Positions 1 through 64,000 of a DNA stretch of 64,000 nucleotides are shown here, one piece after another. A program made the translations under genes and the position numbers. The DNA comes from Paecilomyces variotii. Taxonomy: Eukaryota. The notes beneath the pieces are model-generated. The model saw nothing but the letters and a program-made list of their open reading frames with translations, had not been told where the DNA came from and did no database searches. Each line of letters starts with the position of its first letter. The stretch's first letter is position 1. The stretch lies in NCBI GenBank assembly GCA_004022145.1, contig RCNU01000002.1; one strand, written 5' to 3'.

Positions 1-923
1 CAGTTAGCTGTTATGCAAGACGCCAAAATCAGGGCAAAGGAAAATCCATACAGATTGAACAACTCGGTCACCCTCTCTGGAGCCACCATAACATCTTCAA
101 TTCGCTTAAATTGATGGCCACCGTTCCTCATATAACTCGAAGAACCATCAAAGCCTGACCGCAAGTCCAGCAGTGATGCGACGGCCTCGTGTGAACCCAT
201 GTATTGGTCTGCGGACATTCCCGACGAGCCCTGGTAGACTCCGGCTGCACTGCTTATGGGCGTCGAAATGGACGGTGTCTCTTGCTTTGTCGGTGTCAGT
301 TGCGGCTGCTGTTGATTCATGGACGCAGCAGCAGCAGCGGCGGCGGCGGCATTGGCGTTTGCAACCTGCTTCCTCAGCTCGATGATCTCCCGCTCCATTT
401 CCGCATTGCGGCTGCGTTTGCCTATCCGCTTGAAGTTCGACTCGATTTTGCACTCGAGCTTGAGACGGCGACACCGAGAGCACGTCGTGAAGGGATCCTG
501 AACGACATCGCACCGGAGCTGTGACCATGACCAATCAGTTAGCAACGCTGTTCGCAACTAAATGCTCTTCCTCTGCATCCAGACTATCCCGTCCAACGAT
601 AGCCAGATCCATTCTGCGCTCACCTTCTGCTGTCGACACTCATTGCAGGCCCGTTTCACTGGCTGCCTCCTCTTATCCTCTTGTCCATCATGGTCTTCTA
701 TATCGTCTGTACTCCCCGGGGAGCTATCGATCCCAGCCACCGAGACATTGCGCTTTTTCGCCTGTGGCAGACCCGATGACACCCCAGCAGTAGGAGAATG
801 GCCAACCGTCCCTCTTATCGGACTGACTACTGCAGACGCATTGTTGTTCCTGTTCGGCCCCAGGACTTCCCCTTTCACCCCTCCACCTCCGATTCCGCTC
901 GAGGAGCCCGCGAGAGACGCCAC
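1..923 (-). CDS. leuB: Leu3/LeuB-type Zn(II)2Cys6 transcription factor, 5' part (gene runs off the left edge); probable non-AUG (GUG) start
   Basis: Exon 923-624 ends ...KRRQPVKRACNECRQQK. Intron 623-519 (GTGAGC..CTAAC..CAG). Exon 518-52 reads LRCDVVQDPFTTCSRCRRLKLECKIESNFKRIGKRSRNAEMEREIIELRKQ. Next donor GTATGG at 51. The Zn cluster and linker resemble yeast Leu3 (CxECRQQK...KRxRN). The symbol is from recognition, and the start codon is inferred. Confidence 0.75.
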
Positions 924-1117
924 GCTGGGTAAGCTGTGAAACACGCAATGGCTAGAGCTCGGACGAGAAAAAAAAGATCAGCCGATCGGCCACGGACGAG
1001 CAAGAGGCCCAATTCGGTCCAGTCGCGGCGCAGTGAGAGCTATCTGGTATAGCTTACTCTGGACGATAAATTTATTTTCCTTTTTTTTTTTCCCTTCTCT
1101 CTTAGACTTGATGCCGA

Positions 1118-1273
1118 ATGACTCGTTCTGGACCAAAGTCGGCGCCCCTCGACGATAGATGAGTAACCGGGGCCGAGTGGGGGTTGCGCTTTCCGATCTC
1201 GCTCGCCGTTTTCTGTCAGGTGACTCAGCCGCACGTGAGACTTGATGAGTCATCTATCTCCTATCTCACGTGA
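1118..1273. promoter_or_regulatory. Cluster of Gcn4/CpcA elements and E-boxes upstream of the LeuB-type gene
   Basis: TGACTCA 1221-1227, perfect ATGAGTCAT 1245-1253, partial ATGACTC 1118-1124, CACGTG 1232-1237 and TCACGTGA 1266-1273. Confidence 0.65.
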
Positions 1274-1994
1274 TGCAAGTTATCTATCACGTTCTCCGCA
1301 GAGCCTCACTCAATAGTTATTAATAGCCCCGCAGATCCCCATGACCCAATGACGCAGGACTGCAGATTGACTATATCATTGCTTACTGCAACACTGCCTC
1401 ATCTCGCCTCGCACGGCTGAATAGATACGGTTGCGACATTAGTACCTACTTATCAATTGCTTCTACTCTCTCTACAACTCTTCTGTGTGACTAAGTCTCT
1501 ACTTGTGAATAACCAGGTTAGAAGACAACGTGTCGTGGATGGATAGGTACATAGAGAATACGACAGATATTATTGAACTGGTCTCGTGCTATTTTAAAAC
1601 CGCGGAGCGTTGGGGGCCATTATTTGGTTGCTTTTTAGTCTCTAATCACCAGGCGCAGGGCTCAGAGCCTCAACATGCTCTACCCCTCGTTTTTCCAGCC
1701 TCATAAGGCGTGCTAGTCAGCCTTGATAGTTGAACTTTACATGCACCCCGAACTCATGCATATAAAGGCAGACATGGGTACTGCCAAGCTTGGAGTAAAT
1801 AGATAATAACAGAGTCATATTAAAGACTTACATGAGCCTCTGAACCGTCCCTTTCGTTATTGATTTTGTCTCACAGCAAAGATTGGGCACTTTCGGCCGC
1901 TTATCTCAAGGATCAAGTTGTGCTTTCTCGACAGATCCTTGCTTGCGAGTATCATCAAGGAGCAGAAAATTGATGATCTGATCTTCCAACTGAG

Positions 1995-4500
1995 ATGGAA
2001 GGAAATGAAGAACTAAATAGGCCACCTGCCTACGATGAAGTAGAGCACCTGGCTGGGAACATCCCACCTCTGGATCTGAGCAAAAGCGCAGGGTCTGCGC
2101 AGACTTCAACAGTCACCAAAGACCAGTGCATTGTCCATTTGAAGTTCCTTGCTGCTCTGGCTGATCTGCGCGACACCATCGGTAGGGAAGACAAATTATT
2201 CGGCATTAAAGATTCTCAAGCCGACAGGATTCAGGACGACACGCGAGGAGCCCTCGTGCGGATTAGGGAGAAACGATGGGCTGTTTATACATCGAGAGCT
2301 GTTTACCGTTTTGCGCTCTGGTGGGAACTCTGTGTGCCCACATCTGGTCCACTTCCCACTCTGGAGGACTTGACGAAGTCGAGCTATTACGCTGTCACCA
2401 ATTGCAAGCATCGGGTGTCTTGGAATAAAGACAATATGCCGCCTCTAGGTGAGTTGAGCAATAGTGGAGTTGCTTGAAGTGGTTTTTATTTTCTTTTTAT
2501 TTTCTTTTTGACTTCCCACTTCAAATTCGCAAGAATAGAGCGGTCCTGACTAACATATATTCCAGATGTCATGATGGTATGGCATGCATATATGCTCAAT
2601 CCTAGATCATTCCTCGAGGACTGCATTCGCAATGCCAAAATGAGCTTTTGGGCCTCTGGATTCCCCTGGGATGTCATAAACGACTGTATAGATAATCAAA
2701 GTTTCAACTACGTGGTAGGAAATACTGCTAGGAAGAACTTTGAAGAAAAAACCGGTCTTAAATGGGACAACCTTGACGATCCACCCAATCGACCCGTCCA
2801 ATGTCCATCCTGTCAGGTCCCCGTATTCGTTCCCTGGACCGCTGGACGGATGGGCAACAGTTCGTCGAAACTATTCGAAGATTGCTATGGTTACGCCGAC
2901 AAGAACTTTCAGGCATACTGCCATGTTTGCAATTTCTCTATCAATCATGAGAAGCTCAGAGTCGCCAAGTTCAAGAGGGATCTGGAGGCATTGATGAGAA
3001 AACACCGACCGATGCCAGGTACGGTGTACACTCTCGAAGGCATTCCCGAAGCAGTAGTGCCGCAGCGACTCCACGGAGAGACCTTCCCAAACTGTCTGAT
3101 GATGACTCTGGGAGATGATCTACTTCGGCTGGCTGATTCGAAATCAAACTCTTCCACTACCATGGTAACAATACGCGACTTTTTCGAAGACAAGATCAAG
3201 AACCAAAATATTATTAGAATAGCGAAAGATTCATCGCGTGGAGTACTATCACGCGATGAGAGGATTTGTTTACGCCGGATGATGTCCCGCTACTGGGATA
3301 ACAATAGTCAGTTTGCCCTTGATCTTGTGGGAGCCGTTATCCGCCAAGGGACATTCGTTCAGAAGATGGATGATATCGACTGGTTGCATTCGCCTGCTCT
3401 TGTGGCGACTATGGATCGTCTTATAGAAAAATACAGGATCTTCTTCAAAATAATGACAGATCATCCAGGCCGTATGGCTGTCCCTACACTCGATGTTGAT
3501 CTAGCTTGGCATACACACCAGCTTTCTCCCCCTCGATATTTCTCCTTCTCGGTAATGCAATCGTCTTTAAGGACTTTCATCGATCACGACGACAAGGTCG
3601 AGGAATCCAGACTCTCCGACGCATTCGCATGGACAAGCAAAGCTTACAAAAAGGTTACCAACGGAGGGATCTACAGCGAATGCACCTGCTGGTACTGCGA
3701 AGCGATTCGAGTCCCTGATCTCGGGGGCATCTTCGTCTCCAGCGCCACAGCTAGAGCCCGTGAAGCGGCTGAGAACTTGCATAACAGGCCCGACATCTCT
3801 TCAAATCCATTCAAAAATGCGCACATCTCCGCTCACAACGCGGTACATCCGCCAGGGACATCATTTGATCGAGCCAGTCTTAAGATTATTCAACTCAAGA
3901 ACCTCCACGACAAACACCGTCGGAGGGCAGAGAAGCGAAAGCGCAAGTCTAAGCAAGGACAAAGCTCCGAGAAGAGTGCCCACGAGCAGCGCGCTTATCA
4001 AGATATACCCATTGTTTGGGGATACGCATATGCCCCAGGTCTCTATGGGCCGTACATGTGTGATCCAGGAATTAGTGCAGATGCTTACCCGCATAATCCA
4101 TCATGCATGAACACTACTCCTGGCGCTGCTGGTAACTGCGTCGGAGGAACTTGCGGAGGTACAGTGGCCGCTGGCGGCTGTGGAGGATATACAGTGGGAG
4201 GTTGTTCAGGTGGTGTTCCAGGAGGCTGCGGCAGTGGGTCTGGGGGTTTTGGTAAGTGTCTCTGCAACCTTCGATAACTCAAACCAGACTGTCCGCTAAT
4301 ATACCTCTTACATAGCCGGTGGAGGCTGCGGCGGCTCTGGTGGTGGTGGTTGTTCTGGTGGTGGTGGTTCTGGTGGTGGTGCTGGTTGCGGCGGAGGTGG
4401 TGGGGGAGGAGGCGGCGGCGGCTGTAAGTCAACCTCCCCTATCCTTACAACTTCAATCTCGGGGCGACTCTGACCATTATCTATAGGCGGTGGTTGTTAG
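1995..4500 (+). CDS. Glycine-rich domain protein (GRDP/DUF1399 family) with Gly/Cys-rich tail
   Basis: Exons 1995-2448, 2566-4251, 4316-4423, 4487-4500. Motifs PPLDVMMVWHAYMLNPR, DLVGAVIRQGTFVQKM, VPTLDVDLAWHTHQLSP and IDHDD; tail of GGCGG repeats. Confidence 0.85.
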
Positions 4501-5054
4501 CTGATAAGAGTGAACGCTTTTCATGCTATTCTAACGAATGCTTTCTTTACGTCATGACCAGCAATTCCTAGCTACCCATTTATTTGATTCTCCCCCTTTC
4601 CTTTACGTGAGCAATCTTTCTGTTTCGAGTCTTGGTTCAGCGTAACGGAATCTTGCTTTAATTTCGAGTCCCATCTATACCTAGTCAATACGTTACCCTT
4701 GATTGTACCGTCTAGCCGCGTCAACTAGGCCCGAGAATCCGATCGAATGAATATTCTTTTGGGAGTCTACATCTACTCTACCTTCTATTCTAAAGTCATC
4801 ATTACAGAGGTCTGAGAACATTTAGTGGAAGTGAAGCACTGAGACCGTATATCTCTGTCCTGCTGCGTAAATAATACAAAACGAATGAGATCGCCAAGAT
4901 GGAAGGCATTGTAAATCAGCCTCCCTGAGTCCTTGCGCGGGGTATATACAAAACATCGTATCCTAAATGTATAGACCAAGAACTGTCATAATATAACATA
5001 AGAACATAAGCGAACCGGCATAAAGAGTGCCATCGATACAAGGTTCCTTGGCAA

Positions 5055-8000
5055 TCACATCACCAGGCACTTGCTATTTCTTTCTCGTCGCTCTTGAATC
5101 GTTTGTTCGTTCCACTGCTCAATTCGTAGTCTCCACTCTTCACTCCTTCCGTCCCCTGGTGATCTTCCATATAGGGGGTCTGTCGACGCCCTATTACCGG
5201 GAGCCATAGAGCCCAAAGCGTCATGGGATCGTCTACGAGAATCCTCATCTGGTCGGTGAGCCCCATATTGGGGTTCAAGGCTCTGAAGACCATTCGGCTG
5301 ATTACGGTGAGGTCGCCGAGCATGAAGATCTGGAGACGACAGCGAGTATGCATGGTAGTTTTCTGTTGAACTGTTATTTTGCGAGTGAAGAGGGCGTGGC
5401 GGGAAAAGTGAGACTCGACGTAGTTTCGAAGACAGCGTCGATTTCTGGTTTCGTGAAGGGGACAGCAGTCGTGGAACAAACAATCTAGGACGAGATAAAG
5501 TGCGCCTTCTCTCAATGCCTTCTGTCTGAGTTTCTCTTTGTGACTGAGGAAGAGGAAGCTCCAAAACAGGAACCACGCGTGGGGCTACCGCCGGCTCCGA
5601 GGGTATAGGAGCTGGTAAATCAGCTGGTTCTTGCAACGTCGCACCAACCACAGATTGCTCCATGGGTGATACTGGAGAAGCAGCAACAATCTGAACCGAA
5701 AGTGATTCTGGATCACGCACCTGGCCAGTTGGACCGGACCACGGCTCTGTATTCAGGTGCACATTATCTGATGGTCCAGCCGTTACTGTAGCGGCAGCAG
5801 TAATGGCACTATTTGGTTCAGGAATATAGTTGGCAGATTGCACAGAAGCTGCCCCTGTGAGATTATTGACCTCGGCAGAGGTGGAGGACCAATAGCCGCC
5901 TGATCCCTGGAGCCTTCCTCTCTGCCAGTCGTCCTGCGACCCATGATCGGGGATTGGAGATTCTCTAGAGCTTCTTGGTCTCCTGGGAGCCAGCCTAGCT
6001 CTAGAATTTGTGTTAATTGGACCAATAGTTGTTCTTGATCGCATGATTGTGTTCTGGGCAAGGGTCCCTACGCTGCTCGTGCCAGCCCTCTCAGATTGGG
6101 AAGGCAGCCCACCGAGGCTTTGGGCAGGGCCTGTAACAGCTGGAAGTAGTAGTCGCCTGAGATGTTCTGGGAGAGGTCCATCTGGTTCGCGAGTGTAAGG
6201 AGGAGGTGGTGGGACCCAGTTGTCTGCATCGCTCTCATGAGGAACCTGCGGTTCGATCACTGGATTACTCCCAGTGTCGCGATATCGCGTATTATATCGA
6301 CTCCGACTTGCTGCTGCAGCTGTAGCTGCCCTCTGCAGGGTATCGCGTGACCTAGGTTGAGCATTGTCGTAGGGCACATCTAGCATTTGTGTGAGATGAC
6401 TGAATTCCATGTCCGTTGGGGAGCTTGGCTGGGAACGGCTCGCAGTGCTGGTGGTCGAGAGAAGCTTTTGAGGGCTTCTCGTCGCAGCGGGGAATGATTC
6501 ACGCGGCCTGCTTGGACGTTGGCTGGTACCATGTCGCGGGGAACCTATAAGACGGCGAAACTGGGTCCTTCTTCTCTCTAATTCCACTTCAGTGTCAAGA
6601 CTAGGGCTCTGTTCTCTCAGAAGCTTGGGTTGCGTCTCTCCGACCTCAATCGTTATTTCCTTCATCTCCCCGTCAGTCGGAGATCGCTCAAAATCCATGA
6701 TTAGAACTCTCCCTCCATCAATGGGGACGTTTTCTCCGCCTAGCATAGGTGAAGATACCCCGCCAGGGGCCACTGCAACTAGGCGCCTGCATCTCAACCC
6801 ATCGCCCTGAGATGCCCCTCGTGGTAAAACCCATTTTGCAGCCGTTATCCCCTCCATATCGCTCAACTTATGCCCGTGCAACAGTATACCCGGTTGGTTG
6901 ATTCGATCTTGGAGCCCGCTTGCATCATTCTGCATATATCCATGTTCCTCTTCGAAATTTTGAACGCCGTTGTCCAGACCGGCGTCAGATGTCTCGTTAG
7001 CCTGTCTGGATTGACTTAGAAAGGTAGCAGGATCACATTGTTCAGGTAGGCCATATAACCACAGACCCGAGCCTCGAAACCCCAGAGCAACAAGTTCACC
7101 TTCCGAGTCTGTTGCTGGGACCATGAGCGGCTCTGTCTCTTGTAATGACCCATTTGAATGTGGGCCCACAAAATGCACGCTTGCAGTTCGCGCGTTATTC
7201 ACCCTCACAGCTCGAAATGTTTTAAGGTGGGTATCATAACCAATAACCCAACTACTATTACCATCCGGGTGGTGAGGGAGCAAGCACATGTGGCTGTAGC
7301 CCGAGATAACATCAGGAAAGAGTATCTGTCTCGTCCACATGTGACTCTGGGCCTCTCTTGTGGCTAGGCCTATCTCAGCGTCAGGGTTGAATAGAGCTGA
7401 CACTGCGACGGTGCTAGGCTTGGTGACATCAGCGGACGATCCAAGCAGCAAGGTGCCATCGCATGAGAATGAGAGAATATCCACGGCAATGCACCTCACA
7501 GCTCGTCGCTCGCTTGCGAGAACATTCTCTCCTACAGAGCAAAATTCAATACCGCTGTCATATGCAATAGCGATAATGCTACCACTTGGAGACAGTGCAA
7601 GGGCTCGCGGGCTTTCATCCAAAGTAAGGACTTGAACATGCTTTGCCTCGTCATCTGTAAGGCGATATATATTCACTTGGTGTTTAGATGAGACCACAGC
7701 AAGAAGAGAGCCATCATCAAGGATCGCTGCATCTAACGGTCGTCGTAATGTCTTGAGTTCATGTTTCACACTGATGAAACGCGACGATAGATCAATGACG
7801 AATGTTCTAGAGGAGCTTAGGCTGAGAAGCATTTGTCCGTTGGAAGAAAATCGGAATCGAAAAGCTTCCCCGAATGGGAAGGCTGTGGAAGAGCTGGAGT
7901 TTGATATCAATTTAATCAGTGTCTTTCGCGGCCGAAGGAATGCTTCGAATGCATTCCTTCTGATCTCGCACGCAAATCTGGCTTTCAGTCTCGGAAGGTC

Positions 8001-8474
8001 ATCCGAAGTTAAAGAGCCAGATATCATGCCACTTGTAAGTGAAAACGAAGGACAACGGGACAGGTGATAAGCGTAAAGCGGCGCCGAGTCTGAGAGTCGT
8101 TTCCATTGTCGGTTCAGAAGGCACAGTGACGCAAATGAATTCGCGTCGACAATGTAAAGGATGCTGGGTAGCCTCAGTAGCAATTCCACCGATAGAGATC
8201 AGAGGCGCAGATACAGAAATGAGATCTGGGCGGGTGGAAGTGGCGTTCGCTTTCTGGGACGGGTGAGCACTCACCGCAGAATTACATGCGAAGGTAAACG
8301 ATGGAAAGACGAGCGCGTATGTATGTGAAGATCCGCAGGTATATCCCTTGACACTTGATGGCCGTAGCTTGGACCATCGACTGCTGCAGTTGTGGTCTCA
8401 TCTTGAGAATGCAGCTGTTTGGCAACTGTGCCCTTGTCCTCTTCTCTCCCAGACGAAAATACCCTCTCGGGCAT
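5055..8474 (-). CDS. F-box protein with beta-propeller-like region, PPxY motif and C-terminal CaaX box
   Basis: Exon 8474-8275, intron 8274-8164 (GTGAGT..CAG), exon 8163-5055. The spliced F-box-like segment is FHRLPSHVILRILYIVDANSFASLCLLNRQWKRL. WD-like strands (LALSPSGSIIAIAY, LSFSCDGTLLLGS), PPPPPY, C-terminus SKCLVM. Confidence 0.8.
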
Positions 8475-9237
8475 GGTCACAGCGGACTTTCTATGTCCAC
8501 TATCGGACAGAGGTATTGTGACTCAGTAGTGTGAGTTCAGATATCTGGAGCAGGACACATGACGACGTCAAGAAGGTCTCATTTCCTGTCTCTGGGTGAC
8601 TGCAAGAGATAGACCGCTTTCCTTTGAATAATGGATGTTCACTGTGGATGTTCGCTGTGGCTGTGTCATGTACATAAAGTCCTATGCATGCATGGAGCTC
8701 CGTTCCACGTTGCACCGTGCAAACGACTAAGACGCCAAGAGTCAGGTCTTCCGAATATTCTCTAGAGGAATTGACGATGAGAGAAACACTAGCATCAACT
8801 CTGGAGATGAAACGCGGTCTGGAGGTGAAATATAAATAGAGCATTTAGGCTCGTCACCTGCAGGGCTCTCCCACCCGGCGTGCTGTGATTGGCTTGGAGC
8901 AATGACTAATCGATGACTCATCTGACTTCCCCACGATCGCGATACCGAGATAAAGATGATGATAGGCTTCAAAGACTGTTCCAGATGTATGCGTATCCTT
9001 ACAGCCAACAGTCTGAGCTACGTCTCCGTGAATATGCTTCTTCGAAGATCGGCATGTGTGTCGCCTTGAAGTTCTAGTGGCCGTTGACGATTATGACTTC
9101 GTTCACTTAGATCGCTTGACCTCGGGTAAGGCCCGAATTTTCTCCAACGGGTGAATAGTATTGCAAGTACAGGGCCATATGGCCCTTTTGTGATTATGCG
9201 CGTGTTATCAACAAGGACGAATATAATCTAGCAAGCT

Positions 9238-11511
9238 ATGTCGAATACTGTGTCTGTGCAGAATGGCGTGGCCCCCAAGGCCCAGCCAGTGACATTCAAT
9301 GCTGGGTCACGGCCCTATCGGTCACACAAAGTGAGGGCTTGCGATCTATGTCGGAAACGCAAGGCTCGATGCACGGTTGATATCCCAGGGCAATCATGCC
9401 TTCTATGTCGGGTTCAAGGAGCCGACTGCCATTATCGAGAGGAATCGAGTCAAGATTCCTGGCCAGTGGAGCAACTGGCGGCAGGCCAGAAGCGCAAGCG
9501 CACGCCAGAATTGACGCCCACACCACCCCAGGATGGAAGTAGATCTCCATCGGACAGGATATACGGCCACTCTTTACTCCACAGGGAAAGTGGTCGCCAG
9601 AGTTCATCAAGGAGTCGTGGACCTGAGGACCCGAAAAATGAATCGGTCCACATTGTCGGCCCTGTCGCAGCAGAGGATGCGCAGGTTATTGAAAAGTTCA
9701 TGCCTCCTGAACGATCCAACAAGTCCCCGGAATCAAGGAAGAATCCTTACAATGTCTACTCTAACGACCCGCGGAAACCAATCCTCTATACCACCGTCTC
9801 AAGACGAAGACAGGGTATGCGCATGGGCAATCCTCCGGGAGAAAATCAGAAAGAAATCTTGGAACAGATCCTTGGACCCTTCAAGGATGACCTTGTGAAA
9901 TTGTAAGGTCCCCATTATCCATTTTTGTGTTATTGGTTCTCTAATATTCCGTGTAGATTCATAGAAAGATCCAATCAGTGCTTCCCAATCTTTGACGGGG
10001 AAGCCTTCTGGGAGTCATACTTATCGGGTTCCACAGATGACCCTCCAACAACGTTGTTATGCCAGGTTTACGCGATGTCACTGGTATATTGGAAACATAC
10101 GCCGAAGCTTGCACGGCATCCAAAACCAGACGTCCGGTATGCGGTGAACCTCACAGTGGCGGCGCTTCATGAAGACTTTTCAGCGCCAGGCTTGTCAACT
10201 ATCGGTGCCGCTCTGATCGACCTCACGGGGAGACCAATCTTTTCCATGACTGGAAATGCAATTAACTGTGGTCGTACAGTCTCTCTCGCTCACTGCCTTG
10301 GACTAAACCGTGATCCGAGCAATTGGAAACTATCCGCTCAAGAGAAAAATCAACGAATTCGGTTATGGTGGGGAGTTGTTATCGTTGACAGGTGGTATGC
10401 TTTATCGTAGAACTGCACTCGGAGTGACCTCAGCTAATGCTAGGCCAGGGGGAGTTTTGGGCATGGAGTACCGCCCTCGATCTCGAAAACCCAATACGAT
10501 GTTCCTCTCCCGACAGTGGATGTCCTAGTTCCGTCAAATGACCGAAATCCCCAACGTGTGAAGAGAGCCTATTGTTACATAGCATTATGCCGGTTGACCG
10601 AGATCTTGGGGGAACTGCTGCCACTTGTTTATGGCCTTCAGCCGAAATCAGTGAAGGAAACATCTAAAAGACTCCGGCATATACGAACTAATTTAGACAC
10701 ATGGGAAGATTCTCTTCCAGACTGGCTGAAGTCTCCACAGCGATCTGATGCACCTGTTAGTGGTGCCTGCAGTCTACAGCTCGGCTTTCTAGCTCTGAAG
10801 ATGCTCATCTGCAGGGTTGAACTACATGTAAGATTACCCGTGGACTCCTTGGGATTATTTGAGCCGCATTTGACACATTTTTCTCAGGAAATCAACAACT
10901 CAGACACCGAAAATCCCGAGGCTAGGAGATATTTCCAAACAGAATGTCGAAAATCCGCAGAGGAAATTGTGCAATTCATCTCATCACTACGAAAAGAGAA
11001 CTTTCAAGAATTTTGGCTACCATGTATGTTGTCATCAGTGGTCTCCATTCCGGTGTGCTAGGTACCTGACAGCTTTTCAGATAGCGCATTCCACCTCACG
11101 TCAACCGCGACATTGCTCGTCAGATGTGCTCTGGAAACGACGGACCCTGAAGTTTCTAGGTCATGCCTTGCCAATGTCGATTCCTTCCGCTCCGTGCTCC
11201 GCCGTGTGAGAGACGAAGAGGACTGGGATGTCGCCGACATGTGTCTCGACCATTGCGACAAAATTCTACACCGAGCTCCCAGCAACAACAGTCATGCAGC
11301 TGGCAGCTCGGATGTGCGACTCACCACTGCCGCGCCTGAACCTTCAACGGTCAACCCAGCCGCTATAGCACTGCCAGAAACACAGACGCACAATGAGATT
11401 GTGGACGATATGATGTCTATCTCTGGAACATTCGGGACTATGGATGGCTTCCCCTTTGATATGACAGGTATCTGGGACGTAACTGGGTTTCAAGATGCCA
11501 ATTTCACATGA
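9238..11511 (+). CDS. Zn(II)2Cys6 transcription factor with fungal-specific TF (middle homology) domain
   Basis: Exons 9238-9902, 9957-10394, 10449-10827, 10888-11023, 11081-11511. ACDLCRKRKARC...CLLCRVQGADC; LAHCLGLNRDP...RIRLWWGVVIVDRW. Confidence 0.9.
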
Positions 11512-12981
11512 TCTCGTTTAGCCCGCTCCGGGTTTGGTGAAGCTATTTATTGTACCTGTCATATATCCGGCCATGCATTTTCTGCTATATCTCAAGCGAG
11601 ATCTTTATCATATGTGTATTAATTGATCTTCTAACATGTCTGTCTCCGATTGAGAGCAGCGAGCTATTTCAAGTTTCACGACATCACCACGAAAGTTCAA
11701 CCTTAGTGCTGGAGCGAATACAAAAGAAAGCCAGGCATCGATGCATTACCACCGCAGTAAAAATTGCGGTCATTGTTTGAAGAAGAATAAGATGCAATAC
11801 TTTGCAATACAACAACTCTCCTAATAATGAGTACCCGTTAAGAAATCGAATCGCGCCCTCTCGCTTCCTTACCAGTGCTGTCCTTGTGATCTGGTCATTG
11901 AAAATATAGTACGTAGTAACAAAGTATAGTATGGCAAGTTCTCTCCGGGCCCACACCAGTAAGACGCAGTCACGCCACCACCGCTGGGTTCTAAGGAGTG
12001 AAGGAGGTACATAATTGCGAAAAAGGAACACGGATGTTGCAATAATAGAAACAGTCTAGCCAGGAAGAAATACAATCGTCGCCTTTCATACTTTGCAGGC
12101 TTAGTCCTGGAAATAACTTACTTAACACACGTATAATCATAATCCGACAGGAGTCGGCTAGTATAAGCATCATCTTCAATCTTTCATTCCAAAGAACTCC
12201 ATCAACCGCGAACCCCAAGAATCACCCCAACAACAACAATAATAACAAAATTAGCCCTTCAGGTGACAACTCACTAAAATCAAAATAATAAATAAGCAAT
12301 ATTAGGAAAAAAACAACCAAGCTGAGTCAGCGAGTTCTAGAACCGATTCTGTTGACGTAAAACCACACGCCGATTATAACGACTCAAGACGCCGTCTCGG
12401 TTTCCATCGGCTCTCTGCGCTCGCCGACCCACCGCTGTACTTAAGGCTTTCTCCGAAGATTCTCCAAATAATGGGAACCATTGGTTCTCTCTCGTGGTAG
12501 CTTAGACGCAAGTTTCCGTGTGATTTGATAAAAGAAAATGCGCAAGGAGAATTAAAAAAAAAATTTTTTTTCTTTTGGTTTCTGTCCCTGAGGGGAAAGC
12601 CTATTTCTTGTTGTTTGATGGTTAGAAATACTATAGAGAGAGGCTGTTGTTGGAGATCGCGCTCTATGATTATTATTGACTAGGTTCATTAAGGTCAAGC
12701 ATTATTTTTCTCCCCAGCATATATTCATTATTATTCGTGCTCTTTGAATATCAAGGGATCGCTCCCCCGCAGCGAGATAGTGCCTCTTTCCTACGCCATA
12801 CTGTTACGTATTGGATCCACCGGCGACACGAGGAGTCATAACTACTACTAGCTGACGGTTTTACTTATTATTAACATACGGATAAGATAAACTTGCCTGT
12901 AGCTGCTCGGACTGTTTTGCGTCTTCTTTTCCTTCTTTTTCAGTAATCTTTAATCGGAAACAAAATCTACTGGTTGCAGTC

Positions 12982-14421
12982 ATGGCGCCCAGCATTATCA
13001 ATGATGTCCCAGGGACTTCGGTTGCGCTGAAGAAATCAACATCGACTGGCACGAATAATGAAATTACGGCGGAGGACGGACCGACCTTCAAATATACATC
13101 TACACAGAAGTTGAAAAATGCGCAACGGCAAATTGCCAATGATTTCCGGTCTGATGTGGTTACGGTTCCGACGGAGAGTATGATGCAGGTATGTATAGCA
13201 CCACGAGTCTACGAATCTGGAGCTAATTGAAAAAAATTATAATAGGCCATAATCGATGCCTCCGTACAGGATGATATCTATAATGAAGAGGGAGATCCGT
13301 CCGTCAACGCTCTACAGGACCGTCTTGTTGAATTAACCGGCAAGGAAGCTGGTCTATGGACATTGTCAGGAACGATGGGAAACCAGATCTGTCTACGGAC
13401 ACATCTCACGCAACCACCACACTCAGTACTCCTCGACTATCGAGCGCACGTCCATAATTGGGAATCCGGTGCTCTTCCCGTTATGTCCCAAGCGTCTGCG
13501 ACGCAGGTATACCCTGCTAATGGGGTACATCTGACCCTGGACGATGTTAAGAAACATATCATTGCGGATGGGAATAGTACGTATAATATAACCTTTCATC
13601 TAAACAGGAGCGTCGGGAGAAATGGATAAAAAAACAGAATCTGACTTCGCCTCAACAGTCCATTTCCCTCCTACTCGCGTCGTCTCCCTTGAAAATACAC
13701 TCAGCGGAACGATCCTCCCCCTGAAGGACGCAAAAGAGATTTCCGATTTCGTTCGCAATTTCCCCGTCCCGGAAGGCCAGAAGCCAATCGCAATGCACTT
13801 GGATGGAGCACGTCTCTTCGACGCCGTGACCGCAGAAGGAGTCAGTTTGAAAGAATACTGCGCCTGCTTTGACAGCATTAGCATTTGTCTCGCAAAAGGC
13901 CTTGGAGCACCTATGGGTAGCATCATCCTGGGCTCTAAACGGTTCATTGAACGTGCCAAATGGTTCCGAAAGATGTTCGGTGGTGGAACGCGGCAGGTAA
14001 GTAAAACATATTTTGTCCATAGACAAGACAGGTCTCAAATGCTGACAATTATCAGCCGGGAATGATGGCCGCCGCCGCTCACGCTGCTCTCGAACATACC
14101 ATTCCTCTCCTTCCCGGCGTTCATGCCCTTACCAAGAAGACCGCCGCTTCCATTGCTGACCTGGGCTACACCATCAGTCTCCCCGTGCAGACGAACATGA
14201 TCGTTTTGGATCTCGCAGCGGACGGTATTCCCGCGGCCGCATTCCTCAACTATGGCAAGAAGCACGGTGTTACTGTCTTCCCCAGTGGACGGTTAGTGTT
14301 CCATCATCAGATCACGGAGGATGCGGCATCCCGCTTGGTGGATGCACTGAAAGAGCTCATGGAGGATAAGAAGGCCGGGAAGGAGCTGGAGAGCTACAAG
14401 GTTAGCGGAGGATATGTATGA
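12982..14421 (+). CDS. PLP-dependent low-specificity L-threonine aldolase family protein (Gly1/fungal alanine racemase-like)
   Basis: Exons 12982-13188, 13246-13576, 13659-13996, 14056-14421. Motifs DFRSDVVTVPT, SGTMGNQI, SLENT, HLDGARL, and the PLP lysine in SICLAKGLGAPMGS; RKMFGGGTRQ. Confidence 0.9.
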
Positions 14422-14945
14422 TTTGATATTTAGTTAGGGTTGGTTTCCTTTATTTTCATTATACCTCAGGTTTGATTATATAATGTCTGAGTCGGGTTAT
14501 TTTGTCTCGATCATGGGATCACGAGCTTGAATGTAATGAGCTTTCAGCAATAGAAGTGAGTGTAACGAAGGATACGACAAAGACTGAGATGGGTGTAGTT
14601 TCAACATGGTCGTCGGTGCCACTTCATAAGTAAGGGAATGCAGATAAAATGATATTAGAAAGGAGTTTAAATTTCTTTTATACACGAGACTAGAAGTAAT
14701 CAGGCAAGCAACCATAGTTTACAGCGACCATCCGAATGCTAAATGGTATGATCTAGGACCTTACCCCAAGAACAGCCAGAAATGCAATTGCAACGACCAG
14801 AAAAGGCAACCGGGCCTCAAGGCTACCAGTCAGATAGACCGTTAAACCGAGGCTGCCAGACGAGCGAACAGAGACAAGAGGAGAAATGATAACAAGTCGT
14901 GAATCGGCCTTCTAGAGGCCGCGTGTGAAGAGTCTTTATTTTTTT

Positions 14946-16683
14946 TCATTTGGACTCACCGGCTCCAAAAATGCTGGTGAAGCCGCTCTTCATGCTCTTC
15001 ATCTGCTCTTGACGGGCCTTCTCTTCTTCAGCAGCCATCTCAGCAAGCCACTTCTCACCATTTTCACGGATCTCCTTCTCAATCATCTCGTAGTTCTTCT
15101 GGCCACGCTCGCGGATCTGGTCCCAGAGCATCTTGCCCTGTGCAAGACTGTCAGACGTGCTCTGCTCTCCATCCAATGGGCTGCTAGGCTTCAGCCCGAG
15201 GAGCGAGACAAAGCTGCCAACACCGCGTTTTGGTCGCTTAGACTGTTCCTGTTCGAGCTGCTTCTGAAACTTCTCACGCATAGCCTTCTCACGCTTGGCA
15301 AACTCGATCGGAATGTCGGTGCCCTCGAAGGACTTCAAGACAGGACGCACATCTTCAATTCCCATTCCTGCAATGTACTCGAGGAGAGGAATCAAGGCAA
15401 CCAGTGTCTTATCCTTGGAGTCACCCTTCCACTTCGGGAGAATGATGGCGTTCTCGGGTTGTAACCGTGCGTGGGATTCATCGGTATCAATCAGGATAAC
15501 CTTCGACAGGTCTCGGTTCAAGTAGGCCAGATCCTAAGACCAGTTAACGCGACGTTCAAGTGAACTTCGGGGATTTACATACCTTGATGTATTCTCCATC
15601 CTTGTACTTGGTGGCTTCTCTGAAAAGGGGCCATCGAATGATACGGTAAGGGTCAAGTTTCCTAAGCACCTGGTCTGCCATCATGCTGGGAACAGTGGTG
15701 AAGAGCACGAGTTCGTAGTATTGGTTCAGATAACGGAGGAAGTAGTCCACCCCAGGGCGTTTGGCAACTCGCCAGCCATGCTCACGAGTCCACTCACTGT
15801 GAACCAAAAGATCCTCCAAACTCAGCACCAAGGTGTAAGGTTGACGAAGGTTAGGGTCCTCATCAGGAAGCAGCTTCTGGAAGGGAGGGTCCTTGTAGTA
15901 GCTCGTAATGTCGTTCATACGAGCCTTGACTCGGTTATACCAGAGTCCAAGACCCCATCCCGAAGGTGCGTCGGGGTGAGCCTTCTCCAGTTCCTCAGTC
16001 TCCCAGTTACGGCCGAGATACATGGTTCCCACGACGGCTCCCACGCCCATCAGACCATATACCAGCTTGGCCATCTGGGCTCTTCGGCGGTCCAGAGAAG
16101 ACTCGTACCGGTCTTTGCCATCACCACCGCGACCACCATCCTCACCTTCTTCCGCTTCGTATGGCTCTTCTGTCAGATTCAGGGCACGGGGTCCTTGGCC
16201 CTTTGCCCGGTTGGCAGCATCCAGCTCTGCCGCCAATGTAGAAGGGATACCTTGCGTAAGGTCGGGAAGAGGTCGTTGGGGTTCGTCCTTGGGACGCGCC
16301 GTTGTTTCAAATTCGGACTGTTCCGGGGTAAAGTCCGGCTGAGCTCCTTGCTGTCCGGTTGATGCTTCACTCACTCCAGCTCCTGCTCCTGCCGACTGTG
16401 GTGGTGTGTTCTTCTGTGATCCTGCATTGGACGCAAACTCAGCCTGGTCCGGGGGAAAGTCTGGGCGATGTTGTTCGTCTGCAGATTGCGACGGAGAGGT
16501 TGGATTCGATGTAGCTTTACCTGATTGAGTAGCATTCGATTTCTTGACAGAATCAGGAAGCTTGTACGACCCCTTCGGCTTGTTGTTCTTCGCGTACCAT
16601 CGGGGCTGCTGGGCCGGGACAGCAAGCCGGGCGGCTGCTGGGAGGACTCGAGGCCTCGAAAGAAGAACGGCACGACTGAGCAT
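14946..16683 (-). CDS. TIM50: Mitochondrial import inner membrane translocase subunit Tim50
   Basis: Exons 16683-15583 and 15533-14946. Arg-rich presequence MLSRAVLLSRPR, one TM segment, FCP1-like domain (YTLVLSLEDLLVHSEWTREHGWRVAKRPGVDYFL; KDLAYLNRDLSKVILIDT). Confidence 0.95.
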
Positions 16684-17291
16684 GGTCTGTGGTGATATAT
16701 TCAATGGGAGATCGAACGGGCCCCAGTGGTCATGCTCAGCCTAGAAGGCACGTTGATGAGCAGGATTCCGAATGGGACAGACGACAAATAACGTCTGGAC
16801 TCTGTCGTCTCTTTCCGCTGCATCATCAACATCGAAAAAGTTGGAGCTGCCGTGGCGGCTGCGGCGGGCAGTAAAGCCCACTTGCGCAGTCCGCATAAGA
16901 ACTCCCGTCTCACTCGTTTTTCTCTTCCTTTCTCTTCTTTCTTTTCTTCTCCAGTTATATGAAAGTTGAACAACCCAGACGTTAAATTTGACCCAACAAT
17001 TCTTTCTCCATGGATGCCGGGTTGTATTAGCTGGGGAGACTGATGAATCTCTTCTGTCCCACCCCCAAGAGCGGCAGCTAGGATTCCATTGAGCTGTCAG
17101 CCCCGTTCGTGCGGATACAAATTTTTGCTGATAAATCCGTATTTCTCAGTTGCCGCGCGCAGAAACTGACATTCGCTTGTTGAATCGTCACTGCCGCAGT
17201 TAAATACTATCATGCAGTAAAAGAGAAAGAGAACTGCTCTCTATATTGTCTATCCTCTGGCGTACATATCATATAGCAGCACGTCATTGCC

Positions 17292-18164
17292 ATGGCCGCC
17301 ACTCTCGAGGAAGCGATGGAGAGGGTGAGTCTCCAAGGTTCAAATGGACGAGCCAGGAGAAAGAAGGGCGAGCCGTCCCCTCCGTTTCGTTTCTTTGACC
17401 TGCCCTCGGAAATCCGCTTGAGAATCTATCATCTGGTCCTCTTTACGCCCCGGAACAGGACCGTTTCAAGGCGGTCCACCCGCTGGTTCCCAACGCGATC
17501 AAACGGCAATGTGGGATCTTCTGCGAGGGGCAAGGCCGTCGCGCCAGCTTCTCAGCGCATTTCTCTTTTCCTTACTTCGCGCCGCATGCACGACGAAGCG
17601 GCTCATTATTTCTATTCAGTGCAGACCTTTCGTATATTTCCCGTCCAGGATTACAACCGGATGCCGACAATAAGGGCTCTGTCACCACGGTACCGCGCCA
17701 TGATCAGTACAGTAGAATTGATACTCGGCTCCAGCTGGACTGCGCCACCGAAATCATGGGCCGTAAACAAAGGCTTGGGTTTGCAGGACATGGTCACTAT
17801 GCGGATGCTCAAGGTGTTCATACAATGTGATCCTTCGCATCCCGCCTTTGAAGGCTTCCGGATCTCGCGCGATTACTACACGAACTTCGCAGGGAACTTG
17901 CTACGGCAGATCCTTCAGAGCTTGCCAAGCGTCTCCGAGGTCGAATTCGATGGTTGGCCGTCTGTGGACAAGCATGGACCGTTGATGAACAGACTGTTGC
18001 TGGAGGTGAGGTTAGAACGGAAGAAAATCCATTGGGGTCCCGAGAGGGGCTGGTCAGACTTCGATGACGGTTATGAAGATGAAGAGGAGGAAGCTTCCGC
18101 CAGTGATCTAGACCCAGATCACTTGATGCGTGGTATGCACAGCGGTCGTTTGGTGGAGACGTGA
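17292..18164 (+). CDS. Fungal hypothetical protein with N-terminal F-box-like motif
   Basis: Intronless 290-aa ORF with ATG in good context (gccATGG), motif FRFFDLPSEIRLRIY and an acidic tail. Confidence 0.75.
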   Translation: MAATLEEAMERVSLQGSNGRARRKKGEPSPPFRFFDLPSEIRLRIYHLVLFTPRNRTVSRRSTRWFPTRSNGNVGSSARGKAVAPASQRISLFLTSRRMHDEAAHYFYSVQTFRIFPVQDYNRMPTIRALSPRYRAMISTVELILGSSWTAPPKSWAVNKGLGLQDMVTMRMLKVFIQCDPSHPAFEGFRISRDYYTNFAGNLLRQILQSLPSVSEVEFDGWPSVDKHGPLMNRLLLEVRLERKKIHWGPERGWSDFDDGYEDEEEEASASDLDPDHLMRGMHSGRLVET

Positions 18165-18664
18165 TGATAGTCGTCTACGTGCTGCACGTTACGAATCATG
18201 ACAAAGAGTTCGTCTTAAAGCATATTTATTGGTGTTTATGCATCGGATATATTACAAACAATACAGGTGGGTTTGTACAGTAGTTATCTTAGCGAAGTGG
18301 TGTATAGTTAGAGCCTTAGTTTTATATAGCACATTTGGCTACTTTTGTGTATCAGCTCGTTTTACGACGTAGAACTACTGAGGGAACCATCACTAGGAAC
18401 CACATTTGCAACAAGATCAGAAACTACAACCTATGGATGCACTTCATAGGTAGCTGGGTTGGATTTTACGAGTCGGATAGCCAATGCGTCCTCTAGTGAC
18501 TGGTACACCTCTCGACTGTACTCTATAATTGGGAGTGTGAATAATGATAGATTTTACCGCGATGGATTTCGTCTAGATTCCATACGTTTACAAAGAACCC
18601 AAAACTCGAGTATTTGATGCCACGGTCGACAAAACAGAGATTCATTGTATCATGCATGACTCAT

Positions 18665-19963
18665 CTATACCTCCTCATCAACATCCATCAGGTTGCCGTC
18701 CTGGGCGCCTTTACTGCTGGTCTCCTTCGCTACGGATGCTTCCTTATCGATCATCTGCCGCGAAACAGCAACAATGTTGTCTTCGATGAGGGCTTGGCTG
18801 ACGTCTTGGATGTCTGTTTGCCGTTTGTTAGCAACCCGTAAGAGCCACCGGAGGAAAAGAGAGATAACATACGCTTCTTGGGGTCGACCTTTCCGACATA
18901 TCTGGTTTTCAGCTGCTCCTTGCTCAGCTCCGTCTCTTCCTTGACCCGCTTCTCGTAGCCCTCTGCGAGCCCGACGAGCTTCTGCAGTCGGTCAACATTA
19001 TGTTTGCCTTCTTCGCGGAAGTCGTTCATCTGCAGCGCCTCCGTCCACACATGCTTATGCAGATTCATCAACATGTTCTCCTCCAACCCAGTCTTGCGGT
19101 AGTTGATGGCGATGCTGTAGTAGTGACGGTTTAGACCATGGATAAGTGCTTGGATGGACGGCTTGTTCAGATGTCCCAGGTTAGAGGTCGTCTGTCGTGG
19201 CTCCTGGCCCATGACGACCGTCTGAGGCGCAATCAAGCGGAAGGCATCAATGACGACCTTTCCCTTCACTGACTGAATGGGGTCGACAACAACAGCAACC
19301 GCACGCGGAGTGAGTTGCTCGAAAGATTGTTGAGTGTTGATATCGACAGAGGACAGCCAGCAACCGAAACCAGGATGCGAGTGATACCAGCCTACAACGG
19401 TCTCCGGTCTAGCCAACACAGGACAGTTAGTATGATTCATGAAGCCATATCCTTTAGGGATTTCTCAAACGTACCGTCCTGTTTGTCGCAGCATCTCCAT
19501 CATCTTGGTCTGGAAAACAGGGTCGACAGCCTCGACACTAACACCCGTACCACTCTGAGGCATGGCAAAAACATCCACCACCCGCACTGTGTACTCATCG
19601 ATGAATTCCCCCAGCATCAGACCCATGACTTCCATAGGTACACCTGCGCGGCCGTGTCTGAGCATCTTCAGCAAGGCCAGCGACGAAATGTGTACGGTCT
19701 CCGCATTATCGATCAAGTTCGGGGTGTCCTGAACAAGCACTTGTTAGTTCCGTTTTCCTAGACACTTTGCACACTACAGCCAGTATCTTTAGGGATTCTT
19801 GGCGCTGGAGCAAGTTGGTCGCCTGCCATAAGGATCACGACCAGGTGATCGAGGCAAACAACATAGGCTGAAAGGTGACGCAACACCAACTTACCGCACC
19901 AGGGGCGGCCGCACCCATACCCATGCCATGAGCAGCCTGGAGCATCCGGTTGAAGCGCTCCAT
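18665..19963 (-). CDS. RPN11: 26S proteasome lid deubiquitinase Rpn11 (JAMM/MPN+)
   Basis: Exons 19963-19895, 19728-19475, 19408-18873, 18813-18665. [28 protein letters not shown] and JAMM motif [17 protein letters not shown]. Confidence 0.97.
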
Positions 19964-20646
19964 GATGGAATGTGAGATCGGATATCACAGGTGTAGCGAC
20001 AACAACTGAGAGTAGGTCGAGGATAGCTTCCTTCAAGGGAAGCTTCCAGAGATGATAGGTAAGCAGGTAGACCTTCGCGAGCGAAGAAGGCGGGATGTGA
20101 GGGTATCTGAATCAAAAGCGAATGAACCCGGCTTCTGATGTGTCTTCACCAAGGAGGATGAATCAGAAGGTGGAGGGGGAGTGGTCGCAGGTGGTTGAAG
20201 CTGTAAGCTGGGAGAGGCTGCTTCTGGCGTTGACGGAGGCGATCGCAGTGCCAAGCGCTAGAGCTCCGCGGGTCGCCCTGCCGTGGGCTCCTCCGGTTCC
20301 GCCTCCCCCAAAAGTCCTAGAAAGCTACGAAGACCATCTTTCTCCCCTCTGTCCTCCCACTCGCTCACCTTCAATCCCTTCCGTGAGATCCCAATCTCGC
20401 TCAACCGCAGGTGGTTCCATCCACTTTGGTTCTGGATAGGTGAATACGAAGGTTGCTGTGTCTCCCAGCCATCGCTTTTATGCGACGCCTCCCACTTGTC
20501 TAGACCTAGATAACTTCCGCTTCGCCGCCTCAGTCCACTCGTCTTCTCCAGGGTTCTACGTCGTTTCTTCTGCGCTGTCTACTTGATCTCGTCTATATAC
20601 ACCTTTTTTTTCTCCTATCGTGACCTCCCTCAAGGACGATTTCACG

Positions 20647-22819
20647 ATGACTTCCGCCGCCGCGGGCGTGGAGCCCATCAGCTTCAACAACCTGGGCGAC
20701 AGCAATAGACGAGTCGCCTACTTTTATGATTCGGATGTCGGCAACTATGCCTATGTCTCGGGCCATCCCATGAAGCCACACCGTATAAGGATGGCTCACA
20801 GTCTGGTCATGAACTACGGACTATATAAGAAAATGGAGATCTATGTGAGTGATTCTTTCCTGCCGCTCCCACACGTTTCGTCGCGGCTGCTAACTCGTGA
20901 CTTCCAGCGTGCGAAACCAGCGTCGAGATATGAGATGACCCAGTTCCATACGGACGAATATATCGACTTCCTCTCAAAGGTCACTCCCGACAATATGGAC
21001 TCGTTTGCGAAAGAGCAGGGCAAATACAATGTCGGTGATGACTGTCCCGTCTTTGATGGTTTGTTCGAATTTTGCGGTATCAGTGCCGGAGGTAGTATGG
21101 AGGGCGCTGCGCGTCTTAATCGCAATAAATGTGACATCGCTATCAACTGGGCTGGTGGTCTGCATCATGCCAAGAAGAGCGAGGCAAGCGGCTTCTGCTA
21201 TGTCAACGGTATGCTTTCAAACAGGTGCGCAGTGAGATGTACAGTTACTGACAACCACAGACATTGTCCTTGGAATCCTGGAACTTTTGCGATTCAGGCA
21301 GCGTGTCCTGTACGTTGACATTGATGTTCATCACGGTGACGGTGTCGAGGAGGCTTTCTACACTACGGACCGCGTGATGACGGTCTCGTTTCACAAATAT
21401 GGAGAATATTTCCCCGGTACCGGTGAACTGCGCGATATTGGAGTCGGCCAGGGAAAGAACTATGCTGTCAACTTCCCGTTGCGTGACGGCATCGATGATC
21501 TTTCTTACAAGAGCATCTTCGAACCTGTCATCAGGAGTGTTATGGAGTGGTACCGTCCTGAGGCCGTCGTTCTCCAGTGTGGTGGCGACAGTCTTTCTGG
21601 AGACCGCCTGGGATGCTTCAATCTGAGCATGCGCGGTCATGCAAACTGTATCAACTTTATTAAGAGTTTCAACCTGCCGACTCTCGTCGTGGGTGGAGGT
21701 GGCTATACCATGAGGAATGTTGCTCGAACCTGGGCCTTCGAGACCGGAATTCTCTGTGGTGAACAGCTAGGATCCGAGCTCCCGTACAACGATTACTATG
21801 AGGTATGGAGTTCCAGTTCGCATATATTGAACTATCCACTAAAAAGATCATAGTACTTCTCCCCGGATTACCAACTCGACGTCCGACCTTCAAATATGGA
21901 CAACGCGAACACCAAAGAATACCTGGACAAAATTCGAGCGCAAGTCGTAGAGAATCTCAAACGCACTGCGTTTGCGCCATCTGTTCAGATGACGGACGTG
22001 CCTCGTGACCCCCTGCTCGGAGGCATAGATGATGAGGCCGATGCCATCCTTGACGACCTGGACGAAGACGAGAACAAGGATAAGCGATTCACGAAGAGAC
22101 GCTTTGACCAGTACATCGAGAAAGCGGGCGAACTCAGCGACAGTGAGGATGAAGCAGAGAATGGAACGAACGGGATTCGTCGCCAGCCAGGTGTCCCCAA
22201 GCGACGGAACAGACAGAGCTACCGCAACCTCGATGTCGCAGATTCTGGGCCTGACAGTGGCCTTGCGACTCCAAGGGACGTTTCATCGATGCCCGAGGAT
22301 GAGATGGATTTGACGGCCGACACGAAGATGGGCGAGGCAGCAGAAGCCGGCGCTGAAGAGCAGCCTTCACCTATCCCCGCTGAACCGGCATCGCGAGCGG
22401 AGGAAACGCCTGCCGCAGAATTGAATGGCACGACTGGTGAAGGAGAAGCTCCTGCTGCTTCCGTACCTACTACGCGCCCAGCTTCACCTGTCGCCCAGGA
22501 TGAAGACACGACTATGGAAGATGCGGGTGCTCCGGCCCCAGAATCAGAGCAGACCGAAGCGCCCATTAACGGACCGCAGGAAAAGACCCCCCCAGAGTCT
22601 CCGGCCGCAGCTGCTCCTGAAGCTTCAGAGCAGCCTACGTCTCCGGCAAAGTCCGGTTCTCCAGCCCCTAGCGCCCCTCAGCCCGCAGAAGCAGCAGAAG
22701 CAACGGGAAGTGCTGCTGAGGCACCCAAGGAAGAAGAGGCACCTGTGAAGGCAGAGGAGCCCGCTCAGCCGGAGGAGAGCTCTGAAAAGCCGGAGGAATC
22801 GACAAAAACCGAAGAATAG
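20647..22819 (+). CDS. RPD3: Class I histone deacetylase Rpd3/RpdA
   Basis: Exons 20647-20844, 20908-21208, 21261-21802, 21854-22819. [49 protein letters not shown]; long acidic C-tail typical of filamentous-fungal RpdA. Confidence 0.97.
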
Positions 22820-23366
22820 ACTTCTGCTGATGATGGGGTGAACTCTTCTTTCCTGGCTCCGGCGCAACGGACAGTGGCAGGTATGGTGTTGGTCTAGGTT
22901 GTTCTTGTATTATTTCCTTGCATACAGCGTTTCTTTTTTCTTTTTTCTTTTCTCTTTTCTTTTCTTTCTTTCTTTTTCTGTTTCTTTTGTTGCTGTCTCA
23001 TCCCCGCCTATATGTGCCCAGATATTCAGGAGGTTACGTCTTAACTGTACCTTTTCCTTAGATCTTGTATTTGTATTTCCATATCTATGTGCTGCTTAAT
23101 AGCATTGAGCGCTCTAGAGGGCGCTGACTACTCTGGAGTGCTTAGATGCTTGCTGAATAGAGCACGTTATGCTCCTCGATAATGGCGCCATCTAGAGAAA
23201 AGCGGCATTTGCAGTCTAATATTTCGCATCGTAAGGATCAAGAGAACACTAGCAGTAACCTTAATAACTGGCAGCGACTTAGAGTAGACAGATAATAATA
23301 ATACTCTGTATAGATAACTAACTACTGCTTGTACTCTCTCGCGCGGCGATATGGACCTATCCGAGA

Positions 23367-23400
23367 AAGGGCTAGTCTTAGGGCTTCACACGTGACCCTA
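23367..23400. promoter_or_regulatory. Ribosomal-protein promoter module: Tbf1/Homol-E-like AGGGCT/ACCCTA sites plus Cbf1-type E-box
   Basis: AAGGGCTA 23367-23374, TTAGGGCT 23378-23385, CACGTGA 23389-23395 and ACCCTA 23395-23400, about 190 bp upstream of the RPL23 ATG. Confidence 0.55.
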
Positions 23401-23585
23401 CTCCGCGGGAGCCAGTAAGAGCGGCTGCCAAGATTTTGCACACTACCCACACTAAGCGAGATCGAGCAGGCTGGAAATTCAACCGGAGCGAAGAGTCCAA
23501 CCTCGACGTCGCCAGTTCCCTCACGACCTTCCACCCTTCTTTCCCTTGCCAGTATCCGAACCCGTTTGCGTGATACCTAGCCAAA

Positions 23586-24707
23586 ATGTCTACCAAGAGA
23601 GGGTGAGTGCTCAATGACTCTGATTTTCCGGGGGATTTCCATGTTCGAGCGACGCACACTACGCGATCTATGGGCTTGTGGTTCTTGCTCGTGCGGCAGC
23701 AATTCGAGACAGGAAGAGAGAGAGAGATGGGCCCAAATATTGGATGGGGAAAAAAAGAAAAATGGCTGGTTTTTGTGCGATGAAAGAAGAATGATGTACT
23801 GACATGAATTTCTGCTTATAGTCGTGGTGTTGCCGGCAACAAGCTGAAGATGACTCTCGGTCTGCCTGTGTATGTGCCTCCATTCATATATTCCACTTAA
23901 GCCCCGCACAAATTTCTCTCGATGTCGACAACACTATCGCCTGTGATTCCTCGATTTCATTCCTGTGAAATTCCATCCGCCGAAAATACAAACACAGCTC
24001 ACGCATCGGCGATCAAAAGCAAAAGAAAAATTGAAGGAATGGTTTCAACTGACTTTATTCGTCTTATAGCGGCGCCGTGATGAACTGCTGCGACAACTCC
24101 GGTGCCCGTAACCTGTACATCATCTCCGTCAAGGGTGTCGGTGCTCGCCTGAACCGTCTGCCCGCTGCCGGTGTTGGTGACATGGTCATGGCCACTGTCA
24201 AGAAGGGAAAGCCCGAGCTGCGAAAGAAGGTCATGCCCGCCGTTGTCGTCCGTCAGAGCAAGCCCTGGAGACGAGCCGACGGTATCTACCTCTACTTCGA
24301 GGACAACGCTGGTGTGGTGAGTGGATGGATTCCTTATCTGGTCATCGTGGTATCTCGTGGTGCTGGATGAATTTTGGATATTCATGGCTGGATGTGATCG
24401 GAACTCGTTTGATTTGGGTCAATACTTGACGAGGATGGATACCCTCTTCCTTTGGGATTCTTCCAGCACCACGGGGGCCGTGAAAGACTGGCACATACAT
24501 GCAGCTGAACAAGTACTAACCACGTTTCCAACACAGATCGTCAACGCCAAGGGTGAGATGAAGGGTTCGGCCATCACTGGCCCCGTCGGAAAGGAGGCCG
24601 CTGAGCTCTGGCCGGTAAGCATCTCACACAGCATTCCACCATCCAGGACAAAATCAATTAACTCTGTCTCTTAGCGTATTGCCTCCAACTCCGGTGTTGT
24701 CATGTAA
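23586..24707 (+). CDS. RPL23: 60S ribosomal protein L23 (uL14)
   Basis: Exons 23586-23602, 23822-23869, 24070-24316, 24537-24614, 24675-24707 give [38 protein letters not shown]...[44 protein letters not shown]. Confidence 0.97.
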
Positions 24708-25424
24708 AAAGGGAAATCTGAATAGGAAAGAAGAAATGACGCGATACCAGGTCGGAATGGGGGAGTTGTCCACATGAATCTTCTTTTAGCCGAATTCATT
24801 TTCCTATTACCAGTTATTCCTCCTTTTCCCGCTCTCCCTCTTCTCCTATCCTGGCAGAAAAAAAGCAGTGTCAAAAAATTTCAATACATCCACCAAAAGA
24901 AAAGGATCCATACATGTGCCTACGCTAGTTACGGAGCCAATGCCAACTCGCAGACACCGAAGATCGAGGTTATTACCCGACTTTGGACCAGTCGAACAAG
25001 GGGGGATTTGAGTGGAAGGGGACTCGAGTTAGCCCTTTTCTTCGTTGTCAAGGGAAGAAAGGACAGTCATCAATGAAAGAAAACCCTCCGTAAAAAGATG
25101 CGTTTCAGTCTTAATATCTGTCTAACATGCGTAGTTTCGTGATAAGAGTTAACTACTCGATACCAGCTGTAAATGGAAATCTGATTTCATATAGTAATCT
25201 ATCGTACAGATGGCGCTGGGATATAGTATAATAACACATGCCAGGAAACTATACCCGACCAGTAATTCTTTCGATACTTATGTATATACATGCAATGTAA
25301 ACGTACGCTCCCCATTTTTGTTTGCCTCGAACCCTTTTGTCTCGACCCTGATACTAGGAATAAAATATACACGAAACTCGCTGCTTTTCTTTTCCTTTTC
25401 TTTTATCGATGCAAATGCGATGCA

Positions 25425-27305
25425 TCATTTCCTTTTCCCCTCTTGCACGCATTTCAGTGACCCATCTTGTACATGTTTTGCATCGTTCATAGCAGTCTGG
25501 CTCTTGGCTTTCTGGTCTGAACGAGCAGGCAACATACCCTCAATGAGGCCGAGTAGCATCCAAATGAACAGAATGACCAAAGTTGCAATCCCAACGCCAT
25601 GGACTGCCCACCAGATGTGCTGTACGCCAGCTTTGCACATAACGATATCGTACTTCCATTCATTGACCGCGGGATCGAAATCAAACCATACCGAGAGCAG
25701 ACCTGCATTACCGCCATATTCACCCATCATGGCGCGGAGCGTCACTTCGCGCACGGATGGAGTTTCCTGGTCTTCGAGAATACTGGCAGACTTCTCATAT
25801 CGTATAGCGTCCCACTTCCAGGATAGAGTCGAGGCGGTTGATTCTTCTCCTTTCTCTTCTCCTTCGTCGGCCTTGGTATCTATCTCAATGGATCGATTCA
25901 CGAAATGAACCACGTCACATCCAGTGTGGTCATGGCCATTTAAGATTACCCCATTGCGTCCTCGGCCCCCGGCAGGGACGTTACTATCACCGCTCATCCC
26001 GAAGATGCCTTGGAGAATGGCGCTGGCGCTGGCGTGATCGCTGAGATGATTCTGCTCCTTCAGCCCGCCTTCCCTGTATCGCGGGACACCGTCGTCTCCG
26101 TCTTCGTCGTCGGACTCGTGGAAAGAGAAATACGGCGCGTCGGTGCATATACCTTCCCTTTTATGCAATGGGACATGTGTCAGAAGGAGAGTAAATGAAC
26201 TCTCGTCTCCGACTGGGTATGAACGGTGTGAGATGACATCGTTGATATAATCATAACTTTGGCTTTGGATCTCCTGCGACAACGCCGGCACGTCCAAGGT
26301 GAGATCGTTCAAGTTGATAATGTGCAGTGTAGGTATTTTCGTCGTCGTGGAGGAATGATTTGTAGTAATAGCATCTACACCGTCGAGTGGGTGCTGGAAT
26401 CGTATGTCCCAGTTGGCACGACCGAAGACGCGCTCAAATCGCTCAAGTCGCGCTTCGCTCACATCTCCAGCATATCCGATATCGTGATTCCCAGCAATGT
26501 TGATGATCTTGCGCTCCCAGCTCGAATTATACCTCTCTAAAGTCTCCAATTGCGGTTGTTGTTGTTGTTGCTGCTGTCCTTCTTCTGCTGCTGCCTCCTG
26601 TAGGTTATTCTTATCATTATTATATCCCTTCTGGCCCGTGATTGTAATTTCATCATCGACCCTCTCCCCACCGGCAAAGACTCGATTCCAATATCTCCAT
26701 CCGCGCATCTCAAACTCTTCATCCGTCACCCATTGGCTTCCGATCAGATCTCCAAGAACCGTGACGTGCGTCGGACGACTCCACCAATGCAGCGTCCGGT
26801 AGATATGCGCGAGGTAATAATCGTTTCCAAAGAGATCTAGACGTTTCCTCGCGGCGCGCAACGAATCTGGTATATCCTCCCAGATAATCGTGCGTAATGC
26901 AGATTGAACCGCTTCAATCACGGTCACCGGGTCCGATTCCGACTCTGGGTCTAATGACACATTTCCCACTGCTGTTTCCTTGATAGTATCCCAATGTCGT
27001 ATGAGGCGCGGTACGAATTCATCTTCTGGACTTGGTAACGAACTGTCGCCTTCGAGTTGGGGGTCCGCGAGGACTAGTAGACGAAACACAGCGGGTGCCT
27101 CAGTTGTCGCGTGATCGGGCACGATATGCTGCAGGAGTGTGTTCACGAAGCCATTCGACCAGAGCGAAGACTGTCGCGCGTCGCGACTGGGGAGTGGAAA
27201 CGCGCAGCCATGAAATATTGGGTAAAGGTAGAGGTATATGGTGGACGCTATTGATAGCGGTAGCAGAATGACGAGGACCCGGGACAGGAGGGTGCGGAGA
27301 AACAT
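25425..27305 (-). CDS. TED1: Ted1/PGAP5-like metallophosphoesterase (GPI remodelling)
   Basis: Intronless 626 aa. N- and C-terminal TM segments; motifs LADPQLEG, LDLFGNDYYL, VLGDLIGSQWVTDEEF, IAGNHDIGY, THVPLHK, NGHDH, REVTLRAMMGEYGGNAGL. Confidence 0.85.
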   Translation of the reverse strand: MFLRTLLSRVLVILLPLSIASTIYLYLYPIFHGCAFPLPSRDARQSSLWSNGFVNTLLQHIVPDHATTEAPAVFRLLVLADPQLEGDSSLPSPEDEFVPRLIRHWDTIKETAVGNVSLDPESESDPVTVIEAVQSALRTIIWEDIPDSLRAARKRLDLFGNDYYLAHIYRTLHWWSRPTHVTVLGDLIGSQWVTDEEFEMRGWRYWNRVFAGGERVDDEITITGQKGYNNDKNNLQEAAAEEGQQQQQQQPQLETLERYNSSWERKIINIAGNHDIGYAGDVSEARLERFERVFGRANWDIRFQHPLDGVDAITTNHSSTTTKIPTLHIINLNDLTLDVPALSQEIQSQSYDYINDVISHRSYPVGDESSFTLLLTHVPLHKREGICTDAPYFSFHESDDEDGDDGVPRYREGGLKEQNHLSDHASASAILQGIFGMSGDSNVPAGGRGRNGVILNGHDHTGCDVVHFVNRSIEIDTKADEGEEKGEESTASTLSWKWDAIRYEKSASILEDQETPSVREVTLRAMMGEYGGNAGLLSVWFDFDPAVNEWKYDIVMCKAGVQHIWWAVHGVGIATLVILFIWMLLGLIEGMLPARSDQKAKSQTAMNDAKHVQDGSLKCVQEGKRK

Positions 27306-28009
27306 AGAGAAAGGAATGTGGTTAACGAGGCACGAATTTGAACATTGAAGAGTCCCATCACTGACGAAAAGAAAGACGACAAAGGAGCGGATGGAGGCCA
27401 GAGGTGCAGATGCTGCCGGTGGTAATCAGCGCGAAGTTTAGAAAAGGGGAAGCAAAGGGTTTCTGGTAAGTAATTATGCCGTCCCAACGACAGACTGCGA
27501 GCCGAATACCGAGGATTCGGCTTGCCGAGCAAATGGATGGATTCCACGAACACGATGAAGAAGAGTCTATTACTTGAGAATGCTCAATCTCGAATTCGGC
27601 TACAATAGGAATACTGATGTTGTTTTTTGATTTTTTCTCTTGAGAACAGGAATTACAATATGGCATTAAATAATCGAGCTATACGTATGCGTCATGTTTC
27701 CCTGTGTCTAACCAAGGGGAGTGTCCGTTAAACAATCTCCTTCCATTCGCCAGTAATGGAGCTATATAATGTGCCTTCCTCCAAAGATTATATTTGATCA
27801 TGTCATAAGAACCGAAGAAAATAGAAAGTCGCCACAGCGACCTCCAAATGAAGGGTATATCTCGTAGAACGCCTTTGTAACTAGTTATTCCGACGTTTCC
27901 AAGGGTGTAATAAAAGGGGCGTAAGACCGGCCGCAAATGCGGAAAATATGGTTCAGGAATTCGAAAGACGTTCCAGCAAAGCGCTGAAGGCCGTCAAGAA
28001 GAATAGAAA

Positions 28010-31000
28010 TTAGTAATTTGTCTCCGAGCGCTGCTCTGATGTCGTCGACTCGGCAAGGGATTCTGGAAGCAGGGAACTGGGACCGGTATCGATTTTCGCA
28101 AGACTGCTAAACTGTGGTTTCTCGCCATCGCTTTTCTCACCGTCCAGAGACTTCTCAAAACTGAGACCGTGTATCATTAACCCTTTGTCTTCATCCTTAG
28201 AAGAATCGGTAGTTTCCTTAGCAGTTTCCTTTCCTTGCTCAGTCAGCCCGGGCAGCGGAGGACGCTGGTTCAAGAGACGAGCTTGCTTCAGACTGATGGT
28301 CTTTTGCTTGTTTGTCATTTCAACCGGCAAATTCGGGTCTCGTTCGATGGTTGCTTTCATCAAGGCAGCCATCCACAATCGCCCCTGCTTGATGCTATCC
28401 ACCTGGAAATAATGGATTGCAGGCTTGGTGAACTGCACAGAGCGGGACATCTTCGGCGGCACCAATTTGAAGATGAAGGGGCCATCAGCTCCTAACTTGG
28501 AGCGAGATGTGATGTCGGAAGAACTTGCTTGGTCGGACACACCCAGGTCGACAGAGCCGGAGCCAGTTCCCGGAACCGGAGATGCGTTCGCACCGGTAAT
28601 AGTCGCATGGAGCGCAGTAAGTGGTTCTGAATCTGCACGGAGAACACGGTGACCCGTGATGTCAATGAGCCCCCGTTCCTCCGTATCATCCTCTGAGTAG
28701 TAATAAGAGAGGCGACGGCCGCGCAAGACAAAGAGACGCGGCTTCCACGTAGTCATCAGATGGGACGACTTCTTCTTCATCCACCCGCTAAACTCACAAT
28801 TCAACATCTGCTCCTGGGGCGTCTTCTTTTCAAGTCCACGTATGTAAGCGCTTGTGTCCTTCTTCGACTTAGGTGCGGCCTTGGTCGAGGTTCTTGGTCG
28901 AGGTATGAGGAGGGCATCGCCTGTCTTGCCAGAACCGTCAGTGCTCTGGCGCTCAGAACTCTTGGACGTTGCAGACGGGGTCGTTGATCCCGTTCTTGCG
29001 GTTGACAGGCTCGATTCCTTGACCGGAGACGTTGGCGTATCGGGAATATTTGGAGTCTTTCCGTTACTTGTTGAGGCGTCCGATGCTGCGCGAAGGCCTA
29101 CAGCACGACGGAACTTAGGCCCGACACCCTTGATCTGTTGAAACGGCATAGAAGAAGAAGAGCGGCTGGAGTTGTCGCCGTCGGTTCTACCCGATAGAGG
29201 AGAGAACGCAGAGAAGAATCCAGAACTGGGAGCCGGCTTCTCTGCCAGGTTAGTCACAATGGGAGTGGTCGAGTTGGAGCTTTGGCTCTGTTTTTCAGAA
29301 AAGCGACCGCTCGAGCTCCTGAAGCGACCTTTGATGGAGCCACTGTGATAAACTTTGGCAGCCGAGGAAACATGTAGCATATCCCTGATCGACTCTGCGC
29401 TACTGAAACGAGAATGTCGCTTGTTCATCGGGCTCTTCCGAAGGGATTCTTCATTATAGCTGGATTTCCGGGAATGAGCGATGCTCTCCACCATCGACCC
29501 TCGCTTCTGCAAGACTCTACGGCCTCTGCGCGATTCAACTTCACCTCCAGAAAAGTATCCGCGGTCTAGCTCGTCGAAACGGGCAGCAATCGAGATCCCA
29601 GAATCGAATTCTCGCGAATCCGCGCCATGAAGAGCCTGCGGAGGCTGTTTCTCATTTGATGGGCCGACGGAGGTTCCCGGACGGGAGAGTCCTTGTGCGG
29701 CCGTCGACATTGTCCAGCCCCGGTCGAAAGAAGGTTGTTTACGATGTGGCTGATCCTGAAACACAGGGGATCCTGTCGTGTCGATTGAGGAGTGACGGCG
29801 GGTGTGGTTGATATCCCGAATCGACGCTGCGGACGGTCTCGCAAAGGACGTCAACGGAGATGGCGGATTGCTCCGCTGGCTCTGTCTCGACTGCACGGGG
29901 GTGGAACTTCGCGCTTGATGGTAGCTTGAGGTTTTCTCAGACAAACTAGGAATGCGTGGGAGGAAAGTTCCATTGCCTGCCCGACTCATGGCGCGTTCGG
30001 GAGAGGCATCGCGGCCGGAGTAGCTCGACACTGACCCTCGAGGCTGTCCGAATCCCTTGATCTCTTCCTGGAAGGCTTTGATTTTGTGCCATGTCTTTAG
30101 TCGTCTGCCCATAACACCGAAGTCGAACTCCTTCATAAACAAGAACTCTTGGTCCATTTCCAACAAGACATCACCGGTGATCTCCTGTTCTTGGAAAATA
30201 TCACAGTGCTTCTGCTCGACACCAATATTCCGTAGCTGCTTAGCAGTTTCGATGTGGCTCCATTTTCGCACCTGTTCCTCAGTAGGCTGACTTTCCTCTT
30301 CCTCATCGGTCTCATGGCCGTGGATATAAGATAGCCGGTGGCCGATGTGGCTGCTGTATTCGCTTCCAGAATCGTTGACGGGTTTCAGCTCCTGGCCAGC
30401 AACACTATGGCGAGGCGTACTGAGGTCGGTTATATGCTCGTCGATCACACTCAACGTTTCGTTCATCACAGGACTGTCCTCTCCGTTGAATGGGCTATGC
30501 AGCGAATCCCTGATCGTCCTCTGGATTCCGACGGCTAGAGAATTCGTGGACGGCAGTGGAGAAGAGCTGGATCTTTTTGATTGCTTTGGGGATTGAGCAG
30601 CCGCGGGGAACTCCAGAGAGGAGGCCAGTATCCCTGAAGTACTCGCGTGTCGGGACCCCTGAGGAGTCATATCTGCATTGCCAGACCCCGGGCGGCTTTC
30701 TTCATCGTCTGCAGTGCCCACAGTCGAGCTCGGGCTTGCGTCTTCTGTACTGTCTGCAGTGGAAATGATAGATGGAGCAGGCTCAGTCATGACCTTGCGG
30801 ATGCTTATCTTCGGTGCCGGGGTTGTGTAGACTATGACACATTAGCTGCCAGTCATCGCTCTTAGCACTGAAGAGAACTCACTTCCAGGGAAAAGGCCCG
30901 TTGTGCCATTCGCCATGTGCTTCCCAAGATACCATCCATCCCCAAACCCTTCATCTAGCTCCACCAGTTCGACCTTGTCGCCACGACGCAAAGTGAGTTC

Positions 31001-31203
31001 GTCCGCTCCCCGCGCATCGAAGTCATCTAGGCAACAGCATATGTCAGTACATTCAGGACGACGAAAGCAACAGGAAAGTGCACAGTTGCGAAGCAGCGTA
31101 AGATGCGCCACGAGCGGGGAGTCGCAGCGCCCAAGGCAGACTTACGAACAACAAGCAACAGGTCTCCAGGGCGTACCCCACGCGGTGGTTCCATTTGAGC
31201 CAT
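28010..31203 (-). CDS. BOI2: Polarity scaffold Boi1/Boi2/Pob1-like (SH3-SAM-PH)
   Basis: Exons 31203-31146, 31026-30883, 30831-28010. SH3 (HDFDARGADELTLRRGDKV...GWYLG...GLFP), SAM (WSHIETAKQL...QEITGDVLL), PH (FSGWMKKK...WKPRLFVLRGRRLSYY). Confidence 0.9.
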
Positions 31204-32426
31204 TATTGATAGTATAGATCCCTGCGACAAAGGCCCTTAATCCGTGAAGTCGACCGTCAAAGCGCACCGCTGCAATGATCGAATGGGACGGATGATGCGG
31301 GACATGGAGCAAAGAACCCGGCCCTTTCAAGAATTTTCGGGGGCGTTTGTAGACAAACCCGGGCGATGTTTCGTTCTGTTCCAAAGCGGTTTGCCGATTA
31401 TTGTGGATAAGCCACCAGTAATGGAAGGGCCAGAACGCGGGACGAGAGGCGAGACCCGTCTGCTGTCAATCTTGTTCTCCGGGACAGATGAAGCAACCGA
31501 AGGGACGAACAGAAGGTAACAGCAAGATTAGAATAATTATATAGAGCGTATGCGCTGGACAGGATGGTGGACCGGGGGTTCAAGGGGTCCGCCGGGGTGA
31601 GGCCCTCTCCGACGATAGATATCGCTTAGATGATGAGGCGCTTTGCTGGACGCTGTCGTGGCCCCGTCGCAACACGCAGGGGAGTCGAGAGTCCGAATGA
31701 GAAAGCAGCAACGACAACACGAAATAAAAATACAACAAAGGAGAGGCTGCTGAAACGAGCGCGGGCGTGTCGCCGGGTCCTGGTGGCGGGGGATAGCACA
31801 AAACACCGGATGGACGCTCGTCTCTGGCGAGAGAGGGGGGAAAGATCAGGAGTTCACACGTGCGATCGGGGCGTGGCGCGTTAAGTTACTAGGTGAGTAT
31901 TAGTTATATGTCACAATGTCGTGTTTGCCGTTGAGTCGCAACAATGATAGTAACAATGTGACCGGGAGACATTAAGTAAATAAATAAATATGATGTTCCT
32001 GGCCCTGACTAGCCCTGCACAAGAGTCGACAGCCAACAGTCCACAGCAGAAGGACAGCTTGCTGGGGTGACGAGACCGTGGACTGCGATCGAGACCGAGG
32101 CTGAGGAATCTGACGAAGTTGACGATGTGACGGAAGCAGACGGAGGCTTGACTCTGCGAACGTGGTCAGTGCCAAACAGTCGAAGCTCAGACGTCCTAAT
32201 CGCCAGGGGCTTGGAAGATCGCCAAGGATGAGCAGAACTGCTTGGGGGATGGATTTTCTCTCGACGAGCGCAAAATGCTAGCAGATCGATAGTTGCCGGA
32301 GGCTTGCAAGTTGTTGGCCCACCGAGTGCGGCGGCAAAAAGGCCTGGAATTGGATCGAGAGGCGATCGACCATTAATTCGACGGAGCCGGAACGAGAGAG
32401 GCGAGAATGATAATTCATCGACTTAT

Positions 32427-32460
32427 AATAATAATAATAATAATAAATATAATAAATATA
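32427..32460. repeat. (AAT)n microsatellite, partly degenerate
   Basis: Directly visible AAT run in the BOI-MIZ intergenic region. Confidence 0.85.
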
Positions 32461-33427
32461 ACAATACTGTATCTGACAGTTATGACTCCTATACCATAGA
32501 CTCTTAGCAGTGATGATAAGGATCATGGTGGCTACTCTAGGCTGTCTTAAGACGGTGAGTATAACTAGCGTACTGGTAGAGGAGCAGCATTCTCTGATAT
32601 CTATCCCACATACTTTAATTTCGCCTCTCCTAAGTTATCTTTTTTCCATCCTATGCTATGCTCTGCTCTGCTCTATCCTGTCCTACCCCCCTTTTCTCCT
32701 CGAAACAACGCGTCAGTAGACGTAAGAATAGACGCTTCTCGCTTTTAGAACACACTTAACTACCCCTCCCATGCTTGTCATCCATTACGGCTTCTTCCAG
32801 CGTTTTGCGCCGTCGTCCAGCGCTAACCTGGAGCCAATCGCGTAGGCAGAGACAGCTGTCCGGCGTTCGTCTTTATTTTAGGACGATGATATGCCAACCA
32901 TAAGAGATGCCGCCCAACGGTCGTTCTCCCCACCGCAGCCTGGGGTCTATGGTAGAAAGAAAATCAACAGACATCCCAGCGTTTGTCCTTTTATTATTAT
33001 TAGCCCTCATGTAACATGCAATGATCCGGAAAATCACCCAAAGGAACTGTCTGAAGCTGCTGTATCGCTCCGTCCACAGTGGAGCCGTCGAGCGTCCCAT
33101 CCAAGTTGTCGTCTAACTTGGCGTGTTGAAGCAGTTCCTGAACCAAGCGCTTCACCCACTACTGCTTGCCCACCGCCTGGAGGATCTGCACTTTCGTTTG
33201 ACAGCTTCATTCACCGTTCTTTGCGATTTGGCCAGGGCTCGATCCTTTTGGTTGAATTTCACCGTGCCCTCACTTTCTGCTCTTCTCCCCAAGACACCGC
33301 ACCACGGCGGTCATAGAATTAATCGGCTTCGATCTCGAATTCTGCGCCACTCACTCCTCACAAGACCATCAATTTCCACGGTGATCGCCTCCACTGCTGG
33401 GCGATTCTACCATGTACAATCTTCATA

Positions 33428-36400
33428 ATGAGTTCAAGGGAACAGCAGAATGGCCAGACGTTTAATACAGCAGCAGGACGGGCTTTTGAGACTTCCAACT
33501 CTACGCTGAACAAGTTTCTAGGTGGCACGCGGAAGGCCTGGATGTCAGGAGGTGCTCCTCCTCACCACCACCCACCGACGCCAACGCGAAACAAGGTGAA
33601 CAGCCAGAATAGACCTGTGGGCGCGCCTGGACAAATATCATCTCCCGCCAGCACAACGCCCGCAAATGCCCAACGGCCGTCCAATGGTCCTGCCGCACTA
33701 CAGACCGTCAGCAGCACCATCACGACAGACAGCACGCCCATCTCTCCCATCACTCCAGTCCAGAAACACTCCAACATCCCAGTGTCGATCAAACAGTCGC
33801 CTCCTTTTGAACCACCACTACCGGACCGTGGTCTTCCTTCCGCAGCCCGAGATGTCGGCCAAATCTCAGTCCTTCCGTCGCCTGAACCAAGCAATGGTTC
33901 TCGCACGAGTCCTGCCGTTGTGGTCGACGCAGAGAGAGGCAATAGAGAAGCGGAGTTGATGGTGCTCCAATCCAGACTAGGCCAGGTCGAATCTGTCTCT
34001 GCTGTGAATGGAAGTCAGGCGGGCAATACAGAGAGTTTCGCGGCCACCTGTGAAGCAGATTTGGCTGCGTCCGGCTCTGTTCAACCTCAGAGTATGGCTA
34101 GCCTATCGACCCATCAGGCTGTACACAGGGATAAGCGGCCGAGGATCGAGACTGCTCGTTTGCCAGTATCACATACGGCGCCGTCCCCGGTTGGCTTGGC
34201 GGAGAACCAGACGTTTGGTGCGAGTTCTCCCTCAGCGTCTTCAGACGACAATTTCTGGGATTGCTATTTGAGTGCATTATCTCAGCTAGAGAAAGCCTCG
34301 TGGACTTTTTCTCTATCCGAATCAGTGGAATTGCCGCGGGTACGACTTCTGCAGGAGGCCTGCCGATCAAAAGACCTGTTCTACGTAACTCTGCATCAAG
34401 TATTTTGTCTCCATACATTCGCGCTATCAGAATTCGCCAGGTTAACTGGCTTTTCAACCTCTCAAGCATCCGCGCTTGAAATCATCAAGCAGCTTCTCCT
34501 AGACAATAGGCGACTCTCCGGGGATTTCCTGAAGTGGTGTGTCAACTTCCCATTCCCAATGTCCCGTATGTTGCAAAATGTGAAGTATAGAGGTACTTTA
34601 CAGCAGATCGGACAGTCTCTATCACTATTGTCTGTGAAGTGGGTATCCTTTGAGCAAGAGATAAGAAGACGTTCATATCCTCCACTTATCGATGAGTTGG
34701 TACTGCAGTTCCATATCACCTCATCCACGCTGCAGAGCGTCATATTTACAGCCATATGCCGTCGCCATCTACAGGCAAGAGATGATGATCGTCTTCGGCA
34801 ATTCCTGTCACTTTTTGAACGCAACCGAAAATATTATCTGCGTCGGTTTGCAGATCCCCAACATCCAGTCAGCACGGAGCATATGCAGAAGGAAAACGAG
34901 GATCTTATTAGGGGATATCACTCGCTCTGGGTACAATTTGCTCCCAGAAATGAAATCCATCCAGCACCAAGTCATTCGCCGGTAGCGACACAACGAGCAG
35001 GGCAGATGGCTTCTGGAGCCGTTCCTGCGGCCCCCGCCCATGCTACTTCTCTAGCAAGGAACAGTGTACGACCATCACTCCAGTCACCGCCGATACAGCA
35101 ACTCCCTTCACAATCATATTCTCAAAGTATTGCTCCGTCCCAGGCGCCGCCTGCACACGGCAGACCAAATGCGCCAGCCAATCCTACTGGATTGGGTCCC
35201 AATAACCTTGTCTCTCCTATTCAGATGCCAGCAGGCCAGCATATTCCTCAGGACCTATCTCCTACCTACTTCCCACAGCAGGGCGTTGCCTCACAAGGAC
35301 AATATCAGAACTCGCCTCAGTTCCAGTCTCCTCACTATATGCCACCGGCATATATTGTCCCGAGCCAGCAAATGCCATCACAGATGACACGGACACCTCA
35401 GATCGCACAACCCTCACGAGGACGAGGCCGTCCTCGTCGTGTTCCATCACATATCCAAACCAGTGCACCTGTTCCTGTGGTCTCCAGTTTACCTGCCGTT
35501 AGTCCTATGGATAACCGGTTTATCCCGAATTACCCGGCCACGCAAATGGTCCAGCGACAGCCCGCTGCGGCTCTTCCTTCTCCGCGACAAGGACCTATCG
35601 ATCGGCATCTGCTTCCGGCACCAGGCGCTCTTCCGCCCCCTCGTGCCCATCCTAGCCCTCTCTACGCCTCTATTCATCAGTTGCACCTGCGAGATCCAGC
35701 CAGGAGACTGGTTCATCAAGGGCCTAACGGAGAAGAGGAAGGAGAGCTCTTCCAGTACCTGCATTCTTTCGCCGTCAAACCAACTTGTCTAGGCCAGACG
35801 GAAATCATCTTTCGATTCACGTTCGATGTGTCCAATGATACCTTTAGAAAACTGCCCCAGGATACAAGGTTTCCAGATGGCCGGCGAGCGACAAGGGTAC
35901 TATCTAATGGCAATCGCCTGTATCGCCTGCGCTGTGTTAAGGTGGCTCCTTCATCACAGGACATCGGTGAGAACTCGTGGGCTATTGCTGAATCTGTATG
36001 GCCCAGTGTCTTTTACCTTCATGTCAACGGCAAGGAAATGTTCGTTCGCCGAAAAGCGCACCATGCCAAAGATCTACCTCTGGACATCACGCCTAACCTG
36101 AAAGAAGGTAACAATGAATTTACGCTTCATTTCTTGCGGAGTCCAGAGGAACGCGGTAACCTGGTCTATGCTCTAGCCGTTGAGGTCTTAGAGATAGCTG
36201 ATCTGGAACACACTAAGAAATTGGTTCAGCCTCTTGCGGCACCTGAGTCACGCCTTCAAATCCAGAAACGGCTTTCGGTCAGCACTGCTGACGACGAGCT
36301 GTCTGTCGTAAATGACTACATAGCTATCGAATTGGTTGATCCATTTATGGCGCGGATCTTTGATGTACCGGCTCGCGGCAGAACTTGCAAACACCAAGAA

Positions 36401-36772
36401 TGCTTCGATCTCGACGCCTTCCTCAGTACCCGTGTTTCCAAAAGCGGCAGCGATCCTATGAAGGAAAACTGGAAGTGTCCCATCTGCGGAGGAGATTGTC
36501 GTCCATCGAATCTTATCATCGATAACTTTCTTGCTGACGTACGAGCGGAGCTGCTGCGTAGTGGCAAGTTGGAAGAGACTAGGGCCATCCACGTCAAAGC
36601 AGACGGAACATGGCAGCCAAAGATTGATCAGGACCTCAAAATAGAAACCAGAGTCCCTGCGAAACGTAAGCTTTCGGAGATGGGCGATGTGACACCTCTT
36701 AGGTCCAAAAGTGAGAGCACCGGGGGCACTCCACGAGTTGCCAAAGCTGCCGAGATTATTGAGCTTGACTAA
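33428..36772 (+). CDS. MIZ/SP-RING zinc finger protein (ZMIZ/PIAS-like) with AT-hook-like motif
   Basis: Intronless 1114 aa. SP-RING (LVDPFMARIFDVPARGRTCKHQECFDL...WKCPIC), GRGRPRR, and a SIM-like end EIIELD. Confidence 0.9.
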   Translation: MSSREQQNGQTFNTAAGRAFETSNSTLNKFLGGTRKAWMSGGAPPHHHPPTPTRNKVNSQNRPVGAPGQISSPASTTPANAQRPSNGPAALQTVSSTITTDSTPISPITPVQKHSNIPVSIKQSPPFEPPLPDRGLPSAARDVGQISVLPSPEPSNGSRTSPAVVVDAERGNREAELMVLQSRLGQVESVSAVNGSQAGNTESFAATCEADLAASGSVQPQSMASLSTHQAVHRDKRPRIETARLPVSHTAPSPVGLAENQTFGASSPSASSDDNFWDCYLSALSQLEKASWTFSLSESVELPRVRLLQEACRSKDLFYVTLHQVFCLHTFALSEFARLTGFSTSQASALEIIKQLLLDNRRLSGDFLKWCVNFPFPMSRMLQNVKYRGTLQQIGQSLSLLSVKWVSFEQEIRRRSYPPLIDELVLQFHITSSTLQSVIFTAICRRHLQARDDDRLRQFLSLFERNRKYYLRRFADPQHPVSTEHMQKENEDLIRGYHSLWVQFAPRNEIHPAPSHSPVATQRAGQMASGAVPAAPAHATSLARNSVRPSLQSPPIQQLPSQSYSQSIAPSQAPPAHGRPNAPANPTGLGPNNLVSPIQMPAGQHIPQDLSPTYFPQQGVASQGQYQNSPQFQSPHYMPPAYIVPSQQMPSQMTRTPQIAQPSRGRGRPRRVPSHIQTSAPVPVVSSLPAVSPMDNRFIPNYPATQMVQRQPAAALPSPRQGPIDRHLLPAPGALPPPRAHPSPLYASIHQLHLRDPARRLVHQGPNGEEEGELFQYLHSFAVKPTCLGQTEIIFRFTFDVSNDTFRKLPQDTRFPDGRRATRVLSNGNRLYRLRCVKVAPSSQDIGENSWAIAESVWPSVFYLHVNGKEMFVRRKAHHAKDLPLDITPNLKEGNNEFTLHFLRSPEERGNLVYALAVEVLEIADLEHTKKLVQPLAAPESRLQIQKRLSVSTADDELSVVNDYIAIELVDPFMARIFDVPARGRTCKHQECFDLDAFLSTRVSKSGSDPMKENWKCPICGGDCRPSNLIIDNFLADVRAELLRSGKLEETRAIHVKADGTWQPKIDQDLKIETRVPAKRKLSEMGDVTPLRSKSESTGGTPRVAKAAEIIELD

Positions 36773-37291
36773 CCACCCAGCTCCATATCTACTGTGCGGG
36801 CTAGATGAGACGAGAAGTGGTCCTCGTCGGGCGTCTGTCTGTATGGTACAACACCTTAGCATTGGTCGGCGCATATGGATTTGGCTCTGTTTTCTTCCAA
36901 TTATTTGCGAGTTGCTATGTATGGATACCCCAAAGTCGTGTGTTTCCTTTCGGTTATATTATTTTCTCGACCTGCACCAATCCAATCGTGCAGGTTCTTT
37001 TTTCACTACTTGCTAGAAACAAGGAAAAGGCTATCTGTATCCCCTGGTATTCCTTCTGTTCTATACCCTTATAATCATGCATATACACATAAGAAAACCG
37101 AAAAGGCAGGAGTATAGAGCGCAAAACAGAAGGAGAGAAAAGAAATTAATCACAAGACGAAACGAATTTTTTATATTAGCATTTTACTTCTCTTCTTCCT
37201 CTTCTTCTATATTAGCATACGCTTTGATCACTTCCCCCATTTTCTATACGGAGGTAATCACAGAGCAAAAGGTCCCTGATGCCCGAATTTT

Positions 37292-37293
<2 letters not shown>

Positions 37294-37340
<47 letters not shown>
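37294..37340. repeat. (TA)n microsatellite, about 23 units
   Basis: Pure TA run between two convergent genes. Confidence 0.95.
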
Positions 37341-37342
<2 letters not shown>

Positions 37343-37955
37343 ATTTCTATGCCCTTATATTTATATATCCCTGATGATAATAGTATAATGGTGGTGGAGA
37401 ACCTACATTGTAGATTCGGGCTAGATAGTAGTGGGATTTTCTCCCAAGCAACATTGCATTGTATGATCGGGCCCCATACCATACCTTAATGTATGCACAC
37501 GAGAGGAAGCTGCTTTGCAGATGTGGTTTACAATCCACAATGCTTCATTATTACTGCGATGAACATATTTTTATAGTTTATAATAAAAGCCATTAGTTAG
37601 TTATACTGTATTTAATGTGATAGGGGACAGAAATCACTACTAACTACTAGGATGCGGTGGAGCAAGAAGATTGAAAAATAAAAGATATATATACACAAAG
37701 AAAAATAGGCCCTGCCTTTTCATTTTCTTTCGAGTATTCTTCATATATCAGATTCCATGGTCGCCTGGTTTTTCTTGGCCGTTATCATTTGATCACAGAA
37801 CCAATAAAGATTATTACAATAGTATACATGTCTGGTTATATCGTCATTGTGTTCACGAAGTGAACATTCACAGAGAGGTATCGGCACGGCCGAACTTCAT
37901 CTCTGCTGAGCATATGGTCCGCCTGAAGCCGCCCTTTTTCTTTCGTCCCTTCAGA

Positions 37956-39894
37956 TCATTTTCTGACGCGTCTGGCGTGACTGACGAGATTCTCGATCAC
38001 ACCTTCGAAGGCTTCTTTCTCGCTAACCAGACCGTCTCGTAGCTTGAGCCAGTATTCGAGAACCTGGCTTGCGCGATTCGTTGTGTCCTTTAGCTCCTTG
38101 ACGTGCGTCTTCAATTCAGCATCAGTAAAACCGTCCAAAGCGGCATCCGTTGTGGCGCAGAGTCGATGCACTGCCGAGAGATCCAGCTCAGGGGGAGGCG
38201 GCGGCCCGCGTCGTCGTGTAGACCTCTGCTTTGCAGAATCAGAGGCATTGGCGGACGTGGATGACCCGTCCGCTTGGCCGTCCTTCTTCTGCTGTAGATT
38301 TTGGGATGCGTCAGCCATCTTAGAACCGTCGAGATCTATAGACGGCAAAACAAGTTTCTTTTGCTTCGACGCTGGCAGAATTTCGTCAAGATCGACCGGC
38401 ACTCCCAAAGACACGAGGAAGAGTCTACGGATCCGAGACTTGACCCAGTTCGGTGGCTGCAAGGGTGGCGGAGCAACCAGCTGAGACCATAAAGAGAGAG
38501 AGCGTTCGCTGGTGAAGATGGCGGATGAATCAGGGATCGGGTCAACAGGCGGAAGGTTTGTGATTGATTTTGCATTGGGGAATAGGATGTCAAGATGGCT
38601 GTCAGTGGCAGCCGCTAGGTCGGAGAGGGACGTGAAGGAGTCGAAATCGAGGAGTGGAGGCTGTGTGACGGGTCCAATTAGTTATTGATATTTCATATTG
38701 GAATTATAACATGCGAAGAAGACCATCACGAATAGCCATTGCGCTCAGATTGATGCTTGTACTAAGACTACTTACAACAAAGGGGGAAGCAGGTGGTAAC
38801 TGAGGCGTCAGGGGGGCAGTGGATTCTTCTTCCACGGCTTCGACAAGGCTTTCTTGAAAACCATCATCGAAATCCCCAAAGTCATCGTCTGCTGCAGCCT
38901 CTCCTTCTTCAAATTCATCAAAATCGTTCATAGAGGCATCATCGTTGTCGCCATGGGGGGGTTCTTCATCCTCTTCAGTTACCAGTGTCAGCACGATCCG
39001 TAAGATTACGTTGGTCCCGACTATCAGGGCGCTTTTCTTGCCCGATATTGCGTCCATGTCCATACCAGATTGTAATGGACGAGGTATGCCAGGGAAACCG
39101 AATTGTCCAATGGTCCCCCGTTCAGGAGAAGTTGGGCTTACCGGGAGCATCCTCAACCGTCTCCGTTGCGTCAGGTAACGCATCGCTCGGACGTCTCCGG
39201 TGAGCATGCGGGGCAGAAGTTGTACCATCAGTTGGAATACTGTCCACCCGTGAAAGTAGCGTCTGAGGCACAGGGCTAGGTGGAGTCTTTTGCTCTTGCG
39301 GCGAAGCATCGATAGAATTGGACCGCGAGCCAGACTCAGCCGCCCTGAACACAAGATCCGGAGCAGCATCTGCTTTGCGGCGTTCGTAGGCCTCTGTACC
39401 TGGAACTTCTCCGTAGCTCGGGGCCTCTGGGTCGACCTTCTCAACGAGCGTCCGGGGCACTGTATTGCCGCTAGGGACTACATCCGGTTCAAGCTCGACT
39501 CTCGACCCTCTCCTGCTGTGTTGTCCTTCTGGAAGGACTTCGACCTCATCGGGGACGGCGTCTTGTTGTCTTTTCTCATAGGCAGTAGACCCAGGGACTT
39601 CGCCGTAGCTGGGTTCATCGTCCACTTTCTCAACTCTGGTTATCGGTACAGGGGACTCGGCCCTGGATGCAGGACGGGAGACCGATGCCAGTCGTCCTTC
39701 GCTAGCATCTGAGAAGTGTTCTTCATCGCTCCCTGAAGCTACAAGACCACAGTCAGTTGGCTGACGCGCCATCAGGAACTGGAAGACGCGAGGGGAAGCG
39801 TACCTGGCTCCTGAGCCCCCGGATCCTCGAGCTCTACGCTCTTCGCGGGGGGCTCCAGGTAGGTGCTTGATGGGCGCGAGGGCCGATCCGACAT
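37956..39894 (-). CDS. DUF5102/Laa2-like AP-1 accessory protein
   Basis: Exons 39894-39804, 39738-39142, 38972-38776, 38660-37956. Acidic DFDEFEE/DDDFGDFDDGF motifs, conserved block QPPNWVKSRIRRLFLVSLGVPVDLDEILP, C-terminal coiled coil, and an N-terminal duplication (VEKVD..PSYGEVPG..AYE.R..DA.PD x2). Confidence 0.75.
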
Positions 39895-40355
39895 TGGCAC
39901 GCACAATTCTGGGTCTAGCACATGCAGAGGATAGAAAGAGAGAACGACAAGGGTATGAGCAGAAATGAGAAAAACACAAGAAATGCAAGAAGAGAAGAGC
40001 ACGACGAAGTGACGCTGTTAGATACGTTTCAAACCAGATCGACGTCGACGGTCCAGGCTGGCCCACGGGGAAGCGCCTGTGGCTGCCTGAGGCTGAAACA
40101 GCTTAGGCGCCAACCGCCGCAAAAGAGCGACAAGCGCGTTCTCCCAGAGAGACAAAACGATTATGACCGTTGGATGAAGGGAGTGAACAACACATCTTAG
40201 TCCCCTTCAATTGTTTTTCTGCACCGCGAGGGGCGCTCTCATATCTGGGTGCAGTAAGTCTCTTAGTATCTTCTATTCTACCCCGTTCTGTCTGTTCTAA
40301 CTCAGCTTTTTCTTCCAGAAGCTACCCTACTTTGCGGTCCATCAGCGACAACACC

Positions 40356-42497
40356 ATGTCGAACAACAAATTCTCCTTTGGCACTCCTGCCTCCAGCGGG
40401 GCTTCTAGCGGAGGTCTTTTTGGCACAGCAGGGTGCAACAACCTCTTCGGATCTAATGCTCAGAGTGGCTCAGCAACTGGATCAAGTGGTGGTCTGTTTG
40501 GCAACGTTGGAGCATCCACAAGCGGAACGTCGTCTCCGTCATTGTTTGGGACGGCGCCCTCAGGTGCAGGTGCAAGTGCAGGACAGACTGGTTCCCTGTT
40601 TGGAGGAAGTTCAGCTGCTGGTGGTGGTTCTACTACGCCTACTTTCAGCTTTGGAAAGCAGAACCAGCCCAGCTTCACCACCCAATCGACGCCACCATTG
40701 TTCGGCGGTGCTTCTCAGACGCCCAAGACGAGCGAATCTTCTGCCCCCGGTCAGACGTCGACGAGCGGCGGCCTCTTTGGTAGTGCCCCCAAAACTGGTG
40801 GAAGCTTGTTTGGAAGCACGACTGCAACGCCCACTACATCCGGTGGTCTTTTCGGCAACAACACATCGACTACACCCGCCGGTCCTCCTCCGCTGGGTAG
40901 CTCCACTGGTCAAGGACAGTCTCTCTTTGGGAATGCGGCACAGAAACCAGGAAGCTCTAGCGGTCTGTTTGGAGGCCTAAATACGTCGACTCCTTCATCA
41001 ACCCCCGCGACTACCACTGCCGCGGCCACGCCTGCAACTACACAGTCTCAACAGACCGGTGGCCTATTTGGGGGTGGTCTATTTGGAAACCTGAACAAGG
41101 ATAAACCAGCGGAGACACCTGCGACGAGCAGCGCAGGGACCGGCGCGAAGCCTCTGTTTGGAGCGACGCCAGGTGCACCAGGCGGAACTACGCCCAGTAC
41201 ACAAGCAGCATCATCACCGTTCAAGTTTCCTTCTGCTGGATCTACGGACTCTCAGACCACCCCGAAACCTACATTCTCTCTAGGAGGAGCCGCCACCTCC
41301 CAGCCCGCTTCTAGCACCCCTGCTACATCTACTGCCACTCCACAGAAGTCCCTTTTCCCTTCACTTGGCGGAGCAGCTTCTTCAGCTACTCCATCCTCGA
41401 CTCCTGCTACAGACAATGCCGCGACTGCGACGTCAGGCGGTGCAGCTGCTGCGAAACCCGCCGCCAGCACTGGAGGCCTGTTTTCCCTTGGCAAGCCTGC
41501 CGAGACAACGACAGCGACATCTCAGCCTGCAACTACGACCACGGCTGGAACGACCACTAGCACCACTACAACTGCGCCAGCGGCAACGGGTACCACGGCG
41601 ACTACGGGTACTGCTGGTACCACTACTGGTGCGGCTGCCTTTGGCGCTTCCACGGCTGGTCCGGCACCCCCGGCGCAATCTCGTCTAAAGAATAAGACGA
41701 TGGATGAGATCATCACGCGCTGGGCTACTGATTTGACAAAGTACCAAAAAGAGTTCCGGGAGCAGGCCGAGAAGGTTGCGGAATGGGATCGGATGCTCGT
41801 GGAGAACGGCACGAAAGTGCAGAAGCTGTACGGCAGCACTGTAGACGCTGAGAGAGCCACCCAGGAGGTGGAGCGCCAGCTCGCTTCTGTTGAGGGCCAA
41901 CAAGAGGAACTGAGCTCGTGGCTGGATCGGTACGAGCGTGAAGTCGACGAGATGATGTCGAAGCAAGTCGGACCCGGAGAGACCTTGCAAGGACCCGACC
42001 AGGAGCGGGAGCGGACGTACGTATTGATTTTGTGTGTTTTTGCTACCGTTGAGATGGTGTTCTAACATGCTAGCAGTTACAAACTCGCCGAGAAGCTGTC
42101 GGAGCGTTTGGATGAGATGGGCAAGGACCTGACCAGCATGATTGAAGAGGTCAACGGTGCAACGGCCACGCTGAGCAAGACCAACAAGGCCGACGAACCT
42201 GTATGTTATACCACGATGATTTGCATGACTGTTATGATAGCTTCGAGACTAACCCGGGGGTGTCTCCCACAGATCTCCCAAATTGTCCGTATTCTCAACT
42301 CGCACCTCTCCCAGCTGCAGATGATCGACCAGGGCACGGCCGAGCTGCAAGCCAAGGTGTCCGCCGCCCAGAAGGCCGGCCAAACACTCGGCTCCCGGCT
42401 CAGCATGGGCGGTTATGGCGGCTACGGCAGCAGCAGCATTGGCGGAGGCTCCAGCGCCGCCGAAGACTTTTACCGCTCCTACATGGGTCGCAGGTGA
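40356..42497 (+). CDS. NSP1: FG-nucleoporin Nsp1/Nup62
   Basis: Exons 40356-42016, 42077-42200, 42273-42497. Many GGLFG/SLFG/FSFG repeats, then Nsp1_C (LKNKTMDEIITRWATDL...VAEWDRMLVENG...DQERERTYKLAE). Confidence 0.95.
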
Positions 42498-43399
42498 GAG
42501 GTGATCCTGTTATGGTTTTTCTTTTTTTTTATCCCCCTCTGTTAGGTAGTTCGACACGGGACCGGCTATGTTTTGCGCGCGGTGCTGGTTGACCTTCTAT
42601 TGATCTGGTTGATAACGACTGAAAGAAAATATATGTTGGGGTTTTCTTTCCTTTTCTTCTTTTTTTCTTTTCCTGCCTCATTTGGACGAATGTGCTGCTA
42701 CTGGATGTTCTATTCTAGTCTTGAGTGACCAGTTCGTTGGGGAATCATGTTGAGACTCGTAGGTCGTTGGTAGTAACTAATAGGTGCCCTTTTTCTTTTT
42801 TGTAAAACACACAAAACATAGTACGTAGCAGCGCTGCGGTTGTCCTGTAGTTTATCACATGTTAAACTCACGGGGACTTCGAGGGCTGGAAGGTTCTCAG
42901 TTCCTCTGCGGAGTTGTTCCAGGTATTATTGGTAGTAGGATCATATTTATTTTCCAATTGGATCTTACGAATGAAGCCTCCGGGCTACTATTAGGTTTTA
43001 TATTTAGCAGACCCAATTGAGATGCTTTCCCTTTCCGGAACGGGAAGCGGAATGCAGGTGGTTACGGAGTAATGACATGACATTACTATATCCAAGCAAA
43101 CAATCATCGTTTGATAGCTAGCTGGCTTGAAAATCACAGAGATATAAAATGAGGAAATAATAGTGACAATTAGGAGTGGAGGAGGGACAGGATCTCTCAG
43201 ACTGTTCTGTTTCCTGGGATAGGCCCATTCGAGACAAAAATGCCAGTCCCGATGCAACCGTCTCCCATGACTTGATTCACCCACATTGTTCTCGTGGAGA
43301 ATCCATCGCCATGAAATCTCATGAAGACGTTTCACGCGTACTCAAGGGGGTAAAGGAAGAGGATGGACGGGCAGTTGTTGGGAGTCATGCGGACGTTTC

Positions 43400-43995
43400 T
43401 TAGTTCTGCTCGCCGCCCTGGCTGCGGGTGAGCTCGTCACTGTATTGGATACTTTGTCAGCGGGGGGATTCTTCTGGGTATAAAAGATATACAATGTAAA
43501 TAAGGCCAAGGCGTCACGTACATGTGCTTGTCGAGCTCGTCGAGGTGAGCGCGCTGCTCCTTCAGCTTGGCCTTGAGGGCACGGAGCCTAGAGAGGATGA
43601 TGTCAGCTATTGATCCAGAGACACTTGTGTTGTAAAGAGAGAACACTACTTACTTCTCCATCTCCTTCTCGCGGACGTAGAGGTTCTCCTGGGCAGCCTC
43701 GCGGCGGGAGAAAGTGTCACTGCAGGCAGCAGTTAGCATTGCGATCGAGTCAAGGTGCTGTCAAGGCATTGATGCTCTGCTGAAGCATAGTATCTCATCT
43801 CTCGAGCTGTGTAGATCAAGTAGACGATGGGAAATAGCAACAACAGGAACAGGGAACGTACTCCTGCTGGGAACCACCCTTGCGGGGAGCACCGAGGTCG
43901 CCCTCGCCCATTCTGGCGGCGGCAATGGAGAATGATCGGTTAACGACGGGGGTGCTGGTACGCAGCAGAGGACGGGCAATGGCGTGGCGGAACAT
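43400..43995 (-). CDS. INH1: Mitochondrial F1Fo-ATPase inhibitor (IATP/Inh1/Stf1 family)
   Basis: Exons 43995-43862, 43719-43654, 43587-43522, 43439-43400 give MFRHAIARPLL...GEGDLGAPRKGGSQQDDTFSRREAAQENLYVREKEMEKLRALKAKLKEQRAHLDELDKHIDELTRSQGGEQN. Confidence 0.92.
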
Positions 43996-45099
43996 GGTGA
44001 TGATGGTGGTGATAATGATGGGATAGGGAAGAGGAGGAAGGGAGCTTTTATCAACAAGGACAGGATCGTGTGAAGTCAATGGGGAGAGCGGATGGGCTGA
44101 CGGTCCCCTGCTTGGACTTGGGAGGCAGCTATCGAATGACGTTGTCTCGGTCCTGGCAGGCAGAACGATTATGTCAGCCAGAACACGGGTCAACTTAACT
44201 AGTCAACTATTTGGCTTGGCATCGAGATTCCATGCAGCAGTTGGAAGGCTACAGAATGTGCAGTTATAATTTAGTTGGTTATATCCCATTATTCAGTCAC
44301 AGGTAATAATAAAAAAGAGGAAGAAGAATAGAAGGGAGAACAAGGCAGAAGCCAGTACTGACAACCTCTGATACTTGAGATTGGAACTACATATGTAACA
44401 ACATACAATGACAGTCGATGGGATGGGATGGGATGGTCTAAGTAGTGTAGTCTATGGTCTAATGAGAACGAAATCGAGATGACAACGATCATCATCAGTG
44501 TGTAGTAGTTATTGTCGATATCTAGAGTATATAACTGAATCTCTCTCGAGTAGGAGGGCGGTGGAGGGGTCACTGGATGATAGTTGCTCTAGGCGGCGGC
44601 CCACAGAACCACAGAGAGAGAGAGAAAGGGAGACAGAGAGAGAGAATGTATCGAAGTCAATCAGAATGATTATGGTGTCTATGGTCGATATGTAGAGTAA
44701 ATAATAACAATAATACACTCGAGAAGATCATAATAATAAATCCTGGTCGCAACGCCTCTGATATCACCGCCAAAAAACGAGGCCGCGAAAGCGTCTTTCA
44801 TCATCCACCGCCCGCCAGTCACGCTCCGGGTCTGCGGCCTTCCCCCGTCCAAGATCCGCTTGTTCCCTTTCGCACGCCAACCAAAACGCCAAACCCCGTC
44901 CCGATCCCAAACTTGCCCTCTCCTGCCAAACACATCAGCCTCTCCAATCTTCCCCCTCTCTCTTCTTCCCTTCGTCAAACCTCCCCAACGACATACCGAT
45001 ACCACTCCCCCATCTCGCTGTCCTATCTCCAAAAAGTCTTTGATTCTTTCTTTACCTCCTATCTCTAACCTCCCTACGACTTTCCTCGCGTTCTTCCAG

Positions 45100-45594
45100 G
45101 TGAGAACCCCCCTCTCTCCCCCCCCCCAAATCTCGACCCTTCCCCCCCCCCCTTCTCCACCGTCCCAAAGTTATCCCACGGCTCCCGGCCAGACCGCGAC
45201 TTGCGCTGCTTCCATGTCACTCGATGAATCGCATCGTCTGTCCTCCTCGTTTCCGTCCTGCTGGCTGCTAGTGAGAAAGATTATGGGCGATCGTGGTGGT
45301 GCAGGGAGACTGGATGCGAGCGTATGGAGCGGTGGTGACGAGAACCGTGTCAACATGGACTCTCTGGCTGTCATCCATGGCTCATGTCCACCACATTGCT
45401 CTCCCAACAGTGTCGCTCGAGGAATACGAGTCCAGGAAGCGGCAGTCGCGAGCTGGAGGAGGAGAATCGCTTTTGAAAAGTCCCCTTTCGCATTGTCTGG
45501 GTCTCAGGAACCCGACGGATATCCTGTCCCGCCGCGTGTCGGGGACGCATCGTCTTCCACAGCAACAATCAAATACTAACTCGCGCACGCGTAG
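45100..45594 (+). other. Probable 495-nt 5'-UTR intron of the 14-3-3 gene
   Basis: CAG|GTGAGA donor after a CT-rich TSS region, perfect TACTAAC branch point at 45574-45580, and TAG acceptor 14 nt before the ATG. Confidence 0.7.
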
Positions 45595-45608
45595 AAATTT
45601 CATTCACA

Positions 45609-46637
<1,029 letters not shown>

Positions 46638-48409
46638 ATTGGAGGCACCTTTGGAACCGCGTCATACGGCGGACGAGAGATCGAGAGGAGAGGAGGCTGC
46701 TGCTAGCGCATGGAACGAGAGCAATGAGAAAAAGAAAAAGAAGAGGCCTGTTCGGTGGTCCTCTCAAAGAGCCGCAGGAATTGGGCTTCTGTTTTCCATT
46801 CTCCTTTAAACCCCTTTCTGAAGCATATTTTCTTCCTAATGCGCACCAGGCCTTGCTGGTACTCCTGTTCCCCGACTCTGGATCCTCAGTTTTTTTACCC
46901 CCTTTTTTGCCCCAGCGTCCAAGATTTAATTTATTTTCTGATTGCCTCGCCTGCCCCCCATATTCAGCCCCCCCTAAAACCCCAGACGCTCTAGTCTCGA
47001 TCTCCTTTTTTGAACCCTTTGTGGTGTTATCCTCTGCGGCTCTAAACTTGCCGTGAGGTTTTAGATGTCAGGCAGCAGTGACTACAACAAACTAAACATA
47101 TTACATTCGAATACTCTAGATCCAGTTACCAAGTCGTAGACTCTAGTGACTAATCCTTGACTTCCTCTGTTGATGTTCATGCCAATTCAGGATCAATGGA
47201 TTCGAAGACGGTGGCCTACAACTAAACAAGGTCCGTCAAACAAGAGAAGAATATCCTCCCAATGTGTATATATCGAGAAATCCATCTCTCTCGCCCATCC
47301 TACGTCGCGTCATCACAATCATCGAAACCAAACTATACAACAAACACCCACCACGACTATACAGACCAGATATCCCATCGGCACCGGCACCATAGACACC
47401 AACCAACAGACCGCAAAATTCCGTATACACGTAACGACCTGTAGCTTTCTGCATGTCCATTGCTGACCGTCCTCGCGGATTAACTAGTTCGTTTCTCTAC
47501 TGCGGAATCAAGTACAGGAAGCGACGGCGGTGGGTGATCCAATGAGGAGGTTAGTTTAAGTCTCCTCTTCTGAGTAATGCATGTGCAATAAATACAAAAC
47601 AAGATACCATCTCAGTCATATCCATGAACGGTTGGCATCAAAAAAACCTACCTGCCACATTGGCACCACGTCCGTATTCTTCTGTTATTGTCAATTGTGG
47701 TCCTTTTTAGCGGATAGTTTGCTGTTGGATCTCGAATCTCTATTATGCCTTTGTGTGTATCTTTGTTACTTGTTATTATTGTTTACAATATGGGCAGCAG
47801 GCTAGATTCAGTATTTGGAAATTTGAGGCTGTTATCAGGGTTTTTCGTGTAACTGGGTAGTGGACGACTCGCTGTATTTAAACTATCGTCGGCTTTGGAC
47901 ATTTCTCATTCTTTCGATGAACTGCCATGAAACATGTACTCTCCTCAATGTCCGGGTATACAATAGTCATTCCGGGCCGATGGCCGAACCATAACTATAC
48001 AAGGCAGCGAAAATGAAACCGACTTAGCTCGCGACAGAAGTATAAAGGGCCGATGAAGATACCATATGTTTTTTATTTATTTACTTATGACCCGCTGCTT
48101 TCCTTTACAGGAGTTGAGCAGGCTGGCTCACGTTAGAGGTGATTGATATTCTTGAATGATATCTAGAAGGCTTTTATTACAATTAGAAATGAGTTCATAC
48201 GATCACTTCTCTCATATATGGTATATAACTTCACTATGTGTATGGTACGGGTGATAATGACTAGGTACCTAGAAGACGTTACGAATTAAGTATAATGCTA
48301 GGATGTATGTAATTAAGCGTATTCTACCAACGCGATGTCGAAGCTTATTTCGATATCGTTGGATACCTACCTAGGTATCAACCCCATCCCGACGACACCT
48401 CCATTCCTT

Positions 48410-49643
48410 TTAAGTATGGCCCACAATCTTTTTCGGCACGTACGGCTCCTCCAGATACTGTATCTCCTCCTCAGTTAACGTCTTTCCACGTACATCGACC
48501 GCCTCCTCTAAACGACTGAGACTACTGAACCCGACAATCGGGACAGTGCCCTTTTGAATGATCCACGCCAACGCAACATGGCTCATCTTCCATCCCTTTT
48601 TATCCGCTAGTTCCTGAACCCGCTTGACGATCTTCTCATCCGCCTCGGTCGTGTCCTTGACTAGGGGAGTCGTCTCGGAACGAGTCGTCTCGACTGATTG
48701 CCATGGCCTGGCGAGTAGACCGCGGTACAGCGGTGCCCAGGGGATAAGTCCGACTCCGGTCTCGTGGCAGTATTTGATCATTTCCCGCTCCTCTTCTCGG
48801 TAGCAGAGTGAGTAGTGGTTCTGCATGCTGATGAATTTGGTCCAGCCGTTCTTTTCAGCGGTGAATTGCAGCGTGGCGAATTGGTCTGTATGTATGGTAG
48901 TCAGCGAGAATGATGGTTTTGATGCACGGGGATGATGATGCTCTTACAGGCCCACATGGAACTGGCTCCGATGTAGCGCACTTTTCCGGATTGGATGAGA
49001 TCATGGAGGGCTTTCATTGTCTCTTCGGGGGGGACGGTGGAGTCGAATCTCTGTAAGAGAATGATAAAAATCGATCAGTACATACATGTCTTAAATGCAT
49101 TTAAAAAGCGCTAAACATAATATTGGGGGGAAAGAATGGACAACATACATGAATCTGAAGTAGATCGATATAATCTGTCTGCAGACGCTTCAACGAAGCA
49201 TCGACAGCATTGAATATAGCCGTACGCGACAAACCACCTTGGTTGACATAGTCCTTGCTGGCCGCCATCTCCTTCCCATATTTCACATGGAAAACAGCCG
49301 GTTCTTCACCCACAGTTCCATAACACTTGGTCAGGAGAACAAGCTTGTGTCGAGGCAAATCGTACTTCTTGATGACCCGGCCGATAAACTCCTCGCTGAC
49401 ACCGTTCGAGTATACATTGGCAGTATCCCATGTGTTGAGGCCGCGATCGTATGCGCCCTTGAGTAGGGTTTCGACCTCTGCCTCGTTGTCGTTGACCCAT
49501 GGTTGCCAGTCCTTGTGTCCGAAGGACATGGCACCCAGAATGGGGACGGAGACGCGGAGGCCAGACTTGCCCAGCTGGGCGTAGGAGACCTTGGTAGCCT
49601 CGCAGCTCTGCTTGAGACTTAGGGGAAGCGTAGTCTGTGCCAT
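48410..49643 (-). CDS. Aldo-keto reductase (aryl-alcohol dehydrogenase/AKR9-like)
   Basis: Exons 49643-49149, 49050-48948, 48885-48410. [61 protein letters not shown]. Confidence 0.93.
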
Positions 49644-52600
49644 TTTGTTCAGTCGTTCGGGGGTGTGTCACAGTATATACGAGCAACGCAAGCTTGTCGT
49701 ACAGGCTTGACAATTCAAACCTTTCAATCGGGCAGTCGAGGACAGAACAGGATGAATCCACGGGATGGAAAAGGGCCGAATATAAAAAGCAGCCCTTGGA
49801 GTCGATTGCGATTCTGCTGCCTAGTAACGCTACCACCAAGGTTCCTATATATACCTGCCGGACTGGGAAAAAGCTCTCCTAGACCGATGGATCTGGATCC
49901 CTGTGTGAAACGTACACTTATCCGTCTTTCTGCCAATTGCAAAAACATCGTGAAGCACGTCTCAGACGATTAATAATTGACCCCGGTCACACATAAACCC
50001 CGCTTCCCCCGCGTCACTTCGATGCGCGGTGTTAAATGGTGTTAAGACGGTGTTAATGCTTGAAAGAGGGGCTCAATTAATACTTCTTTTTATCTTCGAT
50101 ACGGTCGATTCCGCTAAAGATATATCTGAATGCTGAGCGGGATTCCTGTCATGGAATTGAAAGCATTATTGCGAACGGCTATCCCCTGTTGCGACCTCGT
50201 GGTTATTAGACATTGAGCTTCAGATGGTTGCAATCACGTGAAAGTAACCAAGTAGGTACCTATGTGTTCAGATATCGATGGAGCTCGAAAGACCTGATAG
50301 CCAGAATGGATGTTATTCGCTTCTCTCGAAGATCCTTAAGAATTGATGAATGGTAGAATTAAGAACAACGTGCTCCTGTTGATGGAACAGGTTATGGATT
50401 GTTGTATGTCAGGCCGGTGAAGCTTGAGGGCATCCTGTTGTCGTCAAAGGTGTCTTATTCCTTCTAACATGCGAAGAAAGTTAGCAAGGTTGAAGTGTTT
50501 ATCCATGGGAGCTGCAAACTCAGAAATAATGGCTATAGTTTATAACATACCTTTCGGTGTTTCGCTCAAAATCCGTTCTAAGATATAAGTTAAGGCAGCT
50601 GAACCCTTCACTACATCGTATAGAGGACTACCTCTTCAAAGTATACTATCAAGGAGTATTAATTCATGTTCTTGGCCCTCGAAAAGTGTCCCGGCAAACA
50701 AACAATCGAATCGCAAAGCATCATCTAACACTAACAGCGTCAATGGAAGCATGATATCATGAACCGAACGCTAGAAAACGATACTTTGACGATCACGGAG
50801 GGTAGGGTCGCTGCATCAAAACCAGATTCAGAAGGATTAAAGACGCATGAAGCAATACTCCATACAGAGTACAGAGTACCATTGAGGTTTGGAGCAATCC
50901 TCGACGTCAGCTTATCATCAAGAATATCATCAACCAGATCTCATCCCCCCTCCCTCCTCTCCCCGCAGTAAGCTCCGTAAGATGAGAAAATAGTTCCATG
51001 ATTAATGCCAACTATAAAATGAGTACGTGTCAGATGAATCTGTCCTGTGATCGAAGATCCGGGGATACCGACAATATATCCTAAGGATGGCACCTTGTGT
51101 GTATGTATGTATGTACTGTATCTACAACCTAAGCCTAAAATTCAGTCAGCTTTCTCTGCATAACTACGGTAGGTAGTTAGTTAGTTAGTCAATAACCCCA
51201 GAACAAATGGTATACAATCAAACATTTATAACCCCTAATCCCTACCATACAATCCGACGGAATGCAGCGGAACTGACAAAGTAAATACACAGCGAGTAAC
51301 TAACTTAACTCATAGTCACTTCCCAGTAACTGATTGGTCTGTCAAGACACGAATTAGGAAAATCTCTCAATCACGATTGGGGGAGACTAAGGGCCAAATG
51401 CCGAGCATGATCTATTCACCATCCAATAACTATTTTCCCTCATGAGAATTGACAATTAGTCTGTTGTATCTTTTTCTTTTCTTCCCCTAGCCTTCGTTCA
51501 CATGACGCACAATAATGCCAATAACTTATATTTGGTTCCACAAACAGCGTCATGTTTAACTCTATCTATCTACCTTAGACACGCGGTATGGATTCGGAAG
51601 GAGGGCTCGTGACCTATTATTATTCTACATATAATGGCAATTAACCACGTATTATTATTTATCACTCCTCCGTAGTTAAGTAGTAGTAAGTATCGTATGT
51701 ACATATGTCGATTTCTCGCCTTGGAGAATGAATTAATGATCTTCATTCCTTCATGATCGGTAAGATAAATATGGTACATACATAATACATTCAGCTTTGA
51801 AGTAATAGGGTGTCTTCCTTCCTTCCCCCCGTTTCCGACAGCCGTGAACCCGAAATATCCAGCCATTAATTATTCTCTCTTGTTTTTTTCGAGATCCACT
51901 TATCACTTATAGAGTACTTAGTTAAGTTATTCTCAAACCAAAGAATTCCTCTTGAAGCCATGCATTGACTCAAACACCGCAATTCATTACGGTACGTTAC
52001 GTAAATATCTACTCCCAACTTCCTCGACGTGGAACAACCAAATCAAATAAAACAAAACATCCCAGTAGATACTTGAAACCCCTACTCTAAACTCAGCTAT
52101 ATTAAGCGGCTCAGCTTCTCCCCTAGTGTTGAAAAGTATTCCGTAAAATGAGCGGGAAAGGCGGGGGGGAAGTGTGGACCATAAGTTGATTTTCATGTAT
52201 GGTATACGTATACGTATGTATATACATCCCTGCCTCAATGTCTCAGTGGCGCCGGGCCATGATAACCAGTCAGGTACGCGAGATGCGTTTTTCTTTTTTA
52301 ACTCCAGACGCCGCCACCCACCCTTCTGGGATCTTTGCGCCTTGCTAGGAACAAGAAAGAAAAACAAAAAGATAAGTTCGGATTTGTGGAAGGGTTTTGG
52401 ATTTTTTTGGGAATTAATTTAAATCAATTGGCTGGTTGATTACGAGGCGTGATTTGCGATTCATGCCCCGGTGGCCAACGATTATTGTCAGACTCCGCTG
52501 TCAGCCAGGTGTGGGAAGGGGGGGCGTTCGAGGGAAGAAGATCTGCACTTGGAACGAGGCTTAATGTTGATCGATGACGGTGATTGCGATGGTGGGATCG

Positions 52601-52749
52601 GCGATCGGGTCGGTAATACTCTCTCCTTGGATGGCTGGGTATGGGGGATGGTGAGATTCTTCATCTAATAGTTGAGAAGTATCCTGTTTGAGATAAGACG
52701 AGTTACGATAGTTAATTACGCATAAGAGATATGGATGAAGATGAATTTT

Positions 52750-53500
52750 TAAATGGCTTTTTATTGAAGTCATAATAATTCGCTGCGCTATGCCATTGTT
52801 CTTGTGGAGATCCGGATGAAACAAGAGTGAGGCGCAACCGCTGAATGTTCGAACCAGAGCTCGAAATGGGTTCTTTCCGAAAAGGGGGAAATGGTTTTGT
52901 ATAACAAAAAAGGTGTGGAGCGCACTTGGGTGCACAGAGAAACAGTCTACCGGCACTGGGCCCAAGGTTAACGAAGAAACAAAACGGGAATTCAGGTGGT
53001 CGCATATCATCTGTATGGTATCCATAACAAAAAACTTCCCAAGTGACGTCGGGCGCCCCGGATCGACAGGCCCCTAAGCCAATCATAAAAAAAAAAAAAA
53101 CAATGTATCAAGCAAGGACGCGACAAGGGATATATATATAGGCAACACAACCATTGGCAGCTCCATGAAAATGCTTCCCCGCCTTTTTTGCTAACCAGAC
53201 CGTGACAACGTAAGTGGCAAATATGGCATGAGGCCACCGATCTCTGGTGCCTTTCCGGTCAACCTAACGCCTTAACGTGCCATGCCAATAACAGACAAAA
53301 AAAGCTCCGTGGATAGATAACAGTTCCAAACCATGTACCGAAAGCAGAGAGAGTAGTTCGCAAATATAGACAAGACAAGCGAGTTCAGCCCATTTCGGAC
53401 GACTCGGAAGGGACGACGATCACGCCGAGGAGGTTGGATTTGTCTCCTTTTCTTTAGAAAGAAACCTGTGTTTGAAGGGGGGAGAGAGACGAAGGGACGA
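52750..53500 (-). ncRNA. Candidate structured long non-coding RNA (family not recognised)
   Basis: CT-rich TSS-like tract at ~53475-53500, CRE at 53558-53565, AATAAA at 52765-52760, no convincing ORF, several nested complementary segments and four UGUUAU motifs (see findings). Transcription is inferred, not shown. Confidence 0.4.
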
Positions 53501-54258
53501 AGCGACTGCCAAGCCACTGAGCGGCGTGTTCCGTTAGCGACACCGCGTCATGTGCCATGACGTCAGCCGCTCGCTCCGTTGCCCAGCAGTTAGTTGTTCA
53601 CGGCGAACATTCCACATGGCAAAGCGGCTCTTCGGGAGGTTGGCGTCCCTGTGGCGATGGTGCGTTCCCCGGTTCGATAGCGGTAGGTAACACAATGTGA
53701 GGTGAGACTCCAGCCGTGTTGATGCGACGGCATTGGTGCGCAGCGGAGAGGTAACGGTAGTAGAGGCGATGTGTGACGAGAAACGTGAGAGCTGATGGGG
53801 GATGGTTCCGGTATCCGATAAGTGAACGATGTCTCCCACATCTCAACAGATCAGGACCGACCCGTTTACTTGATAGGGTGGAAGGCTGAACTTCTGCGGC
53901 TGACATGCAGAGACCACGAGACCACGGCCGTAAATTGGATTCCAAGGCAATCTGAAGTGTCCGCCGCAGAAGTTCTCCAAGAGGCGAGCAAAAAAGATGA
54001 GGATGGATAGGTCGCTCGGTTTATTGTAAGATCGAGAGGCGAGGCCGAATTCGTTGGGACGTTGGCAACGTGCATATTAAGGTATTAACGTAATTATCGA
54101 CGGTCACCGTGCAATTAGGGGTAGGGCGACTCCGTCCCAACGTCCCGAGACAGCCGTCGTATGTCTTCAACGGATTGTCCTCTCGCTGCCGTCTTTATCA
54201 CGATCTTCTTCGAGTCGACACGATTCCTTTTCTTCACCCCTTGGACGCCGGAAGAGAG

Positions 54259-54844
54259 TTATTTCGCAGACTTCTTCGTCTTCGCACCCGTTGTCGATGT
54301 GATCTCGCTCTTGGTCATATTCCGCGTAAGGCCACCAATGTAATCCTGAAGGAACTTGTTTTCGCTCTCCAGCTTGTCGTGATCCGACTTGACCAACTCA
54401 ATCCGCTCCGCCAGTGCCTGCAGTGACGATTGTAATGTTCTTGCTTGTCTGCATCAACAGTCAGCCAGCCATTCACACGTAGAATACAACGCTCTCCAAA
54501 GCTCTTGAAGACACTTACTCCTGTAGCGTCTGTCTGGCTTCCTTTCCCAACCGTTCCAGGTCAGCGGAGTTGCGGCGGGGGCTCATCGCACGAGCATCAT
54601 CCGGGGGGAATTCCTCCTCCTCGATCTCGATTTCAGGGTGGTCTCGCGGGACTAGTATTGAGGCACTGGGCTTCCGGCTGGCCATACGTGGCCGCTCTGC
54701 CCGCGACCTGCGCTCGGGCTCAGCGTCAGAGATGGAAGAAGACGACGATGATAGTGACGATGTATGCATGCGAGTATTGTCGTTCGGATGCGGCATCGCC
54801 GGTACTGGAGATGAGCCTTGTAATTCACTGGGCGACGATGCCAT
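54259..54844 (-). CDS. Short coiled-coil protein (SCOCO/Slo1/UNC-69, DUF2205 family)
   Basis: Exons 54844-54519 and 54448-54259 (intron GTAAGT..CTGAC..CAG). The spliced C-terminus is QEQARTLQSSLQALAERIELVKSDHDKLESENKFLQDYIGGL, which matches the family pattern EN..L..YI..L. Confidence 0.85.
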
Positions 54845-55546
54845 ATCTGGGGGGGGAATGATGTGTCTGGAGTTCTCTTCGAGAGAGAAAACTTTGGATG
54901 GTCGGACCCAGGGGGGGATTGCGGGTTGCGGGTAGACGACGATGTTGGACGGGGAGATCAACCACAGCCAAACAGATGAGCACCCGACCTCGAACACGGC
55001 GCCAGGATCAGAAGCGCTGGTCCGAGGAATTGAAATCAAAGTCGAGGAAGTTTTATGCTGTGTTGGACGCACACGCGTGGGTGGGAAATTGGGGAAAGAA
55101 AGGAGGGGAGCAGAGCAGGAGAGAGAGAGCCAAGGGGCAGAGAGACAGATTTTTGTGTCGACGACACGGGTACAACGTGGTATAGACGGCGTGGATGGTG
55201 GCCAACGCGAATGGCGGGCTTTTTGAGGGAGGACAGCTTTTTCGCTTTCGCCGTTCCAGCGGGGAGGGGGGGAAGAGGAAGGGTAAATTTAGTGTCTTGA
55301 CGAGCAGTGGGTTGACCCCATCGGGCGGAGTACGACTACTTAGTATTAGTACTTAGTGACGGACGATGGACCGAAGGAGGTTCGCGGGTTTAGTAGTGTT
55401 AAGTGGTGAAGAAAAAGAAAAGGAGCGGGTAAGTTAATTATTAGTTAGTAGTAGTAGTGGTCGTAGTGGTCGTAGTAGTTTTTTTTTTTTTGCTGCTGGG
55501 ACTCGTGGCGGCCGACGGTGCGGTAGAGCTGCCAGCGTGTGAGAGT

Positions 55547-55550
<4 letters not shown>

Positions 55551-55577
<27 letters not shown>
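55551..55577. repeat. (TC)n microsatellite
   Basis: Pure TC run. Confidence 0.9.
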
Positions 55578-57833
55578 TGGGCTGCGTGAGTTGAGTGAGT
55601 TAACTTACTAGCTAGTAGTGAGTTAGTTAGGCCCTTTGTTAGTCGCTCGATGATCCTCATTACCCACCATACAGCTGACTGACGTTCCAAGGTTCCTTTG
55701 AGCGACAACACGGCAGACGCGGTGGCATTCCCCTGCCGAACACGCCCAATAGGACTCCCGCCAACGCAGCAGATCTCGCGGATTCTTGAGGCTTTCCAGA
55801 AGCAACGCTTTGCTAGTGCTGGCTGCGTTGCTTGGATCAGGCGGCACTGCGCCGTCGACTGTCCTGGATAGCTATCCGATAGTCCCAGTGTCGGAGGACG
55901 AGCATGGGAGCCGCGTTAAGTGTGACTCGACTCCCCTACTTTCTCTCTCTTTTTTTTTTTACCACAGATACTACTAAATCATTATGGTATTACTATATTA
56001 CTACTATACTGACAGCGTGGGCCTTCTCACCGTGGAATCGTGGACAAGCAGCGATGCGAATTAGCTACTCCGTATCCGATTACGATCGACTTGGCTCTCT
56101 CCCCCAAGCCCTGCGTTGGTGTAGGATCACCCATTCCCACGGGTACGACGGTGATAATAAGGGCGACCGAACGCGTCTGAAAAAACGTCCTGAGACGCAG
56201 CAGGGATGGAGGATCATCCCTGGCTCCTAACGGTTGCAAAAAGACGATTTGATTCTTTTTGGCATCCCTCCACCACGCAGCCGTCGGCCGATACGCTATA
56301 GCGACCATTGACACCGTTCCCATGGTCGCGGCGGATAGACAGCGCTCAACGGTGGCCAAAGGGCAAATAGCAAGCATCGTGCAGCCCATAGTCCGTCCGC
56401 CGTATCGTCTCCTACCGATCTATAGGGACATACCTTCTTCTTTTGCTCTTTTCCCCTTTTTGCTGCATTCCTCTGGAGGCTGCGTCAAATCAAGCCCACC
56501 AAGAATTCTTCGACAAAGCGAGTTATGACGCAGCATACGGCCCGTGTCTACCTACATACATACATCTGCAACAAACACTGGAGTTCCGAATCATCCATAA
56601 TCATCGCTATCCGCGTTTCCTCTTCTCCCCCAGATCTGACAATCGTCATTGTGGAGAGTCTGTCCCGCGAGCAACCACAATGTGATACGACCGTCATCGC
56701 AGTCTGCGGATTGGCTCTGGTTTCCTTTTTCGCTAGTTCCGACTGGTGTTCCGCAATCCGTTTTTTCTCGCCGCTCGCCTGTACCCGTCGGACCTGAATC
56801 TGAATCCACGGTGGGCCCCCGCGCTGCCGCTTCTTTTCCAGCGGCCACGTCCGCGGTTTGACGATGCAGTCAAGGCAGATTCACACAGCTCGATGTTTCG
56901 TAGGCGACAATGCTCTGCCATCCCTCCGCCGTATCTATCGTTCATGAGCCTAAAACCCCAGCCGCATGACGCACCTGGAATGGAAATGATGTCAGCCTTC
57001 CCAGCTGGCAACTGGCAAGGCTGGCACGGTGATCTATCTCCTTTACTGAAACCAGCCCACAGCTGAGGAGTTCATAGTTGTACATGTACAAGTACATACA
57101 TACTTATAGATCGGGTCTTAGTTCGTGGCGTTTTGGTGACAGCTTAGCTGCTTACTCTACTGCCATAGTGTTATCAAGCGATATCGTTTGGAATCAGATT
57201 GCCACGAATTCGCCCCGACGGTTCCGACAGTCTACGCCCAACGCGACCCTCTCCAAAAGAATCAGAGTCATCGGGGAAAAAGGACGGGGAAGAGAAAAGA
57301 AAAAGAAAAAGAAAAACGGCCGCTATTTTTGGTGTGGTACTAGGTGCATGTGCAATAGTGACCACTATTATACTGGTTACTACTGCCGCACCAGTAAGAG
57401 TAACTCTTAAAATGCACCCAGCAAGGCTCGCAAGAAGTCAAGCGGTTGTGGTATCTCTCGTTTGCTCTGGACATTATTATTCAAACCCGTATCTATCTAC
57501 TCTATCTACTCTCAAAAAGACTGCCCCACGCAGACCCTTGCAGTCCGTTGAGAGAGCTTTGACAGTACGGAGTATTAATTAATGCCGCCGGCTGCTGCTT
57601 CCTGGTGACTGGAGCATTTCATGAGATGCATCAGTGGCCAACGGGCGATGTGACCCCGGGGAGAATGATAAACAATAGTCCAGCAGTCAATAAATGACAA
57701 TGATAATATCCATGCCCACCTGGTATGCCGCAGCAAGGAACGGACATGTAACAAACGTTGTCGGCCACTGAGATGTGTTCCGTCCATTCCCGTCTCTCCA
57801 AAGCAGTGTCCATTATTATTATCCAACAATATT

Positions 57834-58219
57834 AGAGGGTTATTGCAACGACCCACAGTGGTAGTACAACATAAGGGATTACTCTGTGCGGTAAGTCTTA
57901 GCATTTTTGATGATTTTTAAATGGCAGGCGGTCTGTGAAATTTTGAAGGCGGTCTGTGTAAGGCTTTTATTACGAGACACCCGCCTCATAGTATGAGGCA
58001 CCCATTTCATAGCGAAGCCTACCTGAATAGGGAAGCGGTGAAGCTCGGTAAAGCTCCACCCACTAATATAGCGGTAACATATAAAATCTATGTGGGGAAT
58101 TGCTTAATAATTGTATTCGGATTACAGAATCTTTCTCCATCATGTGATGTCCCGTTTAGGATTTACCAGCAGAATCCCTTATGTTGTACTACCACTGTGG
58201 GTCGTTGCAATAACCCTCT
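57834..58219. mobile_element. MITE (non-autonomous TIR DNA transposon), 386 bp
   Basis: Perfect 47-bp terminal inverted repeats at 57834-57880 (AGAGGGTTATTGCAACGACCCACAGTGGTAGTACAACATAAGGGATT) and 58173-58219. ATT flanks both sides (57831-57833, 58220-58222); alternatively a TA duplication with 46-bp TIRs. No transposase ORF. Confidence 0.85.
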
Positions 58220-61200
58220 ATTGTGCCTGTGCTGCTGCATCACCCACGAGGATGATCAGACTCGTGACCGCCAACGTACAGCAGAACAACATCGGCCAGG
58301 GCTCGGACTCTGCAAGGTGGAGGCAAAACAAAGCCCCCCCAGATCTGTCCACTATCTATCTACTACTGCATCCAGAAGAACCACTGTGTTACTTGGTCGT
58401 GATACACTTGGGATTTTCCTCTAGTACGCTCACTGCTCTGGCGCGTGACTGATTTGATTCTGACCGAGCATCTCCTAGTGCAGGTTCCCTTTCACCACTG
58501 AAACCGTCGAGGATTAATTGCCCTCCCCAGTTGGAGGGTCCTGACTCGACGATCATTGCCTTGTGGTCCATGGAATAATATAATAATATCTAATAACTAC
58601 TACAAATGCCGATGATTTAGCAATCTGGAAACAGGTGAAACAAGAAGAATTTCCGAACTGCTGGTCCAAGAGACGACCTGGAAACTTCTGCATCCCGTAT
58701 TCTCCCCATCGTCAGACAGGAAAACTGTGACAGATCATCATAACTCGTCCGTTCATTCGACCTCGCGGGGATCTACAGTGACGGCTCCATTCGATTTCCT
58801 TCATCTCCGGTCATTTTCCCCCTCCCCCCTTCCCTCTCATTGCAGTAGGGCTATGATGATCGTTTCCCGGTTGCTCTTTTTTTTTCATTTTGGAGAAAGC
58901 GACCCTCGCTTCCATTTCCCAATCAAGTTCTCTCCTCTCTCAAAACACCATGAATATCCCAGCACGAGCGATGACTCGTCCCCGGCTCCCGTAGCGATCG
59001 TCCCGGAGGAACCATCGCACAAGCCTATCGGAAAGTCGGAGAGACTTAGATTGCATGCCAAGGCACTAGATAACCGCCTACACGGGCGTTTTCTCTTTTA
59101 CTGGTAGACCGTCGCAATTCCCCATCCGGTCACTTTCACCAATGATGCCAGTTTCCAACAGCGTGGACGATCGCCAAGAGTCGCTTCCCTTTGACCCTTT
59201 CGCCCATTTTTCCGCCGGAGTTCCTTGGAACTGTCGGAGAGGAATAGTCGTTATCACGGCTGACCATCTTGTGCTGACTATCTATCTAGGACGTCCCTGT
59301 TTGTGGACATCCTGCAAGACGAACCTCCGACATGTAGGAGAATATGGTAGAATTCTGTCTAAGAGCCCAGTGCGGTGGCCCATCGATGGCAAATGAAACG
59401 CAGAGAACCAACAGATGGAAGCTTTGACAATAAAATACGAGTAGTGTGATACAGCTAGAGTCTTCGCGAAGCGCGTGTGATCTCCATCTTTCTAAACCAC
59501 CAGTGATCGTGCAACGAGGGTCTCCACGTCGACAGCGTGAGAGAGGCAGTCCCCGACTGGATCGCGGCTACACCCGCTCGTTTGCGAAGCCATTCTATCT
59601 TAGGAATCAAATTTCCGTCATTTTGTTCGGAGTTCCGTGGGGTGTTATATTATTATTATTATGATTATTCGGCCCAAGTGCCACTCTCCTCGACTTACTC
59701 TAATGAGCGCTGATAGAATCAAACGTTCAAGAACATGACAGCGGTGAACCCTGTTCAAGTGGGCGATAGTATCGTGCCCGCTACCGATGTGGACGATATG
59801 CTACCCGTCAGCCACAGCAACGCTAGATATTACAGATTCCTGCGATACAGGGCCCCTCATCTGGCGCTATCTCTTAAGTTATCAATCATCCCGGCTCCGG
59901 AAGACGGCTCGTTGCTTCCTAGATGCATGTCGATGCAGCTTCCCTGCCTTCCATGGACATGGAGGGAGTGGGATTACCCAGGGGGAATGATTAAGCCTTT
60001 TGCAGCTTGAGATCTAATCGATAAGTTAACTACTATGTTGCTGAATGATACACATCATGCGGGATATCTATACCATACCTTCGATCATTCCGTATAGGAC
60101 GGATTTTATTAGCCCCGGGCTATTATTACGATTGGAATGCTAGATATATCCCACATGTTCGGTGATCTACTCAGTGGATTCATTCTCTGGCGCGGTTTCG
60201 TGTCTGAAACTCTTAGCATGTTACTGAATCTGCAGCCCTAGAGTGGCGCTCTCGAGTTTCATCGACATTTCCATCGTGAATTTGAAGATGGGAACATATC
60301 TCTCCGCTGTCAGTTGAGAATCCGCTAGAATCATACTGTGGATGATGTTCAGGCCATCTCCAGCAATCACAATCAGCCAAAGCTCAGCGCGACCCCTCGT
60401 TCGTTGTCATCATCCATCGGGATTAACTAATAATAATTTCTGTCAACCATACCCCGTCACAAAGGAGTCTGTTAGCGTTTCACAATTACACCATTATTCC
60501 TGGGTCATTCGACAGTTCCCACGAAGCATTTATTACATATTATTATTGTGGGAAGAAGCGGTAAAGAGATCATCACCACGTCTTCTCGTGCCTGACCCCG
60601 CAATGTGAAGTTGAGTTTGCCGGGCCCAACTTTGCAAGCGATGCCCAACCGCGCCCTAGATAAACTACTAACCTCTATTGGCGCCAATATTCTCCTACCT
60701 ACGGAAAATACATTGAATAGGTAAGATTCATGAGATACTTCAACTAGACGGTCACGCTCACCGTTCCTGGCGTCTGCTGATACTAGATAGATACTCGTTG
60801 GGGAGTCCGTGCTCGATACTCCATCGCTGGCACGGGGAGATACATCAATCAACTTCTCGTTGCAAGTTTTTCTCTCTTTTAGATCGTCTCCTTGCGTTTC
60901 AATTTGCGACTCGGAAGAGACCCCGTCGGGCCCGAGCCGCGGGAAGGACTCCATCAAAAGAACCACACCGAAGAACTTGAGCTCGTGAATTTGATGCTGA
61001 TACGTCTTTGCCTCCAGCAGCTTCAGCTCTCTCTCTCTCTCTCTCGCTCGATCCCTCTCTCGACCGGCCGGTGAACCGCGGCAAATGAAGTGACGGCACT
61101 ATACCCCCCAAAGATCGGTCCCAAGGATGTCGGCTCGGGACGGCAAAGTTCTGTGCTCCATCGGGCTCCTCCCGACCGTACCATACATCCCGGTTCCTTA

Positions 61201-62128
61201 AGAGGAATGAATGACAATCAGTCTTACTCCATACTTATTATTCTCCGCTCTGCTAGACTGCGACGTAGCCATGGTTCGCCACATATTTCGCCGAAAATTT
61301 CACTAAAAAGGGTCCATGAGACCTTCCCTTTTCGGTCTGGGCAAAAAAAACACGAATCGACTGGGGTACATCTAGTCAGTAGTTAACCTCAGATCCTGAA
61401 GGTGATAGTAAAGAGGATACTGCATATGAAGTAAAGTAATAGACGATGCGTAGGACAGATCAGCTACGGGCATGTTGCTTGGGGCAAAATATCCACTGAT
61501 GACACAACTCGAGGTAATACATACACACATATCCTTGCCACGTCGTCTCACCCTCGTATGTATGCAGCATACTTGTTTTCAGTAAATTTCTATCGACTTC
61601 TGCATATTCAATTCTATCTGACTAACTAGTTGGATCGTCAGGACAAACAAGAAAGTAAGAAAAGAGGCTAGCTGCGGGCCAATGATGCGTACTGATATCT
61701 ACTAGTTAGTACTACTATAATACTCACAGTCATTTGTCCTTAACCCCCGATAGTTAGTTATTCTGTTTATTAGATCATGTCTCGTATCTTATTGATTCGT
61801 GTTCGAATAGAAAAAAAAGGTGAGCAGAGTAACTTAGTACCCAACCCAAATATAGACAAACAGCATAAAATTTCCTCCTCATCTTTCTTTCCCTATCCAT
61901 TAATAGACAGAAACAAGCAGCATGTATCATGCAGACCAAAGCACATCGTTCGTCATCCATCCCACAATACCCTTCTTCTTTCTTGCCTTTTGGCTTTCTC
62001 TTTCCAACGGGTACCCATCTGAAGTAACTATGTGCAGTACTCCATATGTATGCACAGTATGATACTACTGGTCAAAAATAGCAATTACCCACCCACACAT
62101 AGTTAGAAGCGAGAAAAAAAATAACCTC

Positions 62129-62154
62129 AATAATAATAATAATAATAATAATAA
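62129..62154. repeat. (AAT)n microsatellite
   Basis: Pure AAT run, about 8 units. Confidence 0.9.
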
Positions 62155-64000
62155 CGCTTCAGATGCATCATCAATACGTATACTATTTGCTAACTAGTTA
62201 TTGCTATCGTTATGAAATGCCATTTGATACGATAATGAATACCTTACCTCATTGTGTCTATGAGTATTATTGAGAAATGGTCTGTCTAAATTTATCGTTG
62301 GGTGGAGTAACGAATTATGTGGCATGGTGGCTGGGTGAGACAGACGGGGGGGAGAACAGATGTGATCAAGTTACAGTAGTATGTACATATCTACGGGGAT
62401 CGAGATGATCTAGAAGTACTTAGATAGTAGACTAGTTAGTTATTAACAGACAGAGTACGAGCCGGTTGTTCTGTCGACTATTCCCTGCATCCTACCTAAT
62501 TATTGATTGTAGCTACTTCTCTAACTAGTAGTTACCTGGCCCTTGGTCCATTGTCATCAAATCGTCCTTACCCCATTCGGTGACATTGGTCCGAATCTCG
62601 AATCTCCCCTTACCATACAGAGCCGATAATAATAATATTAATAGTAACTAGTTACTTTACTGTGCTATATAATAGCACGGGAGGGAAACCCTGGCCCAGG
62701 GAATATACTTCGAGACGCACCTCGGTCATTATTTCTAAAAAAAAAAAATCCCTCCATTGTTTGCGTAACGCGTATTTAGAGGCTAGAGACCTTGTATACT
62801 ATGTTGAGCTATTTTAGTTTCCCTTTCATCCGGGGTGATTTAAATTTTATAGGGAGTCTTTATTCATATGGCTAGGGTACAGTATAACTATATAGGTTTA
62901 ACTAGAAGCTCCGTTATGTTCAGTGATAGGGGTTACTAATAGATGTAGAATATTGAATGATGGCATGGAAGCATGGTCTGACCAAAATGGCTTGAATTGC
63001 TTGCTTGCTTGAATCTAGGGGCGGGGGAGGGGGAATTTGAACCCATATTTATCTCTAGCGTACAAAGAACCTAGATCCTAGTAATCTAGTAATCAAACGG
63101 ATGATTGACAGATCACCTGGCGTTCTCTTTGTACGCCGACAATAGACAATCGTAAAGTAATAACGTTATATGATCCTGAGCGAGCGACATCAATCTTCAA
63201 CAGAACAATCCTCTTCATCCTCTTCAATTTGTGCCACTCGATTCCTCCTCTTCATCATATTCGACGACCATGACCTTTCGTCCTTGGTACCATGCAGGCG
63301 CAATAAGCTGGCACGAGTCTGGAACACTGATATCGAACGGAAGTCCCTCAGTTGAAGGTGAATAAGTTATCTCGATAACGACGTTTACAGAAGCTACTCA
63401 GTTATTGATTGTGTGTGATATTCCGAGATTTGGAGTCGTTGAATGACACTGTCTACATCAGATCAGGAGAGGGTACCCGAGAGAGAGAGAGAGAGGTATC
63501 GATGTCTGTCTGGCTGATTCCAAAGATCCATCGGATTATGTGTGATCTCTAGAACAGTACAGGCCACTCCAAGGGGTTTGAAATCCCTAGCAGCATAATG
63601 GAAGCCAGCGACGTTCTTTGAAAAGGCGAGTTTGTTGCATTAAAGGTGATAGTTAATGCTGTGACGGAAGTCGACTGTCACGACTAGACCAAAAAGGAGA
63701 ACTCCTCGGAGGTACCTAGATCTGGCCCCAGGTCTGATATACTGTAAGCTGCTTGGCTGCACGGGATCGAACGGCAGGATCATCGCTGTTCATATCAGCG
63801 AGCATATCTGAAAAGCGGTTAAGTGGCTCGAGCATGTCAGGATCAATCGTAGGAACGAGTTTTCGCCGCTTGTTTGACTGGAAAGCCTGGCTTGGCGCTT
63901 TGCCTGACGTCGACGACTGCTGTTAGCTCTGATAGCTGAAGTGCTGAATGCTTGGTAACTGGTGATGATCTCGATAATGGTAGTTATGGAAAGGTAGGTG

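Follow-up and report, generated by a model that had tools for sequence, protein, structure and literature searches.

A conserved GUG or CUG codon is the probable initiation site of the Leu3/LeuB-type regulator in Paecilomyces variotii and related fungi

To our knowledge, few fungal transcription factors depend on a non-AUG start. The Leu3/LeuB regulators are known to be controlled by alpha-isopropylmalate and not at initiation. The most efficient near-cognate codons are CUG and GUG, whose use is lowered by eIF1 and raised by eIF5 (PMC5666671). In Podospora anserina, a CUG start that is conserved in N. crassa has been proposed for the bZIP factor IDI-4 (PMC5487733). LeuB governs leucine synthesis, gdhA and, in A. 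fumigatus, iron uptake (PMC6221358). The A. fumigatus LeuB mutants of that study follow a 920-aa automated model, as seen from a primer that encodes its first residues and from the C240 numbering, and the numbering of its binding construct fits a 732-aa model. The term 'start codon' has no occurrence in the main text of PMC6221358, and the available text of PMC8262921 holds nothing relevant to the leuB start. No report of a non-AUG start of leuB or LEU3 was found in a search whose coverage excluded subscription journals, figure alignments and the original A. nidulans leuB papers. Here we describe a leuB gene at the start of a 64,000-nt stretch of P. variotii DNA (the window), which comparative evidence makes very likely to be translated from a conserved near-cognate start, GUG 923, into a LeuB of 772 aa whose zinc cluster is intact.

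The gene adjoining the window start, on the minus strand, is by homology a Leu3/LeuB orthologue. Its second coding exon (52..518), which encodes the remainder of the zinc cluster, the linker and the dimerisation helix in a gene that extends past the window start, was 99% identical over 518-54 to a Paecilomyces variotii protein and 60-74% identical to Aspergillus, Penicillium, Talaromyces and Onygenales proteins, several of them labelled Leu3. A member of the LeuB cluster aligned with the 920-aa A. fumigatus LeuB model (AFUA_2G03460) at 73.7% identity over 726 columns, and residue 240 of that model is the Cys mutated in PMC6221358. The LeuB protein P0001 scored above the cut-off for both PF00172 and PF04082 (Zn2Cys6 cluster and fungal transcription factor middle domain), and the PDB matches of the LeuB database protein were to Leu3 only. 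The next paralogues in an own-genome search were 41-46% identical; a paralogue at G000:C1:137072-139206 matches most of the protein at 41-58% identity. A GT-AG intron of 105 nt (519..623) splits the zinc cluster and is removed in the RNA contigs of three of the four sequencing runs compared below (X1, X4 and X14). Coding exon 1 (624..923, minus strand, 100 codons) encodes a Gly/Ser-rich N-terminus, a basic KKRN motif (758-747) that is a candidate nuclear signal, and the first half of the Zn2Cys6 cluster, so that the predicted length of LeuB from GTG 923 is 100 + 672 = 772 aa. Another Zn2Cys6-type gene begins at 9232-10410 on the plus strand (KVRACDLCRKRKARC).

An earlier, sequence-only reading of this DNA had pointed out that the exon 1 frame is open from an in-frame TGA to the intron at 623 without an ATG, and this was confirmed. 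The TGA lies at 978..980, 19 codons 5' of the GTG, no in-frame ATG occurs anywhere in 977-624, and in the spliced mRNA an in-frame ATG first occurs 3' of the zinc cluster (MEREI, 396..398; previously placed near 400). The GTG at 921..923, which we propose as the LeuB initiation codon, has the strong context ascribed to it (cagcGTGgc, with C-4, A-3, G+4 and C+5). The second in-frame GTG of that reading is also present (942..944), in a weak context (ttgcGTGtt) and without conservation, as is the out-of-frame AUG at 841, the first after GTG 923, which has A at -3 and opens a 4-codon ORF encoding MRLQ (827..841). In all, seven out-of-frame AUGs lie between GTG 923 and ATG 398, at 841, 748, 691, 688, 643, 508 and 406. 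A sequencing error at GTG 923 or TGA 980 is unlikely, because no variant letter was found at 923-921, covered by all four runs, or at 980-978, covered by three and unchanged in X1, X2 and X4.

The four runs (X1, X2, X4 and X14) were compared as assembled contigs, which drop rare isoforms and give no transcription start; X2 is unspliced and DNA-like and was used for strain variants only. Upstream of intron 623-519 the contigs were continuous and unspliced over 1274-624 in X1, 1091-624 in X4 and 936-624 in X14, giving a 5' leader (924..1274, minus strand) that reaches 1274 in X1 and 1091 in X4 and is ATG-free in all frames over 1250-924. An intron at 952..1057 had been proposed to lie in the 5'-UTR. 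The phase arithmetic behind this proposal, which set donor 1057 against acceptors at 952, 934 and 925, was correct; the intron itself was not borne out, as the X1 and X4 contigs read through it and no joint removing 1057-952 was found in the contigs of any of the four runs, from which rare isoforms drop out. The RNA contigs, being unspliced through 1274-624, show no sign of this intron or of an upstream AUG exon. A 91-codon uORF begins at ATG 1253 (978..1253), which lies within a Gcn4 site, ATGACTCAT, as had been noted; the uORF has a weak context (T at -3), no conservation and no Pfam match, and a 1-nt deletion at 1092 in X2 makes it end at 1040. Conserved uORFs of the GCN4/cpc-1 type were not found, the 1253 uORF being weak in context and frameshifted in X2. 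Among the matches listed, the upstream stretch (up to 150 nt available) is ATG-free in 14 of 18 loci.

If an upstream AUG exon were spliced in frame, by the route 1439/1386/952 or 1253/1057/830, the CAG at -4 to -2 would be a splice acceptor and not part of an initiation context. When ATGs, permissive donors and acceptors were combined within 2.6 kb, 157 such models arose on paper, two of them absent from the sequence-only reading: 1439/1386/952, which is in frame, with GTAAGC as a canonical donor and a branch-like site, and 1253/1057 with phase-1 acceptors such as 830. Many Onygenales database models also splice into the GTG/CTG spot. We nevertheless regard an AUG exon as very unlikely. All 157 models are disfavoured because each removes sequence that X1 (1274-624) and X4 (1091-624) keep unspliced though other introns are removed, and no joint was found in any of the four runs. 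The exon at 1387..1439 was rejected, its ATG 1439 reading ATA in X2 and its joint occurring in none of the four runs; an RNA contig of the divergent gene contains 1439-1387. Nor was there a joint for ATG 1253, donor 1057 and an acceptor such as 830 in the contigs of the four runs, and hence no distant ATG exon spliced in frame, the outcome that the sequence-only reading had set against its own proposal. Of 18 loci, 8 have the AG missing or displaced (caac, catt, caag), and the invariant T+2 G+3 G+4 is left unexplained by an acceptor. Locus L068, which looks like cDNA because it is without the zinc-cluster intron, retains 148 nt 5' of its CTG, and these are ATG-free. P. variotii database models start MRLQ/MRLR-YSPGS at the out-of-frame ATG 841 and add an extra intron, which is absent from the RNA contigs of the runs examined.

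Conservation of GTG 923 was evaluated by aligning orthologous 5' regions. Metagenome contigs scanned for the invariant exon 1 end provided at least 114 loci, 80 with 1500-nt flanks and the others with 300. Deduplication left 95, which a protein-motif rule split into 18 Eurotiomycete-type loci and 77 others; 17 and 72 remained after those with <250 nt upstream were dropped. The S-[V/L]-A peptide served as the anchor for twelve Eurotiomycete-type loci, window included (L016 was anchored on its GTG rather than on the preceding ATT), and the motif was derived from these 12. C-4, A-3 and T+2 G+3 G+4 were each present in 12/12 and C+5 in 11/12, the first base of the codon was G in seven and C in five, and the residues encoded at -2 and -1 were variable. 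Five further distinct loci outside the motif set, all from Chaetothyriales (L018, L032, L045, L089 and L102), carry caag[C/G]TGgct.

In a blind scan for CAnn[CG]TGG over the 330 nt before the zinc cluster, the matches listed for the Eurotiomycete-type set were in frame in 17/17 loci, with none in the other frames; those listed for the remaining 72 loci were in frame in 6, with 1 and 14 in the other frames. Among these six, L028 groups with Chaetothyriales on a long branch, and an in-frame ATG lies upstream in each of the remaining five. Prokaryote genomes scanned with the motif gave no matches, as expected. Among the matches listed there are 20 distinct Eurotiomycete-type loci: 18 carry the motif, nine with GTG and nine with CTG, L092 is too short, and the Trichophyton-like L057 has an ATG and no motif. 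An in-frame C-A-N-N-[G/C]TG-G was thus present in 18 of the 19 listed with enough upstream DNA, window included. Background codon use in these exons is GTG for 25 of 63 Val and CTG for 8 of 31 Leu; a p-value is withheld because the loci are related and the counts are not independent. Since Val and Leu exchange while always retaining TG, and a wobble C-4 is kept under six residues, the alignments indicate a constraint that acts on the nucleotides of the codon and its context.

The conserved codon is the one at 923 and not that at 944, it occurs as GUG or CUG, and coding constraint lies downstream of it. No aligned orthologue has an AUG at this position in DNA; their AUGs sit elsewhere. The start proposed in the sequence-only reading has thereby gained strong comparative support, and it is shared by Eurotiales and Chaetothyriales, more widely than that reading had guessed. 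A quick tree, which gives rough placement only and no single supported Eurotiomycete clade, put the loci in Eurotiales and Chaetothyriales, with L016, L026 and L048 unplaced. Onygenales support is at the protein level only, as a V-A-A/N-L-A peptide within discordant models. The Histoplasma-like P0057, with MAALAF at the candidate codon, was considered as an AUG reversion and rejected, as it is a Logan gene call with an unreliable M; a call of the same kind renders an intronic TTG of the window as M (P0129), and Histoplasma model P0135 has Val there. The near-cognate start thus appears to be old, common to Eurotiales and Chaetothyriales and probably to Onygenales, and to switch between GUG and CUG.

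The coding signature was located by eight pairwise alignments. Mismatches by codon position were 52:69:90 over the ~100 nt after the codon and 77:70:75 over up to 93 nt before it, and gap lengths were divisible by three in 5/5 cases downstream and 1/28 upstream. By this comparison, the coding signature starts at GTG 923. A related RNA contig (X14 record 4, 738-938) has 18 differences, of which 13 are listed and 11 of these 13 fall at third positions (p=0.0002), six of them lying 5' of the position of the Aspergillus AUG. Purifying selection acts on exon 1, and the RNA contigs show transcription and splicing of the gene.

The same data bear on whether another near-cognate codon (GTG 944, ATC 893 or GTG 878), or several including 923, might start translation. 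GTG 944 is in frame and upstream, and GTG 878 has G at -3, but relatives show nothing matching 944, whose context has T at both -3 and +4, GTG 878 is GTT in X14 record 4, and frame-keeping and conservation begin at 923, which makes this alternative most improbable. We also find it hard to credit that S-V/L-A reflects a protein-level constraint inherited from an ancestor whose N-terminus began at an AUG, with the window gene decaying or making only a zinc-finger-less product. A similar peptide does occur in outgroup proteins, six residues after their Met (Sarea: MDSSPSVAGLAG), but a constraint on the protein cannot fix the choice of GTG or CTG, or a wobble C-4 under six different residues. Purifying selection on exon 1 and the transcription and splicing of the gene also stand against decay, and LeuB function in A. 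fumigatus needs the zinc cluster (C240A, PMC6221358). We therefore retain GUG 923 as the start.

Across loci, the near-cognate codon is the one constant among the aligned candidate starts. Six loci (L117, L028, L029, L048, L016 and L026) are without any in-frame ATG from the upstream stop to the zinc cluster; the window and five other loci offer no candidate but the near-cognate codon, which elsewhere is accompanied by at least one other. It is not the only possible start everywhere, because some loci have an in-frame AUG upstream or downstream. Three Chaetothyriales loci (L018, L032, L045) have an upstream AUG in the open frame, and an upstream Met is common to several annotated Exophiala/Cladophialophora proteins; 6 of the 18 motif loci, among the matches listed, carry a downstream one. 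The Knufia-like genomic contigs L032:1501-1540 and L045:1501-1540 are without the zinc-cluster intron, a probable intron loss. Five Aspergillus/Penicillium-like loci keep CUG/GUG and have an in-frame AUG at +96 to +111 (32-37 codons on). This is preceded by an out-of-frame AUG whose ORF ends on it in 4/5 loci and overruns it in 1/5, with TAATG or ATGA overlaps at the annotated Aspergillus/Penicillium AUG in four loci and a complete one in the fifth. An AGA (Arg) codon at 813..815 of the window, minus strand, stands in the alignment column of the Aspergillaceae Met (SPI-R-GT here vs SPV-M-GG). In two close relatives, P. lecythidis and P. variotii No. 5, an AUG follows the basic motif and lies 28 aa ahead of Cys1.

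Distances from annotated start to Cys1 were taken from hand-listed named database proteins. Non-Eurotiomycete starts lie 65-86 aa before Cys1 in 24/25 proteins and Aspergillaceae starts 45-60 aa before it in 60/65. Starts scatter over 70-256 aa in Onygenales (n=27), where 4/27 are without the full cluster, and over 28-196 aa in other Eurotiales (n=10), two of them without it. Some Histoplasma, Blastomyces and Paecilomyces models (P0133, P0147, P0151, P0140, P0127 and others) start after or inside the zinc cluster. Such late-starting models are likely to be a consequence of the missing AUG, and the published LeuB start is probably wrong in many genomes. If so, the LeuB N-terminus would be mis-annotated across the class, including major industrial and medical fungi; some LeuB models omit the zinc cluster or contain spurious introns. 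In the simplest history, an ancestral AUG a few codons upstream would have been lost, a Val codon would have become the start, and AUGs would have been gained sporadically; Aspergillus, Penicillium and some Paecilomyces may later have gained downstream in-frame AUGs with the near-cognate codon retained. The result is a natural series (near-cognate only, near-cognate plus a later AUG, and AUG-only outgroups) in which to ask why a weak start persists.

How initiation at GUG 923 might set LeuB output can be outlined. The leuB mRNA would have an unspliced leader of at least ~170-350 nt, and a scanning 40S subunit with initiator Met-tRNA would start at GUG 923, aided by the optimal context. Ribosomes passing the GUG would meet the strong out-of-frame AUG 841 and six more, and would make little or no LeuB, so that output would be capped at the rate of GUG initiation. 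The zinc-finger-less isoform suggested earlier is unlikely to be abundant; it should be scarce because seven out-of-frame AUGs intervene before ATG 398. A dependence of LeuB level on start-codon stringency is plausible. It is possible, though doubtful, that Eurotiomycete LeuB is a sensor of that stringency, built from GUG/CUG and a conserved out-of-frame decoy AUG ~25-28 codons downstream. An out-of-frame AATG aligns in the 841 column in 8/8 Eurotiales loci, which is suggestive but weak because Asn before G is already AAT in 27/37. Among the matches listed, all 18 loci have their first downstream ATG in the +1 frame, which is not counted as evidence because NAT-G junctions are common in Asn/Asp-rich sequence. 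A conserved downstream hairpin was not supported in 12 loci (z -1.7 to +2.2; window +1.9). Were the sensor real, the main protein of Aspergillus/Penicillium would be the longer CUG/GUG form, or reinitiation would set a two-isoform ratio, and the balance of eIF1 and eIF5 or the supply of initiator tRNA would tune the leucine, nitrogen and iron-uptake regulons atop CpcA-driven transcription.

Two Gcn4/CpcA-type sites lie at 1221..1253 (ATGACTCAT, 1253-1245, and TGAGTCA, 1227-1221; consensus from PMC5487733), and TGAGTCA recurs at -183 to -204 in all three Penicillium-like loci with enough upstream DNA, suggesting transcriptional cross-pathway control of leuB through these predicted sites. Two CACGTG boxes (1272 and 1237) interleave with the Gcn4-type sites (1272-1221, minus strand), and just past these boxes, at 1276-1312, three small deletions distinguish strain X2. 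Sites for Leu3 autoregulation (CCG-N4/5-CGG) were absent upstream in the window and present, scattered, in 3/13 loci. The divergent neighbour (1977-4277, plus strand) has a GRDP-like domain (PF07173) and a 53-nt intron near 2181-2233, seen in X4. Its RNA contigs begin at 1335-1397, ~60-120 nt from the leuB contig end, so the two genes appear to share a compact promoter.

The gene is orthologous to Leu3p of S. cerevisiae and LeuB of A. nidulans and A. fumigatus, and like them is a Zn2Cys6 regulator with Gcn4-type promoter sites. Its putative obligate GUG start resembles that of another essential regulatory protein, DAP5/eIF4G2, which initiates at GUG only (PMC5666671); DAP5 differs in being an animal translation factor for which GUG has been shown experimentally, the evidence for LeuB being comparative only. 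The near-cognate extensions of Pezizomycotina cpc-1/CpcA (PMC5487733) likewise belong to an amino-acid-pathway regulator and combine a conserved codon position and context with lineage-specific identity. Unlike LeuB, CPC1 retains a main AUG and two regulatory uORFs (PMC5487733), whereas the window LeuB lacks an in-frame AUG ahead of its DNA-binding domain, and a conserved uORF was not found. IDI-4 is, like LeuB, a fungal transcription factor with a conserved near-cognate start (PMC5487733). LeuB differs from it in belonging to another protein family, in a codon that alternates between GUG and CUG across orders, and in the downstream AUG that some lineages have gained.
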